DNA of 64,000 nt, taken from the NCBI GenBank assembly GCA_963744145.1, contig CAVUSO010000001.1, positions 352,001 through 416,000 of the forward strand, in the 5' to 3' direction. This document shows, piece by piece, positions 1-64,000 of this stretch. Each line of letters opens with the position of its first letter. Within the stretch, counting starts at the first letter, position 1. This DNA comes from an uncultured cyanobacterium. GTDB lineage: Bacteria; Cyanobacteriota; Cyanobacteriia; Cyanobacteriales; CAWUOF01. The notes under the pieces are model-generated. The model saw only the letters and a program-made list of their open reading frames with translations, was not told the DNA's origin and ran no database searches. The position numbers and the translations under genes are program-made.

Positions 1-336
1 ATTGGAACTGGATTAACTCGTTTTTCTTCTTATCCTGTTTATGCAGTTTTTGCCGCTTCTAAGGGAGCTGTAGATGTATTAACGCGCTATTTAGCTAATG
101 AGCTAGGTTTGCGAGGTATTACGGTTAATACGCTTGCACCTGGTGCAATTGATACTGATTTAAATGCTGATTGGTTACGTTCTGATGAAGCTCAAAAGCA
201 GATTATGGCAACTTTAGCAATCAAGCGAATTGGCATACCCGAAGATATTGCTGATGCAGTTTCATTTCTGGCTTCAGAGGATAGTCGTTGGATAACTGGT
301 CAGAGGATAGAAGCATCTGGTGGTGCTCATTTGTAG
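1..336 (+). CDS. SDR-family oxidoreductase, 5'-truncated by the window edge
   Basis: Frame is open from base 1 (IGTGLTRFSSYPVYAVFAASKGAVDVLTRYLANELGLRGITVNTLAPGAIDTD...WITGQRIEASGG), a typical SDR C-terminal half. Confidence 0.9.
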   Translation: MGTGLTRFSSYPVYAVFAASKGAVDVLTRYLANELGLRGITVNTLAPGAIDTDLNADWLRSDEAQKQIMATLAIKRIGIPEDIADAVSFLASEDSRWITGQRIEASGGAHL

Positions 337-613
337 TGATTGAATTCTTGACCTAAGAGTCAGATATTGATGCGATCGCTGTAAGTTGGATGTGACCAAA
401 TTGATCAATCATAGACTTAGATTTTGCGATCGCATCATTGGTTCAAGAAATTCCCTAACACCAGCATCATCAAAACTTTCAGTAGACTCTATCAAACAAG
501 TAACAAAAGTTTTATACTCAGGGTTAAACTGTTCTAACCGTTGGTAATGAAATTTTTAATTTAGGATTTTTTAAAGATTAACAAAACACCTAAAGTTTTT
601 AGCTATGATCAGG

Positions 614-1357
614 TTAGTTGCCGAGATCCGCTTCGGTACATAATACAGGGTAGAAAACAGCAATAGCATGAGTCAGACGAGTTTCGTGGGAATCACCAAA
701 AAAAACTGAAAACATAGCAGTGCAAATCAAGGCTGTTAAAAAAGTCGCTAAAATAATACCTAGCATGACATCCAAACCTAAAACGAACATATTACCACCG
801 ATAAAATGATTCCCAGCTATTCCAAAAGCACCTCCACCAATACAACCAGTAAATAAACATAAGCATCCAGATAAGCACCCATACCACACTTCTATATTAT
901 TACAACCCATTAATTGTCCTTGGGTCAAAGTATAATGGGTCAAAATATTACAAGGAAGGTGTCCTGAAACTCCCCCCAAGTCAAATTTAAGGTCTTTCTC
1001 ATGCAGCCATTGTCCTTCGTATCTCCAACCCACTTGATTACTAAACTTGATCAGATTATCCTGCTCTTGATCTGGCTCCGAATTTTCGACAACACTTTTC
1101 CAGATTCGTTTTTGCACACTAAAACCAAAGCGTCCTTGTGAATACTCTACCCATAACTGGTCGATCGTGCGAAGGTCAGTTAATGGGAAATTGAGCCAAT
1201 CTGTTTTCTGAAGAAATCCTTTTTTCTCACACTTAGCAGCTTGGAGCATAAGTAGACGAGTTTCTTGATCAGCTTTTTTCCATTCACCATTAGTTAACAA
1301 GTCTTCCAGGTGACGATAATCTATGCCCACTTCACTTGCTAGAATAATTTCACTCAT
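614..1357 (-). CDS. GUN4-like domain protein with C-terminal hydrophobic (probable transmembrane) extension
   Basis: GUN4-like motifs IDYRHLEDLL..GEWKKADQET, DLRTIDQLWVEYSQGRFGFSVQKRIW, VGWR and GHLP, followed by two hydrophobic segments. Confidence 0.85.
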   Translation of the reverse strand: MSEIILASEVGIDYRHLEDLLTNGEWKKADQETRLLMLQAAKCEKKGFLQKTDWLNFPLTDLRTIDQLWVEYSQGRFGFSVQKRIWKSVVENSEPDQEQDNLIKFSNQVGWRYEGQWLHEKDLKFDLGGVSGHLPCNILTHYTLTQGQLMGCNNIEVWYGCLSGCLCLFTGCIGGGAFGIAGNHFIGGNMFVLGLDVMLGIILATFLTALICTAMFSVFFGDSHETRLTHAIAVFYPVLCTEADLGN

Positions 1358-1429
1358 ACCGGTTGATTGTTCAGTTCCATCCTATTAATATAGAAGAGAT
1401 CCGATCGCCTTTAATCTTCCCTTATATGG

Positions 1430-3973
1430 CTATTCCCAATTGCCAACTAAAACAAAAGGTGACCAAATCGCTGGATGACCGTTAGGATCAGCAATTATTT
1501 TCATTTGTGCTTGTCGCAGTGCTTCGGCTTTGGTAATTCCTGGTTGTCGTAGTAACTGATAAAAGTTTTCAATTAATGGCACTGTATCCGCATCATTGAC
1601 AAACCAAAGACTGACCAGAGTAGTTTGGACGCCTGCTCGCAGAGCTACCCCAGCAATACCAAGGGTAGAGCGATCGTTTCCAGCAGCAGTTTGACAAGCA
1701 CTTAAAGTTAATAATTCTATCACTTGTTTGCTCTGACGTAGGACAGTTTCAAAGTCATTTAGGGATAATCGTTGGTCGAATATTTGCAGGAAAGTATTGT
1801 TAGGATCTGCACCAAATTTGCCGTGAGTTGCTAGGTGAACAATGGTATAATTGCCGCTATGGATTTGCTTTTGCAAATTGGCTAAGGTGAAGTCTTTATC
1901 CAAAAATATATCTCCCCCAAGAATCTTTTGAATACCCTTAGTTTCTGCTGAAACATTGGGTAATGCCGCAAAAGGAGGAATTTCGGCACTTAAACCAAAA
2001 ATGAGGGCTTTGCCATTGGCTAGAGTTGGTTTTTTACTAGCAGTTAGGTGTAAACCTAAAGTTGTAGCTATGGCATATTTTTCTACCAAAAAATGTTTAC
2101 CATCATGTAAAGCTGCCATTGGTACATTTCTTAATACTCCATCATTAATGAACAGCAAAATACTGGGTTTGGCTGTTTCTAAATCTGTTACCATTGGTCT
2201 AATTATCCAGTCATAAACCTTTTGACTTTCCTCAAGATATTCATCAGTAGCTATATTTTCTAAGGTAAACCGGAGTCGGTCAATTTGTTTTTCTATCTCC
2301 TGACGCGATCGCTCAACTGGATATTGTTTAAGGGAACCATCCGGTAAACGTAAGATCAGATAAGTGCGATCGCCTAAAATAATTGAGTTGATTACGGCAG
2401 TATTAGTTTTAGCTAGTTCACTAATAGGGTTGATGGTAGCGCGAGCTACTTCTACACACTCATCGCCAAAAAAGTTTTGGACTTCATTCAATTGCAACAA
2501 TTCTAAAACTTGAAGCGCGGCTGATATTTTTGATTGAGAATTACCAGATTGACTTTGATTAAGCAACAAAGCGATCTGTTCCCGATAAACTGGTTCTACT
2601 GAATCCCGCAAATCAAATTGTAAGTCTTTACTAGCAGCAACCAAATCACTCCGAATACTCTGAAGTGTCGCGATCGCTTCTTGATAAGATAAAACTGCTA
2701 ATTCAGTTTGTCCGTTAGCTTGATAAATACGTCCTATTTGGGCTTGCCAGCGATAAAGACTATCTCCGGCATTAGCTTGTTGAGCCGATAATACAGCTTG
2801 CTGAGTTAGCTGTAAAGCTATGGCCAAATTTCCGGTTTGTTCATAAACTTTTCCTAAAGCTCCTAATCCAAAAGATTCAGCCCGTTGATCACCTATTTTC
2901 TTAGCAATCGCGATCGCTTTTTCCAAGGTTTTCGCTTTTTGTTGCACCAGGGAGACGGGACCGTTAGATGTTGAGATTGAGTTTCCTGTTTCTGTAGCAC
3001 TAATTAAAGCATAAACTTTGGCACGAGAATCGGGTGCTGCTTCTATTAGTTCCATAGCTTGGGAGGTATAATGAAGAAGTTTATCCTGTGCTAGTGATGG
3101 TAATTGACTAGAAAAGTACACTAAATTTAATAATGCTTTGGCTTGCAATATTCCACCTAATGCTTGACTTTCTTGTACCGCACGTTCATAAGATGCAAGA
3201 GCTTCGGCTGCGTCTTTTTGTGCTAAACCCATCAAGCGACTTTCTTCTCGATCATCTCCCTCCCTTGCTACAGAATGAGCTTGTAGTAAATACCGCTCAT
3301 AGCGACTATGCAAAACATTTCCCAAATTATTTAAGTTGCTACTAATGAGACTAGAATTCTTTAATCCTGTTGCTAAATCCAAACTCTGATGATAAGCAGC
3401 GATCGCTTTTTCAAACTCTCCTGATGCGGAATAAGCATTACCTAATGCTCCTTGTGCTGCTGCTTCTGTTGTGTGATCTTGATCTTTACGAGCTAACTCT
3501 AGAGTAGATTGCAAAATTGGTACAGCAATCCGAAATTGTCCCAAAGCGTTATAAGTCTGTGCTTGTTCCGTCCACACTTGTGCTAGAAGGTGATGGGATT
3601 CTTGATCCGAGATAGATTGATAAATTTTTGCGGCTTTTTCCCATTGTCCGATCGCTTCTCCTAAATTCCCAATTTGACGATAAGCTGATCCCAAATTACT
3701 GTAAATGGTCGCTTTTTCTTTTTGGTTGGATGTTTGGGACAGCATTGATAACCAAATCTCGATCGCTTCTTGATACTGTCCAGCATGATAGCGATCGCTA
3801 CCTTCGTCTCCTAAACTAATCTGAGCAGGTATTTTGAGTTCCTGATGGGAATTTTTACTAATTAATTGAGCAGATTTGACCGGAAGTTGCTCGATCGCGA
3901 TCGCCATTTCTAAACAATTCAAAACTCCTATAGTTAATGATAATATAAAAACGCAAACTTGTTTTTCTTGCAT
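1430..3973 (-). CDS. TPR + CHAT (caspase/HetF-like) peptidase with N-terminal signal-like sequence
   Basis: TPR helices (YSNLGSAYRQIG, QGALGNAYSASG); CHAT motifs HLATHG, LSACQTA and HPAIWSPFVLVGNW; hydrophobic N-terminus. Confidence 0.92.
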   Translation of the reverse strand: MQEKQVCVFILSLTIGVLNCLEMAIAIEQLPVKSAQLISKNSHQELKIPAQISLGDEGSDRYHAGQYQEAIEIWLSMLSQTSNQKEKATIYSNLGSAYRQIGNLGEAIGQWEKAAKIYQSISDQESHHLLAQVWTEQAQTYNALGQFRIAVPILQSTLELARKDQDHTTEAAAQGALGNAYSASGEFEKAIAAYHQSLDLATGLKNSSLISSNLNNLGNVLHSRYERYLLQAHSVAREGDDREESRLMGLAQKDAAEALASYERAVQESQALGGILQAKALLNLVYFSSQLPSLAQDKLLHYTSQAMELIEAAPDSRAKVYALISATETGNSISTSNGPVSLVQQKAKTLEKAIAIAKKIGDQRAESFGLGALGKVYEQTGNLAIALQLTQQAVLSAQQANAGDSLYRWQAQIGRIYQANGQTELAVLSYQEAIATLQSIRSDLVAASKDLQFDLRDSVEPVYREQIALLLNQSQSGNSQSKISAALQVLELLQLNEVQNFFGDECVEVARATINPISELAKTNTAVINSIILGDRTYLILRLPDGSLKQYPVERSRQEIEKQIDRLRFTLENIATDEYLEESQKVYDWIIRPMVTDLETAKPSILLFINDGVLRNVPMAALHDGKHFLVEKYAIATTLGLHLTASKKPTLANGKALIFGLSAEIPPFAALPNVSAETKGIQKILGGDIFLDKDFTLANLQKQIHSGNYTIVHLATHGKFGADPNNTFLQIFDQRLSLNDFETVLRQSKQVIELLTLSACQTAAGNDRSTLGIAGVALRAGVQTTLVSLWFVNDADTVPLIENFYQLLRQPGITKAEALRQAQMKIIADPNGHPAIWSPFVLVGNWE

Positions 3974-4006
3974 ATCAATTTTTCCTTTAAAATTAATATT
4001 TATTAC

Positions 4007-6199
4007 TTAGATTGGTATTTCAATTACAAACTCTGCACCTTCTCCAGGATGAGAAATACATCTTAACTTACCTTTGTGCATTTCTTCAATAATTTGACGA
4101 CTGATTGACAAACCTAATCCAGTCCCTTTACCTACACCTTTAGTTGTAAATAACTGTTCAAAAATTTTCTGTTGTACAGGTTCAGGTATTCCTGGACCAT
4201 TATCCTTGATATAGATTGCTACCATAGAACTATCCTCTAAAAGTTCTGTCCGAATTGTAATAATGTTAGGATTCTCTTTAATTTCAGCAAAAGAATGTCC
4301 CTGATTTGATTCATCAAACGCATCAATACCATTACTTAATAAATTCATAATCACTTGATTTAGTTGACCGAGATAACAATTTATTTCAGGTAACTGAGCA
4401 TATTCTTTAATTATCTGAATTTCTGGACGATCATTATTGGCTTTAAGTCGGTGTTTTAAAATCATCAAAGTGCTATCAATTCCATCATGAATATTACAAG
4501 CTACTTTAGCTCCTGTATCGCTGCGAGAAAAAGTTCGTAGAGAAATACTAATATCCTTAATTCGATTAATTCCCACCTGCATTGATGTGAGAATTTCTGG
4601 TAGGTCTTCTAATGTATATTCTAGGTCGATCTCTTCTGCATTGGCGTTAATTTCTTCACCAGGATTAGGAAATTTTTCCTGGTAGAGTCTCAAATGTTCA
4701 ATCAAATCTTGCATATACTCTTGTACATGACTGAGATTACCAGATACAAAACCAACGGGATTATTAATTTCGTGAGCTACTCCTGATACTAATTGACCAA
4801 GAGCTGACATCTTTTCACTTTGAATTAATTGCAGTTGAGATTGCTGGATCTGTGTCAAAGCTTCCTCTAGTTTTGTTATAGTTTGTTCAAGGATGACATT
4901 TAATTCTTTTAACCTGTTAACATAAACATAACCCCAAATGCCTATTGTTGATGCTAATAAAGCTAACAATGGTGGCACAATGGTAATCCACCAACCTGCG
5001 ATAAAACTGAAATAAGAGATTAACAATAAACAGATGCTAGCCAAGATAATTGTCCCAGCAATTCTGATTAAAAATATATGTTCTTTGGTCTGTCTCCATT
5101 TCCAACCTAGAGTGGGAATTAACCCAGTCCAAAGTAAAATATATAAATTTTCTAGCCCCTTATGCCAAACTTGAATTAGAGGACGTCCATTCAATACTGA
5201 ACTCAAAATTTGGCTGACTAGATTTGCTTGGAGTTCAACTCCCGCAGTTCGCACTGGGCTACTCCTAAAACCGGCGCTGTAAGGGGTATAAAAAATATCA
5301 TTCAGACTATTTGCTTCTGCCCCAATTAAAACAATGCGATCGCGAATTAACTCAGGTGCAACTCGATTTTCTAGGATATCTGTGATGGAAACAGTGGCAA
5401 AAGTGTGGGCAGGTCCACGAAAATTTAGAAAAATTTGATATCCTCCTGCATCTGCACCTAGATAACCACCATCATTTGCTTCAAAGGGAGTAAAAACCGT
5501 CTTACCCAATTGCAGAGAACCACGATCATCAGCTTTTGGGGTAATTCCTTTTCCCTTTAAATAAAGTATTGCTAAATATAATCCTAAACTAGGTAATTTT
5601 TCATTACCTTCTGGCATAGGAAAAAGAATTGCACGACGCACAACTCCATCAGGATCTACAACTATATCATTAGCACCGACTTGTTCTAGTTGAGCAAGAA
5701 CTGGAGCCGGAGCGATCGCCGAACTAAATTTATCCCCAATTGCCTTTTGAATTCCAATTAAGTTAGGTGTTGTCTTAAATACCTTAACTAATTCCTTATT
5801 ACCAGGTTCGATCGGCAAATTCCGATACAAATCTAGCCCAATTCCTTGGGGATGCTGTTGATTAATTTTAGTGATCAACTTGGCTAAAATAGCATCGGAA
5901 CAAGGCCATTTTTTCAGCCTAGCAATATCTGATTCTTCCACACTGACAATGAGGATACGATTGTCAATTGGTTCTTGGGGACGTAGACGAAAGCTTAAAT
6001 CCCATGCTGCTAATTCTAGAGGTTGGAGCCATCCCAAACACCTGATGGTAATAGTCAATCCTGCTACAATTGGTGTTACAATTACTGCTCCTCGCCATTC
6101 CCAAGCTTGTTGTTTTAATTGACTTACTAAAGGGCTAATAGCACCCAATCCCATTCCATCAGAAAAATATCGCAAAATTCTACTAGAAAAATGTTTCAT
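4007..6199 (-). CDS. CHASE2-domain sensor histidine kinase
   Basis: CHASE2 motifs ([29 protein letters not shown]), TM helices, H-box VAHEINNP, HATPase boxes DNGPGI and GKGTGLGL. Confidence 0.93.
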
Positions 6200-6254
6200 G
6201 GTTTGGGTTATTCAAATATGGACGAAAAGCAGTAAGAACTGACTATTACCTCTA

Positions 6255-7055
6255 CTAATTTTTTACTAGAGCTTGTGGTTGGGAAATAGGTAGATGAGAT
6301 AAACCTACTTGATCTAGTAGAAAGCGGAGATATTGGGCACTTAATCCATCTCCAGGATTTGCTAAATAGGCTTTGGAAATATTGGCAATTGCATCATACC
6401 AAATGCCTGATCTGGCATAAACAGCAGCAGCTTGGCGCAGTTCTTGTGCAGAGGATTGATCTACGGAAGTAAATTTAAGTTGGTGATTGTTTTCAGGAGA
6501 ATTAGCAGCCCGTATAATTAAACTCCGCACATAGATATTTTCGGAGGGACGTTTAGCATTGCAAACTAAAGAAACAGTCCAGCGATATACTTTACCAACG
6601 GACAACCCCTGCACATTCTCGGGTAGTTCTAGCTGAACAATGCCACTTTTGCTGTTGTCGAATTGCTTAACTAGCAATGGTTTTGATACTCCAGGTTCTA
6701 CTAGAGCAAACTGCATCGCAGTTGATGGTGTTTTGGAGACATACCAAGAGAATGTAGGATGATCTGTAGCTGTCAAGCCAATGTGATCGTTGGGAATTAG
6801 TAATGAAAGTGAACCAAAGGAGTCCGATGGACAGCCTCGCGAACCTGCTCCTTCAGTACGTTGAATTTTATCTCGACCGGCTGGAGGAACATACTCGACA
6901 AAGTCATTAGCTAAAGCTTTGGTACTGAAAACATTTAGCTCTCCGAAAAAGTTTCCTGGGGTGGATTCGCTCCAGAAATTAAAGGCACCTGTGGATTGCA
7001 GTAGGGTAAGAAGAACTGCTCCAGTGAAGATTGTCGTAAATTTAGGGTTAGTCAT
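6255..7055 (-). CDS. DUF928 domain protein (exported)
   Basis: Signal-like N-terminus; GAGSRGC, HPTFSWY, YRWTVSLVC and GIWYDAI motifs. Confidence 0.88.
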   Translation of the reverse strand: MTNPKFTTIFTGAVLLTLLQSTGAFNFWSESTPGNFFGELNVFSTKALANDFVEYVPPAGRDKIQRTEGAGSRGCPSDSFGSLSLLIPNDHIGLTATDHPTFSWYVSKTPSTAMQFALVEPGVSKPLLVKQFDNSKSGIVQLELPENVQGLSVGKVYRWTVSLVCNAKRPSENIYVRSLIIRAANSPENNHQLKFTSVDQSSAQELRQAAAVYARSGIWYDAIANISKAYLANPGDGLSAQYLRFLLDQVGLSHLPISQPQALVKN

Positions 7056-7162
7056 TGATTGAAAGAAAAATTTGGTGAATAAAAACCATCTGATAAAACT
7101 TTCAGGTGTTGAGTCAATATTGACCTTAAGTCCTGAAAGATATTTGTGAAGCGCTCATTTCT

Positions 7163-7927
7163 CTATTGCTGAATTTCAGCAATTTTGACAGGGGTAATCC
7201 CAACTTGCTTGAGCAAAGCGTTGAGGGTATTTAAAGCTTCTGTTTCTCCTGGATTGGCAATATGAACCTGATAAAGGGCTGATACTGCATCTATCCAGAT
7301 CCCTGACTGTGCATAAATTAATGCCCGATCAGCATCAGATCTAGCTGTAGCTATTTTTTGATTTAAGTCAGGTGAAGGGTGAACCCGTTCGATCCATGCA
7401 CGCGCGTAGATATTTTCTGAAGGACGCTTGTCACTACAAATTAAAGCTACTGTCCAGCGATATTCTTTACCTACAGCTAATTCGGGAATATTCGCTGGTA
7501 CTTCTAGTTTAACAATTCCAGGTTTGTCAGCTTTGACTTGTTGCGTAAAAATCGGCTTAGGTTTTCCTGGTTCTACCAAAGTAAATACCATTGATGCTGT
7601 TGTACCGTTCGATAGGTGCCAAAGAAATGTTGGATAAGCTGAGACAGTTTGGGCAATATGATCATTAGGTGTTAGCAGGTTTAATGATACGGGAATTGAG
7701 TTGGTACAACCTCTAGCACCACTTCCTTCTGTTCTTTGGGGACGACCTCGATCAGTGGGAGGAACATATTGAGCTATCTCAACTGCGTTAGCTACAGTTT
7801 CATCACTCTTGATTGAAAAATCATTGCTTAATGAGATATTCACTGGGCCATTAAGTACCGTTAATACACTTATTACGCTTCCTAATGCTATTCTCATCAT
7901 GCTAGATACCCGATTAAATTTATTCAC
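7163..7927 (-). CDS. DUF928 domain protein (exported), paralog of the neighbouring gene
   Basis: GSGARGC, YPTFLWH, YRWTVALIC and GIWIDAV motifs. Confidence 0.88.
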   Translation of the reverse strand: MNKFNRVSSMMRIALGSVISVLTVLNGPVNISLSNDFSIKSDETVANAVEIAQYVPPTDRGRPQRTEGSGARGCTNSIPVSLNLLTPNDHIAQTVSAYPTFLWHLSNGTTASMVFTLVEPGKPKPIFTQQVKADKPGIVKLEVPANIPELAVGKEYRWTVALICSDKRPSENIYARAWIERVHPSPDLNQKIATARSDADRALIYAQSGIWIDAVSALYQVHIANPGETEALNTLNALLKQVGITPVKIAEIQQ

Positions 7928-8080
7928 GAAACCAATCCTCCCTTATTATCTTTATGTCTTAATTTCACATTGGCATTTTTTTTTAATAATGGCAAGCATT
8001 TCCCGAACATATTTACTAAAAATTTATAAAACGCCAAATACCGTTTACCGTTCGGTAGGTGCCAAAGAAACGGATGAAGA

Positions 8081-8113
8081 AAATATTTCACAAATATTTC
8101 ACAAATATTTCAC
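8081..8113. promoter_or_regulatory. 3x 11-bp direct repeat AAATATTTCAC in the divergent promoter region; candidate transcription-factor site
   Basis: Three exact tandem copies between the DUF928 operon and the FHA array. Confidence 0.45.
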
Positions 8114-8310
8114 AATATATATTCAAATGATTGATGAATTTGTTTTCTTAATAAATCTTTAAAATTAATTGAGATAACAATAAATAACCCCCAATCTAAA
8201 AAATATGAGTTCGACGAGCTAGAATATTGGTAAAATTGAGTATTCTCATCAATCAAGTAGCATTAATCAAAGTCAAGTTATTTACTATCTTGAGATCAGG
8301 CAAAAAATTA

Positions 8311-10781
8311 ATGAAAATCTCGCAAATAGTAGCATTTTTAGGATTAGCTAACTTACTTTTCCATCCCTCCGTTTTAGGGCAAATAGTACCCGATCGCACG
8401 GTAGGAACTACAGTAACGCCAAATTTAACCATTAATGGTAGATCGAGCGATCGCATCGATAACGGTACGATGCGAGGCAGCAACTTGTTTCACAGCTTTC
8501 AAGAATTCAATATCGGGTCAGGACAGGGCGTATATTTTAGCAACCCAGCAGGAATCACCAACATTTTTAGCCGAATTACAGGTAGTAATTCCTCCCAGAT
8601 CAATGGCACCTTGGGAGTGTTAGGTAATGCCAATTTATATCTACTTAATCCCAACGGGATACTTTTTGGTCAGAATGCGCGACTCGATCTCAAAGGGTCA
8701 TTTTTGGCGACCACCGCTAATCAGATTAACTTCGCGGATGGGACTGTTTTTAGTGCGACTAATCCTCAGACATCTGCTTTGCTTACGATCAGTGTGCCAG
8801 TCGGGTTGCAGTTTGGCAGCAACCCGGTCCCATTACCGTCCTAGGGATAGGTTCCATTACCGTCCTAGCGCAAAATAGCGAGGGAGGTGCCATTTTTATT
8901 CCTAAAAAATTAGATCTGAATATTGGTTCAAATGGGTTACAGGTACAACCTCAAAAAACCTTAGCCTTAATCGGTGGGAATCTAGCCCTAAATGGAGGGT
9001 TACTCTCTGCACCATCAGGACAAATTGAGTTGGGAAGTGTGATGGGAGGAACCGTCGCTCTTAATCCCAACCCTCAAGGGTGGACATTAAGCTATGGCAA
9101 TGCTGACAGCTTTGGCAATATTCAGATGACCCAAGGAGCCTTAGCTGCTGTAGTTGACAGCACTACAGGGTTAAATGGAGGAGCGATCCAAATTCAGGGG
9201 CAACAAGTCAACATCCAGGATGGTTCCTTAGTAGCTGTGCAAAATCAAGGTAATCAAACGGCTGGTGATATCAAAGTCAATGCTACCGGGTCACTTCAAA
9301 TTATCGGCCCATCACCAAATTTAAACAGCAGTGGTACTGGCATAGTGAATGAAACCATATCCACGGGTGCAGCAGGTAAGATTACGATTAACACTCCACA
9401 TTTGACTCTTGATCAAGATGCCCAGGTCTTAACCCGAAGCCTTAGTTCAGGGCAAGATGGTGACATTATCCTAAATATTACGGATGAGTTGCAGGTAGGT
9501 GGTGTTGCACCGGGAGATCCGCAGCAGATAGTCAGTTCTATTCTTACCAGCAACTATGCAACTGGTAATGGGGGCAATCTATTTATTTCCGCTCCAAATA
9601 TACTGATATTCAATGGTGGTAATCTAGGAACTAGACCATTTGGTCAAGGAATTGGTGGTAATGTCACAGTCAATGCAGATACTATTCAAGTGACAAGTGC
9701 GGGAGCGCCTCAAGGCTTATTTTATAGTTTGATAGCCACTGTAACCCTAGGCCCAGGTAATGCCGGTAATGAAACAATCAACACACATACCCTCTCACTC
9801 CAAGATGGTGGATTTGTATCAGCCAATAGCGCAAGCAGCGGAAATTCAGGTAGCATTAAAATTAATGCATCTAAATCAGTTGAACTTAGTGGTACAAAAG
9901 ATGGACAAGCAGCCTTTTCAAGCGGTATTGGTGCCGGGGTTTACAATCCTTTTGGTCAAAATCCTATTGCTAATTCAGGCAACCTCACAATTAATACTCC
10001 AACCCTGAATATCGATAATGGTGCAATCATCAATGTTCAAAACCAAGGTAGTGGTAATGCTGGTATTTTGAGTATTAATGCTGGCATAATCCAACTGGAT
10101 CATGGGGGAAGTATCTCCGCATTTACAACATCTGGAAAAGGGGGAAATATTAACCTTCAGGTTCAAGATTTGCAAATACGTCATGGTAGTTTCATTAGTA
10201 CAGAAGCGGGGGGTAGTGGTAATGGCGGTAATATCAATATCAACGCTCCTGTGATTGTCGGATTAGAAAACAGTGATATTACTGCCAATGCATTCCAAGG
10301 TCAGGGCGGTAATATTGAAATTGTTACCAAAGGTATTTTTCGTTCCCCTGATAGCAACATCACTGCCTCTTCACAACTAGGTATTAGCGGTACTATTAAT
10401 ATCTCCAACCCTAACTTACAACAGCAAAACGTTTTAGTTCTTTCTACTCCGAGCTTTGCGAGCCAAGAGCAGGTGCTAGCTAACAATTGTTTGACTCATC
10501 GCAATAGCCAACAGGGTACCTTTGTAGTTACTGGTAACGGTGGTTTACCAGTAACACCTGATAGTAGATTAGTACCTTATGATGTGCTTCAAGTTAGGTC
10601 TGTAAATGAAAGAAGATCAATCGGGAATAGAGAACCACAACCCGCGATCGCTCATACCTGGCATTTTGGGGACTCAATTCAAGAAGCAACGGGATTTACT
10701 TTTACTCCCGATGGAAAAGTGATCCTTTTTGCTAATGCAAACCATGGCTCTAATCCTGATTCTTTGATCTGTTTTCAATAA
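8311..10781 (+). pseudogene. Filamentous haemagglutinin-family (TpsA-like) protein, copy 1, split by a 1-nt deletion near 8826 (real or assembly error)
   Basis: TPS motifs NLFHSFQEF and NPNGI. It reads AACCCGGTCC where copies 2 and 5 read AACCCGGGTCC; adding one G joins ORFs 8227-8844 and 9030-10781 into a full paralog. Confidence 0.85.
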
Positions 10782-10870
10782 CTAGCATTTAGCTAAATTG
10801 TCTGAGATTTTTGGGAAAATTGAGTACAATGATTAATTAAACAGAAAAATATAGTTTTTGTTAAAAATTC

Positions 10871-13330
10871 ATGAAAATCTGGCAAATAGTAGTATATTTA
10901 GAATTAGCCAACTTACTTTTCCATCCCTCCGTTTTAGGGCAAATAGTACCCGATCGCACCATAGGAACTACCGTAACACCAAATCTAACCATTAATGGGA
11001 TTTTGAGCGATCGCATTGATCACGGTGCAATCCGAGGGAACAACTTGTTTCATAGCTTGCAAGAATTCAATATTGGGTCAGGACGGGGAGCTTATTTTAG
11101 CAACCCAGCAGGAATCACCAACATTTTCAGCCGGATCACAGGTAGTAATTCCTCCCAGATCAATGGCACATTAGGAGTATTAGGTAATGCCAATCTATAC
11201 TTACTTAATCCCAACGGGATACTTTTTGGTCAGAATGCACGACTCGATCTCAAAGGATCATTTTTAGCGACCACCGCGAATCAGATTAACTTCGCGGATG
11301 GGACTGTTTTTAGTGTTACTAATCCTCAGACATCGACCTTGCTTACTATCAGTGTGCCAGTCGGGTTGCAGTTTGGGAGCAACCCGGGTCCTATTACCGT
11401 TCTAGGGATCGGACAAAATATTAATTCAGTCTCCAGCTTTAATCCTCAAAAATTAGATCTGAATATTGGTTCAAGTGGGTTACAGGTACAACCTCAAAAA
11501 ACCTTAGCCTTAATCGGTGGGAATCTAGCCCTAAATGGAGGGTTATTCTCTGCACCATCCGGACAAATTGAGTTGGGAAGTGTGATGGGAGGAACCGTCG
11601 CTCTTAATCCCAACCCTCAAGGGTGGACATTAAGCTATGGCAATGCTGGCAGCTTTGGCAATATTCAGATGATCCAAGGAGCCTTAGCTGCTGTAGTTGA
11701 CAGCACTACAGGGTTAAATGGAGGGGCGATCCAAATTCAGGGCAAACAAATCAACATCCAGGATGGCTCATTAGTAGTGGTGCAAAATCAAGGTAACCAA
11801 ATTGGGGGTGATATCAACATCAATGCTACCGGGTCACTCCAAATTATCGGCCCATCACTAAACTTTAGCAGCAATTCCACTGGCATAGTGGATGAAACCG
11901 GATCTACAGGTGCAGCAGGTAAGATTACGATTAACACTCCACAGTTGACTGTTGATCAAGGTGGTCAGGTCTTAAACCGAAGCTTTAATTCAGGAAAAGG
12001 TGGTGACATTATCCTGAACATTACGGATGAGTTGCAGGTAGGTGGTATTGCACCGGGAGATCCGCAGCAGACAGCCAGTTCTATCTCTAGCAATGGCTAT
12101 AAAAATGGTAATGGGGGTAATATATTTCTCTCCGCTCCATATATATTAGTCTTTGGGAGGGGTAATATCGGGTCTAGATCCTTTGACCAAGGGAATGGTG
12201 GTAATGTCACAATCAAGGCGGATACTATTCAAGTGACAAGTAAAGGAGTGCCTCCGGATGTATCTTTTGTTAGTGCGCTAAGCACTTCAACTTTCGGTCC
12301 AGGTCTTGCCGGTAATGAGACAATCGACACACGCATCCTCTCAATCCAAGATGGTGGAGTTGTAACAGCCTCTAGCTTTGGTACAGGAAATTCAGGTACT
12401 GTCACCGTCAATGCATCTGAAATCGAGTTAAATGGTATTAAAGACGCACAAAACCCAAGTTATATTGGTGCTGTGGTTCGCAGTCGCGGTATTTTTGGTC
12501 TAACTACCTCTCCTGCCAATTCAGGCAATGTCATCATTAATACTCCAACTCTGAATATTAGCAATGGTGCAGCGGTCTTGGTTCAAAATCAAGGTCTTGG
12601 TAATGCTGGTAGTTTGACTATTAATGCTGGCATAATCCGACTGGATCATGGGGGAAACATCTCCGCATCTACACAATCAGGGGAAGGGGGAAATATTAAC
12701 CTCCAGATTCAAGACTTATTACAGATGCGTCATGGTAGTTTCATTAGTGCAGAAGCGGGTGGTAGTGGTAATGGTGGTAATCTCAATATCAACGCTCCTG
12801 TGATTGTGGGATTAGAAAATAGTGACATTATTGCCAATGCACTCAAAGGTCAGGGTGGTAATATTTCAATTGCTACCCAAGGCATTTTTCTTTCCCCCGA
12901 TAGCAACATCACTGCTTCTTCCCAACTAGGTATTAGCGGTACTGTCAAAATCTCCAATCCTAACTTACAACGGCAAAATATTTTAGTTCTTTCTACTCCT
13001 AATTTTGCCAGTCAAGAGCAGGTGCTAACTAGCAATTGTTTGACTCGTCGCAACAGCCAACAGGGCACCTTTGTAGTTACAGGTAATGGTGGTTTACCAG
13101 AAACACCTGATCATAGCTTGATTTCCTATGATGTGCTTCCGGTGAGGGCTGTGCATGAAGGCAGATCAATCGGCAATAGAAAACTACCACCAGCGATCGC
13201 GAATTCCTGGCATTCTGGGGACTCAATTCAAGAAGCAACCGGATTGGCGTTTACCTCAGATGGCAAAGCTACACTTGTTGCTAATCCAAACCAGGTATTG
13301 TCCCATGATTCTTTGATCTGTTTTCAATAA
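10871..13330 (+). CDS. Filamentous haemagglutinin-family (TpsA-like) beta-helix protein, copy 2
   Basis: Signal peptide, NLFHSLQEF and NPNGI, GNGGNI-type beta-helix repeats, C-terminal FVVTGNGGLP...IQEATG domain. Confidence 0.92.
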   Translation: MKIWQIVVYLELANLLFHPSVLGQIVPDRTIGTTVTPNLTINGILSDRIDHGAIRGNNLFHSLQEFNIGSGRGAYFSNPAGITNIFSRITGSNSSQINGTLGVLGNANLYLLNPNGILFGQNARLDLKGSFLATTANQINFADGTVFSVTNPQTSTLLTISVPVGLQFGSNPGPITVLGIGQNINSVSSFNPQKLDLNIGSSGLQVQPQKTLALIGGNLALNGGLFSAPSGQIELGSVMGGTVALNPNPQGWTLSYGNAGSFGNIQMIQGALAAVVDSTTGLNGGAIQIQGKQINIQDGSLVVVQNQGNQIGGDININATGSLQIIGPSLNFSSNSTGIVDETGSTGAAGKITINTPQLTVDQGGQVLNRSFNSGKGGDIILNITDELQVGGIAPGDPQQTASSISSNGYKNGNGGNIFLSAPYILVFGRGNIGSRSFDQGNGGNVTIKADTIQVTSKGVPPDVSFVSALSTSTFGPGLAGNETIDTRILSIQDGGVVTASSFGTGNSGTVTVNASEIELNGIKDAQNPSYIGAVVRSRGIFGLTTSPANSGNVIINTPTLNISNGAAVLVQNQGLGNAGSLTINAGIIRLDHGGNISASTQSGEGGNINLQIQDLLQMRHGSFISAEAGGSGNGGNLNINAPVIVGLENSDIIANALKGQGGNISIATQGIFLSPDSNITASSQLGISGTVKISNPNLQRQNILVLSTPNFASQEQVLTSNCLTRRNSQQGTFVVTGNGGLPETPDHSLISYDVLPVRAVHEGRSIGNRKLPPAIANSWHSGDSIQEATGLAFTSDGKATLVANPNQVLSHDSLICFQ

Positions 13331-13376
13331 CTTAGAGTTTAGCTTAAACAAAAGCTGTATTTTTTGCTAAAAATCA

Positions 13377-15902
13377 ATGAAAATCTGGGAAATAGTAGCA
13401 TATTTGGGATTAAGCAATTTACTGGTCGCTCCCTCCGTACTAGGGCAAATCATACCCGATCGCACCATAGGAACTACAGTAACACCAAATCTAACGATTA
13501 ATGGGATATTGAGCGATCGCATTGATCACGGAACCATCCGAGGAAGCAATTTATTTCACAGTTTTCAAGAATTCAATATTGGGTCAGGACAGGGAGCTTA
13601 TTTTAGCAACCCAGCAGGAATTACCAACATTTTTAGTCGGATTACAGGTAATAATTCCTCTCAGATCAATGGCACTTTGGGAGTATTAGGTAATGCCAAT
13701 CTATACTTACTCAATCCCAACGGGATACTTTTTGGTCAGAATGCGCGACTCGATCTCAAAGGGTCATTTTTGGCGACTACCGCTAATCAAATTAACTTCG
13801 CCGATGGGACTGTTTTTAGTGCTACTAATCCTCAGACATCGGCTTTACTCACCATCAGTGTACCCGTTGGGTTGCAGTTTGGCAGCAACACTGGTCCGAT
13901 TACTGTCCTAGGAGCAGGGAATGGTGGTGTAAATTTAGAAAACAACTTTGGTGCCCTTAGTGGGGCTCTCAATCTCCAAGGGACACCAAATGATACAAGG
14001 TTAAACAACAATATTAGTATTCCTTCTCCACTGAATATCAATATTGGTTCAAATGGATTACAGGTACAACCTCAAAAAACCTTAGCCTTAGTCGGTGGTA
14101 ATCTGACCTTAAATGGAGGGTTACTCTCTGCACCAGGAGGACAAATTGAGTTGGGAAGCGTAACAGGAGGAATCGTTGCTCTCAATCCGTCTATCCAAGG
14201 ATGGGTAATGAACTATGGTAATGTCTCTAGCTTTGGTAATATTCAGATAACCCAAAAAGCCTTAGCTTCGGTAGTTGGAAGCAGTGCAGGTTTAAACATC
14301 GGATCTGTGCAAATTCAGGGGCAACAAGTTAACATTGAGAATGGCTCATTAGTATTGGTGCAAAATCAAAGCAGTCAAACTGGTGGTGATATCAACATCA
14401 ATGCTACAAATTCACTACATATTATTGGTCAATCAACAGATTTTAACAGTTCCACTGGTTTAGTCAATGAAACCGTATCCAGTGGTGCAGCAGGTAATAT
14501 TAGGATTAATACCCCACAGTTGACTATTGAGGGTGCTTTATTCATTAACCGCACCTTTAGTTCAGGGAAGGGTGGCGATATTATATTAAATATTGGTGAT
14601 GAATTGCGGGTGGATGCTAATGCACCTAGCGATCCACAACAGGTACATAGTTCTCTTTTCACCAACAATTATGCAGAAGGTGATGCAGGTAATATATTTA
14701 TCTCTGCCCCAAGTATATTTATCCTGAATGGTAGCAACATGGGATCTGTCTCCTTTAGTCAAGGAAATGCTGGTAATATTACAATCAGTGCAAATACTAT
14801 TCAATTAAAAGGTTCGGAAACTGTTCAGGGTATTGCTGGCTATACTAATGTAATTTCTCTAGGTGCAGGTAGTGGTAATTCCGGTAATGAGATAATTGAC
14901 ACAAATATTCTATCACTCCAAAATGGAGCATCTTTATCAGCGACTAGCATAAGTACAGGAAATTCAGGTACTATCAAAATTAATGCCTCTAAATCAGTGG
15001 AAGTTAGTGGTATAAAAGATGGGCAAGCAATACTTTCAAGTGCTATTAGTACCGGAGTTTACAATCTTTTTGGTCAAAACCCTATTTCTAATTCAGGTAA
15101 CATCACCATTAATACTCCAATTCTAAATGTCCTTGATGGTGCAAACATCGTTGTTCAAAACCAAGGTGCGGGTAATGGTGGGAGTTTGAGTATTAATGCT
15201 GGCACAATCCGACTTGATCATAATGGAAAACTCGTGGGTTCTACCGCATCTGGGGAAGGTGGAAATATAAATCTTGAGGTTCAAGATTTATTACAGATTA
15301 GTCATGGTAGCTTTATTAGTACAGAAGCGGGTGGTAGTGGCAATGGTGGTAACGTTAATATTAAGGCTCCTGTGTTTGCGGGATTAGAAAACAGTGATAT
15401 TATTGCTAATGCAATCAAAGGTCGAGGTGGTAATATTGAAATTGTTACCGAAGGTATTTTTCTCTCCCCGGATAGCAATATTACTGCCTCTTCCCAACTA
15501 GGTATTAGTGGTACTGTTAGTATCTCCAACCCTAATTTGCAAAAGCAAAATGCGGCTATTACTTCTACTCCTAGTTTTTCCAGCCAAGAGCAGGTACTAG
15601 CTAGCAATTGTTTGACTCGTCGTAATAGTCAACAGGGAACTTTTGTGATTACAGGTAACGGTGGTTTACCAGAAACACCTGATAGTAGATTACTCCCCTA
15701 TGATGTGCTTCAGAGTAGGTCTGTAAATGTAGGAAGATTAATCAGAAATAAAGAACCACAACAAGCGATCGCTCATACCTGGCATTTTGGGGACTCAATT
15801 CAAGAAGCAACGGGATTTACTTTTACTCCCGATGGAAAAGTTATCCTTTTTGCTAATGCAAACCATGTATCTAATCCTGATTCTTTGATCTGTTTTCAGT
15901 AA
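13377..15902 (+). CDS. Filamentous haemagglutinin-family (TpsA-like) protein, copy 3
   Basis: Same architecture as the other copies; most divergent central region. Confidence 0.92.
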   Translation: MKIWEIVAYLGLSNLLVAPSVLGQIIPDRTIGTTVTPNLTINGILSDRIDHGTIRGSNLFHSFQEFNIGSGQGAYFSNPAGITNIFSRITGNNSSQINGTLGVLGNANLYLLNPNGILFGQNARLDLKGSFLATTANQINFADGTVFSATNPQTSALLTISVPVGLQFGSNTGPITVLGAGNGGVNLENNFGALSGALNLQGTPNDTRLNNNISIPSPLNINIGSNGLQVQPQKTLALVGGNLTLNGGLLSAPGGQIELGSVTGGIVALNPSIQGWVMNYGNVSSFGNIQITQKALASVVGSSAGLNIGSVQIQGQQVNIENGSLVLVQNQSSQTGGDININATNSLHIIGQSTDFNSSTGLVNETVSSGAAGNIRINTPQLTIEGALFINRTFSSGKGGDIILNIGDELRVDANAPSDPQQVHSSLFTNNYAEGDAGNIFISAPSIFILNGSNMGSVSFSQGNAGNITISANTIQLKGSETVQGIAGYTNVISLGAGSGNSGNEIIDTNILSLQNGASLSATSISTGNSGTIKINASKSVEVSGIKDGQAILSSAISTGVYNLFGQNPISNSGNITINTPILNVLDGANIVVQNQGAGNGGSLSINAGTIRLDHNGKLVGSTASGEGGNINLEVQDLLQISHGSFISTEAGGSGNGGNVNIKAPVFAGLENSDIIANAIKGRGGNIEIVTEGIFLSPDSNITASSQLGISGTVSISNPNLQKQNAAITSTPSFSSQEQVLASNCLTRRNSQQGTFVITGNGGLPETPDSRLLPYDVLQSRSVNVGRLIRNKEPQQAIAHTWHFGDSIQEATGFTFTPDGKVILFANANHVSNPDSLICFQ

Positions 15903-15991
15903 CTAGCATTTAGCTAAATTGTCTGAGATTTTTGGGAAAATTGAGTACAATGATTAATTAAACAGAAAAATATAGTTTTTGTTAAAAATTC

Positions 15992-18439
15992 ATGAAAATC
16001 TGGCAAATAGTAGCATATTTAGAATTAGCCAACTTACTTGTCGCTCCCTCCGTACTAGCCCAAATAGTACTCGATCGCACCGTGGGAACTACCGTAACGC
16101 CAAATTTAACCATTAATGGGATATTGAGCGATCGCATCGATAACGGAACAATCCGAGGGAGCAACTTATTTCACAGCTTTCAAGAATTCAATATCGGGTC
16201 AGGACAGGGCGTATATTTTAGCAACCCAGCAGGAATCACCAACATTTTTAGCCGAATTACAGGTAATAATTCCTCTCAGATCAATGGCACCTTGGGAGTA
16301 TTAGGTAATGCTAATCTATACTTACTCAATCCCAACGGCATACTTTTTGGTCAGAATGCGCGACTTGACCTCAAAGGGTCATTTTTGGCGACCACCGCTA
16401 ATCAAATTAACTTCACCGATGGGACTGTTTTTAGTGCTACTCATCCTCAGACATCGACCTTGCTTACTATCAATGTGCCAGTTGGGTTGCAATTTGGCAG
16501 CAATCCGAGTCCCATTACTGTTCTAGGAATTGGGAATAATATCACTTTAACCTCAAGCTTGGGTGATTCCAGATTAAATATTGATATTGGTTCAAACGGT
16601 TTACAGGTACAACCTCAAAAAACCCTCGCGTTAGTTGGTGGGAATATAGCCCTAAACGGAGGGTTACTCTCTGCACCAGGAGGACAAATTGATTTAGGAA
16701 GCGTCACCGGAGGAATCGTCGCTCTCAATCCAAACCCTCAAGGATGGATATTAAGCTATGGAAGTGCTTCCAACTTTGGTAATATTAAAATGACCCAAAG
16801 AGCCTTAGCTTCTGTAGTTGAAAGCAATACAGGATTAAATTTAGGTGCTGTCCAAATCCAGGGAGAACAAGTTAACATCCAGGATGGCTCATTAGTAGCG
16901 GTACAAAATCAAAGCAATCAAACGGCAGGTGATATCAATATCAATGCTAAAGTGTCACTCCAGGTGATTGGTAAATCAGCAGATTTTAGCAGTAGCACCG
17001 GTGTAGTGAATGAAACCATATCTACAGGTGCAGCAGGTAAGATTACAATTAATACTCCACAGTTAACTGTTACTCAAGGTGCCCAAATCTTCAACCGAAG
17101 CTTTAGTTTAGGAAAAGGTGGAGATATTATATTGAATATTGGGGATCAGTTACAGGTAGGTGATATTGCACCTAACGATCCACATAATACAACCAGTGCT
17201 ATTTTCACCAATAACTATGGTGCTGGTAATGGAGGCAATCTATTTCTCTCTGCTCCACATATATTAATCTTTAAAGGTGGTGGTATAGGAACTAGACCCT
17301 TTGGTCAAGGGAATGGTGGTAATGTGACCGTCAAGGCGGATACTATTCAAGTGACAAGTTTGGGCGCACCCAAGGGTTTATCTTTTAGTTTGCTAGCCAC
17401 TTCAACTTTCGGTCCAGGTCCTTCTGGTAATGAAACAATCGACACAAGCACCCTCTCAATCCAAGATGGTGGATTTGTATCAGCTTCTAGCTTTGGTACA
17501 GGAAATTCAGGTACTGTCACCGTTAATGCGTCTGAATTAATCGAGTTGAGTGGTATTAAAGACGCACAAAACCCAAGTTATATTGGCGCTGTAGTTCGCG
17601 GTTTTTTTGGTCTAACTACCTCTCCTGCCAATTCAGGCAATGTCATCATTAATACTCCTACTCTGAATATTAGCAATGGTGCAACGGTCTTTGTTCAAAA
17701 TCAAGGTCTTGGTAATGCTGGTAGTTTGAGTATTAATGCTGGCACCATCCAACTGGATCATGGGGGAAGCATCTCCGCATCTACAAGATCGGGGGAAGGG
17801 GGAAATATTAACCTTCAGGTTGAAGATTTGCAAATACGTCATGGTAGTTTCATTAGTGCACAAGCGGGTGGTAGTGGTAATGGTGGTAATGTCAGGATCA
17901 ATGCTCCTGTGATTGTGGGATTAGAAAACAGTGATATTACTGCCAATGCACTCAAAGGTCGGGGTGGTAATATTTCAATTGCTACCCAAGGCATTTTTCT
18001 TTCCCCCGATAGCAACATTACTGCTTCTTCCCAACTAGGTATTAGTGGTACTGTCAAGATCTCCAATCCTAATTTGCAACGGCAAAATGTTTTAGTTCTT
18101 TCTACTCCTAACTTTGCCAGTCAAGAGCAGGTGCTAACTAGCAATTGCTTGACTCGTCGCAACAGCAAACAGGGCACCTTTGTGGTTACAGGTAATGGTG
18201 GTTTACCAGAAACACCTGATCATAGCTTGATTCCCTATGATGTGATTCAGGTGAGGGCTGTGCATGAAGGCAGATCAATCGGCAATAGAAAACTACCACC
18301 AGCGATCGCGAATTCCTGGCATTCTGGAGACTTAATTCAAGAAGCAACCGGATTGGCGTTTACCTCAGATGGCAAAGCTACACTTGTTGCTAATCCAAAC
18401 CAGGCATTGTCCCCTGATTCTTTGATCTGTTTTCAATAA
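15992..18439 (+). CDS. Filamentous haemagglutinin-family (TpsA-like) protein, copy 4
   Basis: Same architecture as the other copies. Confidence 0.92.
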   Translation: MKIWQIVAYLELANLLVAPSVLAQIVLDRTVGTTVTPNLTINGILSDRIDNGTIRGSNLFHSFQEFNIGSGQGVYFSNPAGITNIFSRITGNNSSQINGTLGVLGNANLYLLNPNGILFGQNARLDLKGSFLATTANQINFTDGTVFSATHPQTSTLLTINVPVGLQFGSNPSPITVLGIGNNITLTSSLGDSRLNIDIGSNGLQVQPQKTLALVGGNIALNGGLLSAPGGQIDLGSVTGGIVALNPNPQGWILSYGSASNFGNIKMTQRALASVVESNTGLNLGAVQIQGEQVNIQDGSLVAVQNQSNQTAGDININAKVSLQVIGKSADFSSSTGVVNETISTGAAGKITINTPQLTVTQGAQIFNRSFSLGKGGDIILNIGDQLQVGDIAPNDPHNTTSAIFTNNYGAGNGGNLFLSAPHILIFKGGGIGTRPFGQGNGGNVTVKADTIQVTSLGAPKGLSFSLLATSTFGPGPSGNETIDTSTLSIQDGGFVSASSFGTGNSGTVTVNASELIELSGIKDAQNPSYIGAVVRGFFGLTTSPANSGNVIINTPTLNISNGATVFVQNQGLGNAGSLSINAGTIQLDHGGSISASTRSGEGGNINLQVEDLQIRHGSFISAQAGGSGNGGNVRINAPVIVGLENSDITANALKGRGGNISIATQGIFLSPDSNITASSQLGISGTVKISNPNLQRQNVLVLSTPNFASQEQVLTSNCLTRRNSKQGTFVVTGNGGLPETPDHSLIPYDVIQVRAVHEGRSIGNRKLPPAIANSWHSGDLIQEATGLAFTSDGKATLVANPNQALSPDSLICFQ

Positions 18440-18485
18440 CTTAGAGTTTAGCTGAAACAAAAGCTGTATTTTTTGCTAAAAATTC

Positions 18486-20930
18486 ATGAAAATCTGGGAA
18501 ATAGTAGCATATTTGGGATTAAGCAACTTACTGGTCGCTCCCTCCGTACTAGGGCAAATCATACCCGATCGCACCGTAGGAACTACAGTAACACCAAATC
18601 TAACGATTAATGGGATATTGAGCGATCGCATTGATCACGGAACCATCCGAGGGAGCAACTTATTTCACAGTTTTCAAGAATTCAACATTGGAACGGGAAG
18701 GGGAGCTTATTTTACCAATCCAGCAGGAATCGTCAACATTTTTAGTCGGATTACAGGTAATAATTCTTCCCAGATCGATGGCACCTTGGGAGTGTTAGGT
18801 AATGCCAATCTATACTTACTCAATCCCAACGGCATACTTTTTGGTCAGAATGCACGACTTGATCTCAACGGGTCATTTCTAGCAACTACAGCGAATCAGA
18901 TTAACTTCACAGATGGGACTGTTTTTAGTGCTACCAATCCTCAGACATCTCCCTTACTCACCATTAGTGTACCAGTTGGTTTACAGTTTGGGAGCAACCC
19001 GGGTCCTATTACCGTTCTAGGGATCGGACAAAATATTAATTTAGGCTCCCCCCTTAGTCCTAAAAAATTGGATCTTAATATTGGTTCAACTGGATTACAG
19101 GTACAACCTCAAAAAACTCTAGTCTTAGTGGGTGGGAATCTAGCCCTAAATGGAGGGTTACTCTCTGCACCAGGAGGACGAATTGAGTTGGGGAGTGTGA
19201 TGGGAGGAACTGTTGCTCTTAATCCAAACCTGCAAGGGTGGACATTGAGTTATGGAAATGCTGACCACTTTGGCAATATTCAGATGACCCAAGGAGCTTT
19301 AGCTGCTGTAGTTGAAAGCAATACAGGGTTAAATGTAGGCGCTATCCAAATTCAGGGACAACAAGTCAACATCCAGGATGGTTCCTTAGTAGCGGTGCAA
19401 AATCAAGGTAACCAAACGGTCGGTGATATCAACATCAATGCTACAGAGTCACTCCATATTATTGGTAAATCAGCAGATTTTAGCACTCCCACTGCGGTAG
19501 TGGATGAAACCATATCTACAGGTACAGCAGGTAATATTACGATTAATACTCCACAATTGACTCTTGACCAAGGTGCCCAAGTCTACAGCCGAAGCTTTAG
19601 TTCAGGGAAAGGTGGTGACCTGATCCTAAACATTACAGATGAGTTGCAGGTAGGTGGTGTTGCCCCGCTCGATCCGCAGCAGATAGTCAGTTCTATCTTT
19701 ACCTATAACTATGAAGATGGTAACGGAGGTAATCTATTTATTTCCGCTCCACATATATTGATTTTTAATGGTGGTAATATAGGAGCTAGACCATTGGGTC
19801 AAGGAAATGGTGGTAATTTAACAGTCAAGGCAGATACTATTCAAGTGACAAGTGCAGGAGCGCCTCCTGGTATATTTTTTAGTGCGCTAACCGCTTCAAG
19901 CTTAGGTCAAGGTCATTCCGGTAATGAAACAATCGACACAAACACCCTCTCAATCCAAGATGGCGGAGTGGTGTCAGCTTCTAGCTTTGGTACAGGAAAT
20001 TCAGGTACTGTCACCATCAATGCGTCTGAATTAGTTGAGTTGAGTGGAACTAAAGACGCACTCCCAAGTTATATTGGTGCTGTAGTTCGCAGTTTTTTTG
20101 GTCAAACTACCTCTCCTGCTAATTCAGGTAATATCATAATTAATACTCCTACTCTGAATATTAGCAATGGTGCAACAGTCTTTGTTCAAAACCAAGGTCT
20201 TGGTAATGCGGGTAGTTTGAGTATTAATGCTGGCACAATCCAACTTGATCATGGGGGAAGCATCTCCGCATCTACACAATCAGGGGAAGGGGGAAATATT
20301 AACCTCCAGGTTCAAGATTTGCAGATGCGTCATGGTAGTTTCATTAGTGCAGAAGCGGGTGGTAGTGGTAATGGCGGTAATATTAATATCAATGCTTCTG
20401 TGATTGGGGGATTAGAAAACAGTGATATTACTGCCAATGCAGTCAACGGTCGGGGTGGTAATATTTTAATTGAGAGCCAAGGTATTTTTCTTTCGACCGA
20501 TAGCAACATTACTGCTTCTTCCCAACTAGGGATTAGTGGTACTATTCATGTATCTAACCCTAACTTACAACGGCAAAATGTTGTAGTTCTTTCTACCTCT
20601 AATTTTTCCAACCAAGAACAGGTATTAGCTAGCAATTGTTTGACTCGTCGCAACAGTCAACAGGGAACTTTTGTAGTTACAGGTAACGGTGGTTTACCAG
20701 AAACACCTGATCATAGCTTGATTCCCTATGATGTACTTCAGGTGAGAGCTGTGCATGAAGGCAGATCAATCGGCAATAGAAAACTACCACAAGCGATCGC
20801 TAATTCCTGGCATTCTAGAGACTTAATTCAAGAAGCAACCGGATTTGCGTTTACCTCAGATGGCAAAGTTACACTTGTCGCTCATCCAAACCAGGTATCA
20901 ACCCCGGATTCTTTGATCTGTTTTTGGTAA
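18486..20930 (+). CDS. Filamentous haemagglutinin-family (TpsA-like) protein, copy 5
   Basis: Same architecture as the other copies. Confidence 0.92.
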   Translation: MKIWEIVAYLGLSNLLVAPSVLGQIIPDRTVGTTVTPNLTINGILSDRIDHGTIRGSNLFHSFQEFNIGTGRGAYFTNPAGIVNIFSRITGNNSSQIDGTLGVLGNANLYLLNPNGILFGQNARLDLNGSFLATTANQINFTDGTVFSATNPQTSPLLTISVPVGLQFGSNPGPITVLGIGQNINLGSPLSPKKLDLNIGSTGLQVQPQKTLVLVGGNLALNGGLLSAPGGRIELGSVMGGTVALNPNLQGWTLSYGNADHFGNIQMTQGALAAVVESNTGLNVGAIQIQGQQVNIQDGSLVAVQNQGNQTVGDININATESLHIIGKSADFSTPTAVVDETISTGTAGNITINTPQLTLDQGAQVYSRSFSSGKGGDLILNITDELQVGGVAPLDPQQIVSSIFTYNYEDGNGGNLFISAPHILIFNGGNIGARPLGQGNGGNLTVKADTIQVTSAGAPPGIFFSALTASSLGQGHSGNETIDTNTLSIQDGGVVSASSFGTGNSGTVTINASELVELSGTKDALPSYIGAVVRSFFGQTTSPANSGNIIINTPTLNISNGATVFVQNQGLGNAGSLSINAGTIQLDHGGSISASTQSGEGGNINLQVQDLQMRHGSFISAEAGGSGNGGNININASVIGGLENSDITANAVNGRGGNILIESQGIFLSTDSNITASSQLGISGTIHVSNPNLQRQNVVVLSTSNFSNQEQVLASNCLTRRNSQQGTFVVTGNGGLPETPDHSLIPYDVLQVRAVHEGRSIGNRKLPQAIANSWHSRDLIQEATGFAFTSDGKVTLVAHPNQVSTPDSLICFW

Positions 20931-20938
20931 CTGAATGA

Positions 20939-21014
20939 CCAGGATTAGAAGATTGGAGGATTTCAGGATAAAACTAAAGTTAATCCTGTTAATCTTGTAA
21001 TCCTCTAATCCTGA
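20939..21014. repeat. Imperfect palindrome built from short AGGATT/AATCCT units between convergent genes; possible bidirectional terminator
   Basis: CAGGATTAGAAGATTGGAGGATTTCAGGAT ... AATCCTGTTAATCTTGTAATCCTCTAATCCTG. Confidence 0.55.
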
Positions 21015-21039
21015 TCTGATTTAGGTAGGATTAGCGAAA

Positions 21040-22305
21040 CTAGGGCAGACTATTCCCATTCGGGCCAATCTGCTTCCCAGCAGTAGGCAATGTTGCCAGC
21101 CAAGCAGTATACTCAGCTTGTTCCTGGGCAGTTGTCAGCGACCCCGCTGCTGGTTGACTGGCTAAAGTAGTATAGGCTTTACCCACAATGTTATTGTCAT
21201 GTACCAGGTTCGCTGGTGCAGCAGTGCTTTTATCAACATAAATCGGGACTGTTTGCCCATCCCGATTAACCACAAAAGCATAATTGCCGTATAAGTAATT
21301 CTCTTGCCATTGTGGATTTTTGTAGAAATTCCAGTAACCAAAGGGAATACGCCATTGGGAATTGATTAGGATATTCCCGGGCGCATATTGAGCGGAGACA
21401 GCGCGATTATTGTAAAGACGCATATGGTGACCACCCGCAATGCCAGCGCCGCTACCCGAGAAACTGATCAAACGATTATTGTAGGCACTAACATAGGCAC
21501 AATTCGGGTTATTGGAAGGACAGTCCCCCAGATTGATCATAGCACTAGTGGCACCAATATCAGCCTTCGGGTCACCGTAGTAATCCCCCTGGATATAATT
21601 GTCATGAATCAAAATCGGCGCATTAGAGGTGCCACCACTCTCATAAGTGCTAATCAAATCCTCACCTTTACTCTTGTAGGGCTGATTGATGATTTCATTC
21701 CAGGCAATCTCAGCACTAGCCTGGTGGATCGAGTTCAATCCGATCGCCTGACCATTGGTATCCTGGACGATCTGGTATCCACCTTTGCCATCACTCAGAC
21801 GTCCATCAATGTTATGTATCCGATTGAAACGTACAATTACGCTTTGACCAGATGCCGGGAAACCCGTACCGTAATTCAAAGCCCGCAGTCCGCAACGATA
21901 GTCTTGAATCCAGTTGTTTTCTACAGTCACACTTTGAAAGTTGCCAGTATCTATAAAGCAACCTTTAGTCTGACCGGCTACATTGGGATTCAGACCAAAC
22001 CCGTAGCTTTGTTGTACAGTCAATTTGGCATTATTGACATACGCACTGATGCCATTACCCTTGGAACGGATGGAACTATTGACAATTATCACCGGGTCAG
22101 TAGTCTGAATGGTTACTGCGGGAGTATTGGGATCGTTGCTTTCCCAATTACCCGAATAGGTGCCACCCTTAGTGATGGTAATCGGCTTGGAATAGGCTGC
22201 TTGAGTTATTGGTACTGGAACTAGATCCGGCGCAGCTAATACCTCGGAGATACCAATACTGCCAAAATACAATAGGAAACAGAGGACGTTTTTGATCAAT
22301 TTCAT
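21040..22305 (-). CDS. Secreted protein, probable right-handed parallel beta-helix (pectin-lyase-like fold)
   Basis: Signal peptide; periodic Asn-ladder motifs (VENNWI, VRFNRIHN, IAWNEIIN, IHDNYIQG, AYNNRL, LYNNRA). Confidence 0.65.
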   Translation of the reverse strand: MKLIKNVLCFLLYFGSIGISEVLAAPDLVPVPITQAAYSKPITITKGGTYSGNWESNDPNTPAVTIQTTDPVIIVNSSIRSKGNGISAYVNNAKLTVQQSYGFGLNPNVAGQTKGCFIDTGNFQSVTVENNWIQDYRCGLRALNYGTGFPASGQSVIVRFNRIHNIDGRLSDGKGGYQIVQDTNGQAIGLNSIHQASAEIAWNEIINQPYKSKGEDLISTYESGGTSNAPILIHDNYIQGDYYGDPKADIGATSAMINLGDCPSNNPNCAYVSAYNNRLISFSGSGAGIAGGHHMRLYNNRAVSAQYAPGNILINSQWRIPFGYWNFYKNPQWQENYLYGNYAFVVNRDGQTVPIYVDKSTAAPANLVHDNNIVGKAYTTLASQPAAGSLTTAQEQAEYTAWLATLPTAGKQIGPNGNSLP

Positions 22306-22441
22306 GGGACTACAAAGTTATAAGACCAACGAAGGATGAGGCTAGATCATATCTTACCTAACTAAATACTCAGTTTACAATTTTTTTACCCAGAGGGATT
22401 ATTCTTAGGCCAATCTTAAAGGAAGCGATCGCGAGAGACCC

Positions 22442-23956
22442 TCAATTTTGCTTGTGTAATTGCTTAAACACCAAGACCCCGCAGCCCAATCCAGTAAAAG
22501 CAATTAGAATCGCTAACCACCATGCGATCCCATTAGCAACGGTGAAACCTTGGATATTGATGCCCAGAAAAGTAAATAAAAGTAAGGGAATACCTAGTAA
22601 ACTGGCAAACAAAGTGAATCTTTCCCTTACTTGTCGAATGGTGATTTCTACTTGACGGATACTTTGGAGTTGTAAAGTTTGATTTTCTGTAGTCAGTCGC
22701 TCCGATCGCTGATGCAGAAAATAATTTTGCATTTCCCGGACTTGGTCAGAAACTTTCTGATATAATTGTTCTAATTGAAAAATTTCTTGCCATTTACCAT
22801 AGCAACGATGGTCAAGCGATCGCTGCATCACTTGGTCAAAATATCCTTGGGCAGTAAACAGAAATAAGCGATCGCGAAGCTCGGCAAAATTAGCTTCGCG
22901 TTGAGTTTCCCGATTAGACTCTGAATCAATTAGCCAATTTTGGGCGATCGCGGTTAACAAAGACATCAAAGTAAAGCGCTGGTGCAAGGTCAATAAAAAT
23001 AATAAAAAGTATTCTTCGCGGTGACGATCGGGCAAAATTTCTCGGAAAAAATCGGTTTCTGGTGCATCAGCTGCTAAAAATGCCCCACCATCTAAGGTAA
23101 ACATAAACCATTGTTTTTCTGCGTATGGTAACAAATGGGGATTATTTTGTTCCCAATTTCCCAGGGGAGGATTATTACCGAGATCAATTTCTAAGAAATT
23201 ACTAAGTTTGTAAACTAAATAAGGGATTTGCTCGGTGGGAATTAAATCTACAAATAAAGCTGTAAAAGGCAGTAATTGTCCTGGTACAGAAACATCTTGC
23301 CACCATTTTTTAGAGTTAGAATCTATCGCACCTGTTGCTAACAAAACTTGTAAAATTTCCGCCAATTCACCCCTAGCATCAGGATGTTCAGTTATCCCAC
23401 CAACATATTCTGGAAAAAAGGGAGAAAAGAGAGTTTCTTGAGTTTGGGGATCTATTCCAGTGCGTTTTTGTGATTGCAATTTAACATCCTGCTGTCCCTG
23501 GATCAAGCGAAAATAATGGAGAAAATTGAGCCAATTATTAACATTGCTACTTTTGGGATGTGCGAGGATAGTGATAAAACCTACCCCTGTTTTAAACAAA
23601 GCTAATTGAACTGCGGTGCTACCTTCTCCCGGTTCACCAAAGCAAAAAGGAATTTTTCCTTGGGGTGAGAGTAAATCCCAATCAGCTCGGAACCCAAACG
23701 CATCGCGCAGAGCATTGTTAATTTTCCACAGTCTGACATGATCAGTGGAGTTAAGATAGTTGGAAACTTGAGCAATTAAGTCATCTTGCCGAAATTTTTG
23801 CTCGTCCCATACCTTGAACTGTTTTTCTTTAACTGATAATTGGGCATTTTCTAGAGCTTGAGTATGAGCTGCAAATTCTTTGGTGTTAAATAAGAAGGGA
23901 TAGACAAAATAGGCAAATGATGCTTGTTTGTCTACAATAGCTTCGGCAAATTTCAC
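22442..23956 (-). CDS. Divergent CorA-like membrane protein
   Basis: Large soluble domain, long helical stalk, two C-terminal TM helices with FLGINI (GMN-like) at the end of TM1. Confidence 0.6.
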   Translation of the reverse strand: MKFAEAIVDKQASFAYFVYPFLFNTKEFAAHTQALENAQLSVKEKQFKVWDEQKFRQDDLIAQVSNYLNSTDHVRLWKINNALRDAFGFRADWDLLSPQGKIPFCFGEPGEGSTAVQLALFKTGVGFITILAHPKSSNVNNWLNFLHYFRLIQGQQDVKLQSQKRTGIDPQTQETLFSPFFPEYVGGITEHPDARGELAEILQVLLATGAIDSNSKKWWQDVSVPGQLLPFTALFVDLIPTEQIPYLVYKLSNFLEIDLGNNPPLGNWEQNNPHLLPYAEKQWFMFTLDGGAFLAADAPETDFFREILPDRHREEYFLLFLLTLHQRFTLMSLLTAIAQNWLIDSESNRETQREANFAELRDRLFLFTAQGYFDQVMQRSLDHRCYGKWQEIFQLEQLYQKVSDQVREMQNYFLHQRSERLTTENQTLQLQSIRQVEITIRQVRERFTLFASLLGIPLLLFTFLGINIQGFTVANGIAWWLAILIAFTGLGCGVLVFKQLHKQN

Positions 23957-24005
23957 TTAAGTTATCTCCTTAGCAGTTTTTTGTCCCTTCTAGTTTATCA
24001 AGATC

Positions 24006-24620
24006 CTAGTAACTAATTTCACTATCAACAAAGTCAATATTTTCGTACAGGAGCGAGAGGGGAAATTTTAGGTCTATACTGGTGATGTGAATTAATGGAT
24101 CGTTTTGAGCAAATTCGGTCGGCTCGATCGCTATTGGTGTATATTGCCAAACCTGATCTCTACGGTTTTGATAAATCTCAATTTTGGGGTAATCTGGAGT
24201 AATGAGAATATAGGTTTGGAGGGTATCAAGAAGCATATAATTTTGTTGTTTAATGTTGCGATCGCGCATTTCAGTAGATGGAGAAATTACTTCAGCAATC
24301 AAGCAGGGATATTGCAAAAAATCCCGAGCATTGCGATCGCGATCGTCACAACTAACCACTACATCGGGATAGTAATATTTGCCTTTTGGTATGCTAACTT
24401 TTGCATCATTGACAGCAACTTTGCAACCTTTACCGCGTAGATGAGGAATTAGAATTGCGGAAAAGTTTGCTGGAATTTGGCTGTGAGGAACAGTTCCACC
24501 TGTCATGGCAATAATTTTGCCGTTTTCATACTCATATCTAATATCTTGCTCAGATTCCCAAGCGAGATATTCTGCGGGTGACATGGTGATCGGATGAACG
24601 CTTTGTGTTTGGGCAATCAT
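24006..24620 (-). CDS. Uma2 (DUF820) family endonuclease-fold protein
   Basis: RYEYENGKIIAMTGG, YYYPDVVVSC and IAEVISPST motifs. Confidence 0.92.
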   Translation of the reverse strand: MIAQTQSVHPITMSPAEYLAWESEQDIRYEYENGKIIAMTGGTVPHSQIPANFSAILIPHLRGKGCKVAVNDAKVSIPKGKYYYPDVVVSCDDRDRNARDFLQYPCLIAEVISPSTEMRDRNIKQQNYMLLDTLQTYILITPDYPKIEIYQNRRDQVWQYTPIAIEPTEFAQNDPLIHITSIDLKFPLSLLYENIDFVDSEISY

Positions 24621-24711
24621 GAAATTAACCTCCTCAATTTACAATACTAAACTTTTTTTATAAACTAGTAATCTATCAACCCAAGTTTCTCCTGTATTGG
24701 GAATAACTAAT

Positions 24712-25305
24712 TTAGCGATCGGCAAAGTTAATATTTTCGTACAGGAGCGAGAGGGGAAATTTTAGGTCTATACTGGTGATGTGAATTAATGGATCGTTTT
24801 GAGCAAATTCGGTCGGCTCGATCGCTATTGGTGTATATTGCCAAACCTGATCTATACAGCGTTGGTAAATCTCTATTATAGGAGCATCTGGAGTAATGAT
24901 AATATAGGTTTGGAGGGTATCAATAAACAGATAATTTTGTTGTTTAATGCTGCGATCGCGTATTTCAGTAGATGGAGAAATTACTTCGGCAATCAAGCAA
25001 GGATATTGCAAAAAGTCCTGGGCATTGCGATCGCGATCGTCACAACTAACAACTACATCAGGATAATAATATACTCCGGTTTTTGTCATCAGTTTAGCAT
25101 CGCTACCGAGAATGCGATATCCTTTACCGCGCAAATGATTTCTCAATAAGGAAATAAACATCAGAGTAATTTCATTGTGATTCAGCGTTCCTCCTGTCAT
25201 TTCAATAATTTCTCCATGTTCGTACTCATATTTGCCATCCTGTTGTGTTTCCCACAGCAAATATTCTTCGGGAGACATAACCTCAGTTTTTACTATAGCA
25301 ACCAT
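24712..25305 (-). CDS. Uma2 (DUF820) family protein, tandem paralog
   Basis: KYEYEHGEIIEMTGG, YYYPDVVVSC and IAEVISPST motifs; 3' part nearly identical to the neighbouring gene. Confidence 0.92.
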   Translation of the reverse strand: MVAIVKTEVMSPEEYLLWETQQDGKYEYEHGEIIEMTGGTLNHNEITLMFISLLRNHLRGKGYRILGSDAKLMTKTGVYYYPDVVVSCDDRDRNAQDFLQYPCLIAEVISPSTEIRDRSIKQQNYLFIDTLQTYIIITPDAPIIEIYQRCIDQVWQYTPIAIEPTEFAQNDPLIHITSIDLKFPLSLLYENINFADR

Positions 25306-25451
25306 AGGAACCTCCTAATTTACAATCCTAAACCTTTTTTCCGAGCTAGCAATCCATCAACCCAACGTTTTTCATCGGTTCCCGTTGGATAGAGAGCTGA
25401 AAATGATTGGGATTTTGGACATCTAACCCAGATTTAGACTTTTCGGGTAGT

Positions 25452-25700
25452 TATACCAATTCACCATGAAGATACATTGATGTATATTGATCTGTGGGTG
25501 AGGGTGGGTTTTGATGATTAGTAGGTAAATCTCAAACATCTCGGTGAACCCACCCCTACAAAAACCCGCAAATAGAGGATAAACTTGGTAGGGGCAGGTT
25601 CACCAGTCAATTCTGTCACCAACAGATCACCATTATAAACCTGCCCTGACCTAACAGATCAACATCAAATTAAGTGCAATTTCATGGTTAATTGGTATTA
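25452..25700. mobile_element. MITE-like foldback element with ATACCAATT termini and internal REP-like palindromes
   Basis: Starts TATACCAATTCACCATGAA and ends TTCATGGTTAATTGGTATTA; internal GGTGAACCCACCCCTAC and GTAGGGGCAGGTTCACC are inverted copies. Confidence 0.7.
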
Positions 25701-25708
25701 GTCATAGT

Positions 25709-26134
25709 TTAAGAGTTAGGGTCATCACTTCCCCAGATTGTCTGAATAACAGACAGCGCTCTAATTTTGCGATCTTTTGTTACTAAAGGCAAACCGAGAT
25801 ATAGAGCGGTCGCTGCAATAATGCGATCGCCCATTTCGGGAACCGTCAACCGAGGAATTTTAGCTAAAGTCCTAGCCACCAAAACATCCACTGGTATAAC
25901 TATTAACCCAACATCAGGATCAGCTAGGTATTGCACAAGCTGTTCTAAAGCAACTTCAGGAATCCTGTTTTTCTCAACTAGATAGGTTATTTCTACCATA
26001 GAGATTGCTGACAGGTAAATCGGATACCCATTATTAACCGCACTATTCAGAGCGATCGCAGCATCCAGTGATAATTTCTCTGGACTTTGGAAATACTAGA
26101 TAATCGCATGAGTATCAGCAACAACAGCACTCAT
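25709..26134 (-). pseudogene. VapC/PIN-domain toxin with a nonsense codon at position 13
   Basis: Reads MSAVVADTHAII*YFQSPEKLS...SAISMVEITYL...DRIIAATAL...LVTKD; TAG at 26098-26096 where the family has Trp (DTHxxIW); ATGA overlap with the antitoxin stop. Confidence 0.85.
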
Positions 26135-26370
26135 AGTTCAATATCCTTGGGAAAATTTCCCCACATCTCACGTCTTGTTTCAGCAAGTTCTTCTTCAGTA
26201 ATATTTATATCTAAATGTGCCCATATTCCTTCTAAACTCTTCCGAGGTCGTTTAACATTAATTCTAGTTTTCAAAAACTCCGCAAAATCCAAAAGTTCCT
26301 GTTGTTTTTCTGGTGGCAATACTTCTAATATTTCAACTACTGTCTGACTAATACTGGTAATCACAGTCAT
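26131..26370 (-). CDS. DUF2281-type antitoxin (start probably MTVITS)
   Basis: LPPEKQQELLDFAEFLK motif, SLEGIW; translationally coupled to the PIN gene. Confidence 0.8.
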   Translation of the reverse strand: MTVITSISQTVVEILEVLPPEKQQELLDFAEFLKTRINVKRPRKSLEGIWAHLDINITEEELAETRREMWGNFPKDIEL

Positions 26371-26551
26371 TTTGTTAATCCTCCTTGGCTGATCAAATTT
26401 GATTTGCCCCAATTTGTTAATCATCAATCGAGGGAACAGGCGAGATATCCATTCCTTATTTAGATTGTAGCAACAAATCTAAATTTTCACCATTTAAGAT
26501 CCCAACCAGAATACTCATTAATTCTCTGAGATCATCAGGAACACGGTATAA

Positions 26552-27012
26552 ATGCAAATCTTGCACTACAAAGTGAAAGAAATATAGATTACGCTCCTCT
26601 ACGTGAATTATTAGCTGCTGGTAAATGGAAAGATGCTGATTGGAAAACTTATGAGCTTGTACTTAAAGCTGCTAATCGTGAAAAAGAAAGATATCTCACT
26701 GGTGATGATTGGGTAAAATTTCCCTGTAAATATCTTCGCACTATAGATCAGTTATGGGTAAAATATTCTGATGGTCGTTTTGGTTTCAGCGTCCAAAAAC
26801 AAATATGGGAGAGTAAGGAAATTGGAGGATATCCCAAGGCTGGAAGTGCGATCAAGCGCAAATTGGGTGATAAAGTAGGGTGGAGAAAAGGAGGCAATTG
26901 GTTGAGCTATGATGACCTAACTTTTAACACCTCGGCTCCCGTGGGCCACCTTCCGTTGTTGGGGGGTTGGTGGGTTTGGGGGGGGTCTCTTCTCTCGCGC
27001 AAAGACTTGTAA
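26552..27012 (+). CDS. Stand-alone GUN4-like domain gene absent from the ORF track; ATG out of frame by 1 nt (pseudogene or assembly error)
   Basis: Frame 1 from 26554 reads ANLALQSERNIDYAPLRELLAAGKWKDADWKT...LRTIDQLWVKYSDGRFGFSVQKQIW...VGWR...APVGHLPLLGGWWVWGGSLLSRKDL*. One extra base after ATG gives MANLALQSERNIDY, the same spacing as MSEIILASEVGIDY in the 614-1357 paralog. Confidence 0.85.
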
Positions 27013-27399
27013 CCTGTAAGATATAACAATTTCAGGCCATTGTCAAGCTTATTTTTGGTACTAATTTCTACGCAAACATCGGCTTTTTCCAAACTCAATA
27101 CCTGGCACTGACCTAGCAACTGGCACGAGTCGTCCGGCGGGAGTCCGTCTAGTCCGTCTGATGTTAAAATAAAAAATCGCAAGATTAGGCCAGGTGAATA
27201 GAACAACTTAAACTAAGAATTATTAAAAAACTGTGCAGCGACTTTTGGGTCATAGCAATTAGCCATCACAAACTTTTCAGCCACTTGATGAATTTCAGAG
27301 TTAGTCGGTTCCGATCGCATTTTTCCCAGATTACCCATTAGAATAATAGCTTTCGCGATCGGACTTCACCGTTAAGGATATTTTGGGGATATCGGAATA

Positions 27400-27593
27400 G
27401 AAGAAGGGCGAAGCATTCGGATATAATATTAATCGATGTAAGTGATTAATTATCGCCCGAATGCTTCGCCCCTACATCCTATTGATCTGCAAGAAGAAGA
27501 AGGGCGAAGCATTCAGATATAATATTAACCGCCCTTCGACTACGCTCAGGGTAAAATGTAAGTGATAAATTTTCGCCCAAATGCTTCGCCCCT
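27400..27593. repeat. Two tandem REP-like stem-loops, the second with a nested insertion
   Basis: GGGCGAAGCATTCGG...CCGAATGCTTCGCCC occurs twice; the second loop contains an extra CCCTTCGACTACGCTCAGGG. Confidence 0.75.
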
Positions 27594-27693
27594 TAGAATA
27601 TGCTATTTTGAGTAGACAGCGATCTACAAGTTCTAGTCGAACTGGGTTTAAAGGCGATCGCTTTACCAAATTTTACCAAATTAGTCCAAATCA

Positions 27694-29547
27694 ATGCCAT
27701 ATTCCAAAAACCCAGAACGTATACCTACTATTGTTGAAGCACTAGAAAATCAATCCGTCGAACAATTAAAAAAACTGATCACTTATTTACCAACCACTCA
27801 AAAGGTTTCGCGTAAAGCTGAATTGGTTAATCTTGTTTCTAATTATTTGAATAATGAAACTAGCTTATACCAACTTTGGCAAAAACTTGATCAACTTCAA
27901 CAAGCAGCAGTAGCTGAAGTTGTTTATTCGTCACAAACCCAGTTTGATGCAATTAAGTTTAAGGCTAAATACAGACAATTACCTAATTTTGATAATTCCG
28001 ATCGATATAACTATAATAGTCAGCCCTCTCTACTCAGGTTATTCTTCTATAGCTATAACATTATTCCAGATGAGATGAAACTACTATTGAAAAAATTTGT
28101 TCCTCGTCCAGTCGATGTTAAACTCATCAGTGTTTCTGAACTTCCTCCCTTCATTAATCAGCGATCGGAAGAATATAATTCTACTACCAAACAATACGAG
28201 CAAAAAGTAACAGAAGTAACCTTAGTGCAACGAGAAATGGAACGTTCTGCACAACAGGATTTGATGGCAATATTGCGTTTAATTAATGCTGGTAAACTAA
28301 CCGTTAGCGATAAGACAAATCATCCTACCGCAGCTACAGTTAAAGCAATTACTGCTGTTCTTTCTGGTGGTGATTATTATATTGATAAAGAACCAGAAGA
28401 GCGTCCACCTTATCAAGAACCAATTGGTCCAATTAGAGCTTTTGCTTGGTCGTTAATTCTCCAAGCAGCAGGTTTAGCAGAATTAAGTGAAAAAAAGTTA
28501 CGTTTGACTAAAGCAGGTCAAAAAGCACTGGTTGATCCACCTGAAAAAACTCTCAAGCTAGCTTGGGAAAAATGGGTAAATAATAAAACTTTTGACGAAT
28601 TGCGTCGGATTGAAACAATTAAAGGACAAACAGGTAAGGGGAAACAAGGTTTAACTGTAACTAGCGAACGGAGACAAGCGATCGCGATTATTTTGAGAGA
28701 TTCGACCGTCAATTCTTGGGTAGAGGTGAATGATTTTTTGCGCTATCTGCTAGCGGTAGGATATAATTTTCAGATCACAAGGAATATAGAAAGTCTGTAT
28801 ATTTGTGATGCTCATTACGGTACTCTTTATGATCCAGATGCTGCTTGGAATATTCTCCAAGGTCGCTATATTCTCTGTCTGTTATTCGAGTATGCAGCTA
28901 CATTGGGAATGCTAGATGTTGCTTATGTTTCTCCGTCTGGTGCGCGTTATGATTATCAGGATTTCTGGGGAGCAGAGGAACTAGAATTTTTCAGTCGCTA
29001 TGATGGTTTGATGTATTTTCGATTAACTCCTTTGGGTGCTTACTGTTTGGGAGTTACTAATAATTATCAACCCGCACCAATAGAAGTACGTCCAGTTTTA
29101 CAGGTATTACCAAATTTGGAAATTACCCCGATCGCAGAGCCGTTAACTGGTGCAGATATGTTACTTTTAGATATCTATACTGAGAAAGTTTCTGATACTA
29201 CTTGGAAATTGCAGGATGGTAAATTGTTGAATGCGATCGCGGAAGGTAATAATATCTCAGTATTCCAAGAGTTTATTCAAGCTAAAAGTGGTAATCTTTT
29301 ACCAGAAACAGCGAGACAGTTTATAGCTGATATTAAAGCACGTAGTCACAGTTTAAAAGATAAAGGGACTGCTCGCATAATTGAGTGTAAAGATGCAGAT
29401 TTAGCTAGGTTAATTGCCAATAATCCACAAACTAAACCTTATTGTATGTTATTAGGAGAGCGTTGTTTAGTTGTCCCAACTACTTCTGAAATTAAGTTTC
29501 ACGATAATTTGATCAAATTAGGTTATAGCTTAGTCCGGTTTAGTTAA
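27694..29547 (+). CDS. Hypothetical protein with XPB/Ssl2-like helicase-associated C-terminal domain
   Basis: 617-aa ORF; FRLTPLGAYCLG...LQVLPNLEI pattern typical of helicase-associated domain proteins; no Walker motifs seen. Confidence 0.6.
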   Translation: MPYSKNPERIPTIVEALENQSVEQLKKLITYLPTTQKVSRKAELVNLVSNYLNNETSLYQLWQKLDQLQQAAVAEVVYSSQTQFDAIKFKAKYRQLPNFDNSDRYNYNSQPSLLRLFFYSYNIIPDEMKLLLKKFVPRPVDVKLISVSELPPFINQRSEEYNSTTKQYEQKVTEVTLVQREMERSAQQDLMAILRLINAGKLTVSDKTNHPTAATVKAITAVLSGGDYYIDKEPEERPPYQEPIGPIRAFAWSLILQAAGLAELSEKKLRLTKAGQKALVDPPEKTLKLAWEKWVNNKTFDELRRIETIKGQTGKGKQGLTVTSERRQAIAIILRDSTVNSWVEVNDFLRYLLAVGYNFQITRNIESLYICDAHYGTLYDPDAAWNILQGRYILCLLFEYAATLGMLDVAYVSPSGARYDYQDFWGAEELEFFSRYDGLMYFRLTPLGAYCLGVTNNYQPAPIEVRPVLQVLPNLEITPIAEPLTGADMLLLDIYTEKVSDTTWKLQDGKLLNAIAEGNNISVFQEFIQAKSGNLLPETARQFIADIKARSHSLKDKGTARIIECKDADLARLIANNPQTKPYCMLLGERCLVVPTTSEIKFHDNLIKLGYSLVRFS

Positions 29548-30231
29548 GGATATTTGAGGAGCAGCGATCGCGATTACTCCATAGACAGAAATTCCAGCTT
29601 TAATGAGTGTTTCTGCTGCATAATTAACAGTTGTTCCTGTAGTATAAACATCATCAAGTAAGAGGATTGAGCGCTGAGGACGATGTTCCTTAAAAGGTTT
29701 TCCTAAAGCGAAAGCTCCCACTAGATTGTTTTCTCGTTCGGTTTTAGATTTACCAACTTGAGACTCAGTTGCTCGGACTTTTACTAAACCTTGGGGTGCT
29801 AAAGGTAAACCAACTAAATTGCAAAATCTTCTCCCAATTAATTCTGTTTGATTAAATCCTCTTTGTTTTTGTTTGCTAGCATGGAGAGGAATCGGTACTA
29901 CTATTAGTTTGGGATTGGTTTTAAAAGCAGGAGAATGGGGATTTTTACTCCAGGTTTGGGCTAAATATTCACCGATTAGATCAGCAATTTCGGGGTGATT
30001 TTCATATTTTAGAGCTGCGATCGCTCTTTTTAAAGCACCGTCATAGTTTCCCCAAATAAATACTGGTAATTTTCCTGACCAAGATTTACTAGGGTTAGAT
30101 TTTTGACAATGTTGAATTTGTTGTTGACAATATTTGCATAGCTGAGATTCGGTTGAGCGTTGACAAAGTGGACATTTTGATTTATAGATGATGTTTAAAC
30201 AATTGTTGAATATTTGTGCCCAGTTGCTCAT
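29530..30231 (-). CDS. comF: ComF family amidophosphoribosyltransferase-like competence protein
   Basis: CPLC/CKYC zinc finger, VPIPLH, RGFNQ, LLDDVYTTGTT; likely start MSNWAQ at 30231. Confidence 0.9.
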   Translation of the reverse strand: MSNWAQIFNNCLNIIYKSKCPLCQRSTESQLCKYCQQQIQHCQKSNPSKSWSGKLPVFIWGNYDGALKRAIAALKYENHPEIADLIGEYLAQTWSKNPHSPAFKTNPKLIVVPIPLHASKQKQRGFNQTELIGRRFCNLVGLPLAPQGLVKVRATESQVGKSKTERENNLVGAFALGKPFKEHRPQRSILLLDDVYTTGTTVNYAAETLIKAGISVYGVIAIAAPQISLTKPD

Positions 30232-30332
30232 TTTGCTGACCTGATTTGGTGAGAACCTGGTAATTTTAGATGATCTAGTTCTGAACTTATACCAATTTTT
30301 TATGAGGGTGCGTACATGAGCAAATCTGTGGG

Positions 30333-30452
30333 TAAGTACCTGGACAAAAATAAACAGTGCCATACGAGGGTTGCGGAACTACCTCAAAACCTTGCGATTG
30401 CTTCGCTTCGCTCGCAATGACATACTTACGTTTATTTATGTCCGACTACTTA
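30333..30452. mobile_element. Short MITE with about 23-bp imperfect terminal inverted repeats
   Basis: TAAGTACCTGGACAAAAATAAAC ... GTTTATTTATGTCCGACTACTTA; internal TTGCGATTGCTTCGCTTCGCTCGCAATGAC palindrome. Confidence 0.65.
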
Positions 30453-30499
30453 GCATAGTTACAATGATAATTTAATCTACTGAAGGATGATCTTATTTT

Positions 30500-31063
30500 A
30501 TGGTACTTCCGATTCAGATCTATAGTCGTGAAGAATATTTAAGTTTAGAAATTGACGCTGATGGTCGCAGTGAATATCACAACGGAGAGATTATTCCCAT
30601 GTCTGGTGGTACTCCCAACCATAATGAAATTGTTGGTGCTTTGACCGTTATACTTAGGGTTGCTTTAAAAGGTAAGGGATTACAAGTATTTGCTTCTGAT
30701 CAACGATTATGGATTCCTCAATCTCAAGTTTATACCTATCCTGATTTAATGGTTGTTTCTCGTCCAATTCAGTTACAAGAAGGACGCAAAGATACTGTGA
30801 TTGAGCCTATTTTTATAGGAGAGGTATTATCTAATTCTACTAAGAATTATGACCGGGGTGAAAAGTTTGTTCATTATCGAACAATTTCCAGCTTTCAAGA
30901 ATATTTGTTAATTGACCAATCTCAACCTCATGTTGAGAAATATGTTAAGCAAGAGCTGGATGAATGGTTGTTTAAGGAATATCATGGTTTAGATGCTAGG
31001 GTGACTCTTTCTTCTCTTGGGGTAGAGTTTGGTTTGTCTGATTTGTACGAAGATGTCTGTTAA
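30500..31063 (+). CDS. Uma2 (DUF820) family protein
   Basis: RSEYHNGEIIPMSGG, YTYPDLMV and EVLSNSTKNYDRGEKF motifs. Confidence 0.92.
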   Translation: MVLPIQIYSREEYLSLEIDADGRSEYHNGEIIPMSGGTPNHNEIVGALTVILRVALKGKGLQVFASDQRLWIPQSQVYTYPDLMVVSRPIQLQEGRKDTVIEPIFIGEVLSNSTKNYDRGEKFVHYRTISSFQEYLLIDQSQPHVEKYVKQELDEWLFKEYHGLDARVTLSSLGVEFGLSDLYEDVC

Positions 31064-31094
31064 TTTTAGATCCAAAAGATGATCAATGCGATCG

Positions 31095-32042
31095 CTAATT
31101 AGCCAGAATAAATTCCCGACGTGGTACTTCATAACACAAAAAATCATAAGCCATAATTGTATTGGGAAAAATTGCTCGCGCTTCGTTGAGTAAATCATCC
31201 AGAATAATTGAATTACCAGGAGCATAGCGAGGACTGAAATGAGTCATAACTAATTGTTTTACCCCTGCGGAAAGAGCAACTTGAGCTGCCATAGTTGAAG
31301 TTGAATGTAAGCGATCGTAAGCTAGTTGAGCATCTTGATGAGCAAAGGTCGCTTCGTGAATTAATACATCTGCATCTGTAGCTAATTCTACGGCTCCATC
31401 ACAATAAATTGTGTCAGTACAATAAACAATTTTACGCCCAATTTCTTTCGGTCCACAGAGATCCAGTCCATTAATTTTACGTCCGTCTGGTAAAGTTACG
31501 ATTTCACCACGTTTCAGTTGACCATAAATTGGACCAGAAGGAATTCCTAGTGCATTGGCTTTTTCTACATTAAAACGTCCAGGTCGATCTTTTTCCGCAA
31601 TTCGATACCCCACTGCGGGTATCCGATGTTTCAGTAGTCCGCAACTCACTATATATTCTTCATCTTCAAAAAGTATACCAGGTTCTGATTTGTAGATTTT
31701 GATTGGGTAAGAAAAATGAGTTTGAGAATAACGTACAGCTCCTTGGAGATATTTCTCTAAATCCGATGGACCATAAATGTCGATCCGATTTGGTTGTCCA
31801 CCTAAACCAGCACTAGCTAAAAGACCAGGTAATCCAAAGATATGATCACCGTGCATATGGGTGATAAAAAGTCGCGTTAATTGACTGATTTTTAATTCAC
31901 TCCGTAGTAGTTGATGTTGAGTTCCTTCTCCACAGTCGAATAACCAGAATTCTGCTCTTTGGGGTAGACGTAAAGCAATACTGGAAACATTACGCGATCG
32001 CGTTGGGACACCTGAGCTTGTTCCTAAAAAAGTGATTTGCAT
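31095..32042 (-). CDS. rnz: Ribonuclease Z
   Basis: [32 protein letters not shown] and THFSPRY motifs. Confidence 0.97.
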
Positions 32043-32078
32043 TATTTAAGGGTAATGTAAATTGACTAATTTATCCTT

Positions 32079-35000
32079 TTACCAAGGACTCCCAATCATC
32101 GTAAATCCTGACCAATAATAAGGATGGGATAACTTTTTAATGTTGAAATTAGAGCTGAGATGAGGTAAAGAGATATCTCCAAATGTCCCATATAATTTAC
32201 CATTTTCGATCCGGACTTGACCTCGTAACATCGCTAATTGAGCGCGACGTAACGCTTCTGCTTTAATTGGTGCGGTTTTTAATTGCTGATAAAATTCAGC
32301 CATTAATCCTAAAGTGCCTTCATCGCTGATTGACCATAAACTAGCTAGAGCAGACTTTACTCCAGCTTGTACAGCTAATCCAGCAAAACCCAACTCAGCT
32401 TGTTCGTCCCCCACAGCAGTCCGACAAGCACTTAACACCAGCATTTCTATTTGCTTGTCATTCCATTGTAATTCGTTTAATTTATTAATGGTTAACTGAC
32501 TATCCCAAAGTTGTATATAAGATTTACTGCTATCTCCGGGTTGGAACTCTGCGTGAGTAGCGAGGTGAACCAGTTGAAAATGATCGCGTCCAGGTAAGGT
32601 TTTGAGATTATCTAGAGTAAATTTTTCATTTAGTAAAGATTTACCTGGCCAAATTTGTGATGTAATCGTTGATAATTCGAGGGGTACTCCAGGTAAAGGG
32701 CTCAGGGTTTTAAATTGGTCAGCTCCCATGGCTAAAACTGGAAGGTTTTTTACAGATTCATAGTGTGTATCGGTTAAACTCACGCTGGGAATCATCCCTA
32801 GGCTATATTGTTCAATTAAAAATTGTTTACCATCGGACAATGCAGCTAAGGGAATCAGACGTAATCCTGCATCCATTGAAAAAATTAGGGTGTTAATCTT
32901 GAGCGCATCTAGATTAGGTTTTAGTGGTAAAATTAGCCAAGAATAAAGTTTTTCAGCCGGAGTTAGATAATTTTTAAAATGTCGTTGTTCAGGAGAAGTA
33001 ATGCTAGTGCGTAATTGATCTACAGTCTTAAGTAAAAGCTGACGATTAGTAGTCCGAATGGTTTTGACGATCGGCGGACCTGATGGTACTACTAATAGTA
33101 ATTGGAGGTTGTCTTGATAAGCGATCGCATAAACAATTACCGCATTGCTGCCAGTTTCGCGAGCAATTTTTTTGAGGCTATTTCTAATACTTTGAGCTGT
33201 GGCTTTTTGGTGGTTTGGTTCTTTCTCTAAAGTGTCTAAATAGGTTTGAGTCCGAATTTCGTCTACTTGAGAAATTGCCTCATCTAAATTGTTAGCAGCG
33301 ATGCTATATGCTAGATTTTGATTAGCGATCGCCTGTTGTAAATTAGAAAACTGAGATAAATTTGGATTGAGAGGTGGTTCTGGATTAGTAGTTGGTTTTG
33401 CTTGGGGATTAGGATTATAGGTTGATTCAGATGTTACCAAAGTTTTTGGTTCAGAGTTATCTTTAGGTGGAGGTATTTGTTGATTATTAGATGAATCAAG
33501 CAATTTATCAGTTATACTGGATTTTATGCTATTTTCTTCTGGATTATAACTAATAATATTCTGATCATTATCTGGACTTGATTCCGATAAATTACTTGCA
33601 GTTTGAGAATTAGAATTAGAGCCAGGTACATCAATATTTAGACTGAGAACTGGTTGATTTACTAGCGACCAGACAAAGTTGTAGCTTCCTGTTTCCAGAT
33701 TCTGATTAATATTAGTTTTAGTTCCGATCAGATCACCAATTAAATATGCTAAAGATTCAAATAAATTATTACCAGCAATATTATTAGAAATTGACGATGT
33801 GGAGGTAGATCCTGGTGTTGGTGTGGAGGTAGATCCGGATGTGGAAGTAGATCCTGGTGTTGGTGTGGAGGTAGATCCGGATGTGGAAGTAGATCCTGGT
33901 ATTGGTGTGGAAGTAGATCCGGATATGGAAGTAGATCCTGGTGTGGAAGTAGAAGTAGATCCGGATGTGGAAGTAGATCCTGGTATTGGTGTGGAAGTAG
34001 ATCCGGATGTGGAAGTAGATCCTGGTGTGGAAGTAGATCCGGATGTGGAAGTAGATCCTGGTGTAGAGGTAGAAGTAGATCCGGATGTGGAAGTAGATCC
34101 TGGTATTGGTGTGGAAGTAGATCCGGATGTGGAAGTAGATCCTGGTGTAGAGGTAGAAGTAGATCCGGATGTGGAGGTAGATCCTGGTGTGGAGGTAGAT
34201 CCTGGTGTGATTGGTGTGGAAGTAGATCCTGGTGTGATTGGTAATGGAGAAGGAACTGGAATAGGATTGGGAATAGATATAATTTGAAGCCTATTTGCAT
34301 CTTGAGTATAAGTGTAGAGATAAGATGCTAGTGGCAAAATAGTTTCTACTGGTAAAGCATTTCCTCTGGTAATAGCTCCTGTAGTACCGTTTGTAGTTGA
34401 ATTACCGACAATAAAAGGTGTAGTTCCATTTCCTCCATGATGGATAATTACCGAACCACCATTTACTTTGCTAGCAGTAGAAATACTAGCATTGACACCA
34501 TTGATATCTGTGAAAGTACCATTAGCTTGGAAGAAATTTTTAGTGGTAACATCCACATTACCTCCTGTACCACTAGCAAGACTTTGAGCATTAATTTCGC
34601 TTAGGGTAATATTGCCATTGCTAGAAAGATTTATATTACCAGCATTTCCCGAGTTAGCAGAATTTAAAGAATTAGTAGAAATATTACCGTTGCTACTAAC
34701 TAGAGAAATTCCTGGTGCTGAGGTAATATTACCTGTGGTTGTGATGTTATTTGTAGTTGTAATATTTACACCAGATAGCGATGTGTTATTAATGTCACCC
34801 TGAACATAAACATTGTTGAGAGGTGTCGTTTTACCTACATTATTTAATTGGACTTTGTTGCTACCAGATATAATAGAAAGGTCATAGTTACCGTCAACAT
34901 TATTATTAAGAGTAATGTTACCTGCATTATAGGTAGTCAGAGATACATTTCCACTCAGAACTAATTTAGGATCGATCGTTAGGTCTTGATTATTGGTAGC

Positions 35001-37178
35001 AATATTACCATTAGCAATAATCTGGTTACCAGCGTTAAGATTAATCTGTCCACCATTACTAGATAAGGAAACAGCATTAATATCTTTGATCTCTAAATTA
35101 CCATTAGTAGCATTAATCGCAATATTCCCACCAGTACCCAGCGCAGAAGTTGTAATTAATGGACCGGCTGTAGTATTAATATTACCATTGTTACTATTAA
35201 GCGTAATTGTCCCACTATTACCACCAAAACCACTAACGATTGTCGTAATATTACCAGTGGTAATATTTTTTTCTGCGTTCATCAAAATATTACCACCATT
35301 AATCCCTCCCGCAGTATTAAGAATTCCTCCACTAGTATCGATCGCACCATTTGAGGAGAGTAGTGTAATATTGCCACCAGTGGTTAGTCCATTAGATAAA
35401 ATTCCCTGAATCGTAATGTTACCAGTAGCATTAAGTTGAACATTACCACCCATATCACTTTTAGCAGCGAAAGAGCTAATTAATCCTGTAGAAATATTGC
35501 CGTTAGCATTAAATGTAATTTCCCCTCCATTACCATTTAGACTGGTAGAATCAATAATGGCTCCTGTCGTATCAATATTGCCATTACTACTATTGAAAGT
35601 AATATTTCCCCCAGTGGAAAGAATTGTTTGAGTCTGAATATTACCAGTAGCTGATAAGTCTACTTTTAACGGTAAGGGCAAAAGTGTTAAAATATTGCCA
35701 ACGTTAATATTTGCTGGAGATGATGGGGAAGTTTTCTGAAAGGTTGTTAGTCCTGTAATGTAGGGAAAACTAACATTATCTATTGTATTATTTACCCCAG
35801 CATGTAAGATCACGACGGGATTGTTCGGATCTAATGTCGGATCAGTTCCTGTAATTACAATTGTATTTGCTGTAATACTTCCTCCCGCGACTACTTTGAG
35901 CGAACTACCTACATAATTTCCAAAGGTAACATCTCCATCAGATGTAATCGTCGGATCGAACAAACTGAAAAAATTTCCTGTTTCACCCGCTAAATTCTGA
36001 ATCGTAAAGTTACCTTTAGTAATATAATGAGCATCACCAGAGATTTTACCGTCACTAATTAACGTTAAGTCTCCTCCAATCTGGAAAGGTGTTTCTGGAT
36101 GATGCAATGCAAGAATATCAATTCCTTGATTACCTCTAATGACTAAATTACCACCTGTTTGAGCAAGAAATGGTTTGGTTTCACTATCTCGAATCCTGAC
36201 TGTATCCTGTGCTAAAAGATTTAAGTCTCCTGTCGTATGGAGTTGACTTTCTACTAAGGTTAAATTGTGGTTAGCTGCTAAGGTTGCTGTTTGAGTGTTT
36301 AGGTTTTGAACTAATACATCTCCGTTTTCGATCCGGATTCCTGAACCAGTTAATTCGACTGTTCCATTGGGATTAATTGTTAATTGATTGGCATTTTCAA
36401 CCCCACCACCTGTGAGTAATTGAGGTAAGGAAGAAGTTGTAATAGTACCAGATGAATTTGTGCTAGTCGGGGGAGATATTTCTAAACTTAAAAGATGATT
36501 AGGTTGGCTAATTTTCAGGACATTTGACCCAGGAACTGCGGCTATATTAATTTGTCCATCTGGAGCATTTAAGACACCCTGACTGATAACTGTACCACCT
36601 AATAAGTTTAAATTTTGTCTAGATTTTACCGTTAAATTTCCCAAGTTAATAATGCTTTCTGGTTGTGTTGTCGTGAAAGCAAAAGCGCTGGGGGTTCCGA
36701 CTAAAGTCTGATAGCTATTGTTACCTTGAGCATTAAACCATAAATTGCTACCAAATCCGATCGCATTAGCTGTTGTAGCAGTAAATGCAGCTGGGACATT
36801 TAAACTAGCATTAGCTCCAAATATGATCCCCGATGGATTAATTAAAAATAAGTTAGAATTACCACCAGTTACTTGAATTCGACCATTGATGACAGAAGCT
36901 TGACCACCCGTTACCCGACCTAATATATTTTGAATGTTTGGTTGTGATTGAAAGTTGGCAATTTGACCGGAATTAAGATTAAATTTGGTAAAACTATGAA
37001 AAAGATTAACTTGATCTGTCGATCGCTGTCCTCCCTGAATATTAAATTGATTCCCCACAGTAGTAACAATTGTATTCGTCCCATCCTTTGCTGGGCTGAT
37101 CGTTTGAGCTGATCCAGGTAGAGCCAAATTTATACTATATATAGCCAGTCCAGTTATTACCAACAGTTTTTTTTTCAT
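32079..37178 (-). CDS. FHA/TPS N-terminal domain + beta-helix + S/T/P/G repeat + CHAT peptidase fusion
   Basis: NLFHSFTKF, NPSGI, PGSTSTSGSTST repeats, HLATHAEF, LSACRTA, HPYYWSGFTMIGSPW. Confidence 0.92.
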   Translation of the reverse strand: MKKKLLVITGLAIYSINLALPGSAQTISPAKDGTNTIVTTVGNQFNIQGGQRSTDQVNLFHSFTKFNLNSGQIANFQSQPNIQNILGRVTGGQASVINGRIQVTGGNSNLFLINPSGIIFGANASLNVPAAFTATTANAIGFGSNLWFNAQGNNSYQTLVGTPSAFAFTTTQPESIINLGNLTVKSRQNLNLLGGTVISQGVLNAPDGQINIAAVPGSNVLKISQPNHLLSLEISPPTSTNSSGTITTSSLPQLLTGGGVENANQLTINPNGTVELTGSGIRIENGDVLVQNLNTQTATLAANHNLTLVESQLHTTGDLNLLAQDTVRIRDSETKPFLAQTGGNLVIRGNQGIDILALHHPETPFQIGGDLTLISDGKISGDAHYITKGNFTIQNLAGETGNFFSLFDPTITSDGDVTFGNYVGSSLKVVAGGSITANTIVITGTDPTLDPNNPVVILHAGVNNTIDNVSFPYITGLTTFQKTSPSSPANINVGNILTLLPLPLKVDLSATGNIQTQTILSTGGNITFNSSNGNIDTTGAIIDSTSLNGNGGEITFNANGNISTGLISSFAAKSDMGGNVQLNATGNITIQGILSNGLTTGGNITLLSSNGAIDTSGGILNTAGGINGGNILMNAEKNITTGNITTIVSGFGGNSGTITLNSNNGNINTTAGPLITTSALGTGGNIAINATNGNLEIKDINAVSLSSNGGQINLNAGNQIIANGNIATNNQDLTIDPKLVLSGNVSLTTYNAGNITLNNNVDGNYDLSIISGSNKVQLNNVGKTTPLNNVYVQGDINNTSLSGVNITTTNNITTTGNITSAPGISLVSSNGNISTNSLNSANSGNAGNINLSSNGNITLSEINAQSLASGTGGNVDVTTKNFFQANGTFTDINGVNASISTASKVNGGSVIIHHGGNGTTPFIVGNSTTNGTTGAITRGNALPVETILPLASYLYTYTQDANRLQIISIPNPIPVPSPLPITPGSTSTPITPGSTSTPGSTSTSGSTSTSTPGSTSTSGSTSTPIPGSTSTSGSTSTSTPGSTSTSGSTSTPGSTSTSGSTSTPIPGSTSTSGSTSTSTPGSTSISGSTSTPIPGSTSTSGSTSTPTPGSTSTSGSTSTPTPGSTSTSSISNNIAGNNLFESLAYLIGDLIGTKTNINQNLETGSYNFVWSLVNQPVLSLNIDVPGSNSNSQTASNLSESSPDNDQNIISYNPEENSIKSSITDKLLDSSNNQQIPPPKDNSEPKTLVTSESTYNPNPQAKPTTNPEPPLNPNLSQFSNLQQAIANQNLAYSIAANNLDEAISQVDEIRTQTYLDTLEKEPNHQKATAQSIRNSLKKIARETGSNAVIVYAIAYQDNLQLLLVVPSGPPIVKTIRTTNRQLLLKTVDQLRTSITSPEQRHFKNYLTPAEKLYSWLILPLKPNLDALKINTLIFSMDAGLRLIPLAALSDGKQFLIEQYSLGMIPSVSLTDTHYESVKNLPVLAMGADQFKTLSPLPGVPLELSTITSQIWPGKSLLNEKFTLDNLKTLPGRDHFQLVHLATHAEFQPGDSSKSYIQLWDSQLTINKLNELQWNDKQIEMLVLSACRTAVGDEQAELGFAGLAVQAGVKSALASLWSISDEGTLGLMAEFYQQLKTAPIKAEALRRAQLAMLRGQVRIENGKLYGTFGDISLPHLSSNFNIKKLSHPYYWSGFTMIGSPW
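33797..34240 (-). repeat. Coding tandem repeat (PGSTST/SGSTST, 18-24 nt units)
   Basis: GTGGAAGTAGATCC-based units visible on the + strand. Confidence 0.9.
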
Positions 37179-37331
37179 TTTTGAGATTTTTTAAGAAAAT
37201 AACCAGGTTATTAATATTTTGATGCTAAAAAAGGTTAAAAATAAAAATTATGCAGCGATCGGCTCACTGACTGGGTAGACGGTGACTACTTTGAAATAGT
37301 TCCCTTAATTATGCAAGATTTAAGCGATTCT

Positions 37332-40300
37332 TTACCAAGGACTACCAATCATCGTAAAACCAGACCAATAGTAAGGATGGGCTAAATTAGATTTTTCTAG
37401 ATTACCCAGTTGAGATGGTAAAGACACATCACCACCTTCTCCACGAATGACACCACTATCAATAGTTATTTTTTTCTGAATCATGGAGATTTGTGCTTGA
37501 CGTAGTGCTTCAGATTTAATAGGGACTATTTTTAATTGTCGATAAAACTCACTCATCAATGCTAAAGTCCCTTCATCACTGACATACCAGAGACTCGCTA
37601 ATACCGATTTTACCCCAGCTTGCACGCTTAAACCAGCAAAACCTAATTCCGTTCTATCATCCTCAAGTGCTGTCCGACAAGCACTTAATACTAACAACTG
37701 AGTCGTGGGATGATTTAATTGTAATTGCTGAATCTGGTCTAAAGTTAACCTAGTATCTGAAAATTGAATATAGCTATTTTTAGCAACTCCTGGTTGGAAT
37801 TCTCCATGAGTAGCTAAATGCACAATGTCAAAATTACCAGAAGCACGCTGATTTCTTAGCTTCTCTAAAGTGAAATCTTTATTCAAGAAAGATTTTCCAG
37901 ACCAATTTTTTAGAATTGATGATAACTCAGCTGGTACTGAAGGTAAAGGACTTTGTTCTTTAAATTCGCTTGCTCCCATTGCCAACACTTGAGAATTTCT
38001 AATATCTTTATAGCTGGTATCAGTTAAACTGAGGCTAGGGATTAATCCAATACTATATTTTTCAATTAAAAAGTTTTTACCATCATGTAAAGCGGCGATC
38101 GGTAAGGAACGTAAACCACTATCCATGCTAAATAACAAAAGTTTAATTCCTTGTGCTTGTAATTCTTTTTCGATCGGAGCAATTAGCCACTTATAAAGCT
38201 GCTGAGAAGATGCTAAATAGGTAGTTGTATTGCGACGAGTAGGAGATGTAACTTCATAACGGAATCTTTGGATCATCGGCATCAAAATCTGATCAGAAAT
38301 TGGAACACTTTTAACCATCGATTTACCGTCAGCTGTTACTAATACTAATTGTAATTGATCCGGCAAAACAATCGTATAAAATAAAGCGGGTTTAATTCCA
38401 GTTTGGGAGTAAATATTAGTCAAGGAATCATGGATGTTTTTATTGGTCATGACCTCACTAAAATTTTTACCTAACAAACCTCCTAATTCTTGACTGCGGA
38501 TTGATTCAATTTGCGGAATAGCTTTAACTGGATTGCTGATGTCAATAGTGCTATTAATACTAGTATTAGAAAATGTTGCACTAGAAACTGGATTTGATAC
38601 TATACCTAAAGATGATGTTGGAGTTGGAGTTGGAGTTGGAGTTGGGGTTGAAGATGGAGAGCTAATTGCGATCGCAGATGGTTGTGGTTGTAAACTTTGA
38701 GTTGAGGGTATTTGTAAACTTTGAGTTTGGGGTATTTGTAAACTTTGGGTTGAGGGTATTTGCAAAATTTGGGTTTGGGGTATTTGCAAACTTTGAACCT
38801 GAGATGATTGCCAAGTTTGATTTTCACTTTGGGAGTGAGATAATTGTGTTTGACTTGGAGATAATTGCTGACTTTGAACTGGTTGAGATTGACTTTGGAC
38901 TGGTTGAGATTGACTTTGAACTGGTTGAGATTGACTTTGGACTGGTTGAGATTGACTTTGAACTGGTTGGGATTGACTACTTTGTGATTTAGATAATTCT
39001 CCACTTTGAGATGATTGAGGTTGATCACTATGAGATGATTGAGATTGATCGCTTTGAGATGATTGAGGTTGATCACTATGAGATGATTGAGGTTGATCGC
39101 TTTGAGATGATTGAGGTTGATCACTATGAGATGATTGAGGTTGATCACTATGAGATGATTGAGATTGGCTATTAAGAAGTAGAGATTTACTTTGATTACT
39201 TTGAGGTTGAGATCGATTACCTTGAGATTGATTACCTTGGAATTGAGATTGATTACCTTGAGATTGATTAACTTGGGATTGGGATTGATTAACTTGAGGT
39301 TGATTACCTTGGAATTGATTAACTTGAGGTTGATTAACTTGGGATTGGGATTGATTACCTTGGAATTGATTAACTTGAGGTTGATTAACTTGGGATTGGG
39401 ATTGATTAACTTGAGGTTGATTAACTTGGGATTGGGATTGATTAACTTGAGGTTGATTAACTTGGAATTGGGATTGATTACCTTGAGGTTGATTACCTTG
39501 GGATTGGGATTGATTACCTTGAGGTTGATTACCTTGGAATTGGGATTGATTACCTTGAGGTTGATTACCTTGGAATTGGGATTGATTACCTTGAGGTTGA
39601 TTAACTTGGGATTGGGATTGATTACCTTGGAATTGATTAACTTGAGGTTGATTACCTTGGAATTGGGATTGATTAACTTGAGGTTGATTAACTTGGGATT
39701 GGGATTGATTACCTTGGAATTGATTAACTTGAGGTTGATTAACTTGGGATTGGGATTGATTACCTTGGAATTGATTAACTTGAGGTTGATTAACTTGGGA
39801 TTGGGATTGATTACCTTGAGGTTGATTAACTTGGGATGGGGATTGATTAACTTGAGGTTGATTACCTTGGGATTGGAATTGATTACCTTGGGATTGATTA
39901 CCTTGAGGTTGATTACCTTGGGATTGATTACCTTGGGATTGATTACCTTGAGGTTGATTACCTTGGAATTGGGATTGATTACCCTGAGATTGATTACCTT
40001 GGGATTGATTACCTTGGGATTGATTACCTTGGGATTGATTACCTTGGGATTGATTACCTTGGGATTGATTACCTTGGGATTGATTACCTTGGGATTGATT
40101 ACCCTGAGATTGATTACCTTGGGATTGATTACCCTGAGATTGATTACTTTGAGATTGATTACCCTGAGATTGATTACCTTGGGATTGATTACCCTGAGAT
40201 TGATTACCTTGGGATTGATTACCCTGAGATTGATTACCTTGGGATTGATTACCCTGAGATTGATTACCTTGGGATTGATTACCCTGAGATTGACTACCCT

Positions 40301-42290
40301 GAGATTGACTACCTTGGGATTGACTACCCTGAGATTGACTACCTTGAGATTGACTACCCTGAGATTGACTACCTTGAGATTGATTACCTTGGGATTGACT
40401 ACCCTGAGATTGACTACCTTGGGATTGACTACCTTGAGATTGATTACCTTGGGATTGACTACCCTGAGATTGACTACCTTGGGATTGATTACCTTGAGAT
40501 TGAGATTGACTATTCTGAGAAGATGGAGATGGAGATGGAGATGGAGTTGGAGTTGGAGATGGAGATGGGGTTGGAGATTGAGTTGTATCTGGAGCAATCC
40601 CTGGACCTGGATCTATAATTTTTGGTGGAGCTGGTGGTGGAAGGGAGTCTGGGTTGTTAATACCATTAGTAATAGTAATATGATTACCGGTAATAGCAAT
40701 TAACTGACTAGGATTATTATTAATTGCTAAAATTTCAATATTCCCAGGTGCAGTCATTACTATCGGACCACCCCCATCTGGAATATAAATCTTCCCAACG
40801 CTAATTGTATTACCAGAAAGGGGATTTTCCGTAAAATTTGTGCCGCCTAATTCATCTTTGGAACCAGTAGGAGGATTATCTAAAGTTGTACGACCTGCTC
40901 GTATAACTAGTCCAGGTTGAGTATTTAAAGCATACTTGATTACATCAGGATCGTTAGTAGAAATTGAGCTATCTGGACTGGTAATAGTAATATTCCCACC
41001 GATGATTTGTCCACGAGCTTCTATTTTCAGTGAAGACCCAACATAGTCACCAAATGCAATAAATCCATCAGAACTGATGATTGGATCATACTTACTCTCA
41101 AATTGTCCTGGTTGTCCGTTTAGATTCGTAATCGAAAAATTCCCCCCACTACTAAAATGAGCATCTCCGGAAATAATCCCATTACTTACTAAACTAAAAT
41201 CACCTCCACTTTGTAATGGTGTTTCGGGATGGTTTAATGCTAAAATGTCAATACTGTTGTTACCTTGAATGAGCAAATTTCCCCCAGCTTTAGCTAGAAA
41301 GGGTTCGGTCACGCTATCCCGGATCGTGACTGTATTGTTAGCTAACAGATTTAAGTCTCCGGTTGTGAAAATTTGGCTTTCGGGTAAGGTAAGATTATGT
41401 GCAGCGAAAAGATTAGCTGTCTGGGTACTAAGATTTTTAACAACAACATCTCCATTGATAATTTGTAATCCTGAACCGCTTAACACAACTTCACCCTGTG
41501 CGTTAACTGTTACTCCTGTAGCATGACTACTATTACCCCCTGTTAGTAATTGGGGTAAGCTCACACCCTCTGTCTTAGCACTAGATATTTGTACATCCAG
41601 GCTTAATATATGGTTAGGTTCACTAATTCTGAAAATATTTTCACCCGGAACACTGGTAATGTTAACTTCTCCCTCTGGAGCGCTGAGGTTTCCGGTACTG
41701 ATGATTGTCCCACCAATTAGGTTTAAATTTTGTCCAGATTTAACGGTTAAGTTCCCCGTATTAATAATGCTTCCAGGGTTCAAGCTATTGAAAATAAAAC
41801 CATTGGGATTTCCGTTGAGGATTTGATAATTATTTACTCCATTGGTATTAAACCAGTTGCTCCCAAATCCAATCCCATTCGCAGTGGTCGCAGTGAAACT
41901 AGCAGGAACGTTTAAACTCCCATTCGCTCCAAATACTATCCCTCCAGGGTTTATTAAAAATAAGTTAGAATTTCCTCCCGTAACTTGAATTAACCCGTTA
42001 ATGATGGAGGGATTGCTGCTACTTATTCTACCAAGAATATTTTTAATTGTTGGATTTGATTGAAAATTTGCTATTTGTCCTGCATCTAGATTAAATTTTG
42101 TAAAGCTGTGAAAAAGATTAGTTTTATCCCCGGAAAGTTGCCCTCCACGGATGTTTAATTGATTCCCAACGGAATTAACAACCGTATTTGTGCCATCATG
42201 GGCAGGGATGATTGATTGAGCTAGTACCCAAGGACAAAAAGCTAGACTAAATATAGGTAGTGGAGCCAGAAATAGCAGAATTTGGTTCAT
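37332..42290 (-). CDS. FHA/TPS N-terminal domain + Q/N/S-rich repeat + CHAT peptidase fusion
   Basis: NLFHSFTKF, NPGGI, (SQGNQ)n tract, HLATHGEF, LSACRTA. Confidence 0.92.
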   Translation of the reverse strand: MNQILLFLAPLPIFSLAFCPWVLAQSIIPAHDGTNTVVNSVGNQLNIRGGQLSGDKTNLFHSFTKFNLDAGQIANFQSNPTIKNILGRISSSNPSIINGLIQVTGGNSNLFLINPGGIVFGANGSLNVPASFTATTANGIGFGSNWFNTNGVNNYQILNGNPNGFIFNSLNPGSIINTGNLTVKSGQNLNLIGGTIISTGNLSAPEGEVNITSVPGENIFRISEPNHILSLDVQISSAKTEGVSLPQLLTGGNSSHATGVTVNAQGEVVLSGSGLQIINGDVVVKNLSTQTANLFAAHNLTLPESQIFTTGDLNLLANNTVTIRDSVTEPFLAKAGGNLLIQGNNSIDILALNHPETPLQSGGDFSLVSNGIISGDAHFSSGGNFSITNLNGQPGQFESKYDPIISSDGFIAFGDYVGSSLKIEARGQIIGGNITITSPDSSISTNDPDVIKYALNTQPGLVIRAGRTTLDNPPTGSKDELGGTNFTENPLSGNTISVGKIYIPDGGGPIVMTAPGNIEILAINNNPSQLIAITGNHITITNGINNPDSLPPPAPPKIIDPGPGIAPDTTQSPTPSPSPTPTPSPSPSPSSQNSQSQSQGNQSQGSQSQGSQSQGNQSQGSQSQGSQSQGSQSQGNQSQGSQSQGSQSQGSQSQGSQSQGSQSQGSQSQGNQSQGNQSQGNQSQGNQSQGNQSQGNQSQGNQSQGNQSQGNQSQSNQSQGNQSQGNQSQGNQSQGNQSQGNQSQGNQSQGNQSQGNQSQGNQSQGNQSQGNQSQFQGNQPQGNQSQGNQSQGNQPQGNQSQGNQFQSQGNQPQVNQSPSQVNQPQGNQSQSQVNQPQVNQFQGNQSQSQVNQPQVNQFQGNQSQSQVNQPQVNQSQFQGNQPQVNQFQGNQSQSQVNQPQGNQSQFQGNQPQGNQSQFQGNQPQGNQSQSQGNQPQGNQSQFQVNQPQVNQSQSQVNQPQVNQSQSQVNQPQVNQFQGNQSQSQVNQPQVNQFQGNQPQVNQSQSQVNQSQGNQSQFQGNQSQGNRSQPQSNQSKSLLLNSQSQSSHSDQPQSSHSDQPQSSQSDQPQSSHSDQPQSSQSDQSQSSHSDQPQSSQSGELSKSQSSQSQPVQSQSQPVQSQSQPVQSQSQPVQSQSQPVQSQQLSPSQTQLSHSQSENQTWQSSQVQSLQIPQTQILQIPSTQSLQIPQTQSLQIPSTQSLQPQPSAIAISSPSSTPTPTPTPTPTSSLGIVSNPVSSATFSNTSINSTIDISNPVKAIPQIESIRSQELGGLLGKNFSEVMTNKNIHDSLTNIYSQTGIKPALFYTIVLPDQLQLVLVTADGKSMVKSVPISDQILMPMIQRFRYEVTSPTRRNTTTYLASSQQLYKWLIAPIEKELQAQGIKLLLFSMDSGLRSLPIAALHDGKNFLIEKYSIGLIPSLSLTDTSYKDIRNSQVLAMGASEFKEQSPLPSVPAELSSILKNWSGKSFLNKDFTLEKLRNQRASGNFDIVHLATHGEFQPGVAKNSYIQFSDTRLTLDQIQQLQLNHPTTQLLVLSACRTALEDDRTELGFAGLSVQAGVKSVLASLWYVSDEGTLALMSEFYRQLKIVPIKSEALRQAQISMIQKKITIDSGVIRGEGGDVSLPSQLGNLEKSNLAHPYYWSGFTMIGSPW
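38690..40570 (-). repeat. Compound coding repeat: 15-nt SQGSQ/SQGNQ/PQVNQ units followed by 24-, 21- and 24-nt units
   Basis: TTGATTACCTTGGGA-type units on the + strand over more than 1.2 kb. Confidence 0.95.
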
Positions 42291-42561
42291 ATTTTTTTTT
42301 AAAATAAAGTTTCTTTGCCTATGCTCATTATTAGTATACCGCTCTTTAATTTAATTTTAGTAAAATTTAGTACATCTTTATATTGATTAGCCAGAGATAT
42401 TTTTCTACTACTCATCAGAGTATTCTATCATAAAAAAATAAATTCTTTTTTAAAGATTATGTAAAGTTTTTAAACAGCTAACCGCATCGTCAGGCACTAA
42501 TTTTCGACTAAATTCCCGAGCGATCGCCAAAATCAGGGGTGATACCCCTCGGGTCAATTAG

Positions 42562-45500
42562 CTACCAAGGACTTCCAATCATGGTAAATCCTGACCAATA
42601 ATAGGGATGAGCTAAATTAGATTCTTTCATATTATGTAGTTGGGATGGTAAAGATAAATCACCAGTTTCTCCACGAATTTTCCCACTATTAATAGTTACT
42701 TTTTTCTGAATCATGGAGATTTGTGCTTGACGTAGGACATCAGCTTTAATAGGAACTATTTTCAATTGTCGGTAAAACTCACTCATTAAGGCTAAAGTAC
42801 CTTCATCACTAACATACCAGAGACTGGCTAAAGCAGATTTTACTCCAGCTTGGACACTTAATCCGGCAAAACCTAGCTCAACTTGATCATCTTCAACTGC
42901 TGTGCGACAAGCACTTAGCACTAATAACTCTGTCGGAGGGTTATTTAATTGTAATTGCCGAATCTGGTCGAGAGTTAACTTGGTGTCTGAAAATTGAATA
43001 TAGCTATTTTTAGCGATTCCTGGTTTAAACTCTCCATGAGTAGCTAAATGCACAATTTCAAAAGCACCAGAGGAATGTTGATGTTGCAATTTTTCTAAAG
43101 TAAAGTCTTGATTTAAAAAAGATTTACCAGGCCAATTTTGGAGAATTGATGACAATTCAGTTGGCACCGCAGGTAGAGCATTTTGTTCTTTAAATATGCT
43201 CGCTCCCATGGCCAGCACTTGAGAATTTCTAATATCTTTATAGCTAGTATCAGTTAAACTGAAGCTAGGAATCAAGCCAATACTATATTTTTCCACTAAA
43301 AAATGTTTGCCATCATGCAAAGCGGCGATCGGCAAAGAACGCAAACCACTATCCATACTAAATAGTAAAGTCGTAATACCCTGTGATTGCAATTCTGGTT
43401 CTAAAGGGGCAATCAGCCACTGATAAAGTTGTTGAGCATATTGCAAGTAGCTAGTTAAATTGCGCTGTGAAGGAGCAGTTATTTCATTACGAAATTGTTG
43501 TACTATTGGCAGTAAAGTATCTCTCTTCACGGGAATGCTTTTCACCACAAATTTGCCTTCTGCTGTTACTAATACAAGTTGTAATTGATTGGGCAAAATA
43601 TTTGTATAAATTAAAGCTGGTTTAATCCCAACTTGAGAGTGAATTTTTCTCAAAGATTCACGGATATTTTCAGTAGTGAGCGTTTGACTAAAGTCTTTAC
43701 CTAAGAAACCACCTAATTCTTGACCACGCATTAATTCGATTTGCGGGATCGCACTATTGAGATTATTTGCATCAATCGGATGGTTGACAGGTGCTTGAAC
43801 ATTGATTGAATTAGATACTGAGGTTGATGTGGGCGCAGGTGCTGGTGTGGGCGCAGGTGCTGGTGTGGATGCAGGTGCTGGTGTGGATGCAGGTGCTGTT
43901 AATAGAACTGGAGTCGAGGGCAAAGATAAAGTTGAAACCTGTGTTTGCACTGATGTTGTTGGTACTAGGGTCTGAGGTGGTGCTGGAACACTAGGTGGTA
44001 AAGTCCCATTTTGTGGATTAGGAGTACCCGATGGTGGTGGATTAGAAGTACCCGATGGTGGTGGATTAGAAGTACCTGGTAGTGGTGGATTAGGAGTACC
44101 CGATGGTGGTGGATTAGAAGTACCTGGTAGTGGTGAATTAGGAGTACCCGATGGTGGTGGATTAGAAGTACCTGGTAGTGGTGGATTAGGAGTACCCGAT
44201 GGTGGTGGATTAGAAGTACCTGGTAGTGGTGAATTAGGAGTACCCGATGGTGGTGAATTAGGAGTACCCGATGGTGGTGAATTAGGAGTACCCGATGGTG
44301 GTGAATTAGGAGTACCCGATGGTGGTGGAGTTGGATTTATCCCACCATTGTTATTAGCAATATTAGAATTAGTCGTACCGTTAATAATATTAACAGTAGC
44401 ATTGGTACTCGTAACATTAGGCTGACTACTATTATTTATAATTGATAATGCTTGAATATTACCAGGTGCTGAAATTATCACAGGACCGCCAGGATTAGGA
44501 ATATTAACATTACCGATATTTACAGTATTGCCAGATCCTGGACTATTGCTAAAATTAACTCCTCCCACGCCATTTTGAGGTACATTGGGAGGATTATCTA
44601 AAGTTACAAGTCCAGCTCGCAAAACTAATCCAGGTTGATTATTTAAACTGTAAGCTATGACATCAGGATCATTACTATTAATTAATTGATCTGGACCAGT
44701 AATAGTAATATTTCCACCTGTGATTTTGCCAGTAGCTTCGATTTTTAGCGAAGCTCCATTATAATCACCAAAAGTAACATCTCCATTAGCACTAATAATT
44801 GGATCAAAAATACTAATAGATTTACCTGGTTCTCCCATTAGGTTAGTAATCGAAAAATTTCTCCCACTGCTAAAGTGAGCATCGACCGAGATATTACCAT
44901 TACTAACTAAACTAAAATTACCGTTACTTTGTAATGGAGTTTGAGGATGATTTAATGCTAGGATGTCAATTCCATTATTACCTTGAATGAGAAAATCTCC
45001 CCCTGATTTGGCTAGAAAAGATTGGGTAATAGTATCGCGAATTGTTACTGTATTTTGCGCTAAAAGATTCAAGTCTCCAGTTGTAATCAGTTGACTTTCT
45101 AATAGGCTTAGATTATGATTTGCGGAAATAGTAGCTGTTTGAGAAGTAAGATTTTTAACAACAATGTCTCCATAATTAATCGGAATATCTGAACCCGTTA
45201 ATACTATTTCACCCTGATTATTAATCTTTACATTTATAACATCATTATAATTACCACCGGTTAGTAATTTTGGTAAATTTACAGGAGTTAGAATTTGATT
45301 AGTCAGTGGAATATCCAGACTTAATATATGGTAAGGTTGACTAATATTAATTCTATTCGTACCAGGAATACTAGCGATCGTAATTTGTCCACCAGGAGCA
45401 TTTAAGTTGCCAGTGCTGATAATTGTCCCACCTAATAAGTTTAAATCTTGCCCAGGTTTAACAGTTAAGTTACCCCCATTGATGATCGTCTCAGGTTGTA

Positions 45501-46005
45501 AGCTTGTGAAAATAAAAGCACTAGGATTTCCTGATAATAATTGATAATTATTAGTTCCATTAGTATTAAACCAATTGTTCCCAAAAGCTATTCCATTTGC
45601 CGTAGTAGCAGTAAAAGCAGCAGGTAAGTTTAAACTAGCATTTTTTCCAAATAATATACCCGCTGGATTGATTAAAAATAAGTTAGCATTACCACCAGTT
45701 ACTTGAATTAAACCATTAATAATTGATGGACTTCCCGTAACTCGGCTTAAGATATTTTGGATATTTGGATTTACTTGAAAATTGGCAATTTGACCAGGAT
45801 TAAGGTTAAATTTATTAAAACTATGAAAAAGATTATTTTTATCCCCAGAAAGCTGTCCCCCAGAGATATTAAATTGTTGACCAACGGGACTGACGATCGT
45901 GTTGCTCCCATCATTTGCTGGTATTATAGGTTGTGCTAATACCGGAGCAAATAAGGTAACACTATATACATATATTCCAATTTGGATCAGAATAAATCGT
46001 TTCAT
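42562..46005 (-). CDS. FHA/TPS N-terminal domain + Pro-rich repeat + CHAT peptidase fusion
   Basis: NLFHSFNKF, NPAGI, (PPSGTPNS)n, HLATHGEF, LSACRTA. Confidence 0.92.
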   Translation of the reverse strand: MKRFILIQIGIYVYSVTLFAPVLAQPIIPANDGSNTIVSPVGQQFNISGGQLSGDKNNLFHSFNKFNLNPGQIANFQVNPNIQNILSRVTGSPSIINGLIQVTGGNANLFLINPAGILFGKNASLNLPAAFTATTANGIAFGNNWFNTNGTNNYQLLSGNPSAFIFTSLQPETIINGGNLTVKPGQDLNLLGGTIISTGNLNAPGGQITIASIPGTNRINISQPYHILSLDIPLTNQILTPVNLPKLLTGGNYNDVINVKINNQGEIVLTGSDIPINYGDIVVKNLTSQTATISANHNLSLLESQLITTGDLNLLAQNTVTIRDTITQSFLAKSGGDFLIQGNNGIDILALNHPQTPLQSNGNFSLVSNGNISVDAHFSSGRNFSITNLMGEPGKSISIFDPIISANGDVTFGDYNGASLKIEATGKITGGNITITGPDQLINSNDPDVIAYSLNNQPGLVLRAGLVTLDNPPNVPQNGVGGVNFSNSPGSGNTVNIGNVNIPNPGGPVIISAPGNIQALSIINNSSQPNVTSTNATVNIINGTTNSNIANNNGGINPTPPPSGTPNSPPSGTPNSPPSGTPNSPPSGTPNSPLPGTSNPPPSGTPNPPLPGTSNPPPSGTPNSPLPGTSNPPPSGTPNPPLPGTSNPPPSGTSNPPPSGTPNPQNGTLPPSVPAPPQTLVPTTSVQTQVSTLSLPSTPVLLTAPASTPAPASTPAPAPTPAPAPTSTSVSNSINVQAPVNHPIDANNLNSAIPQIELMRGQELGGFLGKDFSQTLTTENIRESLRKIHSQVGIKPALIYTNILPNQLQLVLVTAEGKFVVKSIPVKRDTLLPIVQQFRNEITAPSQRNLTSYLQYAQQLYQWLIAPLEPELQSQGITTLLFSMDSGLRSLPIAALHDGKHFLVEKYSIGLIPSFSLTDTSYKDIRNSQVLAMGASIFKEQNALPAVPTELSSILQNWPGKSFLNQDFTLEKLQHQHSSGAFEIVHLATHGEFKPGIAKNSYIQFSDTKLTLDQIRQLQLNNPPTELLVLSACRTAVEDDQVELGFAGLSVQAGVKSALASLWYVSDEGTLALMSEFYRQLKIVPIKADVLRQAQISMIQKKVTINSGKIRGETGDLSLPSQLHNMKESNLAHPYYWSGFTMIGSPW
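44015..44330 (-). repeat. Coding 24-nt tandem repeat (PPSGTPNS/PLPGTSNP)
   Basis: GGAGTACCCGATGGTGGTGAATTA-type units. Confidence 0.9.
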
Positions 46006-46284
46006 AGTTATTTGCTCTTAGAAAAAGGCTTTTGTGGGACAGACATCTTGTCTGTCTTAGTTATTTTGGCAAGAATATCTATAGATATACTTGATTTTAA
46101 TTATAGCTAGTTTAAATAATCTCATGTCAAGGCGATCGCCATTGCTGATGAATGAGAGTTGGCTCAAAACAATACTCTCGCTCAAATTAAATATTGAACA
46201 CCGATCGCCATAAAAGTTATTGGGTGAATAGCTCTTGATTCCAATTCAGATGTAAAGAGAACAGAGCATCGTTGACGAGAGAGA

Positions 46285-48090
46285 TTAATCTACTACAAAA
46301 CTATAGATTTTTTGGGTTTCTAACTGGTCAGATAGCGTGGTAAACAACTGGGAAACTGGTAAAACTTTTCGCGCTAACTTCATCTGTAACCCAATCAAAG
46401 GATCGGAACCTGTAGATATCAGGAATTCTAGCTTGTGCAAATAGGACCAAGTGACTAAATCAGCAAAAATGGTTTTAATCGCTTGTAAATAGGGATGACT
46501 AGAATAAGTATACCAATCTGGTGTAGTTAAGTGTGGTTGATCTAAACCAAAATGAACAATCAAAGAGGGACTACCAAACAAAGCGATCGCGACTGGTCTA
46601 GCTTCTTCCCGCAATAATAAATCGTGATTTCTGACTAAATGGCGCAATTTTTCTAATCGCTCATAACGTTCTTGAGCATTCCCTAGGGAAGTGCTAGTTT
46701 GAGGAATATCCTGCCAATATATTGCCACTGTGACTAAATAAGTCTGTAACAACAGATGACCGAGTTTTTCGGCTTTTGTGGCTAGGTATGTACAATTAAA
46801 AGGATTAGTTTCAATTAATAAAGGTACGCGATCGACTATTTCCAAGCCATAGCCTTTCAACCCAGCAATTTTGCGCGGGTTATTCGTAATCAAACGAATC
46901 TGACTTACCCCTAAATCATTGAGAATTTGCGCTCCAATCCCATAGTTTCGCAAATCCGCCGGAAACCCTAGCATTTCATTAGCTTCGACGGTATCCATAC
47001 CCAAATCTTGCAGCGAATAAGCTTTTAATTTATTAATTAAACCGATCCCCCGACCTTCTTGACGGAGATAAACTACAATCCCAGCCCCAGCATTTTCAAT
47101 CATCTTCAACGCTGCTTGGAGTTGCATTCGACAGTCACACCGAAGCGATCCTAAAGCATCACCTGTTAGACATTCTGAATGCACTCTTACCATCACTGGC
47201 TGATTGAGAAAATCCTTGGGTTTTCCTTTAACAATGGCAACGTGTTCTGTATCATCTTGGGTATTGCGATAACCATAAATTTGGAAACTACCAAACTGAG
47301 TCGGTAATTCTGCTACTGTTTCCCGACGCACAAATCGGTCGTATCGTAATCGGTAACTAATCAAGTCGGCAATACTGACAATTTTTAGCTGGTGAGTGCG
47401 GGAATATTCAATCAGTTCTGGTAGCCGGGCCATTGAACCATCCGGATTTTGAATTTCACAAATCACTCCGGCTGGATATAAACTAGCTAATCTAGCTAAA
47501 TCTACCGCAGCTTCGGTATGACCAGCACGTTTCAATACTCCACCTTCTCTCGCTCGCAGGGGGAATATATGTCCCGGTCGTTTTAAGTCCCAAGGATGGG
47601 TATTCGGGTCGATCGCTGCTTGAATAGTTCGGGCTCGGTCTTCTGCTGAAATCCCTGTAGTAATTCCGAAACGACTAGAAGCATCAATACTAACTGTAAA
47701 AGCAGTTTGATTGCTGTCCGTATTGTTACTGACCATTAAGGGGAGTTCTAAAGCATCCAAGCGATCGCCATTCATCGCCAAGCAAATTAGTCCCCTTCCA
47801 TAGACAGCCATGAAGTTAATCAGATCCGGTGTCGCAAATTGTGCGGCACAAATTAGATCTCCTTCATTTTCGCGACTTTCGTCATCTACCACTACTACAG
47901 CTCGACCTGCTTTAAGATCAGCTAGGGCAGCATCGATCGAATCAAATGCAAATTTTTCAGTTGATGGGTTTTTCGACGCACTCACAGACAAGGTTTTGGT
48001 CAATCCTTTGTAAAGTTTTATAAAGGCTATATGTTTAATGATTGTAGCTTGTTCCAATCCGATCATGTTTCTTACTTTCAGAACAGACAA
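46285..48090 (-). CDS. ribBA: Bifunctional DHBP synthase / GTP cyclohydrolase II (true start probably near 47990)
   Basis: [35 protein letters not shown] and QEGRGIGL motifs; cyanobacterial C-terminal extension. Confidence 0.97.
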
Positions 48091-48157
48091 CCTGGGCTAA
48101 AATGCAGCAAAAGTGATCGGCTCTGCTCAGAAATACTATTTAGAGGAAAACATTATT

Positions 48158-49216
48158 ATGGGTGATTCAGAACGTCTGCGGGTAGGAATCGTAGGTGCAT
48201 CAGGCTATGGTGGTGTCCAGTTGGTGCGTCTGCTCATGGATCATCCTCAAGTGGAAGTTACCTATTTAGGAGGAGAAAGTAGTGCAGGTAAACCTTTTAC
48301 TGAGCTTTATCCACATTTGGGTCATTGTGTGAATTTGACCATTCAACCCCTAGATATAGAAAAAATAACTTCTCAATGTGAAGTGGTATTTCTATCTTTA
48401 CCCAATGGGTTAGCTTATGAAATGGCACCAGCTCTATTAGCCAAGGGTTGTAAGGTATTAGATTTATCCGCTGATTATCGGTTTTCTAACTTAGATACTT
48501 ATACCAATTGGTATGGAGCTAAACGTCAAGACCAAGAAGTAGCAGCTACTGCTGTCTATGGTTTACCAGAAATATATCGCGATCGGCTGCGTCAAGCCAA
48601 TTTAGTGGGATGTGCGGGTTGCTATGTAACCGCGAGTCTTTTAGCACTTGCTCCTTTACTCAAACAAGGATTAATTTTACCCGAAACTGCCATCATTGAT
48701 GCCAAATCCGGCACATCGGGAGGTGGTCGTCAGGCCAAAACTAACCTATTATTGGCAGAAGCTGACAGTTCTCTCGGTGCTTATTCAGTAGGAAGACACC
48801 GACATACTCCGGAAATTGAACAAGTCTGTAGTGATTTAGCTGGTCGGGAAGTAATCGTGCAATTTACTCCTCATCTCATCCCCATGGTCAGAGGAATTTT
48901 AGCTACTGTTTACGCTACTCTCTCCGATCCAGGACTAATTCGTGAGGATTTGATTACAATTTTCACAGCTTTTTATCGTTCTTCCCCTTGGGTCAAGATT
49001 TTACCCAGTGGTATATATCCTCAAACTAAATGGGCTTGTGGTACTAACCTTTGTTATATCGGTGTAGAAGTCGATCCCAGGACCGATCGAGTCATTGTGA
49101 TGTCTGCGATCGATAATTTAATTAAAGGTCAAGCTGGTCAAGCCATTCAATGTCTGAATTTGATGATGAACTGGGATGAAACTTTAGGATTACCACAACT
49201 AACTTTTTATCCCTAG
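48158..49216 (+). CDS. argC: N-acetyl-gamma-glutamyl-phosphate reductase
   Basis: GASGYGG, DLSADYR, GCY, SGTSGGG, HRHTPEI and [11 protein letters not shown] motifs. Confidence 0.97.
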
Positions 49217-49244
49217 TTTTCTGGCGTTGGTGGATATTATTCTT

Positions 49245-49290
49245 TCAGGTGTCAGGTTTTAATCCTGACACCTGAGTTCTTTTTGGTCTA
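49245..49290. terminator. Hairpin between convergent argC and araC; copy 1 of a repeat of about 46 bp
   Basis: TCAGGTGTCAGG-TTTTAAT-CCTGACACCTGA. Confidence 0.65.
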
Positions 49291-49291
49291 A

Positions 49292-50266
49292 CTAGATTAT
49301 TGAACTAGCAGTTTCTCTTAGCCGCTCTACATCGCGCATCGGTGGCGCACCAAAAAGCCGCTTGTACTCGCGGTTAAAGTGGGAGGCATCTTCATAACCT
49401 ACACGATAGGCAGCACTGGTAGCGTCAAGGTTTTCCCCCAGCATTAGACGACGAGCCTCCTGGAGCCGTAGCTGTTTCTGGAACTGCAAGGGACTCATGG
49501 CAGTGACAGACTTGAAGTGATGGTGAAAGCTAGAGACACTCATTCCTAGCTCTTGGGCGATGCTTTCAATGCGAAGCTGCTGGTTGAAGTCTTTACGCAG
49601 TCGATCGATAGCTCTAGCAATGTGGTGGGTGTAACCACCCAGAACTGCAATATGACGGAGCCGACTACCTTGCTCTCCCATCAGGAGTCGGTAAATGATT
49701 TCTCTTGTGACTAGTGGCATCAGAACCTGAGCTTCGGAGGGCGCGTCCAAAAGCCTAACCAGCCTTAATACAGCATCCAGTAGCAGTGTATTCAATGGAC
49801 TCACATCTATCCCTTTTACATTACTACGGCTTTGTGGTGAGGGATAGCCTGCCTCAACCATGACTGAACCGACCAGGGTGGGGTTGAGATCAAGGCGAAG
49901 ACTAAGGTAAGGTTGATGCTTGGATGCTTCCAGAATTTGGCTGACAATTGGCAGCTCGACCGTAGCAAGTAGATAATGGATCGGGTCGTACTGATAGCGA
50001 TCGTTGCCCAGAAGGATTTCTTTACTGCCTTGAGCAATCACACAAAAGGCAGGGATAGAAACACTATGACAGGATTCCGTAGGCCAAGAGGAACGTTTCA
50101 GGTGTAATCCTTTGAGCGGCTCAATCATCCCATCATCACGAATTGCCTGTGCAATCCGTTCAGCCAGTTCATCTCTGTTGGCTTGCACTCTGACAGCCTC
50201 GCGCTTTGCCTGCTGGTCGTTCATTAAATCCACATTGGACTTTTCACTCGTTTTGGCAGCGTTCAT
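49292..50266 (-). CDS. AraC-family regulator (YqhC-like: AraC_N + HTH)
   Basis: CVIAQGSK, MSPLQFQKQLRLQEARRLM and VGYEDASHFNREYKRLFG motifs; start MNAAKT at 50266. Confidence 0.93.
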   Translation of the reverse strand: MNAAKTSEKSNVDLMNDQQAKREAVRVQANRDELAERIAQAIRDDGMIEPLKGLHLKRSSWPTESCHSVSIPAFCVIAQGSKEILLGNDRYQYDPIHYLLATVELPIVSQILEASKHQPYLSLRLDLNPTLVGSVMVEAGYPSPQSRSNVKGIDVSPLNTLLLDAVLRLVRLLDAPSEAQVLMPLVTREIIYRLLMGEQGSRLRHIAVLGGYTHHIARAIDRLRKDFNQQLRIESIAQELGMSVSSFHHHFKSVTAMSPLQFQKQLRLQEARRLMLGENLDATSAAYRVGYEDASHFNREYKRLFGAPPMRDVERLRETASSII

Positions 50267-50592
50267 AAAAATGCTCGGCAAGTGGGAAACTCAGTTCTTT
50301 AGAACTGGGAGGGAAACGGCTCGTGCGGTTTTAACCGCCGTGGATATTGGAAAGGGAGGTAATTTTACCTCCCTTTCCCTCCCTTGCGGGGTGATGTTCG
50401 CTTCGACCTGTTATCTGAGCTTGTTAAGCTTGTAGCACTGTTTCAGTGACCTTAAAACTGTTTAACTACAAGCGACAGAGCGGGGAACTAGCGTCGCATT
50501 CCGAGGTGTCGTGACTCAGATAACGTCTCCCCGTGGGGTCTGGTCAGTACAGCTCTTTCAGAGCTACAGTCCTAAAGGACTGGGTTACTGAC
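50267..50592 (-). mobile_element. Non-autonomous IS200/IS605-superfamily (IscB/IsrB-type) mini-element with no ORF
   Basis: Minus strand begins GTCAGTAACCCAGTCCTTTAGGACTG; matching subterminal hairpin CAGTTCTAAAGAACTG near the other end; followed by ATGAA. Confidence 0.75.
50380..50592 (-). ncRNA. HEARO / omega-RNA-like scaffold
   Basis: Ordered motifs GTCA..ACCC, TGACCAGAC, ACGTT, GACACCT..GAATGC..CGCTAGTTCC..CTCTGTCG, TTAAACAG..AAGGTCACTGAAACAGTG, AACAGGTCGAAGCGAACATCACC match my recollection of cyanobacterial iscB leaders. Confidence 0.75.
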
Positions 50593-50598
50593 TGCTAA

Positions 50599-50637
50599 GT
50601 TTGCAGGATTGTACAACGATCTTAGACGATCATTCTA
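50599..50637. promoter_or_regulatory. Candidate operator of the YqhC-like AraC regulator
   Basis: TTTGCAGGATTGTACAACGATCTTAGACGATCATTCTA: two imperfect half-sites about 21 bp apart in the divergent promoter. Confidence 0.4.
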
Positions 50638-50801
50638 TCGCTTGCCCTTTGAGATTCTTAGAATGAAGCTAAAGCAATAAAAAATGATTCCAGCTTCACC
50701 CTAGCATTCTGGATTTTTATTCAAGAGAGAAGGCAGTTTTGATTGGGCAAGGGACTCGCCTACTGATCACCAAAATGGCATCAAGCGAAGGAATTAAGAA
50801 C

Positions 50802-51188
50802 ATGGACATCAAAAGAAGTGGCTCACAACCTTCTACCAAAGGACCGGCTGATTATTTTACCGGCACTGTCCGGGTTGACCCCCTATTCGAGGCACAAGAT
50901 CCAGCACGCACGCTCGGTGTCAGTGTCACGTTTGAACCTGGTGCGCGAACTGCATGGCACACCCACCCCTTGGGACAGACCCTGATCGTGACGGCTGGCT
51001 GCGGTCTTGCCCAACGCTGGGGCGGACCGATCGAGCAAATTCGACCGGGGGACGTGATCTGGTTTCCACCAGGTGAGAAGCATTGGCACGGCGCTACGGC
51101 AACCACAGCCATGACGCATATTGCCATTCAGGAACTGCTTGATGGCAAACCCGTGGACTGGATGGAGCAGGTCAGCGACCAACATTAG
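50802..51188 (+). CDS. Cupin domain protein
   Basis: [20 protein letters not shown] and GEKHWHGA motifs; start MDIKRSG. Confidence 0.92.
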
Positions 51189-51220
51189 GCGCAGACAGTA
51201 AACCAATAGAAGCATTATTT

Positions 51221-52279
51221 ATGTACAAAACGAAAGCTTATTCTGCAATCAGTGCCACATCACCATTGTCCTTTACCCAGATCCCACGGCGTGATCCAAC
51301 CGAACAAGATGTTCAGATTGAAATCCTCTTCTGCGGGATCTGTCACTCCGACCTCCATTCAGTGCGTAATGAGTGGAGCAGCATCATGCCCACTGTCTAT
51401 CCGATTGTCCCAGGTCATGAGATCGTAGGTCGTGTCACCAAGGTCGGTTCGGCAGTTACCAAGTACAAGCCCGGTGACCTTGCCGCAGTCGGCTGTATGG
51501 TAGACTCGGACGGCACTTGCCCCCATTGCCAGGCGCATCTTGAACAGTTTTGTTCAAACCTGACCCTCACCTTCAATTCCCCTGACAAACACCTGGTCGG
51601 TGTCACCTACGGTGGTTACTCCGATAGCATCGTTGTCCATGAACGCTTTGTGCTGCGAATTCCCTCCAACCTCAATCTCGCTGGAGCTGCGCCGCTCCTT
51701 TGTGCTGGAATCACCACCTATTCGCCTATGCGTCACTGGGGTGTCACCAAGGGCAAGAAGGTAGGCGTGGTCGGTCTCGGTGGGCTAGGCCACATGGGTG
51801 TGAAGTTCGCCCGTGCGTTCGGAGCCCATGTCGTCGTCTTCACCACCTCGCCCAACAAGACGGAAGACGCGCTTCGCCTCGGTGCTGACGAAGTTGTCGT
51901 CTCCCGCCACACTGACGAAATGCAGAAACATTCTGGCAGCTTCGATTTCATCCTCGACACTGTCTCTGCCCAGCACGACATCAACGCCTATCTCAACCTG
52001 CTCTGTCGTGACGGCAACATCACCCTGGTTGGCGCACCTGAGAAGCCCCTGGATGTTGTAGCATTCAGCCTGATCATGGGACGGCGCAGTCTCTCCGGCT
52101 CGATCATCGGCGGCATTGCTGAAACCCAGGAGATGCTTGACTTTTGCAGCAAGCACAATATCACCGCAGATGTCGAAGTCATTCCCATCCAGAAGGTGAA
52201 CGAAGCCTATGAGCGACTGCTCAAGTCCGATGTGAAGTACCGCTTCTGTATCGATATGGAATCACTTAAATCTGAATAA
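51221..52279 (+). CDS. NADP-dependent zinc alcohol dehydrogenase (CAD/YahK-like)
   Basis: CGICHSDLH, GHEIVG, APLLCAGITTYSP and GLGGLGHM motifs. Confidence 0.95.
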   Translation: MYKTKAYSAISATSPLSFTQIPRRDPTEQDVQIEILFCGICHSDLHSVRNEWSSIMPTVYPIVPGHEIVGRVTKVGSAVTKYKPGDLAAVGCMVDSDGTCPHCQAHLEQFCSNLTLTFNSPDKHLVGVTYGGYSDSIVVHERFVLRIPSNLNLAGAAPLLCAGITTYSPMRHWGVTKGKKVGVVGLGGLGHMGVKFARAFGAHVVVFTTSPNKTEDALRLGADEVVVSRHTDEMQKHSGSFDFILDTVSAQHDINAYLNLLCRDGNITLVGAPEKPLDVVAFSLIMGRRSLSGSIIGGIAETQEMLDFCSKHNITADVEVIPIQKVNEAYERLLKSDVKYRFCIDMESLKSE

Positions 52280-52288
52280 CTAAGGTAG

Positions 52289-53314
<1,026 letters not shown>

Positions 53315-53375
53315 GTCAGTGCTAGAATCATTGCATAATCAGTAGGTTTTTTCAACTAAAACTTTAAAAGTGGTC

Positions 53376-53422
53376 TCAGGTGTTAGGGTTTTAATCCTGA
53401 TACCTGAGTGCTTGTTGGCCTA
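53376..53422. terminator. Hairpin, copy 2 of the repeat at 49245
   Basis: TCAGGTGTTAGGGTTTTAATCCTGATACCTGAGTGCTTGTTGGCCTA. Confidence 0.6.
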
Positions 53423-53468
53423 TTGAGATTAGATTTTTGTTGAAAAAAGCGATCGTGAGGCTTTTTAG

Positions 53469-54182
53469 ATGAACATGAATGCTAACCATCAGAATCAGTA
53501 TGCGTTAGTGACAGGTGGCAATAAAGGGATTGGGTTTGCCATTTGCCAAGGGCTGCTGCAAGCTGGGTTTGAGGTGATTTTGGCGGCGCGATCGCTCGAC
53601 AAAGCCAAGCAAGCTATTGAACAATTGCAATCGGCTCATGTGCATCCTCTATTACTGGATGTCGCGGATGACAACACCATCCATCAAGCGGTTAGGTCGT
53701 TGCATCAGGACCTGGGGCAGCTTGATGTCTTGATCAACAATGCAGGCATTTATCCCGATCAAGGTGTCAATATCCTCACCATTGAGCGGACTTTGTTGGC
53801 TCAAGCGATGCAGACCAATGCCTTTGGTGCCATTCGGACTGCCCAGGCGTTTTTGCCGCTATTAGAAAAAGCCTCTGCTGCTCGCATCATCAATGTTTCC
53901 AGTGGCTATGGGGCGCTTGATAGCTTGTCTGCTAACGTCCCCAGCTATTGCCTATCAAAGCTGGCGCTGAATGGGGCAACCATCATGCTGGCAGAGGCGC
54001 TGCAACCGAAAGGCATTGCGGTGTATGCCATGTGTCCCGGTTGGGTGCGAACCGATATGGGTGGAGCATCTGCAACCCGATCGCCCGAGCAAGGCGCAGA
54101 TACCGCTATCTGGTTGGCGACAGAAGCTTCACTTGATTTGAGTGGGAAGTTTTTCCGCGATCGTCAAGAGATATCCTATTAA
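53469..54182 (+). CDS. SDR oxidoreductase (carbonyl reductase-like)
   Basis: TGGNKGIG, NNAG, YCLSK and PGWVRTDMGG motifs. Confidence 0.93.
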   Translation: MNMNANHQNQYALVTGGNKGIGFAICQGLLQAGFEVILAARSLDKAKQAIEQLQSAHVHPLLLDVADDNTIHQAVRSLHQDLGQLDVLINNAGIYPDQGVNILTIERTLLAQAMQTNAFGAIRTAQAFLPLLEKASAARIINVSSGYGALDSLSANVPSYCLSKLALNGATIMLAEALQPKGIAVYAMCPGWVRTDMGGASATRSPEQGADTAIWLATEASLDLSGKFFRDRQEISY

Positions 54183-54304
54183 TCACATATCTATACCACT
54201 CCTTAACAAGAAAATTTGCCTAGCTCAGTAGTCCCCTGTCTGGATATATCAATAGTGCAAATTTACGAATTGATAGGGAAGTCCCCTCACTGTTAACTAA
54301 AGAG

Positions 54305-55270
54305 ATGAACATTTTAATAGTTCGAGCCCATCACGAACCTAAAAGCTTTTCCAACGCTTTAGCCGACCAAGCTGCCAAAACGCTCAGTGAACTCGGAAAT
54401 AGCGTCGTCTTATCGGATCTTTACGCCTCGGATTTTGACCCAGTATCCGATCGCCGCAATTTTAGCAGTATCAAAAACCCCGATTATCTGAAGCAACAAG
54501 TTGAAGAAGCTTATGCCAGTGAAGTTGACGGGTTTGCTAGTAATTTGGAGTCTGAGATAAAAAAGCTCGAAGCAGCTGAACTGCTTATTTTTTCTTTTCC
54601 GCTGTGGTGGTTTGGTATGCCAGGGATTCTTAAGGGTTGGATTGATCGAGTTTTTGCTTCGGGGCGAATTTACGGCGGTGATCAGATTTATGAAAACGGA
54701 CTTGGCCAATCACGGAAACGAGGACTAATCTTGATGACCACAGGAGGTGGGCCAGATGTCTATAGTGGTTACGGAGTCAATCCATCAATGGCCACTATCC
54801 TAGCCCCGATCCAGCACGGCATCTATTGGTTCAATGGTTTTCTGCCGTTGGAGCCCTTTATCGCGTGGAGCCCAGCTCGCATCTCGCCTGAAGAGCGCAA
54901 GGCATATCTGGATCAGCTAGATCATCGACTGCGTAATCTCGACAGTGAAAAGGTTCAAGTCTTGCCGCCAATAAGCGATTTTCCCAACTGGGGTAAAGAC
55001 ACAAAAAAACGCTTCATGGTCACCGCCTCAAGGCTTAAAGTGGCCGATGAAACCTATCAGCAACTCGTACCAGAGGAAGTCAAACAGATCGCAGAACTTA
55101 AACGACAGGGAGTCCTGCTTAGCTCGTATATCGGCAGTCCGTCTGATCTAAGCTGGCATGCTTTTCTTGTCTTTCGCGAAACCTCATCAGAGGCTGTACA
55201 CCATCATTTACAAAGGCTGCCTCTTGCCCCTTACCTTAGTTTTGAAGTCACAGAGTTGCTACAAATGTGA
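54305..55270 (+). CDS. Flavodoxin-2 NAD(P)H:quinone oxidoreductase with an extra C-terminal domain of about 90 aa
   Basis: AHHEPKSF, SDLYASDFDP, FPLWWFGMPGILKGWIDRVF and TTGG motifs; the tail resembles a muconolactone-isomerase-like domain. Confidence 0.85.
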   Translation: MNILIVRAHHEPKSFSNALADQAAKTLSELGNSVVLSDLYASDFDPVSDRRNFSSIKNPDYLKQQVEEAYASEVDGFASNLESEIKKLEAAELLIFSFPLWWFGMPGILKGWIDRVFASGRIYGGDQIYENGLGQSRKRGLILMTTGGGPDVYSGYGVNPSMATILAPIQHGIYWFNGFLPLEPFIAWSPARISPEERKAYLDQLDHRLRNLDSEKVQVLPPISDFPNWGKDTKKRFMVTASRLKVADETYQQLVPEEVKQIAELKRQGVLLSSYIGSPSDLSWHAFLVFRETSSEAVHHHLQRLPLAPYLSFEVTELLQM

Positions 55271-55433
55271 ATCATGCGTAAAAAACTATGCAAGAAAAAC
55301 TGTAGAAGAATAGATAGCATTAAAAGGGACAATTCATAAATTGCTTTGAGGATGTTTGCAATTCACAAATTGCCCCGATGATTCGATCCCACAAGATTTT
55401 TGCCTACACCTTTACATGGTTTCCACAAAAATC

Positions 55434-57309
55434 CTAAGCAGGATAAATTCGCAAACGTCGGTTAGGTTCTTCACCAAAACTGCTAGATTTGAGCCGATAA
55501 TGTTCAACCAGTTCATGCTGCATTTTGCGGACTTTAGCAGAACGCGGTAATAACTCCACTGGTTGACCTTTGGGAATCACAATTTGCTCAACTGCCAGTC
55601 TAGCTTCTTCCAGAGCTTCGATTTCATCTTCACTATCACCTTGAGTAAACAAACGCAAATCAGCGACATCAGGATTACTCGGATCATCCATATCCAAAAG
55701 ACGACGTAAAGCACGAGTGATTTGGGGAATGGTGCTAGCTTTCACTGTATGGATTGGGACATGACGAGCTTTCGCGATCGGTCTCAGTTTAGAGTGAGTT
55801 TTGACGTGCGATCGCAAAGCCAGAACCGCGTCAGCACTATCCATATCTTTAGTCAAAACTACGGGCAAATTTAAGACCCGAATTACCTGCTCTAACTGAT
55901 GACGACTCACTGCGTATGGATAAATATGTAATGGCCAATCTTCTCCATTTGGGCCAATAATCCGTTCCACCTGCTCTTCATGATGATTGAATCGGTTCCC
56001 GAGTGGCACTGGGTCAGACATGGACTCATCTAACAGTTGCTCAAAATATTTCTCTTCCGCTAAGGATTCTGGTTCCTTTGCGGTTGGTATGGGCATCATC
56101 TGTCCCGAAGCCCGCCAACCTGTCACCCGTGGGACAGTATCAAAGGGTTCTGAACGGTTATATCCCCTTGAATTAGAAGTAAAAGGATTCTGTTGAATTG
56201 GTGCGGGTGTTTCTGGGAATACATTAGGTAACTCGTGAGTAATCAGAACTTCCCCAGTCTCACTAACTGTTCTCACCTGTGGATTAGGTTGACGTCCGCG
56301 CAGTAAGATATCAACGGTTTCCGATACCTGTTGATGAATTACCCAGCGCTGTCTTTCCAGCATTTCCACTGCAATATCAAAAGTAGGTGGAGCTTTGCGT
56401 TCCAAGACGGTTTTCTGAGAACCGCGACGACGTGCTTCATCATCTCCGAGGGTGACGGCTTGAATCCCACCGACTAAATCTGATAAGGTTGGATTTTTAA
56501 TCAGATTTTCAATGCGATTACCGTGGGCTGTACCCACTAATTGCACACCTCGTTCCGCAATAGTACGAGCAGCTAAAGCTTCTAGTTCAGTGCCAATTTC
56601 ATCGATTACAATCACCTCGGGCATATGATTTTCCACAGCTTCAATCATGACTTGATGCTGGAGTTCAGGACTAGCAACTTGCATCCGACGAGCGCGACCA
56701 ATGGCTGGATGAGGAATATCACCATCACCAGCAATTTCATTGGATGTATCGATAATGACTACTCTTTTGTTGAGTTCATCTGCCAAAACCCTAGCAATTT
56801 CCCGTAGTGCTGTCGTTTTGCCCACACCAGGACGCCCTAGCATTAAAATTGACCCTCCTGTTTCCACTAGGTCACGAATCATGCCGATCGTCCCGAATAT
56901 AGCTCGTCCCACCCGACAGGTTAAGCCAATAATTTCGCCAGTGCGATTGCGGATGGCACTGATTCGGTGTAAGGTTTGTTCAATTCCAGCACGATTATCA
57001 CCGCTAAAGTGGCCAATTCGCTGGATACAATGATTGAGATGATCTCGTGAAACTACTGTTTCGGACAGGTACTCTGCTTTTGATGGAAATCGACCTTCTG
57101 GACAACGTTCCGAGATCCATAACGACCTCAATCAGACTTTCCCGTTCCTGATGTTGCTCAAGTTGTTCTCGAATTTCTGCCGGCAAAATATCTAGTAATT
57201 TATTGAGATCGTCTGTAATCTGCATGCTTTCTACAGTGACTTGATCGATTAAAACCGGAGCTTGAGAATGGGGTTGTTCAAAAATTGGCACAGTCTTGAA
57301 ATGAACCAT
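55434..57309 (-). CDS. Ycf45-like AAA ATPase with C-terminal R3H domain, split by a 1-nt insertion near 57108
   Basis: GRPGVGKT, VIDEIG and RKMQH motifs; EVVMDLG and RCPEGRF lie in different frames around GGAACG (expected GGACG). Confidence 0.88.
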
Positions 57310-57381
57310 TTCTATGATTCGGGTAGATTTTATGGGAGAAAGTTAGTTCTATGGTTAGCTAATCGGATAGCGTTTTGATGC

Positions 57382-58533
57382 TCAATTGGAAATTGCTGTA
57401 ATCACCTCCTTGACTGGTAACGAAGTGCTTGATTTTAGTTGTCTGACCAGGGTATGGGCTATATGGACGGCTGGCCATAGTAGATCAGGCATACTTTCTA
57501 AATTTGTGATCGTAGATGTATGCTTGAGTTGATTTTGATCTATATAAATAGTGTCTAGTTGTTCTAGCATTGGTGAGAGCAGCACCCGAGCATAGCTACC
57601 ATAAGCAATCCCAGCTATAGATGGAGTTGGTTGAATAATTCCCCGATCTTTGATTAAGCTAATTTGCTTGAGCTTATCAACTGTATGGCTGTTGGTGCCA
57701 CCAGCTAATTGAATATATCCAGGTAATTTAGCCGCTAAAACTTTTTCAGCTAATTTGACCGCAGCATGGGTAGTCCCATCACCAATATCTCCACTCATTG
57801 GTCGCCCGTCGGTTTGCCAAATCAGGGGACAGGGGAGTGGAGAAATAGTGGCTAAGATCGACCAAAGGTAATCAATCAGATTTTCATGATCAGGAAAACT
57901 AATAGAGATGAGTTTGAGTTGGTGACTCCAAGGTGCGATCGCTTCCCATAAACGCTGAAAATCGGTTAAATGTCCGACTTGGGTATGAATTTCGATCGCT
58001 TGGATATTATTTCCTAAAATTAAAGGTGCGATCGCTGGTGGGGTAGTGACATAGGAACGGGTGTATATTTGTTGAATGGGGCATAGCGTTAAACAACGTC
58101 CACAGCCATAGCAGCGCTGATCGATTACCCCAGAAAATCCTGTTTGATCATCTGAAAAAGCGATCGCATCAGCGGGACAAATTTTTTGGCAAGGACGGGC
58201 ACAATCAGCGGGACAAAGCGCGGGATTAAATTCGGCTTTCCGAAAATGTGCATCTTCCCCATCGTTAAAGCTGACCATTAGCCAAGGTAAACTCTGAAAG
58301 CCAAACCCTCGCTGTTTTGCTTCTTTGCCTAACAGACTAGCAGCACGGATACCTTCTTGTGCAGCAGCAATGACTACCGGATCAGCAGCAATGTCAATAC
58401 AATCGGCCCCTGCTAAAGTGTACACCAAGGTAAGATTGCGAACAGCAGGCAGATGTTGAAAACTGGCTCCACAAATTAGCTTGAACCAGTGGCCGTTGTT
58501 GAGTGAATGTAATGGATGGAGTAGATCAGTCAC
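57382..58533 (-). CDS. ldpA: Circadian input 4Fe-4S protein LdpA
   Basis: WFKLICGASFQ, HFRKAEF, CPADCARPCQKICP, CYGCGRC, QTDGRPMSGDIG and QLAGGTN motifs. Confidence 0.93.
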   Translation of the reverse strand: MTDLLHPLHSLNNGHWFKLICGASFQHLPAVRNLTLVYTLAGADCIDIAADPVVIAAAQEGIRAASLLGKEAKQRGFGFQSLPWLMVSFNDGEDAHFRKAEFNPALCPADCARPCQKICPADAIAFSDDQTGFSGVIDQRCYGCGRCLTLCPIQQIYTRSYVTTPPAIAPLILGNNIQAIEIHTQVGHLTDFQRLWEAIAPWSHQLKLISISFPDHENLIDYLWSILATISPLPCPLIWQTDGRPMSGDIGDGTTHAAVKLAEKVLAAKLPGYIQLAGGTNSHTVDKLKQISLIKDRGIIQPTPSIAGIAYGSYARVLLSPMLEQLDTIYIDQNQLKHTSTITNLESMPDLLWPAVHIAHTLVRQLKSSTSLPVKEVITAISN

Positions 58534-58626
58534 ATTTCTATGCTAATACGCGACTGACACAATTGCGACATTTAGTTACAAATTTTTAGTAAATTGCTTT
58601 TTTTTCATGTCCCAGTATAGCCGATC

Positions 58627-59325
58627 TTAGCTGTTTTTGAGCTGATTACTTAATTTTTCCACGAAAGCAATATATTCCGGAGATTGCAAACCTGTTTGTA
58701 AAATTGTCAATACCTGCGACATTTTCCCTGCTAATAACTCATTAACTGCTAACCACAATCCCGGAAAAACCTGACTTCGCAAAATTCCATCAGCATCTGG
58801 TATTAAGTCGAGATATTCACCTGTTTCTAGATAAAACCAGCTTAATTTTTGATCAAGAACTTGCCAGACAATATATTCTTTCACTCCATTCCGACGATAA
58901 GCTTGTTTTTTAGCATGGAGATCGATCGCAATACTACTAGCGGCAATTTCCACGATTAATTCTGGTGCTCCTTCGATATAATCATCATCGCTTAATTTAG
59001 TTTGACCACCCGCTTCCTGCTCAATCAGGAGAACTAGATCAGGTTGAGGTTGATTATCTAAATCTAGCCGTACCGTAGGTTCAACTCCTGAAACAACACC
59101 AGGTGTTACAATTGTATAATTGAACAACCAACAGGTCAGCGCAGCATGGGGTTGACTGTGACTGTGAAAACGTAGTGCAGCACCCATATAAACAATTCCT
59201 TCGATTAATTCAGCTTTTGGCAAATTCGACATCACGTTATAGCGACGTTCAAATTCATAACGGGTTAGCTTGTCACCGTTGGTGAGAAAGGGAATTTCTC
59301 TGTGTTTAGTGAATGGGTTCAACAT
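58627..59325 (-). CDS. Uma2 (DUF820) family protein
   Basis: KAELIEGIVYM, QPDLVL, PELIVEIAASS and YRRNGVKEYIVW motifs. Confidence 0.92.
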   Translation of the reverse strand: MLNPFTKHREIPFLTNGDKLTRYEFERRYNVMSNLPKAELIEGIVYMGAALRFHSHSQPHAALTCWLFNYTIVTPGVVSGVEPTVRLDLDNQPQPDLVLLIEQEAGGQTKLSDDDYIEGAPELIVEIAASSIAIDLHAKKQAYRRNGVKEYIVWQVLDQKLSWFYLETGEYLDLIPDADGILRSQVFPGLWLAVNELLAGKMSQVLTILQTGLQSPEYIAFVEKLSNQLKNS

Positions 59326-59407
59326 GACTATATGTTATTGGATATTTTAGATGCGATCGCCCCGGATGATCTCTTCCAATTAGCAATTAATACTGAATAA
59401 TTATCTG

Positions 59408-59854
59408 CTAGTTATTATTAAAGATTGCACATTGAGCATTGCCACAATTGTTTAATTCAGTTGTCCGTTTTTTATTCATTTCTATTTTACAATAGTGAAT
59501 AGCTGTAGCCTTCGTTATTCCAGGAACACTACGAGAATGTTCAGCTTCAAATTCACATTGTTTATTTCTATTTTTAATCCAATTTCGCTGGGATTCAGCT
59601 AGTAATTGTCTTTGGTTACTGTCTAATTGAGTAGCAAGTATATGATAAACTCCATTCATTTGAATTTCCGTTGCTTTTTGATTAGATGCTGTACAGCGTT
59701 CTAGTTGGGAATTATTGGTATAATTGCTACAATCTCTTTCAGATAGAGCAATTTTAATAATTTCTTTTTGACTCGATCTCGATTCAGCATGAGTCCATAA
59801 ATTCGGAAAAAGTGTTAAGATGATGGTGAAACTGAAAAATAATTTTGTGTTCAT
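59408..59854 (-). CDS. LprI/DUF1311 family exported protein
   Basis: Signal peptide, LAESQRNWIKNRNKQC, characteristic Cys pattern. Confidence 0.8.
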   Translation of the reverse strand: MNTKLFFSFTIILTLFPNLWTHAESRSSQKEIIKIALSERDCSNYTNNSQLERCTASNQKATEIQMNGVYHILATQLDSNQRQLLAESQRNWIKNRNKQCEFEAEHSRSVPGITKATAIHYCKIEMNKKRTTELNNCGNAQCAIFNNN

Positions 59855-59925
59855 TTATTTATCCTCTAAAAATAGGGTTTTATCAGTCTCATGGCTCGAT
59901 TTATCCAAATATACCACCCAACAGG

Positions 59926-61839
59926 TTAAGATGCAATCTCAGCTAATTCTAACCAACGTTCCGTAGCAACATCGATCGCTTTGGTTAAAGTTTCCACTTG
60001 TTCATGGAGCTGTTGAACTTGAGAAATTGCTCCTGGTGCAGCATTATAAAGAGCTTTTTCCAGCTCCGCTTTTTCAGATTCTAGTTGAGCTATTTTACTT
60101 TCTAGCATCTCAAATTCCCGTTTTTCTTTCGAGGAAAGCTTACGTGGTTTATTTGGATCTGCTGATTTCCAAGATTTTGGTTGGGCTGATTTATTTTTTT
60201 CTTGGGAAACAATATTTTGCTCGGTTTCTTCAGCTTGTTTATAGTCTAGATAAATTGAGTAATTCCCTGGATATTGACGCAGATTACCATCGGATTCGAG
60301 GGCAAAAATTTTATCTACTGTTCGATCTAGAAAATAGCGATCGTGCGATACAGCAATCACACAACCATTAAAATCTTCTAGATAATCTTCTAATACAGCT
60401 AAAGTTTGGACATCTAAATCATTAGTTGGTTCGTCTAAAATTAACACATTAGGGGAACCCATCAAAATTCGCAACAAAAATAAGCGTCGTTTTTCACCTC
60501 CGGAAAGTTTATGAATTGGTGCATATTGCTGATTTCCCGGAAATAAAAATCTCTCTAACATTTGGGAAGCTGTAATTTGAGTACCATCAGCAATTTTGAT
60601 TAACTCTCCTTCTTCTTTAATATAGTCAATCACACGCTGATTTTCATTTAAAGCAGCTAATAATTCTTCTGAATGTTGGTCAAAATAACCAATGTGAATA
60701 GTTGTCCCAAGTTCTACTGTACCCGCATCTGGTTGGATACGTCCGGTAATAATATCCATTAGGGTAGATTTACCCGTACCATTACCACCAATAATTCCGA
60801 TCCGATCTTCCGGACTGAATTCATAAGTGAAGTTTTTGATTAAAAGGCGATCGCCATAACTTTTACAAATATTATTTAAGTCAATTACTTTTTTGCCAAT
60901 CCGACGACCAGGAGTAGCAATATCAACTTTACCTTGAACCTGTTTAAATTCCTTTACCTGCATATCTTGAATGCGCTGAATCCGGGCTTTTTGTTTAGTG
61001 CTGCGAGCTTTTGGTCCCCGTTTCAACCATTCTAATTCACGACGCAATACTCCTTGATGTTTCCGTTGAGAACTCACCGCTGATTCTTCAGCTAAAGCCT
61101 TTTTTTCCAAATAATAAGAATAGTTACCAGTATAAGTATATAAATCTCCCCGATCGATTTCTAAAATCCGATTAGTAACGCGATCGAGAAAATAGCGATC
61201 GTGAGTAATCAACAGAATCGCACCTCGATAACGATTGAGATAACTCTGTAACCATTCAACGGATAAAGCATCTAAATGGTTAGTTGGTTCATCCATTAAC
61301 AACACATCTGGTTCTGCTAACAATGCTGCTGCTAATGCAATTCTTTTCCGATAACCACCAGATAGAGTACCAATCCGAGCTTGAAAATCGGCAATTCCCA
61401 ATTTAGTAAGAATAATTTTAGCATTAGTTTCTAGTTCCCAAGCCCCAGTGCTATCCATTTGTTGCATCACACTAGATAGTCTAGCCATAATTTGACTATC
61501 CCCCTGAGCATGGGCAATTTTATCCGAGAGTAATTCATATTCACGTACCAAAGCTAAATGTTCACCACTATCAGCAAATACTTGCTCTAATACAGTGTGA
61601 TTTTCATCTAGATCTGGCTGTTGGGGCAAATATACTATTTTTGCTCCCGAGTTAATCAAAATTTGACCACTATCAATTGGCTCTAATCCAGCAATCATTT
61701 TTAACAGGGTAGATTTTCCTGAGCCATTAGTCCCAATTAGTCCCACTTTATCAGTAGGATCTAAGCTAAAATTAGCATCTTTGAGAATTTCTTTAATCCC
61801 AAAGTCTTTTTTGACCGATTGTAGTGTAAAAATACTCAT
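59926..61839 (-). CDS. ABC-F family ATPase (Uup-like)
   Basis: Two ABC cassettes (GTNGSGKST/LSGG/DEPTNHLD and GGNGTGKST/LSGGE/DEPTNDLD), KARSTKQKAR linker, C-terminal coiled coil. Confidence 0.95.
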   Translation of the reverse strand: MSIFTLQSVKKDFGIKEILKDANFSLDPTDKVGLIGTNGSGKSTLLKMIAGLEPIDSGQILINSGAKIVYLPQQPDLDENHTVLEQVFADSGEHLALVREYELLSDKIAHAQGDSQIMARLSSVMQQMDSTGAWELETNAKIILTKLGIADFQARIGTLSGGYRKRIALAAALLAEPDVLLMDEPTNHLDALSVEWLQSYLNRYRGAILLITHDRYFLDRVTNRILEIDRGDLYTYTGNYSYYLEKKALAEESAVSSQRKHQGVLRRELEWLKRGPKARSTKQKARIQRIQDMQVKEFKQVQGKVDIATPGRRIGKKVIDLNNICKSYGDRLLIKNFTYEFSPEDRIGIIGGNGTGKSTLMDIITGRIQPDAGTVELGTTIHIGYFDQHSEELLAALNENQRVIDYIKEEGELIKIADGTQITASQMLERFLFPGNQQYAPIHKLSGGEKRRLFLLRILMGSPNVLILDEPTNDLDVQTLAVLEDYLEDFNGCVIAVSHDRYFLDRTVDKIFALESDGNLRQYPGNYSIYLDYKQAEETEQNIVSQEKNKSAQPKSWKSADPNKPRKLSSKEKREFEMLESKIAQLESEKAELEKALYNAAPGAISQVQQLHEQVETLTKAIDVATERWLELAEIAS

Positions 61840-62048
61840 TTAATTTCTAGATCTTACAAAGTATTATTTTTAGCACTTTAGATCGTTTTTATCAATTTTG
61901 ACCAGATATTCATATCGGTTGGAAGTCAAGGGTTTTTGACCCCTACAGTGATTCAACCCTAATGCAAAGGCTACAAAAAGTCGCTTCGACTGACCCTCAG
62001 AAGAAGGCTGCGCTTTTGTGTGAGACATGATAGAATGATGAATGAGTA

Positions 62049-63199
62049 ATACCAATTCTCTAAATACCGACTACAGATAGTGCCTCTAATATATAGGCTC
62101 GTCCCGTAATTGAGGCAATTACTTTTGAATTCATCTTTTCTAGTTCTTTACTAATTAAAAGTCTTAATTCATCTAAGTTTCTTGGTAATTCCCATCTCAA
62201 TCCCTTTTTGAGATACTGCCATACCTGTTCGATTGGATTTGATTCAGGACAATGGGATGGTTGAAACATTAAAATAACGTTTTTAGGAATTACCAACTTT
62301 TTAGCTTTATGAAAACCACCATTGTCTAACTGAATGATCAAAATACTATCCGAAAAATGCGCGGCTACTAAGTCTAAAAATATCTGAAAGCATTGACTAT
62401 TGAGATGAGTAAACTCGTAAAAGAAATGTTCCCCTGTCTTTGGCTCTACTACGCCATAAATATAAGTCGCTTGAAATTTCCACTGCACTTTACCAATTGG
62501 TTTTACCCCACGAATGGTAATTTTTCTCCCACTAATCGTTTTCATGCCGATCCGCGTTTCATCTTGACATAAAAATCTGACTTTATCTCCTAAACTCATT
62601 ACTGTTATGGCAAACCAACTCAGCATAGCTAGGTCCTCTGCCAAGTGATTTCTAAAATTATCTAACTTTTTTTTTGACTGTTCTGTACTTTTCGGCCTGG
62701 CGATTTTTGGTGAGGCTTTTAGTTTATAATGCACTAATTGATGAACGGTTTTATATTTAGCTTCTATCCCAAGGGTGGATGATAGCCATTGACAAATTTC
62801 CCCATAACTATTAAATCCTTCCTCTTCATTTAGTCGTTTTTCTAAACTTTTTACCGCCCAGTCAGGAATTTTTCTCGGTCGGTCCTGTACCCACTTTTTT
62901 CCCCAGATATTTGGCCAATCCTCCTTGACGGTATTTGGCTAACCAATCTTGAACGGTAACTCGATTTCTGCCCAAGATTTCAGCAACTTCTGTGACTGTT
63001 TTAGCTTTGTTTATCTTGAGTAGATATAATGCTTGTAATCGTTCTTTTCCTGGACCAGTTTTTTCCACTGCGAGCAATTTCTTCAGCTCGGCTTCACTTT
63101 CCTTAATGTCTAGGTGATAAACTCCTGCCATATTTTTCCTTCAACTCTACTCAAATTATACTCTACACTATCTGTAGTCAAAGTTGCAAGAATTGGTAT
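62049..63199 (-). mobile_element. IS630-family insertion sequence
   Basis: Terminal inverted repeats ATACCAATTCT / AGAATTGGTAT enclosing an HTH + DDE transposase. Confidence 0.88.
62060..63131 (-). pseudogene. IS630 transposase, frameshifted by an extra C near 62882
   Basis: QDETRIG, LDNGGFH and SNPIEQVW catalytic motifs; removing one C restores GTGRPRKIPDWAVKSLEKRL...YKTVHQLVHYKLK as a single ORF. Confidence 0.85.
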
Positions 63200-63214
63200 A
63201 AAGAGGTAAGGGTC

Positions 63215-63799
63215 ATGGCTACAGCAACAAAAGAGAAAACCCAATCGAGAAAAGCATTTACAGTAGAGGAGTTTTATCGACTGGGTGAAATTGGAATACT
63301 CAAAGCAGATGAGCGAGTAGAGTTAATCGAAGGGGATATTATCGAAATGGCTGCGATCGGGACTCGTCATGCAGGTTGTGTTAATTCTTTAATAGAGGTT
63401 TTTGCCGAACTAATTTTCAAAAAATCTGCTTTGTTGCTAGTCCAAAATCCGATTCAGTTAAGTAATTATTCACAGCCTCAACCAGATATCGCAGTAGTTA
63501 GACGAGATCCTCTTTTCCGTGGAACCAAACACCCCCAACCCCAAGAGATATTTCTAGTTATTGAAGTTTCCGATACTACCCTAAAAGACGATCAAAAAAA
63601 AGCATTAATTTATGCTAAATCTGGTATCTCCGAATATTGGATCGTGAATTTAGATGCTCAATTAATCGAAGTTTATCGTCATCCTACTGTTGATGGTTAT
63701 CGCGATCGCCTATTATTCAAATCGGCGGAAACTATTTCACCTTTAGCTTTTCCTGATTTAGTTATTGCGGTTGATGATATTTTGCCTAAAATCCTTTAA
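63215..63799 (+). CDS. Uma2 (DUF820) family protein
   Basis: RVELIEGDIIEM, QPQPDIAV, IEVSDTT and YAKSGISEYWIVNL motifs. Confidence 0.93.
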   Translation: MATATKEKTQSRKAFTVEEFYRLGEIGILKADERVELIEGDIIEMAAIGTRHAGCVNSLIEVFAELIFKKSALLLVQNPIQLSNYSQPQPDIAVVRRDPLFRGTKHPQPQEIFLVIEVSDTTLKDDQKKALIYAKSGISEYWIVNLDAQLIEVYRHPTVDGYRDRLLFKSAETISPLAFPDLVIAVDDILPKIL

Positions 63800-63895
63800 T
63801 CGCGATCGCCATCAGTTAATTTTAATCCCTAGACTATTGAGCCTGGAAATCTTCTCGTTATACAGTCTATTCCAGGTTTATGAAGTTCATCAAGG

Positions 63896-63968
63896 TGATC
63901 TGTGGGGCAGGGCGGGTTCATTAAGGTTATTTGTGTGTGGCAAATTCAACGGTGAACCCGCCCCTACA
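63896..63968. repeat. REP-like stem-loop related to one arm of the 25452-25700 element
   Basis: GATCTGTGGGGCAGGGCGGGTTCA...GGTGAACCCGCCCCTACA. Confidence 0.7.
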
Positions 63969-64000
63969 GAGATTCACCAAAAAATCGATCAGGATTAGAG

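Follow-up and report, generated by a model that had tools for sequence, protein, structure and literature searches.

Genes for GUN4-domain sensor proteins in cyanobacteria can end in a hypervariable, G/T-rich tract that follows the last conserved residues of the domain, GHLP, and runs into a conserved tail with a stop codon in each of the three reading frames. We consider it probable, if with restrained confidence, that this C-terminus is built to tolerate changes of both length and frame. Judged from alignments of related genes, the tract turns over far faster than its flanks, through small indels at high density, short duplications and sharply bordered replacement of the whole tract, and intact genes read into the tail in all three frames.

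The window, by which we mean the whole 64,000-nt stretch that was analysed, holds an extreme case of the family pattern, with a tract of 30 nt made of G and T only. Its single-domain GUN4 open frame of 160 codons (26530..27012, plus strand) matches PF05419 with an E-value of 1.7e-41 and 142 bits against a cut-off of 29.2, residues 14-147 covering profile positions 1-131 of 141. The GHLP codons at 26944..26955 (+), where the conserved GUN4 core ends and the variable sequence has its 5' border, are followed by the hypervariable tract at 26956..26985 (+), with its G6 and G8 runs and the translation LLGGWWVWGG, and then by the triple-frame tail TCTCTTCTCTCGCGCAAAGACTTGTAACCTGTAAGATATAA at 26986..27026 (+). 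The tail contains three 7-nt units, each with a terminal TAA (27010-12, 27017-19 and 27024-26), one per reading frame, and its three readings end in ..LLSRKDL, ..LFSRAKTCNL and ..SSLAQRLVTCKI before the stop. No adenine occurs in the 52 nt at 26949-27000, the sole A-free run of at least 35 nt within the 64-kb window, where base composition predicts about 0.0012 A-free 52-mers. An earlier note on this DNA had drawn attention to the adenine-free run and to the three stops at 7-nt spacing, both of which held; it had also placed a G/T-only stretch at 26956-26986, which was right in composition and one base short in extent, the real run being 26955-26986 (32 nt; about 6.6e-05 G/T-only 31-mers expected). 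On contig C1, 6 of the 11 longest two-letter runs of at least 28 nt (G/T, or A/C on the opposite strand) proved to be GUN4 tracts, with G/T on the coding strand.

The window copy itself may be a start-less pseudogene, a gene with an unusual start or the product of an assembly indel, and is perhaps inactive. Suspicion of a pseudogene or assembly indel arises because no canonical start codon (ATG, GTG or TTG) precedes the TTG at 26863; an ATG at 26549 lies out of the GUN4 frame, and the initial methionine of homologous 160-aa proteins aligns with the codon at 26548-26550. We found no close ortholog of this copy in 41 related genomes, in the genome contigs searched (13 loci, all at most 59% identical) or among 5.8 billion proteins, where the best matches, at 63%, were paralogs of the same genome. 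Metagenome contigs from soil and sediment that matched the region with small word shares were pieces of paralogs and relatives.

The same genome contains 54 PF05419 matches in total, 24 of them with the tail, which is read in frames A, B and C in 11, 5 and 8 cases. In most members of the family here the GUN4 module is joined to a Ser/Thr kinase, and in some to a caspase-like protease; the fusion partners were mapped with two families, Pkinase and Peptidase_C14. Every one of the 17 copies of the tail core in this genome stands behind a GUN4 domain at the gene end, with no orphan copy. The 247-aa GUN4 paralog at 614..1357 does not have the tract-plus-tail module, as the earlier note had said when it named this gene an internal control; it lies on the minus strand and carries a long hydrophobic extension after GHLP instead. 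In a second tail family of the genome, three stops again stand at 7-nt intervals and three frames are in use, one of which reads through as the linker of a protein with four GUN4 domains.

Across the phylum, 61 of 301 sampled genomes contained a 27-nt core of the tail, and a reversed control pattern gave 0 matches. Among 30 fetched loci, 26 were recognized automatically as a GUN4 ORF running into the tail and 2 more by eye; of the other two, one carries a nonsense codon within its tract and the other is an orphan tail. The tail spans about 40 nt, with a C/T-rich start and then the three 7-nt units, each closed by a stop codon, and this single nucleotide sequence read in three frames yields three types of tail peptide, with the consensus ..LLSR(R/K)DL in frame A, ..LFSR(V/A)(E/K)TC(K/N)L in frame B and ..SSLA(S/Q)RLV.C(N/K)I in frame C, each directly before a stop. 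A set of 122 distinct GUN4 gene ends was drawn from this genome, from other cyanobacteria and from metagenomes. Frames A, B and C were used 38, 47 and 37 times in it (chi-square p 0.47 against equal thirds), counts that are non-independent samples because the gene ends are mutually related and were gathered by tail pattern or GUN4 similarity. In the same gene ends the tail nucleotide sequence was equally conserved in every frame class, coding or not (consensus identity 0.76-0.87), and the unused stops were intact in 68-95% of cases.

Three tail types had been named in the earlier note, and they do occur at near-equal frequency among 120 database homologs (28 with the A tail, 29 with B, 31 with C and 32 unclassified). 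The check proposed there, an alignment of GUN4 gene ends, returned a constant tail, tract lengths across all residues modulo 3 and depletion of A, and the rival outcome, the same tract throughout with a single tail frame, is contradicted by tracts that cannot be aligned between orthologs and by the 38/47/37 use of frames. Since the three frames are equally used by intact long ORFs, all three tail products appear to be at least tolerated. Reading from these ORFs, a frameshift in the tract would not switch the gene OFF, every frame ending in a conserved tail peptide; a ribosome that reached the tail in any frame would be expected to make a short helix replacing α7 of GUN4, and then to stop.

Tract length, measured between the GHLP codons and the tail, ranges from 23 to 327 nt across the family, and each tract is unique to its gene. 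Tracts could not be aligned between orthologs or between tandem repeats of one gene, with flanks 94-100% identical, in agreement with the initial proposal that the tract is diversified in sequence and in length. The orthologs L089 and L090, for example, have kinases that are 97.8% identical and a tail plus 150 nt downstream that is 96% identical, with unalignable tracts of 65 and 147 nt; in L125 and L127 (domain 98.5%, tail plus downstream 97%) the tract is again unalignable and its borders are sharp, and one ORF with four tandem repeats has near-identical flanks around four unrelated tracts. Those changes that can be aligned are ordinary-looking small indels and one 6-nt tandem duplication, and L139 and L148 differ by 7 indel events in 128 nt of tract and by 0 in 342 nt of domain.

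Turnover is not uniformly fast. Five protein pairs with domains 92-97.6% identical have the same tract, and L139 and L145 differ at 2 of 122 nt in the tract, with 18 substitutions in 342 nt of domain. These shared tracts, together with kinase and GUN4-domain identities that are decoupled between loci, indicate that recombination between alleles contributes, and some of the tract replacements may be imports from unsampled donors. For the gene P0109, a search for Dolichospermum alleles gave one 100% copy only in 20 genomes of the genus, and its metagenome relatives were at most 75% identical. A broader version of the recombination argument holds that gene conversion shuffles tracts among paralogs or alleles, with the GHLP region and the tail as homology arms, and that the variation is a reassorted pool, not new sequence. 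Mosaic histories, in which the identities of kinase, GUN4 domain, tract and tail-plus-flank are decoupled, are what such shuffling would leave, as are sharp replacement borders. We nevertheless hold it to be very unlikely: 0 of 2,485 metagenome pairs have a tract common to diverged domains, tract similarity of at least 0.72 occurring in 15 of them and only with domains at least 88.9% identical; 0 of 276 paralog pairs in this complete genome exceed the shuffled maximum of tract similarity; and two tracts searched in five congeneric genomes gave self-matches only.

The composition of the tract sets it apart from the domain that it follows. Tracts contain 15% A, 10% C, 42% G and 33% T, against 32% A in the domain, and the bias is present at four-fold degenerate sites (A/C/G/T 17/11/39/34% in the tract and 28/22/20/29% in the domain), with G/T-richness at all three codon positions. 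The tract has no codon periodicity (codon-position chi-square 8.1, p 0.23; 508 for the domain), and its base bias goes with the coding strand of the gene, whichever chromosome strand that is. With the tract almost free of A, stop codons would be rare in every frame, and because they are rare most indels should shift the frame without truncating the protein. Of 62 tracts, only 16 have no stop in any frame. Off-frame stops were not rarer in tracts than composition predicts (147 observed against 135 ± 10 in shuffled sequence), and no sign was seen of selection against them, or for three-frame openness, beyond A-depletion.

On the reading we favour, the variation would come from slippage and repair errors at non-template-strand G-runs, with selection keeping frames open, rather than from a dedicated enzyme. 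Across the 62 tracts there was no excess of repeated k-mers over a first-order Markov model, which argues against microsatellite-type slippage as the only source, and G-runs of at least 7 nt numbered only 8. A G-quadruplex motif was present in 12 of the 62 tracts, against 8.2 ± 2.1 after shuffling, a difference we find unconvincing.

A dedicated, undescribed mutator could instead rewrite the tract between the GHLP-end codons and the tail with its 3' element, the triple-frame tail having evolved to accept the products; candidate activities are non-templated synthesis, RNA-templated G/T-rich synthesis, and targeted deamination with break repair. Such an enzyme would account for replacement that is all-or-none, with sharp borders and flanks 97-100% identical, for tracts that are each unique and for which donor copies were not found, for G/T-rich synonymous sites next to the absence of codon periodicity and of k-mer excess, for a bias that tracks the coding strand on both chromosome strands, and for a 3' flank kept beyond the stops together with an antisense promoter-like site. 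Yet no candidate enzyme is linked to GUN4 loci, the three reverse-transcriptase matches in the genome include none near a GUN4 locus, some tracts are identical across 3-8% domain divergence, and the tract changes that can be aligned are ordinary small indels and the 6-nt tandem duplication. We regard a dedicated mutator as possible but unlikely.

Conservation extends past the last stop, for roughly 20-110 nt, so part of the tail conservation could serve a DNA or RNA function. In the window, the conserved sequence CAATTTCAGGCCATTGTCAAGC...CCTGGCACTG at 27027..27115 (+) is common to other GUN4 gene ends of this genome and of other genera. A promoter-like TTGACA-17 nt-TATCTT with 10 of 12 consensus positions lies on the minus strand at 27018..27046 and, if active, would drive antisense transcription through tail and tract; it is only a lead, promoter-like sites in the region being no more numerous than in shuffled sequence. 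Farther downstream, a short and apparently truncated convergent ORF (27213..27338, minus strand) has a C-terminus, ..AEKFVMANCYDPKVAAQFFNNS, that recurs behind three other GUN4 tails here. The longest version of the ORF is a 129-codon open frame (C1:4710621-4711010) that belongs to no Pfam family, and in other genera, too, GUN4 tails adjoin similar DNA. Scanned against Rfam, 26400-27700 returned sub-threshold chance matches only; a palindromic repeat at 27404-27476 drew miRNA-like matches of this kind. RNAalifold predicted 0 base pairs for 24 tails with their flanks, no terminator-like hairpin was found at the tail or flank, and a candidate hairpin, CTGTAAC..GTTACAG, was set aside, being present in some lineages only.

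If the tract were an unconstrained low-complexity linker, and the tail with its 3' flank a DNA or RNA element (a terminator, a regulatory or antisense RNA, or a recombination site), the three stops and the tail peptides would be by-products. Several observations point in this direction: the tail is equally conserved whether translated or not, with conservation reaching beyond the third stop; an element some 90-110 nt long is conserved behind the tail across families; and the promoter-like site is present on the opposite strand. Against it, the searches above found no Rfam family, consensus RNA structure or terminator-like hairpin; a free linker should drift towards AT-richness, whereas the tract keeps 42% G and 15% A, synonymous sites included; the tail is found exclusively behind GUN4 domains (17/17 in this genome); all frames give similar helix-plus-short-end peptides, modelled as α7 for A and C; and intact long ORFs use the frames equally. 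On balance a mere linker with a non-coding element seems to us distinctly unlikely.

Structural models place the tract and tail in a defined part of the GUN4 fold. As the available text of Verdecia 2005 has it, the segment behind GHLP in Synechocystis GUN4 carries the porphyrin-contacting end of the α6/α7 loop, with Leu210, Arg214 and Arg217, and helix α7; within this loop, Leu207 and Pro208 are the counterparts of the GHLP residues of the window copy. Sequence alignments to solved GUN4 structures end at GHLPL; structural alignments of GUN4 models to solved structures (Z 20.8-21.3) reach the last residue. The AlphaFold model of the window copy has a mean pLDDT of 83.4 and a predicted GUN4 core fold, and it aligns with Synechocystis GUN4 4xkc at Z 20.8 and 2.3 Å rmsd over 147 residues and with 1z3x at Z 20.5. 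Within the models the tract has low pLDDT (42-46 in a frame-C model and 66 in the window model), and the tail is a helix (pLDDT 74-82) at the position of α7.

From these models we infer that the tract takes the place of the distal part of the α6/α7 loop, above the porphyrin pocket, and that the tail stands in for α7; the frame-A tail SLLSR.DL also appears to resemble the canonical SLLNH stretch. The earlier note's proposal that the tail completes the fold in any frame thus gains support for frames A and C alone, from AlphaFold models. In true GUN4 the distal α6/α7 loop covers the porphyrin and carries Arg214 and Arg217; if the tract takes its place, it is the lid of the ligand pocket that varies, and this could diversify ligand binding by these sensors or could mark a loop released from constraint. 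We offer more tentatively, and think it unlikely, that multicellular cyanobacteria possess an undescribed targeted diversification system, one that inserts frame-less G/T-rich DNA of any length at a site flanked by the GHLP codons and the conserved 3' element and so rewrites the lid loop of GUN4 sensor domains in signalling or conflict proteins, kinases and caspases among them. The tail would then have evolved into a 'universal acceptor', completing the fold and stopping translation in whichever frame it is read. No join would fall out of frame, and the system would be a bacterial counterpart of junctional diversity.

That a DGR targets the tract is already contradicted, and we give the idea next to no credence. 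Its appeal lies in the A-depletion of the tract, in a broken reverse-transcriptase gene in the genome, and in an architecture like that of cyanobacterial DGR targets, in which, according to the available portions of PMC7517822 and PMC7159879, a kinase or caspase at the N-terminus is combined with a C-terminal ligand-binding domain whose end is variable. RVT_1 matches lie at 3.19, 5.01 and 5.09 Mb, the window locus at 0.38 Mb; one of the three matches is beside a CRISPR array, one is broken and one is a 493-aa protein. The broken gene is a 183-aa ORF inside a 275-codon open frame, with motifs that we take to be DGR-type. The earlier note had cautioned against a DGR and had suggested a search for a template copy and a nearby reverse transcriptase. 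That search, run genome-wide, found neither, and the caution proved justified: each of the 17 tail copies closes a GUN4 gene and no template repeat was seen among them, no reverse transcriptase is at a GUN4 locus, and the sole DGR-like one is truncated and 4.6 Mb from the window locus. Moreover, tract length ranges from 23 to 327 nt, where a DGR would keep it constant; tract variants show indels and differences at every kind of base; and the tail is present in 61 of 301 sampled genomes.

If a C-terminus tolerant of length and frame changes is the right reading, it is a coding architecture that we have not found described, comprising hundreds of genes with a frameshift-readable C-terminus and a translated stretch without a frame signature. 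In full-text literature, as far as the available text goes, the tail peptide strings gave one match only, a proteome survey, and on GUN4 hypervariability in cyanobacteria the available portions of PMC7159879 and PMC7517822 name the GUN4 domain and not its tail. For annotation, it follows that paralogs with seemingly unrelated C-termini have one DNA tail and that frameshifted copies are not necessarily pseudogenes. The variation would be placed where GUN4 covers its tetrapyrrole ligand, in conflict and signalling proteins, next to lectin domains diversified by DGRs (PMC7159879, available portions), which suggests that multicellular cyanobacteria have a second and independent way to diversify receptors. 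A-poor tracts with stops in all frames offer a tractable test case of selection for mutational robustness, and a dedicated mutator, if true, would be a new class of targeted mutagenesis.

Several known systems share features with this arrangement. Canonical GUN4, the Mg-chelatase cofactor (Synechocystis Sll0558; PDB 1Y6I, 4XKB and 4XKC), has the same core fold, and the GHLP of its α6/α7 loop is kept; in canonical proteins, including this genome's own copy, a fixed segment follows GHLP, whereas tail-type paralogs have the variable tract and triple-frame tail instead. Available portions of PMC7159879 name GUN4 and FGS domains side by side as cyanobacteria-specific C-terminal domains, and those of PMC7159879 and PMC7517822 place DGR regions in CLec/FGE-sulfatase domains, which likewise show local hypervariation at the ligand-binding end of a C-terminal domain in multidomain signalling or conflict proteins. 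Unlike DGR regions, the GUN4 tract has no template repeat or linked reverse transcriptase, its length is variable, its changes are not adenine-specific and its frame is free. In the contingency loci of host-adapted bacteria, long simple repeats switch genes ON and OFF by phase variation. Contingency loci and the GUN4 tract both have G-runs in coding sequence, where indels alter the downstream frame and the C-terminus; the G6 and G8 runs of the window copy could act as a mutable repeat of this type, but most GUN4 tracts are not simple repeats, G-runs of at least 7 nt being few in the family (8 in 62 tracts), and all three frames give complete proteins. The tract also resembles CDR3 junctional diversity, by analogy, in that conserved segments are joined through a variable-length, unique, G-rich junction in what would be a ligand-contacting loop. 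Of the three junction frames possible in V(D)J recombination, two are non-productive, whereas the downstream segment of GUN4 is readable in all three, and the likeness is one of analogy, not of programmed or somatic rearrangement. Overprinted genes, finally, share with the tail a multi-frame constraint on one sequence and unusually high nucleotide conservation; in contrast to them, the frames of the GUN4 tail are used alternately by different paralogs and orthologs, not together in one gene.

At the GHLP codons that end the conserved GUN4 core (26944-26955), the single-domain open frame first noticed (26530-27012, + strand; Pfam GUN4 match, E 1.7e-41) enters 52 nt without adenine (26949-27000), as the earlier note had reported. 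This is the sole adenine-free run of at least 35 nt in the window, where about 0.0012 would be expected from base composition. The claimed run of G and T exclusively is present within it, although its true extent is 26955-26986 (32 nt) and not 26956-26986. The frame ends as ..APVGHLPLLGGWWVWGGSLLSRKDL with its stop at 27010, and the other two frames end as ..LFSRAKTCNL (stop 27017) and ..SSLAQRLVTCKI (stop 27024), bearing out the claim of stops in three frames at 7-nt spacing. We call the G/T-rich variable stretch the tract and the conserved DNA 3′ of it the tail.

Within this family, the window copy may be a dead gene. No ATG, GTG or TTG occurs in its frame upstream of 26863, and the Met start of homologous 160-aa proteins is AAT here, with an ATG one base off frame; the copy is therefore perhaps inactive or carries an assembly indel. 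Directly 5′ of the start-less frame are two small ORFs (96 and 98 aa; 25709-26427, − strand), and nearby, at ~26460-26485, is an inverted repeat of 8 bp, TTTAGATT..AATCTAAA; an insertion around 25709-26485 might account for the absence of a start. No protein on record is identical or nearly so, the top match (63% identity) being a paralog in this genome. The closest paralogs share 81-82% DNA identity and, with the window copy, cover all three tail frames.

This 7.7-Mb genome (39% G+C) holds 54 GUN4-domain matches, whose ends sort into recurring types. The same ~41-nt tail stands on 24 of the 54, entered in frame 0, 1 or 2 by 11, 5 and 8 genes, respectively. Its consensus across the family, TCTCTTCTCTCGCGTCGAGACTTGTAAACTGTAACATCTAA, has a C/T-rich start and then three 7-nt units, each closed by a stop; because 7 = 1 mod 3, each further unit serves the next frame, giving the consensus ends ..LLSRRDL (frame A), ..LFSRVETC(K/R)L (frame B) and ..SSLASRLV.CNI (frame C). 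A second tail family, TCTCTTTTCTCTTCTCTAGACTCTAACATATAG, has the identical three-stop layout, and one of its frames is the Pro/Thr/Ser-rich read-through linker of a 1066-codon ORF encoding a Pkinase and four tandem GUN4 domains (main contig C1:7458283-7461318, − strand), in which a frameshift within any of the internal tracts would terminate the protein early at the other stops of that tail. At least 15 GUN4 ORFs of this genome also carry a Pkinase domain and two carry Peptidase_C14. At locus L043/L084, one GUN4 gene ends in a doubled tail (..SLFSRTLFWHRAPRTLFSRTDL), so the tail itself can be duplicated.

Searching 301 sampled genomes of the phylum with a 27-nt tail core (≤3 mismatches) returned 61 genomes, and the reversed pattern, used as control, gave 0 matches everywhere. 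The core occurs mainly in large-genome families (27/35, 11/14 and 9/18 genomes) and in no small-genome group among those sampled; the present genome has the most copies (17). In a set of 30 loci, taken from 30 genomes, automatic recognition found 26 GUN4 ORFs entering the tail; of the remaining four, two have variant motifs, one carries a nonsense codon within its tract and one is an orphan tail. Locus L080 (genome G321), a close relative of protein P0042, has a truncating tract variant, with a stop at the P0042 Trp between ..CDCWGF and FFRNDF... Frames A, B and C are used by 38, 47 and 37 of 122 distinct gene ends (all fetched loci pooled, 107 outside this genome; chi-square p 0.47), and the three tail types named in the earlier note do appear among 120 database homologues (28 A, 29 B, 31 C; 32 partial or deviant); both counts serve as description and do not represent independent sampling, since the sets were collected through the tail pattern or GUN4 similarity and hold related genes. 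Unused stops remain intact 68-95% of the time, and identity to the tail consensus (0.76-0.87) is equal for coding segments and segments past the gene's own stop.

Conservation past the stops would be accounted for if the tail were purely a DNA or RNA element, and it extends further 3′: a non-coding stretch of ~90-110 nt (27027-27115 in the window, with counterparts 3′ of many GUN4 tails from other genomes; alignment A1 of tails and flanks) keeps TTTCAG .. AAGATTTAT .. TTTCCACGAA .. TTTCCGATACC across paralogs and families. This stretch matches no Rfam family and shows no consensus structure or terminator, and tail plus flank likewise gave no RNA structure or terminator. A pure DNA- or RNA-element reading also leaves unexplained the composition, the tolerated protein products and the exclusive link to GUN4, all 17 tail-core copies in this genome lying directly 3′ of a GUN4 domain on the same strand. 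Right after GUN4 tails there is also a convergent ORF ending ..AEKFVMANCYDPKVAAQFFN(D/N)S (window 27213-27338, −; C1:4710621-4711010, −; C1:3279578-3279700, −; C1:4855484-4855606, +); its longest version, a 129-codon open frame, has no Pfam match, and DNA resembling it adjoins GUN4 tails in other genera. A palindromic repeat of ~70 nt at 27404-27476 gives sub-threshold miRNA-like Rfam matches on both strands and is present in many copies here and in other cyanobacterial genomes; it resembles a small hairpin repeat or a MITE.

Tracts are 23-327 nt long (median ~60). In 62 distinct tracts, bases are A 15%, C 10%, G 42% and T 33%; the neighbouring domain has 32% A. Four-fold degenerate sites follow suit (A/C/G/T 17/11/39/34% versus 28/22/20/29%), as do the shares of GGG among Gly codons (42% versus 18%), TTG among Leu codons (50% versus 18%) and TGT among Cys codons (86% versus 47%). 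All three codon positions have the same composition (chi-square 8.1, p 0.23), whereas the domain is strongly periodic (chi-square 508). The G/T bias tracks the coding strand for genes on both chromosome strands, and GUN4 tracts make up 6 of the 11 longest two-letter runs on C1. In these 62 tracts, internal k-mer repeats show no excess over a first-order Markov model and off-frame stops are not depleted beyond composition (147 observed versus 135 ± 10 predicted); 16 tracts are open in all frames.

The earlier note held the tract to be diversified in sequence and length, and several comparisons agree. Orthologs L089 and L090, from one genus, share 97.8% identity in their kinases, 87.7% in their GUN4 domains and 96% over the tail with 150 nt of downstream DNA, yet their tracts (65 versus 147 nt) are unalignable; in that genus, 2 of 231 pairs exceed 0.9 tract identity and the other 229 lie at the shuffled level (~0.5). 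Metagenome loci L125 and L127 (domain 98.5%, tail plus flank 97% identical) have wholly different tracts, the change being confined exactly to the tract borders, and one gene of this genome contains four tandem GUN4 repeats that are nearly identical in linker, domain and tail but differ in their tracts, all four of which are unrelated. Between L139 and L148, the tract (128 nt) has 7 indel events and 8 substitutions, with local frameshifts compensated, versus 0 indels and 13 substitutions in the domain (342 nt); in one allele pair the tracts differ by a 6-nt tandem duplication. Other pairs speak against a constant high rate: five protein pairs share a tract while their domains are 92-97.6% identical, and the tracts of L139 and L145 show 2 differences over 122 positions against 18 substitutions in the domain. 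Segment identities are decoupled, pointing to recombination between alleles. For a shuffling of tracts as cassettes no donors were found: 0 of 276 paralog pairs in this genome exceed the shuffled maximum, and among 2485 metagenome pairs tract identity reaches 0.72 in 15, all with domains at least 88.9% identical. Two tracts searched in five congeneric genomes gave self-matches only. We consider it unlikely that a dedicated mutator rewrites the tract.

Alignments to solved GUN4 structures do not extend past GHLPL. According to Verdecia et al. 2005 (PMC1084334), the α6/α7 loop of Synechocystis GUN4, which includes Leu207-Leu210, crosses the 'greasy palm', the porphyrin is modelled over Leu210 with its carboxylates taken by Arg214 and Arg217, and α7 (Val218, Ala219, Tyr223) forms part of the palm. 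From the GHLPL endpoint and this loop description, the tract would take the place of the distal part of the α6/α7 loop, which contacts the ligand, and the tail that of α7. AlphaFold models built with family alignments appear to agree for frames A and C. The window protein (frame A; mean pLDDT 83.4) has a predicted tail helix at residues 151-155 (block pLDDT 74) and matches 4xkc with Z 20.8 and rmsd 2.3 Å over 147 residues (3-160, first and last aligned residue only). Protein P0075 (frame C) has a tract of pLDDT 42-46 and a predicted tail helix at 145-159 (pLDDT 75-82), matching 4xkc with Z 21.3 and rmsd 1.6 Å over 141 residues (4-162, likewise first and last aligned residue only).

The tract is frame-free in composition, unique, and turned over by frequent indels and by replacement, and the three tail frames are used equally. 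The finding is real family-wide, with firm support for an architecture that combines a frameless tract and a triple-frame tail at the ligand lid; an adaptive reading of it is likely. Adenine poverty would keep reading frames open, and the tail would accept the ribosome in any frame.

Three reverse-transcriptase matches occur in this genome, away from GUN4 loci. One adjoins an array of at least 41 direct repeats of ~37 nt, spaced ~70-78 nt (C1:5091854-5092474, locus L056), an arrangement suggestive of a CRISPR array and its associated RT. Another is a truncated gene (C1:5012329-5012829; locus L058 4059-4886), whose 183-aa ORF lies in an open frame of 275 codons closing shortly after YLDDFA; from its motifs, including IGNLTSQ, presumably typical of such enzymes, we take it to be of the diversity-generating retroelement (DGR) type, and it is embedded in highly repeated MITE-like DNA.

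GUN4 has been named beside the DGR-linked FGS lectin domain among cyanobacteria-specific C-terminal domains found in conflict systems (Kaur et al. 2020, PMC7159879), and GUN4-like domains are mentioned in DGR-target proteins (Vallota-Eastman et al. 2020, PMC7517822); in neither paper does the passage on GUN4 mention the tail. No description of a GUN4 tail was found in the literature searched, and to that extent the tract and tail architecture is undescribed. A DGR is excluded as far as testable, with no template copy found (all 17 tail-core copies sit at GUN4 ends), variable tract length and the RT matches elsewhere, upholding the earlier suggestion that the adenine loss resembles that of DGRs but that the mechanism is perhaps different.

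Follow-up and report, generated by a model that had tools for sequence, protein, structure and literature searches.

What is a 326-bp sequence with no protein gene doing directly before the start codon of an araC-family regulator gene in an uncultured cyanobacterium, and could it still be moved or serve an RNA-guided nuclease? The window in which it lies is the whole stretch of 64,000 nucleotides that we analysed. Our answer is that the sequence is very probably a non-autonomous, protein-less, PATE-like derivative of an IscB-type IS200/IS605 ("ISC") transposon, which has kept its ends and its omega-RNA and has lost iscB. The features on which the argument turns are listed here by window position (G019 and G032 are related genomes, X3 is a public DNA run, h2 is another copy in the same genome, and a slash marks a junction).

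50593..50612, minus strand: host flank and presumed guide donor, ACAATCCTGCAAACTTAGCA, which the empty alleles of G019, G032 and X3 share; a guide length of 16-20 nt is assumed
50391..50592, minus strand: HEARO / IscB omega-RNA scaffold and transposon end RE (the term of Meers et al.), opening with 5'-GTCAG; Rfam RF02033
50567..50584, unstranded: subterminal palindrome at the omega-RNA end, presumed TnpA hairpin, related to that at the other end
50349..50378, unstranded: perfect hairpin with a 14-bp stem where iscB would begin, unique to the window copy
50267..50348, minus strand: terminal repeat (LE in TnpA terms), 82 nt, also found in IS605-type TnpA+TnpB copies, in TnpB-only copies and in the h2 IscB element
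50292..50309, unstranded: LE subterminal palindrome, related to 50567..50584
50263..50266, minus strand: ATGA, the insertion target and presumed IscB TAM, its ATG being the araC start; empty sites read TTAGAA/ATGAAC
49292..50266, minus strand: AraC-family regulator gene (324 aa; AraC_N and HTH_18 in Pfam), intact, co-oriented with the element and downstream of it
50739..53314, plus strand: divergent run of a cupin (mandelonitrile-lyase family), a Zn-dependent alcohol/aldehyde reductase and an aldo-keto reductase (Pfam, NCBIfam)

Identity and extent of the element

The Rfam covariance model RF02033 (HEARO) matches the minus strand at 50391-50592 over its entire length (model positions 1-211 of 211), with 134.5 bits against a gathering score of 83 and an E-value of 7.4e-29. 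Nothing else in the 64-kb window reached the gathering level of any Rfam family, and a search of 14 control genomes with RF02033 gave no hits. The element as a whole occupies 50267-50592 on the minus strand: the scaffold opens with GTCAG at 50592, the final base is a T at 50267, and ATGAAC follows directly at 50266-50261. These boundaries are fixed by three empty alleles (see below) and by the points at which sister copies diverge. Position 1 of the HEARO model falls on 50592, i.e. on the transposon end, and the empty alleles stop at the base equivalent to 50593. Since the start of the scaffold coincides exactly with the end of the transposon, the guide would be supplied by the flanking DNA.

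Terminal inverted repeats were not found; the ends of the element instead bear related subterminal palindromes (50292-50309 and 50567-50584, 78% identical in direct register). The internal hairpin at 50349-50378 consists of two 14-nt arms that are 100% complementary. Among open reading frames of at least 40 aa, the only one that touches the element is 50112-50435 on the plus strand (107 aa), which is mostly antisense to araC; with a best Pfam E-value of 0.044 and no credible family, it was rejected as a real gene. No iscB frame (RRXRR plus HNH) is present in 50267-50390, and a PF14239 search of the genome had no match at the locus. We call this HEARO copy an "orphan" because no iscB frame lies downstream of its scaffold. 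The original prediction had described a 326-bp, ORF-less, minus-strand element with related hairpins at both ends, a HEARO-like scaffold, an internal hairpin at 50349-50378 and the araC start ATGAAC right behind it, and that description is correct nearly to the base.

When the element is compared with the whole genome by BLAST it splits into three parts: 50592-50379 resembles h2, 50378-50349 is the unique hairpin, and 50348-50262 is a multi-copy repeat. The element is composite in origin, yet it moved as a single unit. The hairpin in the middle, which at E-values below 1e-3 has solely its own inverted match in the genome, is probably a deletion junction or filler. That the 3' part of the scaffold is complete is suggested only by its homology to h2, which reaches 50379; the Rfam HEARO model is said to miss 3' elements of the full omega-RNA (Meers, 10.1101/2023.03.14.532601). 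The 373-nt transcript is predicted to fold strongly (z = -6.0), and none of 100 shuffled sequences folds as well. As a separate observation, the G-rich tail past the scaffold (GGGAGGGAAAGGG, 50371-50383, at the position of the iscB ribosome site) shows 92% complementarity to CCGTTTCCCTCCC (50307-50319) within the terminal repeat, a pairing that is possibly a long-range contact in the transcript or a trace of a deletion.

Empty sites and the araC start codon

We compared the araC-element-cupin stretch with 41 genomes, the window's own included. Two of them, G019 (araC 84% identical over 962 nt) and G032 (80% over 965 nt), have a syntenic cupin-araC locus that lacks the 326 bp. In both genomes the match breaks at the base equivalent to 50595/50593 and restarts at 50266; the aligned junction of G019 reads ...GTACAATCCTGCAAACTTAGAA/ATGAACGCTGCC, and that of G032 is identical. 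A contig from the public DNA run X3 carries the same empty allele, joining 50266 to 50595 so that 328 bases are skipped and two other letters stand in their place. The empty site ...CAAACTTAGAA/ATGAACGCT is therefore shared by G019, G032 and X3, and ...TTAGAA/ATGAAC in the empty state corresponds to ...TTAGCA, 326 bp and then ATGAAC in the occupied state. At the level of sequence, the comparison of these empty alleles with the occupied junction shows that the 326 bp were inserted precisely and without target duplication, immediately 5' of ATGA, that is, 3' of TCAT on the opposite strand. Insertion 3' of such a tetranucleotide is the mode of IS200/IS605 elements.

The expectation that the empty site would be the guide followed by ATGAA holds for the junction itself, which is ACAATCCTGCAAACTTAGAA plus ATGAAC, and fails at one base, where the empty alleles have A for C at 50594. 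This position, two bases from the scaffold, is C in the window and A in all three aligned empty alleles, and the C is probably a lineage SNP. An excision joint in the window genome would still match the guide, so that the substitution is irrelevant to the model presented below.

In G019 and in G032 the cupin-araC intergenic region and the 5' part of araC occur twice, about 8-9 kb apart, whereas the window genome has them once. The copies lie at about 140105-140591 and 148533-149685 in G019:C9, and at about 63826-64299 and 72358-73521 in G032:C30. The second copies display the same 2-base gap, as judged from search coordinates, the alignments having covered the first copies.

Among the public runs, only X1 (DNA) contains the locus at 100% identity, in pieces that break at repeats; X1 may be the source sample, in which case it adds nothing independent. 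The RNA runs X2 and X4 yielded diverged pieces only, namely contigs that cover the shared end, to which X4 adds HEARO-like contigs with 8-15 differences. Since these pieces are diverged and come from other organisms, they do not show transcription of the window's locus. In the X4 metatranscriptome the HEARO-like contigs over window positions 50421-50526 have 6-10 differences per 40-80 nt and a word depth of up to about 115, with DNA carry-over possible.

That the ATG of the target is truly the araC start codon is indicated by the protein. Homologues of the AraC protein, which bear the names of Nostoc and other cyanobacteria, match it with 86-88% identity and 99-100% coverage, and among the best 120 of them the commonest N-terminus is MNAA (65), followed by MNAV (11). 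Two other start codons were considered and rejected: at the second ATG (codon 15) several homologues have I, T or V as residue 15, and the TTG at 50281 is part of the insert. Given the conserved start, the variable residue 15 and the position of that TTG, the target ATGA comprises the araC start codon and the first base of codon 2. As far as the sequence tells, the araC reading frame is untouched and the element forms the final 326 nt before the start codon.

Related elements and possible partners in trans

The genome contains 14 HEARO copies of at least 80 bits and one partial copy (h15), and the window copy (h1) has the highest score of the 15. They fall into subfamilies A (h1, h2 and the partial h15), B (h3, h4 and h6-h14) and C (h5). 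The closest relative of the window scaffold is h2 (83.6% identity over 214 nt), and its layout is that of a full-length parent: flank, HEARO, a frameshifted iscB, the same terminal repeat (79.7% identical) and then ATGA, the ribosome site and ATG of iscB being found where the 50349-50378 hairpin aligns. This layout makes the window element an IscB-type IS200/IS605 element minus iscB. The frameshift in the h2 gene lies near residue 50, and the two frames of this gene are 100% and 85% identical to the IscB protein of h5; the iscB genes of h7 and h8 are broken as well.

Searching the genome for sister copies, iscB and tnpA, as had been proposed along with the original prediction, thus turned up h2 and h15 as sisters, as well as four intact iscB genes and five identical, intact tnpA genes. 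The intact IscB proteins (424, 424, 424 and 437 aa) all have RRXRR and HNH, their genes adjoin the HEARO copies h4, h5, h6 and h9, and the IscB of h5 scores 443.9 bits on the NCBIfam model guided_IscB. With four intact genes present, provision of IscB in trans is possible. The omega-RNAs beside them are only 41-45% identical to that of the window, so that these IscBs may or may not accept the window omega-RNA.

A side observation concerns h2 (L002, G000:C1:1712892-1716093) and h5 (L005, G000:C1:4091281-4094516), whose proteins are 85-100% identical and whose HEARO RNAs are only about 43% identical. In their DNA, homology does not set in before the final ~15 nt of the scaffold, and it looks like a module of omega-RNA and transposon end was swapped between elements.

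The terminal repeat (50348-50262, ~86 nt) is 92-95% identical to five copies elsewhere (88-89 nt aligned). The five 92% copies each end one of five identical elements with a Y1 transposase (PF01797) and, on the opposite strand, a TnpB (PF01385, OrfB_IS605); that the five are identical indicates that they were recently active. Of 17 Y1_Tnp matches in the genome, these five identical ones have an intact 149-aa frame beside the shared repeat. When 13 repeat copies are aligned, similarity reaches as far as TATGA in 12 copies and TGTGA in one, so the end is followed by ATGA in 12/13 and by GTGA in 1/13. The other end of the TnpA+TnpB copies has a hairpin similar to that of the window element but a different sequence. 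Since the TnpA-bearing copies differ at the end opposite the shared repeat, mobilisation by that particular TnpA is something that we infer.

The window copy is not alone in lacking a gene, and at least six other gene-less HEARO elements are present in the genome. Five of them, h10-h14 (G000:C1 at 6261045, 3491582, 5858739, 2283624 and 3192842, respectively), are subfamily B elements of ~410-480 bp that combine the scaffold with the 3'-terminal 45 nt of the complete IscB elements h4, h6 and h9, and their end motif is a different one (…GGTGATC[C/T]GA…). Another, h15 (G000:C1:1707025-1707330, ~7 kb from h2), is a decayed subfamily A mini-element in which only the first ~92 nt of scaffold survive and an unrelated stretch leads to the shared end and ATGA. 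The genome G007 has an element of the same build, 350 bp long, with a HEARO match of 134.6 bits, a spacer, the same end and then GTGA; as a start-codon insertion it was rejected, since about 180 nt separate it from the start of the next gene. Of the 41 genomes, counting the window's own, 21 have HEARO matches, as many as 35 in a single genome. On these findings, elements with an omega-RNA and no gene are ordinary in this group.

Guide, mobilisation and competing explanations

The presumed guide is peculiar to this copy: the flank 50593-50612 is unique in the genome, and in h2, in h15 and in the G007 mini-element the flank diverges completely upstream of GTCAG. Seven genomic sites match its last 16 nt with at most two mismatches, and none of the seven is followed by ATGA. 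In the occupied site the guide sequence is followed by GTCA and not by ATGA, and the site should therefore escape the element's own guide. With positions 50612/50608-50593 as the guide and ATGA as the TAM, nothing but the empty site itself would be a matching target in the genome. That ATGA is a reported IscB TAM, as had been claimed, agrees with the literature, where it is in print for ISC targets (PMC4810608), and DtIsrB is described as favouring NTGA/TTGA TAMs and also cleaving targets with an ATGA TAM (PMC9581776).

The combination of features is familiar from systems already described. Cyanobacterial ISC transposons, such as ISC1-1_MA of Microcystis aeruginosa, are reported by Kapitonov, Makarova & Koonin (2016, PMC4810608) to have 5'-GTCA termini, subterminal hairpins and duplication-free insertion at N/ATGA. 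Their 3' end and target are common to IS605 elements with an antisense TnpB, and Y1 transposases are thought to mobilise them in trans (PMC4810608). The window element resembles them in all of these respects, expected mobilisation included, but the ISC copies described there measure 1.3-1.7 kb, whereas it has 326 bp and no iscB. According to Meers et al. (10.1101/2023.03.14.532601), IscB omega-RNAs are bounded by the RE, TnpA excision is scarless, and TnpB or IscB cuts the donor joint (guide plus TAM), after which recombination restores the element. The same work describes PATEs, short protein-less IS200/IS605 elements that often encode omega-RNAs needing a nuclease in trans. Like them, the window element is minimal, with both ends, no protein gene and an omega-RNA that would need such a nuclease; unlike the Geobacillus examples given there, whose RNAs are used by TnpB, its RNA is of the IscB (HEARO) type and its AraC homologues are of cyanobacterial type (10.1101/2023.03.14.532601). 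Standalone omega-RNAs that function with IscB have also been reported (Altae-Tran et al. 2021, as cited in PMC9581776 and in the commentary PMC11610941). The window copy shares with these the lack of an adjacent IscB gene and the presence of IscB elsewhere in the genome, and adds to them both ends and an empty site, that is, a whole mini-transposon, although one known from sequence alone (compare PMC9581776). Relative to RF02033 itself there is no difference at the RNA level, the copy being full-length and the family multi-copy; what is missing beside it is the HNH ORF implied by the family name. The element is thus one more ISC-derived, PATE-like mini-transposon of an already described kind, and not a new kind of system.

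From these precedents and the copies in the genome, a working cycle can be proposed. A Y1 TnpA from the five identical IS605-type copies, which share a 92% identical end, would move the element as single-stranded DNA. The guide lies outside the element, so its transcription would have to come from the araC side, and transcription entering from there would give an RNA with the host flank (the guide) at its 5' end, fused to the scaffold. An IscB encoded elsewhere would load this RNA and cut the scarless empty site (guide plus ATGA) left behind by excision, and recombination after the cut would restore the element. The occupied site would be spared, having GTCA after the guide sequence.

Several other explanations have to be weighed against this one. 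One may ask whether the 326 bp are an ancestral araC leader that relatives lost, rather than an insertion, which had been named as one of three findings that would overturn the original prediction; the other two, lack of a HEARO hit and a junction other than guide plus ATGAA, did not come about either, apart from the single substitution. The loci of G019, G032 and X3 lack the 326 bp, the absence is base-exact at the ends of a repeat family with other copies in the genome, and each half of the element is represented by independent sister copies at other loci; we found no support for an ancestral leader, and this explanation, already refuted, retains practically no probability. A different question is whether the insertion has been co-opted, so that the 326-nt leader or an IscB-omega-RNA complex controls araC and thereby the divergent cupin/reductase genes, which are presumed, from gene order, to form the AraC regulon. 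What speaks for it is position, as the insert sits between the araC upstream region and its start codon in the same orientation, together with the strongly structured transcript and the intact araC frame. On the other hand, a simple scan of 50150-50850 found no promoter-like and no terminator-like sites, so that start and end positions of the RNA cannot be stated, and no operator was identified in it either. Moreover, the guide's own site lacks ATGA, no regulatory theme unites the other insertions of the family at start codons or between genes, and the absence of the insertion from the araC loci of G019, G032 and X3 gives no sign of conservation. We therefore regard co-option as very improbable. 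The same scan bears on two earlier suggestions: with neither operator nor promoter identified, the overlap of the guide with an AraC operator is conjecture, and the idea that the element silences or rewires a detox regulon found no support.

A more serious contender is that this is indeed such an element but an inert relic, its omega-RNA no longer loaded and its ends no longer mobilised, tolerated since the araC frame is intact. The cognate-type IscB, that of h2, is frameshifted, the intact IscBs belong with other omega-RNA subfamilies (the 41-45% RNA identity noted above), no promoter was detected in 50150-50850, and the sister h15 has lost half of its scaffold, showing that decay does occur in this genome. 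Against this, the window copy matches the whole model with the best score among the 15 HEARO copies, it shares an end at 92-95% identity with five identical, and hence recently active, IS605 copies, and the intact IscB of h5 is 85-100% identical to the product of the h2 pseudogene. Taken together, we consider an inert relic possible, though somewhat unlikely, and keep the reading as an ISC-derived mini-transposon with potential partners in trans.

The location at a start codon may also say something about the family. The shared end was recovered in 20 BLAST rows, two of them without the end motif, and in 6 of the remaining 18 copies the motif that follows serves as the start codon for a real gene in the same orientation: lepA (603 aa; G000:C1 5302213, minus), a Kelch-repeat gene (469 aa; 5660320, plus), a cobW-family GTPase gene (376 aa, GTG; 7310947, minus), folK (167 aa, GTG; 6250010, plus), a 153-aa ORF (1713015, minus) and araC (window 50266, minus). 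Pfam domains are present in four of the five genes other than araC, and in three of these (lepA, cobW family and folK) the domain starts within 25 residues. As a random control, 10.1% of 40,000 ATGA sites open at least 150 codons, which gives a binomial P of ~0.007, a value to be read with the facts that the 150-codon threshold was chosen post hoc, that the null ignores selection against intragenic insertions and that it uses ATGA sites only. It is conceivable, although distinctly doubtful, that this ATGA/GTGA-targeting family persists preferentially at start codons, in sense orientation to the host gene.

If true, such homing would, for IscB-type members, solve the problem of an external guide without a promoter, since the 5' leader of the host gene would transcribe guide and scaffold, and the last bases of the element would become a new translation-initiation context while the host ORF remains whole. 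With an ATG in the TAM, elements of this kind can land on a start codon and leave the gene unbroken. The value of the locus lies in offering a clean test system, in which a complete omega-RNA is carried by a 326-bp element with documented empty sites, and intact IscB, TnpB and TnpA genes, from elements with the same end and target, are present in the same genome. There one could examine the use of omega-RNA by IscB in trans, ATGA as a TAM, and the ability of a single TnpA to move IscB-type, TnpB-type and protein-less elements.
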